NCBI GenBank assembly: GCA_029260765.1
Contig: JAJDCP010000004.1
Coordinates: 1 to 29,939 of the forward strand
Reading direction: 5' to 3'
DNA: 29,939 bases
From: Planctomycetota bacterium
Lineage (GTDB): Bacteria; Planctomycetota; J058; JAJDCP01
How positions within the stretch are numbered: position 1 is the first letter of the stretch; every line of letters starts with the position of its first letter. Made by a program: the position numbers and the translations under genes. Of the stretch, positions 1 to 29,939 are shown piece by piece. Below the pieces are notes generated by a model. The model was not told the DNA's origin, ran no database searches, and worked only from the letters and a program-made list of their open reading frames with translations.

Positions 1-7943: not shown

Positions 7944-9594
7944 TGCGGCGCGCGAGCGCTGGGAACAAGAAGCAGCCCAAGGGCGGACGCGCGACGCCCT
8001 GTTCACCACCCTCTCGATGAAGCCGATCCCGCTGCTCGGGCAGCCGCAGAACCTGACGAGCGAGCAGCAGAAAGACTACCTCGACAAGCTGGGTTTTCCC
8101 GGGCAGTTCCCCTACACACGCGGGCTCCATCCCAACCTCTACCGCGGGCGTCTGTGGACGCACCGGCAGTTCGCAGGCTTCGGCAACGCCCGCGACACCA
8201 ACAAGCGCTACCACTTTCTACTCGAACGCGGGCAGACGGGCCTGTCGGTCGCCTTCGACATGCCGACGCTGATGGGCTACGACGCGGACCATCCTCTCGC
8301 TGAGGGAGAAGTCGGACGCTGCGGCGTCAGCATCTCCAGCCTCGCAGACATGGAGGTGCTGTTCGACGGCATCCCGCTCGGCGAAGTCAGCACCTCGATG
8401 ACCATCAACGGCCCGGCGGCTGTGATCTGGGCGATGTACATCGTGGCCGCAGAGAAGCAGGGAGTCGACAAGGCGAAGCTGCAGGGCACACTGCAGAATG
8501 ACATCCTCAAGGAATACATCGCGCAAAAAGAGTACCTGTTTCCGCCCAAGCCTTCGATGCGGCTGATGGTCGACACCATCGAATACGGCACCAACGAGAT
8601 GCCGTTTTGGAACACAGTCTCAGTCAGCGGCTACCACATCCGCGAAGCCGGCTCGACCGCCGCACAAGAGTTGGCCTTCACCCTGGCCGATGGCTTCGCC
8701 TATGTCGAGGCCTCGATCGAGCGCGGGCTGGACGTCGACGCCTTTGCGCCGCGCCTGTCCTTCTTCTTCAACAGCCACTCCGACTTCTTCGAAGAGATCG
8801 CCAAGTTCCGCGCCGCCCGCCGTATCTGGTCGCGGCGCATGCGGGATCGGTACGGCGCCAAGAATCCCCGCTCCTGGATGCTGCGCTTCCATACCCAGAC
8901 GGCGGGCTGCAGTTTGACGGCACAACAGCCCGAGAACAATATCGTGCGTACGGCGCTACAGGCCCTGGCAGCTGTCCTCGGCGGCACGCAGAGCCTGCAC
9001 ACGAACTCGATGGACGAGACGATGGCGCTGCCGACCGAGAAGGCGGTCGAGATCGCCCTGCGCACCCAGCAGCTGATCGCTGAAGAGAGCGCCGTGCCCC
9101 ACACGGTCGATCCGCTGGGAGGCTCGTGGTTCGTCGAGCAGATGACCGACTCGATGGAGGCGCAGGCCGAGGAATATTTCGCCAAGATCGATGCCCTGGG
9201 TGGGGTCGTGCCTGCCATCGAAGCCGGCTTCTTCCAGAGTGAGATCGGTGAGGCATCCTATGCCTTGCAGAAAGAGTATGAAAGCGGCAAGCGCGTCATC
9301 GTCGGCGTCAACAAGTACCGCCACGACGAGGACCTTGGCGCTCGGCAGCTCGAGACTCTGAAGATCACGCAGGAGACCGAGAACCTCGCGATCCGAGCCC
9401 ACAGAGCTGTGCTTCAGCGTCGCGACGCCGACAAAGTGCGGCGCGGCCTCGAGGCGGTGCGGCAGAGCGCTCGCTCGGACACCAACCTGATGCCGGCGCT
9501 GGTCAATGCAGTGCGCGAGTACGCGACCCTCGGGGAGATCTGTGAAGCCCTGCGGGAGGAGTTCGGGACCTACACTGAACCGGCAGCGTTCTGA
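7930..9594 (+). CDS. Acyl-CoA mutase large (substrate-binding) subunit, methylmalonyl-CoA mutase family N-terminal TIM-barrel domain only, non-MCM active-site variant
   Basis: ATG at 7930 after GGGAGA; it overlaps the kinase gene by 14 nt. A 554-aa product with MCM-family hallmarks: [85 protein letters not shown] and [23 protein letters not shown]. It has no C-terminal B12-binding Rossmann domain. Aligned by eye to recalled MCM, the substrate Tyr (RGPY) is His and the Arg of EFMVRNTY is Gln. Confidence 0.8.
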
Positions 9595-9598
9595 TCCG

Positions 9599-12109
9599 AT
9601 GCCTGATGACTCCGAACAGGCCGGGCCCCCATCGCCCCGTGCGGACGGGCGAGGGGGTGACGGGCGCGCTCCGAGCGAGAAACCCTCCCGGCGCACGAGT
9701 AGCTCGGGCGACCCGCATCGGCCCCGCAGACGGACCGGCAAACACCGTTCGGGGGGCCGCTCGGGCACGCACCGCAGCAAAGGCCGTGAGGCAGACCACA
9801 AGAAGAGCGGTCGCGCGAAAGCTGACCACAAAGGCAGCCGCAAGACGGGGCGGGAGACCAGCAGACAAAGCAGCTCCTCAGGTGAGCACCGGCGCGCTTC
9901 CGACGAGCAGGGAATCGCCGACGTGGTGCCCGACCGGCCTCGGCACGCGGGCTTTGACACGCCAGAAAACGAACGCCGTTCCGCGAAGCGCAGCCAACGA
10001 AGCTCACTGGGCCCCCACACTCCGGTACGGGCCCGACCGCGCTCTCGGGGAACCTGGCTGGTGCTGTTCGTTTTGCTGGCGCTCGGCGGCGGCTATTTCG
10101 GCTTGAGCAGGGTACTGGCGTGGCCGCGCGAACGCTTCCACAACCCCGTGCCCGGCTCGCTGCACATGCGGCCCATGGCCGGGCCAGCGGTGTTTGCGCC
10201 CGGGCCGGTGGCGAGCTTCGAGCTCGCATTCCCTGGACCACACTACGAGATCTTTGTGGCGGGAAACGCCCTGGCCGAGCTGCCGGAATACGCTGTGCTC
10301 AACGGGCAACCGATCTTCGCCTGGTCTGAGCCGCGCCCGCACCAATTGCGGCTCAGCTTTGGGCTCGAGGGGAGAGTGCCGATCAGCGACGAGGGCCTCG
10401 AGCCCTTTGCTCGCCAAGAGCTACGGGCGACCGAGCTGTGGCCGGCAGCCTATGGCGGGGCGCGGCTGCTGGTGGTGCGCGAGTGGATGCTGCAACGCCG
10501 GTTGTTTGGCCCTCCCGCCCTACCGATCATCGATGTCTTCCGAGCGAGCGGCCACGTCTCGCTACCATTGACCTGGTTTGCCCGTCCGGAGGAGGCGCTG
10601 CGGCGCGCTCCGGACAACCGGGAGCCCTTCAACCTGGAGGGACAGCCCGTGGTCTTACTGGCGAGCAGCGAGGCGGCTCTGCGGGTCGTCCCGGACTCCC
10701 GCCCGCTGGTGTTGGCGACCTGGGTCTGGCCCGACAGCCAGCAACCTCCTGGGCTTGCCTGGAACCCCGACGGCAGCGTCCGCGTCGAGACCTCTGCCAA
10801 CGACCTCGCCCTCGAAGATTGTGGCCTGCCCTGGTTGCAGATCGGCGTGCGCTCACAACGGGCCGCTGAAGCGGAGCGCAGTCAGCAGCTGAGCGCGTTG
10901 TGGGACGGCCTCCAGGCTGGCGCCGCTCAGGACCTCGGTCGCCTGCTCAACACCCGCGATCCAGAGCTGATCCGGCAGGTGGTCGAGCGTTTGCCGGCCA
11001 CCTTGGCCGGCGCTGGCCTGCCGGCCTGGCAACTCGAGCGGCTGTTGCTTGCCGGCCCCCGCGCGCTCCCCACGATCGTCGGACAGCTCCTACGTGGGGG
11101 GCTGCCCGGTCTGCCCTTCGCCCGGGTCAGCGACAGCGACCACGGTGTCGACGCGTTCCGATCGTGGCTGCCCGCGGACTACCCGGCTCGGTTGCGCGAG
11201 TGGCTGCTGCTGTACGACCCGGACCTCAAGTATGTCTGGCAAGAGCTCCGCGCGCACCCCGAGGCGCATCCCGCGCTCTGGCTCGACCTCGGCCGCGAGC
11301 TCGCGCGCCTGCACGGACGGAGCCAGGTGTTGCCCCTGCTGGCTCGACTGCTCGAGGACACGCGCCCAGCGGGCGGCCAAAGCACGATCCACCTCGGCAG
11401 CCAGGTGCTCGACTATGCGCCGCGGTTTTGCGACAAGGCCGTAGTCCTGCTGACTGAGCTGGCTGGCTGGCCCCTGGAGCTGCGACCGCTGCAAGAGTTG
11501 AGCGGACAGAGCCTTGACTGGAGCCGGCCGGAGTACTGGGACCTGCAACGCGAGCGAGCCCTGGCGCACTGGCAGCTTTCTCAGTTCCAGCCTGCCGGCT
11601 GGATCTCGCTGCAGGCGAGCAGTCTTGCTCCCCAGAGCAGCTGGGGCGCCGAGCTGCAGCTCAACGGAGAATGGCGCCGCGCGCGGGGCCAATGGGATGC
11701 CGCGCGCCGGCAGCTGGTGCTCGGGCCGCTGCCCGTGGGACCTCAGCAGCTGCGGGCTTTCCACGCGTCGGAGCTGGGCGAACGCGTCCTGGGGCCGACG
11801 CTCACGGTGGACGTTGCCGCGGAGAGCACGGTGGTGTGCCCTGTGACCCTGCCCAGCTTGCCCGGTCCGGGTAAGGGCTGGTTGCGGCTGCACCCCGGCG
11901 TATCCTCCGATTCGACCTGGCAGGTCGAGCTCCGCGACGAGACGCAACTGTTCAGCTGGTGGTTGCCGCAGACCGAGCTGCTGCTGGGACCGCTGACCGC
12001 CACCTCCTACCAACTTCGTGCCGGGCCGCTGCTGCAATCGCCCGGGGAGCCGCAGAACATCCAGCTGATCGCGGGGGAGACGCTGCAGGTGCAGTTTCCG
12101 TCGGAATGA
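9599..12109 (+). CDS. Hypothetical membrane protein with a ~160-aa highly basic disordered N-terminal region and a large extracytoplasmic domain
   Basis: ATG at 9599, 4 nt after the mutase stop. The ORF is open from 9506. The N-terminal region is Arg/Ser/Lys/His-rich (RRTSSSGDPHRPRRRTGKHRSGGRSGTHRSKGREADHKKSGRAKADHKGSRK), followed by a single TM helix WLVLFVLLALGGGYFGL and ~650 aa rich in Leu/Ala/Trp/Pro. Third-position GC bias supports this strand over the 499-aa antisense ORF 11090..12589. Confidence 0.5.
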   Translation: MPDDSEQAGPPSPRADGRGGDGRAPSEKPSRRTSSSGDPHRPRRRTGKHRSGGRSGTHRSKGREADHKKSGRAKADHKGSRKTGRETSRQSSSSGEHRRASDEQGIADVVPDRPRHAGFDTPENERRSAKRSQRSSLGPHTPVRARPRSRGTWLVLFVLLALGGGYFGLSRVLAWPRERFHNPVPGSLHMRPMAGPAVFAPGPVASFELAFPGPHYEIFVAGNALAELPEYAVLNGQPIFAWSEPRPHQLRLSFGLEGRVPISDEGLEPFARQELRATELWPAAYGGARLLVVREWMLQRRLFGPPALPIIDVFRASGHVSLPLTWFARPEEALRRAPDNREPFNLEGQPVVLLASSEAALRVVPDSRPLVLATWVWPDSQQPPGLAWNPDGSVRVETSANDLALEDCGLPWLQIGVRSQRAAEAERSQQLSALWDGLQAGAAQDLGRLLNTRDPELIRQVVERLPATLAGAGLPAWQLERLLLAGPRALPTIVGQLLRGGLPGLPFARVSDSDHGVDAFRSWLPADYPARLREWLLLYDPDLKYVWQELRAHPEAHPALWLDLGRELARLHGRSQVLPLLARLLEDTRPAGGQSTIHLGSQVLDYAPRFCDKAVVLLTELAGWPLELRPLQELSGQSLDWSRPEYWDLQRERALAHWQLSQFQPAGWISLQASSLAPQSSWGAELQLNGEWRRARGQWDAARRQLVLGPLPVGPQQLRAFHASELGERVLGPTLTVDVAAESTVVCPVTLPSLPGPGKGWLRLHPGVSSDSTWQVELRDETQLFSWWLPQTELLLGPLTATSYQLRAGPLLQSPGEPQNIQLIAGETLQVQFPSE

Positions 12110-12569
12110 CCGTAGGGATGTTGCCGGCGGCAGGCTGTGGGCATTGGGAAGTCGCCTTCGCAGCGGGCGCTCCCAAGGTCGTGGCCTTTCCTGCGAGATG
12201 GGTGCTTGCGGCTTCTCCAGGCGGTTGTCGTTGGGTTGATCAGGCAGTGTGCCAGTGGTAGCCTTGGGGAGTTGCAGCCGCAGTGCGGGAATTCCGACCC
12301 CCTTGGGACTCGCCCCTGGATTCTGAGCCCGCGCGCCCGCAACAATGGAACTGGGCGTGCTCGCCCTGCCAGAGGATGCGTCTCTGGAACCGGGGAGACC
12401 ATGGCAGACGGGGAGAGCCTGATCGATCTCGCCTCGCACGTCTGGGACCAGACCCTGGGGGCCGACTCCCTCGCTCGGGACATAGAAACCAGCGTAGGCT
12501 ACCACTACAGCTTCACCCCACCTCCAAAGATCGTGGCAGAGCTCACAGACGGCGATAATGCGGCTGCTG

Positions 12570-12782
12570 TTAGGAGAGTTCGAGCTCATCGATGAGGTCG
12601 AGCTGGAGGTCGTGGATGTTCTCGACGCTGAGGCGGCTGGGGCAGCAGTGGAAGAACAGCGCGAGGCGGCAGATCCAGCTGACGTAGGCTTCGATCGTCC
12701 TCCGGGAGTACGGACGGAGCTTCATCCGCTTGATCAGCTTCATGCGGAGAGGGCGGGCGGAAGTGGGAGCGAGCATGGTCAC
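12570..12782 (-). pseudogene. Tyrosine recombinase / integron-integrase-like N-terminal SAM-like domain fragment (truncated, no catalytic domain)
   Basis: A 70-aa ORF, MTMLAPTSARPLRMKLIKRMKLRPYSRRTIEAYVSWICRLALFFHCC..., resembling the start of IntI/XerD-type integrases (recalled IntI1: [21 protein letters not shown]). It stops inside the domain. No R..K..HxxR..Y catalytic region appears in any downstream minus-strand frame. Confidence 0.4.
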
Positions 12783-12880
12783 GGCGCATCCTCCTCTGTA
12801 GCCGTTGCTGATTCCAGGGTTGGGATTCGGGCCCGATCTTGCACGGGCTGGTGGCTCTCATAGGGAAGGGGGCGCTCGAT

Positions 12881-13030
12881 GGCCTAGTGCACGTAACCCA
12901 TTACAAAAAAAGCCGTTTAGGCCAATAGTCGATCCGACACTCTCAGCTGATAGCTAAAGGCTGAAAGCTGATAGCCTCGATAGAAATAGAGCAACGATCA
13001 AGAACCCCACCTGACGCCACAAATAGAGTA
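12881..13030. repeat. AT-rich island with short direct repeats, adjacent to the recombinase-fragment start
   Basis: Conspicuously AT-rich for this genome: cattacaaaaaaagccgtttaggccaatagtcgatccgacactctcagctgatagctaaaggctgaaagctgatagcctcgatagaaatagagcaacgatcaag. AGCTGATAGC occurs at 12945-12954 and 12966-12975, and AAATAGAG at 12984-12991 and 13021-13028. The inverted 6-mers GGCCTA (12881-12886) and TAGGCC (12918-12923) flank an A7 run. Confidence 0.5.
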
Positions 13031-13169
13031 CCGTTTAACTCTCGCCCAGCGCAGCTTTGAGGCCGAAGACTACAACAGTGTCTGCCTGCGGTTCTACCGT
13101 GCCCGGAGCAGCTTCGGACATGATCCCGAGGTCCGCGCTCGTGCTCTCCTGGGCCTGGCCCAGAGCCTG

Positions 13170-14366
13170 GTGGGCGTGGACAGCCAGGCGATCTTGCCCT
13201 TCGCCCAGGGTCCATCCCCTCAGCTCCTGGCCCTGTGTCTGCTGCTCCAATTGCTGGACGCTGAGGGCCGGCCACGGCCGGAGCTGGCCGCTGCCCTGGG
13301 GGATGCGGCTGGCGAGTTTTCAGCGCTCCTGAACGGCGATGGACGGAGCGACTTGATCCTGTTGGCGCGCCGCCGCGGCAGCCCGGTCGTCTATTTCCAG
13401 AACGCGAGGGGCGGTTTCGGCCAGGCCAGAATTGTCAGACCCGATTCCAGGCCTGCGCTGAGCGACTGTGTGGATGTAGAGGTCGCGGACCTCGACGGGG
13501 ACGGGCATGCCGAGCTGGTGCTGAAACTGGACGAGTGGCACGATGACTCTGTGAAAGTCTGGCGCGAGGATGGCGCCCGGGGTTTCCAGCTGCTGGACAG
13601 TCTGACCGTGGGGCGCGGCCGGCTGGCCCTGCGCCAGTTGCCCGAAGGTCCCCGCCTTCTTATCGACCCGTATCTGGAGACGGAGGACCGGAGCCTCCTC
13701 GCTTCGGGCTTCCCCTTCGATGAGGCGCCGCTTTGCTGCGCCTCGAGGCGGGGCGGCTCAGCAGCGAGAGTCTTTCAGCGCTGAACAGCGGCCGGAAAGC
13801 TCAGGCCGAGGTGTTGCGCCTGATGGGCAAAGAGCGCCTGGCTTTCAACAGCAAGCAGGGCTGTCTGCTCCACATCTTTAGAGGGAACCCTGTTGAGGAG
13901 CCCATTGGCTGGGAGGCTCTTCTTACCCCGCACGATGCTGCGAGCGCCGGGGCCGGGGCTCACCGACGCAGGCGGACGCCTCTACCGCCAACCCCGCAGT
14001 GAGGATCTGCAGGCGCTGCTTCTGGCTGAGCACCTGGTCGACCTTGATGAAGCGGCTGCACCCACCCGAATGCGGCTCTACATGCGCTTCCTGGCCGAAC
14101 AGTCCGAGGATCCTGGCGCGCCTTTCGTCGCGCTGCGCTTTCTGGAGCTATGCCAGGGAGACGCACAGACCCCCGCACAGGCACAGGCCCTGGAGGCGTT
14201 GCGGCTGGTGGGTTCCGGCGTGGATGCGGTCCAGTTGGAGCAACAGGAAGACATCGCCGCCGAGCAGCGCAGCCTTGCCGCGCAGCAAGAAGCTTGGGCC
14301 GCAGGCAGAGGTCTGCGCGCGCCCGAGGATCCAGCTGCACTCCTGGAGCCGCAGCAAGGGCCCTGA
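13170..14366 (+). pseudogene. Fragmented FG-GAP/VCBS-repeat protein gene (N-terminus missing; apparent frame changes near 13740-13900)
   Basis: ORF 13170..13784 (GTG start, no ATG; open in frame back to 12984 inside the AT-rich island) encodes FG-GAP-like Ca-binding repeats (NGDGRSDLILLARRRG; DLDGDGHAELVL) with no signal peptide. Protein-like translation continues in frame +2 (ORF 13733..14002), then returns to the original frame (ORF 13893..14366). This pattern suggests a disrupted gene or indels. Confidence 0.35.
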
Positions 14367-14576
14367 GCCGTAGCGTGCTTCCTGGGGGCGACCGCCCGTG
14401 GGTATCGGCCGCCCCACCATCGCATCCTCACGAGCGATCATCGACAGCGCTGAGGCCTTCTCCACACAGCTGCGCGCTGCAAGCAACAAAAAAAAGATCC
14501 ACTTTCTCTGATACCCGACAGCATGTCGCGGAAGTACCTCCAGTTGGTCGAGAGTTGTACTCGAGTCGGAGGAGCC

Positions 14577-15656
14577 ATGCCAGATCCCAAACCCAGGTCA
14601 GAGGTCATCGAGACGACCCGCGAAGGCGTGCGCAACGGCACCCGCATCCACTCGGGCCGCAACACCACCATCATCGTGCGCCGCGACGGCTTCGTGCGTT
14701 GTCGCTGGTCGACCCTGCAGGGACGGGTCGGAGACCAGGTCGAGCTGATCGCCGAGCTCGCTCCTGGCGCGACCATCAGCACGGCGACCTTCCGCATCTT
14801 CGAGCGCGACAAGGCGACCGAGGACGACGTGGTGACCGTACTGCCAGGACAGGTGCAGGGACAGAACATGCGTGCCACCTGGCGGGTCCAGAACATCGCG
14901 GAGGAGGCGGCGGAGCGCGCCGAGGGCAACAGCGACGGCCGGCGCTGGGAGTTGCCGGAGTTCTACTTCAGGGTCGAAGCCGGTGAAAAACGCGCCGATT
15001 CGGGCCGCGCAGACAACCGGCTGCTCAAGATCGTCGACCGGGTCGACCGGCCGGTGACCGGCTTCGACGGCAAGCCGCTGCCCGGGGCATCCTACGAGAT
15101 GGAGCTGGCCGATGGCAGCACGCGGCGCGGCACCCTCGACGAGCGGAGCCGCGTGCGGGAGGAGGAGGTACCCGCCGGCCGGTTCAAGCTGCGGGTCGAG
15201 CTGCCCAATCCCCTGCGCACCAGGCGACCGGCCAACCTGCTCGACAAGCTGAAACCCCTGCGCCCGATGCGTTGGGGGAGGCCCGACGCGGCCATCCGGC
15301 GGGCGGCTCTCGGCAAGCAACCCCTGAGGTTGCGGGGGCTGGGCTTCGACAGGCCCTTTGCGCTCAGCGGCGCGACGGTGCGGCTCTGGGCACAGCTGGA
15401 CGGGGGCGGATCGGAGGGGCTCAGCTTCCTCATCAAGAAGAAGGGCTCCGAGGCTACCGTCGCGACAGTGCCCGCCAGCCTGCGCGACTCGAAGCTGAGT
15501 GGCCAGTGGGTGGTCAGTGGGGCTTCGGGTGAGACGGCGTCGGGCCATCCTTGTGCGGACTTCGTTGTCCAGCTCGAGGTCGCCGGGCAACGTCTCGTTC
15601 CCGACAAAGCTTGCCGGGCCATGAGGGCCTACACCATCGAAAACAGGGAGTCCTAG
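14577..15656 (+). CDS. Hypothetical protein, upstream partner of the giant hemopexin-repeat protein
   Basis: ATG at 14577 (MPDPKPRSEVIETTREG...) follows GGAGGAG; the ORF opens at 14523. A ~360-aa product with mixed beta-rich-looking composition (TATFRIFERDKATEDDVVTVLPGQVQGQNMRATWRVQ; GRFKLRVELPNP). I recognise no family. Its stop (15654-15656) lies 2 nt before the next gene's ATG. An AT-rich tract (caacaaaaaaaagatccactttctctgata, 14486-14515) lies upstream. Confidence 0.55.
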   Translation: MPDPKPRSEVIETTREGVRNGTRIHSGRNTTIIVRRDGFVRCRWSTLQGRVGDQVELIAELAPGATISTATFRIFERDKATEDDVVTVLPGQVQGQNMRATWRVQNIAEEAAERAEGNSDGRRWELPEFYFRVEAGEKRADSGRADNRLLKIVDRVDRPVTGFDGKPLPGASYEMELADGSTRRGTLDERSRVREEEVPAGRFKLRVELPNPLRTRRPANLLDKLKPLRPMRWGRPDAAIRRAALGKQPLRLRGLGFDRPFALSGATVRLWAQLDGGGSEGLSFLIKKKGSEATVATVPASLRDSKLSGQWVVSGASGETASGHPCADFVVQLEVAGQRLVPDKACRAMRAYTIENRES

Positions 15657-15658
15657 TC

Positions 15659-22767: not shown

Positions 22768-25565
22768 GCCGGTAGCTTCCGGATGCGCACCACCGTATCG
22801 TTGAAGGACTGTTGCCCGGTAAGGTAATCCGGCGCGATGGGCAGGATGGAGTTCTGCGCCCAGCCGTTGCCGGTATTGCGTTTCCACTTGCGACGATCTC
22901 CGCCCGAGTCGTCCTGCCACCACATGTTGCGTTCCCAGTCCTGATCGCGCAACGCAGCGGGTTCCATCCCCTGGCTCTGGCTTCCCAGCGGCGCGTCCTT
23001 GCGTGCCTGGGCGACGCGGGTGTATTCGCTGTGGCCGAGGCTGTTCGAGATCGCGATCGCACGCGGATGCACTCCCCGCGTGACGACCACCGGGATCTGC
23101 AGCTTGCGTTCGAGCTCTCCGCTGCCGAGTCCCAACCCGGAGAGCCTGGCGTCCACGAATTGCGAGCGGGAGCCGGTGATCTCGACCCAATCGCCGTTCT
23201 CGATGCCGAGGCGCGCCGCGGTGTCGGGGTGCAGCCAGGCCGGGTTGCTGTGCACGATCTCCGAGCACCACTTGAGGTTGGCGGTGCGGCCATGGTTGTG
23301 GACGTTCCATTTGAAGCTGGTCATCACCAGCTGGTCATCCTCGAGCTCGAGGTGCTCCTGGATGGGAACGTACTGCGGCCAGGGGCTGACCTCATAGCTG
23401 TACGGACGATGGCTCTCGGGGCGGTTCTTGCCCTTCGAATTCGCACGCGCGATCAGCTCAGAAACATCCTCGTTGCGGGCGACCTTGGCGACGAACTCCG
23501 AACGCACCTCGAGTTTGCGGCTCGGGGTCTTGAATCCCCGCACCGGCTTGCCCTGGAACATGATCCCTACGCCCAGGCCATCCTTGCTGATGATGGCTGT
23601 CTCCGGGTCCACCACGGCACCCTGCATCACATCGTCGGAGAGCTCCCTCAGGAACGGCCGATGGTAGCTCTGCAGCTCGGGATCCTCGAAGGCGCCGACC
23701 TTCTCCATGAAGTCCCAGGCATCCTTGTAGCGCTCCGCGTCGAAGGGAATCGTCTCGACAGCCTGGCGCATCGCGTCTTCGGTGCTACGCTCCGCAGGGA
23801 ACCACTGCTCCATACCCTGGCCCACCCGGCGCGCGAGCTCGGGGAAGATGTCACGCACATCGCGCGACTCTCCGAGCGGAGCCATCATCGGTCGACGCAT
23901 GCCGATGTAGGGCTTGAGGTTGTAGGCCCCGCGTGCGTCGACGTCCCAGCGTTCCAGGTAGGTCGTCCAGGGCAGGACGATGTCGGCGAAGCTGGCGGTC
24001 TCGTTGAAGAACGGGTTGATGCAGACATGGAAGCCGATCTTCTGTTCGTCGAGCAGCACGTTGCGCGTGACGTCGATCTCCGGCCAGGTCAGCGGGGAAT
24101 CGAGATTGTAGGTCATGTAGACGCGGATCCGGGCGCGCTCCTGCTTCAAGTACCAGTAGACGATCTCTCCCACCTTCATCGTGTTCCAACGATTGGCCAG
24201 CACGAACTCCGGAGGATCGGCGAGCAAGGACGGCGTGGTCGGCTTCGGCGCGCTCTTCGGCAAGGTCACGTAGCGGGCGTCGTAGCCGCCGGTGTACATC
24301 CAACACCAGCCGCCGGGATGCCCGACGCTTCCCACCAGGACGTTGAGCAGGCCGATGGCCCGATCATTCCAGTAGCCGTTGTGATGGGCGCTCGAGCCGC
24401 GGTTGCACATTGTTGTGGCTCGTGGCGCAGCCGCGGCGAATTCGCGCGCGATCCGTGCGATGTCGGCAGCGGGCACGGTGCTCTGCTGTTCGGCCCACGC
24501 GGGTGTGTAGGAAGCCAGCTGGGCTGCCAACTCAGCGATACTGCAGTTGGCCCAGGCAGTAAAGAATTCGGCGTCGTAGAGTTTCTCTTCCACCAATACG
24601 TGTGCCATCGCCAGCGCGATGGCGCCATCGGTGCCCGGCGCGGGCATGAAGAACTCGTCGGAGTTGCCCGCCGTGTTCGACATGCGCACATCGAAGGTCA
24701 CCAGCTTGGCTCCGTTCTCGAAGCGCCCGCGCTGGACCCGCTGCGCGCCCGCCACATGGCCTTGATGCGCCTCGAACATGTTCGACCCGAAGTTCAGGAT
24801 GTACTTGCTGTGTTCGTAGTCGCCCAGGTCCCAATCGGACTCGAACAGGTAGGTGAGGTTCGCCGCCCGGCGGGCCGCAGAGCAGAGACCTCGATGGTTC
24901 AAGTGCGTGTTGGTGCCGAAGGCGCGCAGAAACGCGGCCACGGCATCTTTGCTACGGCTGCGACCCTGATGGAAGGCGAACTCCTCGTGCGCGCCGTCCT
25001 CGCGCACGGCCCGCAGCCGTGCGGCGATCTCGTCCAGAGCTTCATCCCAGGAGATACGCCTCCACGTGCCCTCACCCCGCGCCCCGACCCGCCGGATGGG
25101 ATAGAGCAGGCGCTCCGGATGGTACAGATGGTTGAGCCCCGCCTGCCCGCGAGCGCAGAGGCGCCCGCGCGAATTGGGATCGGCCGGATTGCCCTCGATC
25201 TTGATCACCCGGCCGTCTTTGACGATGCCGGTGATGCCGCAGACCGTGGAGCACAGCTGGCACATGCCGTGGATGCGCTCGACGTTCTTGTATTTGTCCG
25301 GGTCTGGAAAGCGTGTCTTCTTGAAGGGGCCTGGCAGAAGGCAGACTCCTGGCATCTTCAGCTCGGTCAGCTCATAGGGCGTGCCCGCGCGCCTTCGCCA
25401 GGTGCTCAGGTTCTGCTCGCGGGTCGGCTTGACGAAGGGCTTCGAGCCAGAGGGCTCGCCTGTATCGGTCGTGGCGCAGCCGCCCAGGCCTCCGGCGAGC
25501 AGGGCCGCGCCCAGGCGCAAGAGGCCTCTGCGTGTCAGCCCAGAGGATTCAGGGGAGGCCGTCAC
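22764..25565 (-). CDS. Molybdopterin (bis-MGD) oxidoreductase catalytic subunit, DMSO-reductase superfamily (Psr/Phs/Ttr/Arr-like), Tat-exported
   Basis: GTG start at 25565 overlaps the stop of the FeS-subunit gene (GTGA), with GGAGGAG 5 nt upstream. Twin-arginine signal MTASPESSGLTRRGLLRLGAALLAGGLGGC, with a possible lipobox LGGC. An N-terminal [4Fe-4S] motif C-x2-C-x3-C-x26-C (CQLCSTVCGITGIV...RGRLCARG). The 933-aa length is typical of MopB catalytic subunits. There is no in-frame TGA, so it is not a selenocysteine formate-dehydrogenase type. Confidence 0.8.
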   Translation of the reverse strand: MTASPESSGLTRRGLLRLGAALLAGGLGGCATTDTGEPSGSKPFVKPTREQNLSTWRRRAGTPYELTELKMPGVCLLPGPFKKTRFPDPDKYKNVERIHGMCQLCSTVCGITGIVKDGRVIKIEGNPADPNSRGRLCARGQAGLNHLYHPERLLYPIRRVGARGEGTWRRISWDEALDEIAARLRAVREDGAHEEFAFHQGRSRSKDAVAAFLRAFGTNTHLNHRGLCSAARRAANLTYLFESDWDLGDYEHSKYILNFGSNMFEAHQGHVAGAQRVQRGRFENGAKLVTFDVRMSNTAGNSDEFFMPAPGTDGAIALAMAHVLVEEKLYDAEFFTAWANCSIAELAAQLASYTPAWAEQQSTVPAADIARIAREFAAAAPRATTMCNRGSSAHHNGYWNDRAIGLLNVLVGSVGHPGGWCWMYTGGYDARYVTLPKSAPKPTTPSLLADPPEFVLANRWNTMKVGEIVYWYLKQERARIRVYMTYNLDSPLTWPEIDVTRNVLLDEQKIGFHVCINPFFNETASFADIVLPWTTYLERWDVDARGAYNLKPYIGMRRPMMAPLGESRDVRDIFPELARRVGQGMEQWFPAERSTEDAMRQAVETIPFDAERYKDAWDFMEKVGAFEDPELQSYHRPFLRELSDDVMQGAVVDPETAIISKDGLGVGIMFQGKPVRGFKTPSRKLEVRSEFVAKVARNEDVSELIARANSKGKNRPESHRPYSYEVSPWPQYVPIQEHLELEDDQLVMTSFKWNVHNHGRTANLKWCSEIVHSNPAWLHPDTAARLGIENGDWVEITGSRSQFVDARLSGLGLGSGELERKLQIPVVVTRGVHPRAIAISNSLGHSEYTRVAQARKDAPLGSQSQGMEPAALRDQDWERNMWWQDDSGGDRRKWKRNTGNGWAQNSILPIAPDYLTGQQSFNDTVVRIRKLPA

Positions 25566-26416
25566 TCCTGCTCCTCCGGCTCTTGCCAGTTGAACACATC
25601 GTAGGCCTCCGGGCCGTAGCTCTGCCCCTCACGGGGAACCTTGGGCTCCACCACGGAGAGGGGCCGCGCGCTGTCGGTCACAAAACGCACGCGAGGCTTG
25701 GCGCGTTTCTCAGGCCGAAGGACCTCCAGCCGGGCCTCCGACTCGAGCCGTTGCGCCATCTGTGAGATGTGCGCGTCGGGGTCGTTCAAGTCGCCGAAGA
25801 TCAGCGCCTCGGCGGGGCAGGTCGCCACGCAGGCAGGCTCCATGCCGGCATCGACGCGATGCGTGCAGTTGTGGCACTTGACTGCCTGGTTGGCGACCGG
25901 ATCGATGTAGATCGCTCCGTACGGGCAGGCCTCTTTGCAGGCGGCGTGCCCGGAGCACGCGTCGTAGTCGACCTGCACACTGCCGCCGCTGCCTTTGTGC
26001 AGCGCCCCGCACGGGCAGGCCTTGATGCAGGGTGCATCCTCACAATGCAGGCAGGACATCGGCAGCATGATGCGCGCGACCTGCCCTCCTGGGCGCTCGA
26101 AGTCATGGTAGATCGTCTGGCGGATGAACTGCCCCAGCGGGACGTCGTTCTCCGCCTTGCAGGCCACCTCGCATGCGTGGCAGCCAAAGCAACGGCGGAC
26201 GTCGACCAGCCAACCGTAGCGTTTGCCATCATCGGACGCCTGCATCCTGTCACGCCAGTGGGCTTCGGGCAGCGCCGGAGCCTGAGCGACTTCCTGCGCG
26301 GCTGCAGGGACCCCCGAGACTGCGAGCCCCGCCGCCAGGGCTGCCTGCTTGAGGACATCGCGGCGGGTTGAAGAGTCTGGTTCCGGATGGTTGTTGGGGT
26401 CGGTCAGATCCGTCAA
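25562..26416 (-). CDS. Four-cluster [4Fe-4S] ferredoxin-type electron-transfer subunit (PsrB/TtrB/DmsB-like) with its own Tat signal
   Basis: TTG start at 26416 with GGAG 6 nt upstream; no alternative start lies before the Tat motif. Twin-arginine motif STRRDVLKQAALAAGLAVSGVPAAAQ. Four Cys clusters: CFGCHACEVAC, CLHCEDAPCIKACP, CSGHAACKEACP and CHNCTHRVDAGMEPACVATCP. There is no C-terminal TM anchor. Confidence 0.75.
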   Translation of the reverse strand: MTDLTDPNNHPEPDSSTRRDVLKQAALAAGLAVSGVPAAAQEVAQAPALPEAHWRDRMQASDDGKRYGWLVDVRRCFGCHACEVACKAENDVPLGQFIRQTIYHDFERPGGQVARIMLPMSCLHCEDAPCIKACPCGALHKGSGGSVQVDYDACSGHAACKEACPYGAIYIDPVANQAVKCHNCTHRVDAGMEPACVATCPAEALIFGDLNDPDAHISQMAQRLESEARLEVLRPEKRAKPRVRFVTDSARPLSVVEPKVPREGQSYGPEAYDVFNWQEPEEQE

Positions 26417-26487
26417 TTGCAGCTCCTGCTTCGGTTCCCCGTCAGGTCGTCACAGGTTACGAACCGCCCAACGGTCGCGCAAGTTCC

Positions 26488-26508
26488 CCCAGAGCCGTCC
26501 GTGACAAG
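26488..26508. promoter_or_regulatory. Perfect 8-bp inverted repeat CCGTGACA-aggaa-TGTCACGG in the divergent intergenic region
   Basis: It lies in the 200-bp divergent region between the Mo-oxidoreductase operon (start 26416, minus) and the CoA-binding protein gene (start 26616, plus). The dyad symmetry is typical of a dimeric transcription-factor operator. The 5-nt spacing between GTGA and TCAC-containing arms is not the CRP/FNR TGTGA-N6-TCACA spacing. Confidence 0.4.
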
Positions 26509-26615
26509 GAATGTCACGGGGCGCGCTGGCCAAGAAACGAGGAATCGATGTTTGACCTCCACGGCCGCAGAGGTTTCGATGGAGAGACATTCACCCCATG
26601 CAAGGAGCAGATGCG

Positions 26616-27884
26616 ATGGCTGCCTTTTCGAGTCTCTTCGAGCCGCGTAATGTCGCGGTGATCGGCGTCTCTGAGAACCCACGTTCCACGGGCTTCGTGG
26701 TGCTCAAGAACATCCTGCACGGCGGGCTCTACGCCGAATACCCCGATGGTTTCCTCGGCGAGGTCTACGCCGTCGGCGCGGCTCAGAGCCCGATCCTCGG
26801 CGCACACCCCCTGGCGGATATCGCTGCCCTGCCCGACCAGGTCGACCTGGCGGTCTTGTGCGACGATGCTGCCAAGGTACCCGAGCAGCTCGAACAGCTG
26901 GCCGCCCGCGAGGTCCCCGTCGCCGTTGTGCTGGCCGCCGCCGACGCCGACGCTGCGCAGCGCATCGGGCAGACTGCGGCCGAGCATGGCATCCGCGTGC
27001 TCGGGCCTGGCACCCATGGCGTGATCGCGAACACCCGTCAGCTGAACGCCAGCCTCTGTCCGATGCGGCCCTACGCCGGACGTATCGCGCTGCTCGCCTC
27101 GCATGGCTCGGTGATGAACAGCTTCCTGCAACACAGCCATGACGAGAACGTCGGCTTCTCGTTCTACCTGTCCTGCGGCCAGACCGCGGACATCAACGAC
27201 ATCGAGCTGCTCAAGGCACTCGCCGACCACCCGATGGCCAACTGCGTCGCCTGGTCGTTTGGGCAGGCCGGCGAGACGCCCGCCGTCGTCGAGGCGGCCC
27301 AGGCGGTGCTGGCCAAGAAGCCGCTGGTCTACCTGCGCGCGGGGCGTGCCGAGGGTGCAGAGCTTGACAGCGCTCTGCAGGGTCTGGGCGCGTTTGCGAC
27401 CCAGAACCTGGCAGAGTTCGTCGACGCCGCGCGGGCTTTGTCGACGATGCCGAGCGCCGCGAGCAACAAGATCCACTTCGTGACCAATGGCGGCCCGTTG
27501 GATCTGGCCTGCGACACCGCGCGAGAGATGGGACTCGAAGTCTGCGGCTCGACCGACCTCGGAGCGATGGCCACGCGTGAAGAGTTCCGCGCTGCCCTGG
27601 CTCGGGCCGACGAAGACCCGCAAGCAGCGGGTGTCTGCGTCATCCTCTCGTTCCAGCCGGGTTCGCCTCCGCTGCCGATCGCCGAAGTCATCGCCGACTG
27701 GGCTGAGGGGTGCCTGAAGCCGGTCACGGCTTCCTGTGTGGGTCTCGCCGGCCAGCCCTGCGAGGACCACCTCGACATCCGCGGCGTGCCCGAGTACGAG
27801 TTCCCGCACCGTGCCCTGTTTGGCATGAAGGCGTTGGTGCATCGCGGCAGCTATGCGCCCGCGGCTGTCTCCTCCGAAGAGTAG
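26616..27884 (+). CDS. CoA-binding domain protein (NDP-forming acyl-CoA synthetase alpha-like: CoA-binding plus succinyl-CoA-synthetase-like domain, no ATP-grasp)
   Basis: ATG at 26616 is 8 nt after AAGGAG (the ORF opens at 26598). The product MAAFSSLFEPRNVAVIGVSENPRSTGFVVLKNIL... has the CoA_binding_2 signature (R-x-V-A-V-I-G-x-S), followed by a flavodoxin-like ligase-CoA domain (GIRVLGPGTHGVIA). The ~420-aa length lacks the beta/ATP-grasp half. Confidence 0.65.
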   Translation: MAAFSSLFEPRNVAVIGVSENPRSTGFVVLKNILHGGLYAEYPDGFLGEVYAVGAAQSPILGAHPLADIAALPDQVDLAVLCDDAAKVPEQLEQLAAREVPVAVVLAAADADAAQRIGQTAAEHGIRVLGPGTHGVIANTRQLNASLCPMRPYAGRIALLASHGSVMNSFLQHSHDENVGFSFYLSCGQTADINDIELLKALADHPMANCVAWSFGQAGETPAVVEAAQAVLAKKPLVYLRAGRAEGAELDSALQGLGAFATQNLAEFVDAARALSTMPSAASNKIHFVTNGGPLDLACDTAREMGLEVCGSTDLGAMATREEFRAALARADEDPQAAGVCVILSFQPGSPPLPIAEVIADWAEGCLKPVTASCVGLAGQPCEDHLDIRGVPEYEFPHRALFGMKALVHRGSYAPAAVSSEE

Positions 27885-27890
27885 CGCGGC

Positions 27891-29405
27891 TCAGCTCTCG
27901 CGACGTCCGGACGGTCGCTGCTCGGGAGCGCGCGGCCGCTTGGCCGCGGGGCTCTCTTTGCGCGGGACTGGCCGGCCGAGGCCCGGCACCGCCCTCTTGC
28001 TGGCAGGCGCCCTGGGGGCCGGTCGGGGAGCCAGGCCCTTGGCGGGCGGCTTCACCGCTGGGCGTTTGTCAGGCGTGCGGACGGCGTGCGCTTCCGCCGC
28101 TCGGGCGGGGCGCGTGGCCGGCGCGGGCTTGGCCGGCGCGGGCCTGGCCTGCTTGGGCTTGGCCTGCTTGGGCGCTACGCTGCCGCGCGCAGCGCGCAAC
28201 AAGCGCTGGACCAGACGGACGATCTCGGTGGTGGACTGGTCTCCGATCTGGATTCCCTGTGTCACCCTGAGCACCTCCGCTGGCGAAGTGATGCCCGCGA
28301 CCGCCTTGAGCCAGGCTTCCTGAAACAACGTCTTCCAGCCTGTAAGGCGCGCCAACCTGCGCAGGATCTTCGAACGCGCCTCATTGGCGATCGCGGCCCG
28401 CACGCGCTCGTCGACAGCCAGGACCTCCATCACCGCGCTGCGCCCCTGGAAGCCCGTGTTCTTGCAGAAGACGCAACCCGCGCTGCGGAACAGCTGGATC
28501 GTTTCCTTGTCGATGCCGGGCAGCTTCAAGGGTTTGCGGCATTCGCACAGCTTGCGCACGAAACGCTGAGAGACCACACACTGCAGGGCTTCGGCGACCT
28601 TGTAGCCCGGCAGCCCCATATCCTTGAAGCGGCCGATGGTGCCCAGCGCATCATTGGTGTGCAGCGTCGACAACACGCGATGGCCTGTCGACGCGGCCTG
28701 TAGAGCGATCTCGGCTGTTTCTTGATCACGGATCTCCCCGAGCATGATGATGTCGGGGTCTTGCCGCAGCAGCGCACGCAAGATCACGGGGAAAGTCAGG
28801 CCGATGTCGGGATTGACCTGGGCCTGCAAGATCCCTTCGCGGATGAACTCGACCGGGTCCTCGACGGTCACCATGTTCAGGCCGGGCCCGTTGATCGCCT
28901 CGGTTGCAACGTACAGAGACGTCGACTTTCCACTCCCCGTGGGTCCGACGTGCAGGATCAGGCCATGAGGACGCTGCAGACAGACGCGGTAGCGCGCGAG
29001 TCCCTGCTTCGAGAATCCCAGCTCATCGAGCTTGAAGCCCATCTTCCGATGGTCGATCAGACGCATCACCGCCTTCTCGCCAGCGATGCCCGCGGTGACG
29101 TTCAAGCGCACATCGAGGCCCTTGACCTTGACATCCTTGATGAAGTCGTAGGCGTGGAAGCGCCCGTCCTGCGGGAGGCGCCGCTCATTGACGTCGAGCT
29201 GGGCCATCACTTTCAGTCGGGCGAAGACCGCCGACACGTTCGCATCGGCCAACAGATCGAGCCGCTCGAGCGTCCCATCGATGCGCCCGCGCACACGCAG
29301 CGAGCGACCCGCGTGCTCGACATGGATATCGCTGGCGTTTCGTTGGAAGGCCTCGAGGAGCCATTTGTTGACCCGCTCGCCGGCATCGAAACCTGGACTA
29401 CTCAT
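27891..29405 (-). CDS. GspE/PilB-family secretion/pilus-assembly ATPase with a ~95-aa Lys/Ala/Pro-rich histone-H1-like C-terminal extension
   Basis: The ORF runs 27891..29753. The likely start is the ATG at 29405 (MSSPGFDAGERVNKWLLEAFQRNASDIHVE...), which would put the MITE-like element outside the coding region. Walker A VGPTGSGKSTSLY, Asp box, His box (STLHTND) and a tetracysteine motif CECRKP...CVFCKN. The tail runs APKQAKPKQARPAPAKPAPATRPARAAEAH...KRPAVKPPAKGLAPRPAPRAPASKRAVPG...KRPRAPEQRPSGRRES. It is convergent with the CoA-binding gene with a 6-bp gap. Confidence 0.8.
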   Translation of the reverse strand: MSSPGFDAGERVNKWLLEAFQRNASDIHVEHAGRSLRVRGRIDGTLERLDLLADANVSAVFARLKVMAQLDVNERRLPQDGRFHAYDFIKDVKVKGLDVRLNVTAGIAGEKAVMRLIDHRKMGFKLDELGFSKQGLARYRVCLQRPHGLILHVGPTGSGKSTSLYVATEAINGPGLNMVTVEDPVEFIREGILQAQVNPDIGLTFPVILRALLRQDPDIIMLGEIRDQETAEIALQAASTGHRVLSTLHTNDALGTIGRFKDMGLPGYKVAEALQCVVSQRFVRKLCECRKPLKLPGIDKETIQLFRSAGCVFCKNTGFQGRSAVMEVLAVDERVRAAIANEARSKILRRLARLTGWKTLFQEAWLKAVAGITSPAEVLRVTQGIQIGDQSTTEIVRLVQRLLRAARGSVAPKQAKPKQARPAPAKPAPATRPARAAEAHAVRTPDKRPAVKPPAKGLAPRPAPRAPASKRAVPGLGRPVPRKESPAAKRPRAPEQRPSGRRES

Positions 29406-29694
29406 CGTGTGTGTACCTTTCCGCAGGTGCGTTGAGCGCATCGTAGCAAGTACGCGCGGAAAACACCGTTCCCTCTTCCCGAGCTTGCCCCTTGGCACGC
29501 CGGAGGCACCGCCAGGGACACACACGGAACCCGCGCAAGAGCTGGTGGCTGCTGGTCGGGCTCGGGCTTGCCGGGGCACTGGCGTCGGGGCCCGCCGCGC
29601 TGCGGACATTGGCACCTTTCCAGCGAGGCTCCTGGTCGGATCCTTCAGGCCTGGTCCATGCCTTCGAACTGCTGAGAACCGCCTGTAGCGGCGG

Positions 29695-29932
29695 TCTATG
29701 AGAGGCTGTCTCAGGGAACGAGATTTCGCCACACAGTCGCTTTGGCTTGTCATGTAGGGGCGGGGTTCACCCCCGCCCGCGGGAGGAGCGAAGCGTCAGA
29801 GTCTTCGAGGTGTAAACCCCTCCCCTACAAAGAGAAAAGTCGGTTTTCCTCCCCGAGTCGCAGGGGCATGAGATTGTCTTCAGCAATCAATCGCACTCCT
29901 CCAAACGTCCCGTGAGACAGCCTCTATGAGAG
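29695..29932. mobile_element. MITE-like small element: 13-16-bp terminal inverted repeats flanked by a 10-bp direct repeat, with a GC-rich internal hairpin
   Basis: Left end tctatgagag|gctgtctcaggg (29695-29716); right end cccgtgagacagcc|tctatgagag (29911-29932). AGAGGCTGTCTCA (29701-29713) is the exact reverse complement of TGAGACAGCCTCT (29913-29925). TCTATGAGAG occurs directly at 29695-29704 and 29923-29932. The interior (~210 bp) has no ORF. An 8-bp-stem hairpin GGGCGGGG-ttcac-CCCCGCCC lies at 29758-29778. The element sits just upstream of the ATPase gene and reaches the window edge. Confidence 0.35.
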
Positions 29933-29939
29933 CGCCGCT

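What the first reader, a model, noticed from the sequence alone, without database searches (positions are those of the whole stretch)
27891..28180. GspE/PilB-type ATPase fused to a histone-H1-like KAP-rich C-terminal tail
After the canonical C-terminal zinc-binding CxxC...CxxC domain, the ORF continues for ~95 residues of Lys/Ala/Pro/Arg repeats (AKPKQARPAPAKPAPA...). These are reminiscent of H1/HMGA-like DNA-binding tails, such as the myxobacterial CarD C-terminal domain. Secretion ATPases of this family normally end shortly after the tetracysteine motif. The gene is also solitary: no other T2SS/T4P component lies within 10 kb upstream on the window. A DNA- or polyanion-binding extension on a motor ATPase is unusual. 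It could localise the ATPase or reflect a non-canonical role, for example DNA uptake or regulatory sequestration.
Basis: partly seen in the sequence, partly recalled or inferred. Interest (0 to 1): 0.55.

Follow-up and report, generated by a model that had tools for sequence, protein, structure and literature searches.

The report
Secretion-motor ATPase with basic disordered tail
The window encodes a pilus/secretion-type motor ATPase that lacks the usual N-terminal docking domain and instead ends in a 96-residue positively charged, floppy Arg/Pro/Ala/Lys tail. This swap defines a small, rare clade of about 43 uncultured-bacterium proteins, and what the tail binds is still unknown.

Summary
The tail is real and sits exactly at the stated coordinates. 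It is residues 409-504 of a 504-aa GspE/PilB-type ATPase on the MINUS strand (27891-29405).

An open frame here means little on its own: chance is about 0.5 in this GC-rich DNA. The evidence is comparative.
- All 43 homologues that lack the N-terminal N1D/MshEN domain carry a basic Pro/Arg/Ala-rich tail of 35-145 aa.
- Nearly all domain-bearing relatives end 1-5 aa after the core.
- The short+tail proteins form one split in a core tree (bootstrap 197/200).
- Tails are conserved within subclades, and one persists in a 56% GC genome.
- AlphaFold predicts no structure for the tail (pLDDT about 40), preceded by a cationic amphipathic helix.

The histone-H1/CarD analogy is weak. The tail has Lys 10%, Arg 16%, Pro 23% and Ala 23%, with no AT-hook; the recurring units are Arg-Pro (RPA, PRP).

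The "solitary" claim rests on a strand error. The gene's true upstream runs off the contig after 534 bp. The closest homologue lies inside a T2SS/T4P-like cluster, but eight other clade loci are orphans.

Best reading: a clade-specific polycationic tethering arm that replaces the N1D docking domain. Its target (membrane, nucleic acid or partner protein) is unresolved. This is a new variant of a known kind, of moderate interest.

The parts
27891..29405 (-). Complete CDS (504 aa plus stop) of a short GspE/PilB-type ATPase, start ATG 29405 (MSSPGFDAGERVNKW…)
   Evidence: ORF list and sequence. The start agrees with homologues P0002-P0004. The protein is identical to database protein P0001 in two assemblies, the NCBI contig and Logan SRR15505515. 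The in-frame upstream extension 29406-29753 has flat GC by codon position and no Pfam domain.
28266..29372 (-). N2D + CTD motor core (residues 12-380), Pfam T2SSE positions 12-370 of 370
   Evidence: Pfam E 1.1e-109. Best PDB relatives are PilB 6OLJ/5TSG and EpsE 4KSS/1P9R at E about 1e-85 to 1e-87. AF2 pLDDT is about 90.
28923..28946 (-). Walker A GPTGSGKS (residues 154-161). The Asp box VEDPVE (181), Walker B DPDIIMLGEIRD (216) and His box TGHRVLSTLHTN (240) are also intact.
   Evidence: Motif positions. These columns are invariant across 31 clade members.
28464..28547 (-). Four-cysteine metal-binding (CM) element C287-E-C289 … C311-V-F-C314 (CxC-x21-CxxC)
   Evidence: Sequence. All four Cys are invariant in the clade alignment. 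The motif is defined as CXXC-X21-40-CXXC in assembly ATPases (PMC5061722).
28185..28232 (-). Predicted cationic amphipathic helix TTEIVRLVQRLLRAAR (residues 392-407) between core and tail
   Evidence: AF2 helix 392-407, pLDDT about 77-87. Hydrophobic moment 0.78, net +3, with an Arg face opposite an I/V/L face. Shared with P0002 (EIAKTVQRLLRSARG) but not with other subclades.
27894..28181 (-). Polycationic intrinsically disordered tail, residues 409-504 (A 22.9, P 22.9, R 15.6, K 10.4%; seven Arg-Pro units)
   Evidence: Composition. AF2 gives pLDDT 38-49 and no secondary structure. GC3 is 0.83-0.90, as in the core. The clade-wide presence of equivalent tails is shown.
28115..28173 (-). 15-bp (5-codon) tandem repeat, about 3.3 copies, encoding KQAKP-KQARP-APAKP-APATR at the start of the tail
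   Evidence: Tandem Repeats Finder: period 15, 85% matches, score 72.

Best explanation
What it is (shown). The gene encodes an apparently active GspE/PilB-type hexameric motor ATPase. It belongs to a small monophyletic clade that has lost the N-terminal N1D/MshEN domain and gained a translated, intrinsically disordered, polycationic Arg/Pro/Ala/Lys C-terminal tail. The N1D/MshEN domain is the part that docks canonical assembly ATPases to GspL/PilM or binds c-di-GMP. The tail evolves fast in sequence, partly by in-frame repeat slippage, but keeps its length class, positive charge, near-absence of Asp/Glu and hydrophobic residues, and Arg-Pro units.

How it most likely works (inferred). The six tails of a hexamer, about +20 each, act as flexible electrostatic tethering arms that substitute for the lost N1D. 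They would hold the motor at a polyanionic surface. I favour the anionic inner face of the cytoplasmic membrane or the platform complex. In the window protein this would be assisted by the cationic amphipathic helix 392-407.

The descriptive part I hold at about 0.9. The idea that the tail is a localisation/tethering module replacing N1D I hold at about 0.6. The membrane as the specific target I hold at about 0.35-0.4, which is the confidence given below.
For: Trait distribution:
- Among the 120 best homologues, all 32 without an N-terminal domain have tails of 33-143 aa with net charge +5 to +22.
- All with PF05157/MshEN end 1-5 aa after the core.
- Eleven further members found with a clade profile also carry tails.
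- The clade is one split in an NJ tree of 373 core columns, with bootstrap 197/200. A profile search of 1.84 billion representatives shows a bit-score gap of 593 to 504.

The tail is under selection, not read-through noise:
- Within-subclade tail identity is 52-89%, with alignment z of 5-19 against composition-matched shuffles.
- The RP dipeptide occurs 180 times against 79.7±7.4 expected; RPA and PRP are enriched; 24 of 42 tails end in Arg.
- A 74-aa tail is kept in a 56% GC genome, where P(open) is about 0.06.
- Only 3 of about 113 other coding-like ORFs in ten loci have a comparable C-terminus, against 9 of 10 ATPases.

Structure and activity:
- Disorder and the helix come from AF2; helix amphipathicity.
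- Catalytic motifs and the four Cys are intact.

Family knowledge:
- N1D distinguishes extension from retraction ATPases and is thought to contact the stator (PMC11656802).
- N1E binds GspL, and N1E-less mitochondrial GspE co-occurs with absence of GspL (PMC8134430).
- EpsE hydrolysis is stimulated by EpsL and acidic phospholipids (Camberg et al. 2007, cited in PMC5061722).
Against: - No experiment or computation here identifies the tail's ligand.
- The composition (Pro/Ala/Arg/Lys, almost no aromatic or hydrophobic residues) resembles nucleic-acid-binding tails at least as much as known membrane-binding polybasic regions.
- The amphipathic helix is present only in the P0001/P0002 pair. P0003/P0004 have a mixed-charge helix, and most members have none.
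- The IDR-only alignment of P0001 with P0002 is not better than shuffles (95 against 83±10; 56 of 500 shuffles reach it).
- Random translation of DNA with this base composition would by itself give a Pro/Arg/Ala/Gly-rich, net-positive peptide. Composition alone is therefore weak evidence for function.
Confidence: 0.38

Rival explanations
1. Nucleic-acid or other soluble-polyanion binding. The polycationic Pro/Ala/Arg/Lys tails bind DNA, RNA or polyphosphate. This would localise or sequester the motor, or couple it to DNA/RNA handling.
For: - Net charge is about +20 per chain, with D+E at only 3.8% of pooled tails.
- Pro/Ala/basic low-complexity tails are the typical make-up of H1, HupB, AlgP and protamine-like DNA binders (own knowledge).
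- A precedent for RNA-chaperone recruitment exists: cyanobacterial Hfq binds the C-terminus of PilB1 (bioRxiv 10.1101/2021.10.08.463751).
- Most clade genes are orphans, away from pilus genes.
Against: - The tail is Arg/Pro-dominated, not Lys-dominated. There is no AT-hook (RGRP 1 against 1.3 expected), no S/TPKK motif and no Pfam DNA-binding family.
- No GspE/PilB ATPase is known to bind DNA directly (own knowledge).
- The closest homologue sits inside a pseudopilin/GspF/secretin cluster.
Confidence: 0.22
2. Partner-docking arm. The repeated Arg-Pro/PRP units and the C-terminal …RPxxR end are short linear motifs in polyproline-II conformation. They would be bound by a specific protein, such as a regulator (FHA/PATAN-type), a second ATPase or a platform component.
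For: - RP, RPA and PRP are enriched far beyond composition, and the order is asymmetric (RA is depleted, 31 against 64).
- Subclade-specific conserved C-terminal blocks exist, e.g. RPQGRPKPR and SSD..PG[VI]RPA..RPGAPRPPRPPG.R.
- P0006 is translationally coupled to FHA proteins on both sides, one carrying a PatA_N domain. An FHA/PatA_N protein also lies near P0028, and an FHA protein plus a Ser/Thr kinase lie upstream of P0002.
- Canonical Planctomycetota PilBs carry acidic N-terminal disordered regions of complementary charge.
Against: - No neighbour is conserved across the clade. The FHA-PATAN protein is found only in 2 contexts.
- The motifs are degenerate and their positions are not conserved between subclades.
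Confidence: 0.2
3. Regulatory tail acting in cis. The basic tail folds back on the hexamer or competes for the nucleotide/platform face, acting as an autoinhibitor or assembly brake that is released by a signal such as phosphorylation.
For: - Ser/Thr kinases and FHA proteins recur near clade genes.
- The loss of the regulatory MshEN domain would leave the motor without its usual control input (PMC11656802).
Against: - The core itself is net positive in P0001 (+12) and P0002 (+14), which disfavours electrostatic fold-back.
- AF2 shows no confident contact of the tail with the core.
- Kinases are abundant in these genomes, so proximity may be chance.
Confidence: 0.1
4. Functionless by-product. 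After the ancestral stop codon was lost, translation runs into GC-rich DNA, where stops are rare. The Pro/Arg/Ala/Gly-rich basic peptide is simply what such DNA encodes.
For: - P(open frame over 96 codons) is about 0.5, and 4 of 6 frames are open.
- The pooled composition (P 18.6, R 16.3, A 15.0, G 10.7) is close to that expected from the tail's own base composition.
- The IDR of P0001 against P0002 is not alignable beyond chance.
- Repeat slippage is evident.
Against: - The tail is present in all 43 members across core identities down to about 45%, and never in the full-length N1D-bearing relatives sampled (60 of the 61 in the tree).
- Lys at 7-10% is far above what GC-rich random translation gives.
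- Within-subclade conservation is strong (z up to 19).
- RP is enriched with z of about 13.
- The tail is retained in a 56% GC genome.
- Neighbouring genes rarely have such ends.
Confidence: 0.1

Closest known systems
Type IVa pilus assembly ATPase PilB (Geobacter metallireducens 5TSG/6OLJ, Myxococcus xanthus 3JC8, Thermus PilF 5IT5)
   Same: N2D+CTD motor core aligned end to end (E about 1e-87). Walker A/B, Asp and His boxes and a four-cysteine metal element are shared.
   Different: PilB has an N-terminal N1D/MshEN domain and ends within 8 aa or fewer of the core. The window protein has no N1D and carries a 122-aa extension. It scores 399 bits against a cutoff of 676 for TIGR02538.
Type II secretion ATPase GspE/EpsE (Vibrio cholerae 1P9R, 4KSS, 4PHT)
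   Same: Best NCBIfam match (TIGR02533, E 4.7e-123), and the same core and CM element. The closest homologue, P0002, lies in a cluster with pseudopilins, GspF and a secretin.
   Different: There is no N1E domain, which is the GspL-binding part. The score is 411 bits against a cutoff of 630. The first Cys pair is CxC. The protein has a basic disordered tail. No T2SS gene occurs in the 29.9-kb window.
PilT/PilU retraction ATPases
   Same: Two-domain architecture without N1D (PMC11656802).
   Different: PilT lacks the tetracysteine CM domain (PMC5061722), whereas the window protein has it. The TIGR01420 score is 157 against a cutoff of 319, and PDB PilT hits reach only about 1e-30.
Cyanobacterial PilB1, whose C-terminus recruits Hfq
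   Same: A precedent for a lineage-specific C-terminal segment of an extension ATPase serving as a docking site for a cofactor.
   Different: PilB1 keeps its N-terminal domains. No sequence relation of the tails was tested, and the ligand here is unknown.
Histone H1 C-terminal domain / AlgP / mycobacterial HupB tails, and the HMGA-like domain of CarD
   Same: A low-complexity, basic, Pro/Ala-rich disordered segment. The first ~20 residues (AKPKQAKPKQARPAPAKPAPA) look KPA-like.
   Different: Lys is only 10% and Arg 16%. There is no AT-hook, no S/TPKK motif and no Pfam match. Across the clade the tails are Arg/Pro-rich, with K at 7%. The typical H1 composition of about 40% Lys is from my own knowledge.
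Mitochondrial T2SS GspE of some protists
   Same: Another GspE lineage lacking the N1E domain, correlated with absence of GspL (PMC8134430).
   Different: It is eukaryotic and split into separate N2E and CTE proteins. No basic tail is reported.

Membership tests
GspE/PilB (assembly-type) secretion ATPases | Full-length T2SSE (PF00437) N2D+CTD core | tested here: met
   Pfam E 1.1e-109, profile positions 12-370 of 370. PDB PilB/EpsE hits at E about 1e-85 to 1e-87.
GspE/PilB (assembly-type) secretion ATPases | [quoted passage not shown] | tested here: met
   GPTGSGKS at 154, VEDPVE at 181, DPDIIMLGEIRD at 216, TGHRVLSTLHTN at 240. Invariant in the clade alignment.
GspE/PilB (assembly-type) secretion ATPases | Tetracysteine CM domain CXXC-X21-40-CXXC (PMC5061722) | tested here: met
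   Four invariant Cys (287, 289, 311, 314) with a 21-residue loop. The first pair is CxC in P0001, P0002, P0005, P0006 and a few others, and CxxC in the rest of the clade. Zinc binding itself was not tested.
GspE/PilB (assembly-type) secretion ATPases | N-terminal N1D / GSPII / MshEN domain (PF05157) | tested here: not met
   No PF05157 hit in the 504/516-aa protein or in the maximal 620-aa ORF. The start is conserved with homologues.
GspE/PilB (assembly-type) secretion ATPases | Reaches NCBIfam equivalog cutoffs for GspE or PilB | tested here: not met
   TIGR02533 scores 411 against 630. TIGR02538 scores 399 against 676.
GspE/PilB (assembly-type) secretion ATPases | Encoded with platform protein (GspF/PilC), pilins and secretin | tested here: inconclusive
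   None found in the 29.9-kb window (no prepilin motif in six frames). The gene's upstream is cut by the contig end 534 bp away, and no longer contig was found. The closest homologue, P0002, does have them adjacent. Eight other clade loci do not.
PilT/PilU retraction ATPases | No CM tetracysteine domain; reaches the TIGR01420 cutoff | tested here: not met
   The CM cysteines are present. TIGR01420 scores 157 against 319.
ComGA competence ATPase | Reaches the NF041000 cutoff | tested here: not met
   216.5 against 300 bits, covering only residues 27-296.
Histone H1-like / AlgP / HupB Lys-Ala-Pro DNA-binding tails | Lys-dominated composition with KPAA/PAKKA or S/TPKK repeats | tested here: not met
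   K 10.4% and R 15.6% in the window tail; K 7.2% and R 16.3% pooled over 43 tails. Only a short 15-bp repeat gives KQAKP/APAKP units. No Pfam match.
HMGA/AT-hook domain (as in CarD) | AT-hook core R-G-R-P flanked by basic residues | tested here: not met
   RGRP is absent from P0001. In 42 tails it occurs once against 1.3 expected. GRP occurs 12 times against 7.8±2.8.
Histone H1-like / HMGA tails | Actual DNA binding | not testable with these tools
   Needs EMSA or anisotropy with the purified tail.

The most novel reading that the evidence does not exclude
The clade is a distinct class of type-IV-filament-superfamily motor. It keeps the assembly-type catalytic core and zinc element but has swapped the N1D docking/c-di-GMP domain for a polycationic disordered arm. 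In most genomes it is encoded as an orphan, working outside a dedicated pilus or secretion operon. It might act as a membrane- or nucleic-acid-tethered hexameric motor or signalling ATPase, or as a second motor that plugs into machines encoded elsewhere.
Probability: 0.15. Interest if true: 0.65.

Novelty: new variant of a known kind. Interest (0 to 1): 0.4.

Why it matters
How GspE/PilB motors are recruited and regulated through their N1D domain is still poorly understood. A natural lineage has deleted N1D, kept the assembly-type core and acquired a charged disordered arm. It offers a test of what N1D is needed for, and of whether simple electrostatic tethering can replace a folded docking domain.

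The case is also a caution. In GC-rich genomes a long 'KAP/RAP-rich' C-terminal ORF extension is expected by chance, and can be trusted only with comparative evidence.

The clade is rare: about 43 clusters at 90% identity among 5.8 billion, and three representatives at 50% identity. It comes from uncultured, probably Planctomycetota-related bacteria, so any functional impact is so far limited.

Tried and rejected
1. Extending the gene's upstream failed. The window is the whole NCBI contig. The only other assembly with the identical protein (Logan SRR15505515) stops 269 bp upstream. The JGI metagenome scan returned only relatives at 45% identity or less. The GTDB genome scan returned almost only canonical PilB, with one clade member, L007.

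2. Organism identity remains uncertain. Cluster look-up gave no names. The methylmalonyl-CoA mutase search gave one 87% relative and then mixed phyla at 70% identity or less, the best named hit being Planctomycetota at 68%.

3. The search for a conserved neighbour found none. FHA/PATAN, sigma-54 activator, FAA hydrolase and methyltransferase genes each recur in only 2-3 loci.

4. The hidden-domain search of the tails found nothing.

5. The AT-hook/HMGA reading was rejected.

6. The idea that basic Pro/Arg tails are a general habit of these genomes was rejected: 3 of about 113 other ORFs have one. Other basic segments do occur, in the MVP-like protein and in orf9506.

7. The idea that other C-extended GspE/PilB proteins have the same tail was rejected. 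They carry receiver, CBS or zinc-ribbon domains, or acidic disordered regions.

8. Codon-position GC is not discriminating in the tail, because GC is high at all three positions.

9. The first bootstrap run timed out and was redone with a numpy neighbour-joining implementation.

10. Literature searches found no description of this clade in the held library. That is absence in this library, not proof of novelty.
Full report
**1. What is at the coordinates**

The finding lies at the 3' end of a gene on the minus strand. The maximal ORF is 27891-29753. Homologues start at the position of ATG 29405 (MSSPGFDAGERVNKW…). The in-frame stretch upstream of it has flat GC at all three codon positions and no Pfam domain.

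The 504-aa product is identical to a database protein (P0001). That protein is seen on a 29,939-bp NCBI contig, so the window is the whole contig. It is also seen on an independently assembled 4.4-kb Logan contig, so the reading frame of the tail does not depend on one assembly.

Pfam T2SSE matches from profile position 12 to 370 of 370 (E 1e-109). The best NCBIfam models are GspE and PilB, both far below their equivalog cutoffs because the N-terminal third of those models is unmatched.

Walker A, the Asp box, Walker B and the His box are intact. Four cysteines are present as C287-x-C289-x21-C311-x-x-C314. This is a small departure from the canonical CXXC-X21-40-CXXC motif that marks assembly but not retraction ATPases (PMC5061722).

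The conserved core ends at …AEVLRVT (residue 382). Solved PilB, EpsE and PilF chains stop within 8 residues of that point. Here 122 more residues follow:
- a linker;
- a predicted helix, 392-407;
- 96 residues (409-504; 27894-28181) of A 22.9, P 22.9, R 15.6 and K 10.4%.

**2. Is it more than chance?**

The open frame alone is not. With the tail's base composition, the probability of 96 stop-free codons is about 0.5, and four of the six frames are open across the region. Codon-position GC does not discriminate, because all three positions are GC-rich. The case therefore rests on comparison with relatives.

- Among the 120 best homologues, all 32 proteins that start at the N2D have a tail of 33-143 residues with net charge +5 to +22. 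Every protein with the N-terminal PF05157/MshEN domain ends 1-5 residues after the core.
- A profile search added 11 more short proteins, all tailed.
- A neighbour-joining tree on 373 core columns used 42 short and 61 canonical sequences. It puts the short+tail proteins on one side of a single split, with bootstrap 197/200.
- In a search of 1.84 billion 50%-identity representatives, only three represent the clade, separated by a bit-score gap of 593 to 504 from everything else with a single motor core.
- Within subclades the tails align far better than composition-matched shuffles (z 5-19). Tail identity is 52-89% where cores are 80-97% identical, which is the pattern of a fast-evolving but constrained disordered region.
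- Arg-Pro dipeptides occur 180 times against 79.7±7.4 expected. RPA and PRP are the enriched tripeptides, and 24 of 42 tails end in Arg.
- One member from a 56% GC contig keeps a 74-residue tail, where the chance of an open frame is about 0.06.
- In ten loci, only 3 of about 113 other coding-like ORFs have a comparable C-terminus.

The tail is therefore a translated, selected feature of the clade. One caveat applies: for the pair P0001/P0002, the IDR alone is not alignable beyond chance.

**3. Anatomy and structure**

AlphaFold2 with the clade alignment gives a confident core (pLDDT about 90). It predicts a helix at 392-407 (pLDDT about 77-87) and no structure for 408-504 (pLDDT 38-49).

The helix TTEIVRLVQRLLRAAR is cleanly amphipathic. 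Its hydrophobic moment is 0.78 and its net charge +3, with Arg on one face and I/V/L on the other. It is shared with P0002 only. P0003/P0004 have a longer mixed-charge helix, and most members have none.

The first ~20 residues of the tail, the 'KAP-like' part, are encoded by a 15-bp tandem repeat (28115-28173). This points to in-frame slippage as a source of length variation. No Pfam family matches any tail.

**4.

The H1/HMGA/CarD analogy does not hold up. Lys is 10% in this tail and 7% across the clade, and Arg and Pro dominate. The AT-hook core RGRP is absent here and not enriched in the clade.

The 'solitary' argument used the wrong side of the gene. What lies at lower coordinates is downstream:
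- a convergent CoA-ligase-like gene ending 6 bp from the ATPase stop;
- then a molybdopterin oxidoreductase operon.

The real upstream is 534 bp of apparently non-coding DNA, followed by the end of the contig. I could not extend it. No T2SS/T4P protein or prepilin motif occurs anywhere in the window.

Among relatives the picture is mixed.
- The closest homologue (P0002, 68% identity overall, 78% in the core) sits between pseudopilin genes, in a cluster with a second, MshEN-bearing ATPase, GspF and a secretin.
- Its paralogue in the same genome (P0003) follows rnpA-yidD.
- P0006 is flanked by FHA proteins, with overlapping stop and start codons.
- P0028 follows a sigma-54 activator.
- P0013, P0030, P0009 and P0276 are among unrelated genes.
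- No neighbour is conserved across the clade.

**5. Mechanism**

Shown:
- loss of N1D and gain of the tail coincide perfectly and have a single origin in the sampled tree;
- the tail is disordered, polycationic and under selection for composition and Arg-Pro units;
- the motor motifs are intact.

Established family knowledge:
- N1D is what distinguishes extension from retraction ATPases and is thought to contact the stator (PMC11656802).
- N1E binds GspL (PMC8134430).
- EpsE activity is stimulated by EpsL together with acidic phospholipids (Camberg et al. 2007, cited in PMC5061722).

Inferred: the tail is a replacement localisation/tethering module. Six arms of about +20 each would hold the hexamer on a polyanionic surface. 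I favour the inner-membrane surface or platform (about 0.38), helped in this protein by the amphipathic helix.

Rivals:
- Nucleic acid or polyP binding (0.22). The composition fits such tails well.
- A specific partner that reads the RP/PRP motifs (0.20). FHA/PATAN neighbours and the acidic N-terminal IDRs of canonical Planctomycetota PilBs are leads.
- Cis-regulation (0.10).
- A functionless GC-driven extension (0.10). This is disfavoured by the evidence in section 2.

None of these is resolved by computation here.

**6. Comparison with known families and novelty**

The protein works like, and is homologous to, GspE/PilB assembly ATPases, but it fails one defining feature, the N1D domain, and misses both equivalog cutoffs. 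It is not a PilT, because it has the CM cysteines and a low TIGR01420 score, and it is not a ComGA.

Other GspE/PilB proteins with C-terminal extensions carry receiver, CBS or zinc-ribbon domains, or acidic IDRs, not polycationic tails. The nearest precedent for a functional C-terminal segment is cyanobacterial PilB1, whose C-terminus recruits Hfq.

I found no description of this clade in the searchable literature. I rate it a new variant of a known kind. The clade is rare, at about 43 clusters among 5.8 billion. Its members come from uncultured bacteria, and the few named ones are Planctomycetota. The window's own taxon is uncertain.

**7. Verdict**

Interest is 0.4: a neat domain-for-IDR swap in a well-studied motor family, with an open and testable question about its target, but in a rare lineage and without functional evidence.

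Noticed in passing
window 465-3290 (-): A 942-aa ORF matches the eukaryotic major vault protein domains MVP_shoulder (E 4.5e-14), Vault_3 and Vault_4, so it is a bacterial MVP homologue. It carries a basic Pro/Arg insertion, RPPRRRKNKAAP….
   Followed up: partly
window 15551-19900 (+): A 1450-aa ORF with hemopexin repeats (E 2.4e-19) lies next to an FG-GAP repeat ORF at 13170-13781. Both are probably large secreted or surface proteins.
   Followed up: no
window 9506-12106 (+): An 867-aa GC-rich ORF (coding-like GC3) has no Pfam match. Its N-terminal region is very basic, RAPSEKPSRRTSSSGDPHRPRRRTGKHRSGGRSG….
   Followed up: no
window 22231-26416 (-): An operon of a molybdopterin oxidoreductase (933 aa, twin-arginine-like N-terminus), a 4Fe-4S subunit and a NarJ-like chaperone. 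Between it and the ATPase lies an acetate-CoA-ligase-alpha-like gene on the plus strand (26598-27884), convergent with the ATPase, with only 6 bp between the two stop codons.
   Followed up: partly
P0121-P0134: Tandem double-motor proteins of about 1000 aa, with two full GspE/PilB cores in one chain, top the profile search of the representative library.
   Followed up: no
L004 11373-12884 and L004 9150-10004: The clade member P0006 is translationally coupled to an upstream FHA+PatA_N protein and to a downstream double-FHA protein. The downstream protein contains a long RPSSERRAPS-type Pro/Arg/Ser repeat region.
   Followed up: partly
L011, L027, L037, L039, L058, L067, L086 (canonical PilB genes of Phycisphaerae/Planctomycetota): Canonical N1D-bearing PilBs of these taxa carry extra ACIDIC disordered N-terminal extensions of 80-150 aa with net charge -5 to -16. 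This is opposite in charge to the basic tails of the short clade.
   Followed up: partly
L001 1-16023 (GCA_030428695.1): A T2SS/T4P-like cluster with two ATPases, one short+tailed and one MshEN-bearing. It is preceded by an FHA-FGE-sulfatase protein and a Ser/Thr kinase. The same genome also has an orphan paralogue, P0003, directly after rnpA-yidD.
   Followed up: partly
window 29760-29800 (-): A GC-rich hairpin (gcgggcggggg-tgaa-ccccgccc) lies about 360 nt upstream of the ATPase start, near where two assemblies end (29939 in the window; 269 nt upstream of the start in the Logan contig). It could be the end of an upstream transcription unit or a repeat that breaks assemblies. No canonical terminator or sigma-70 promoter was found by the scan.
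   Followed up: no
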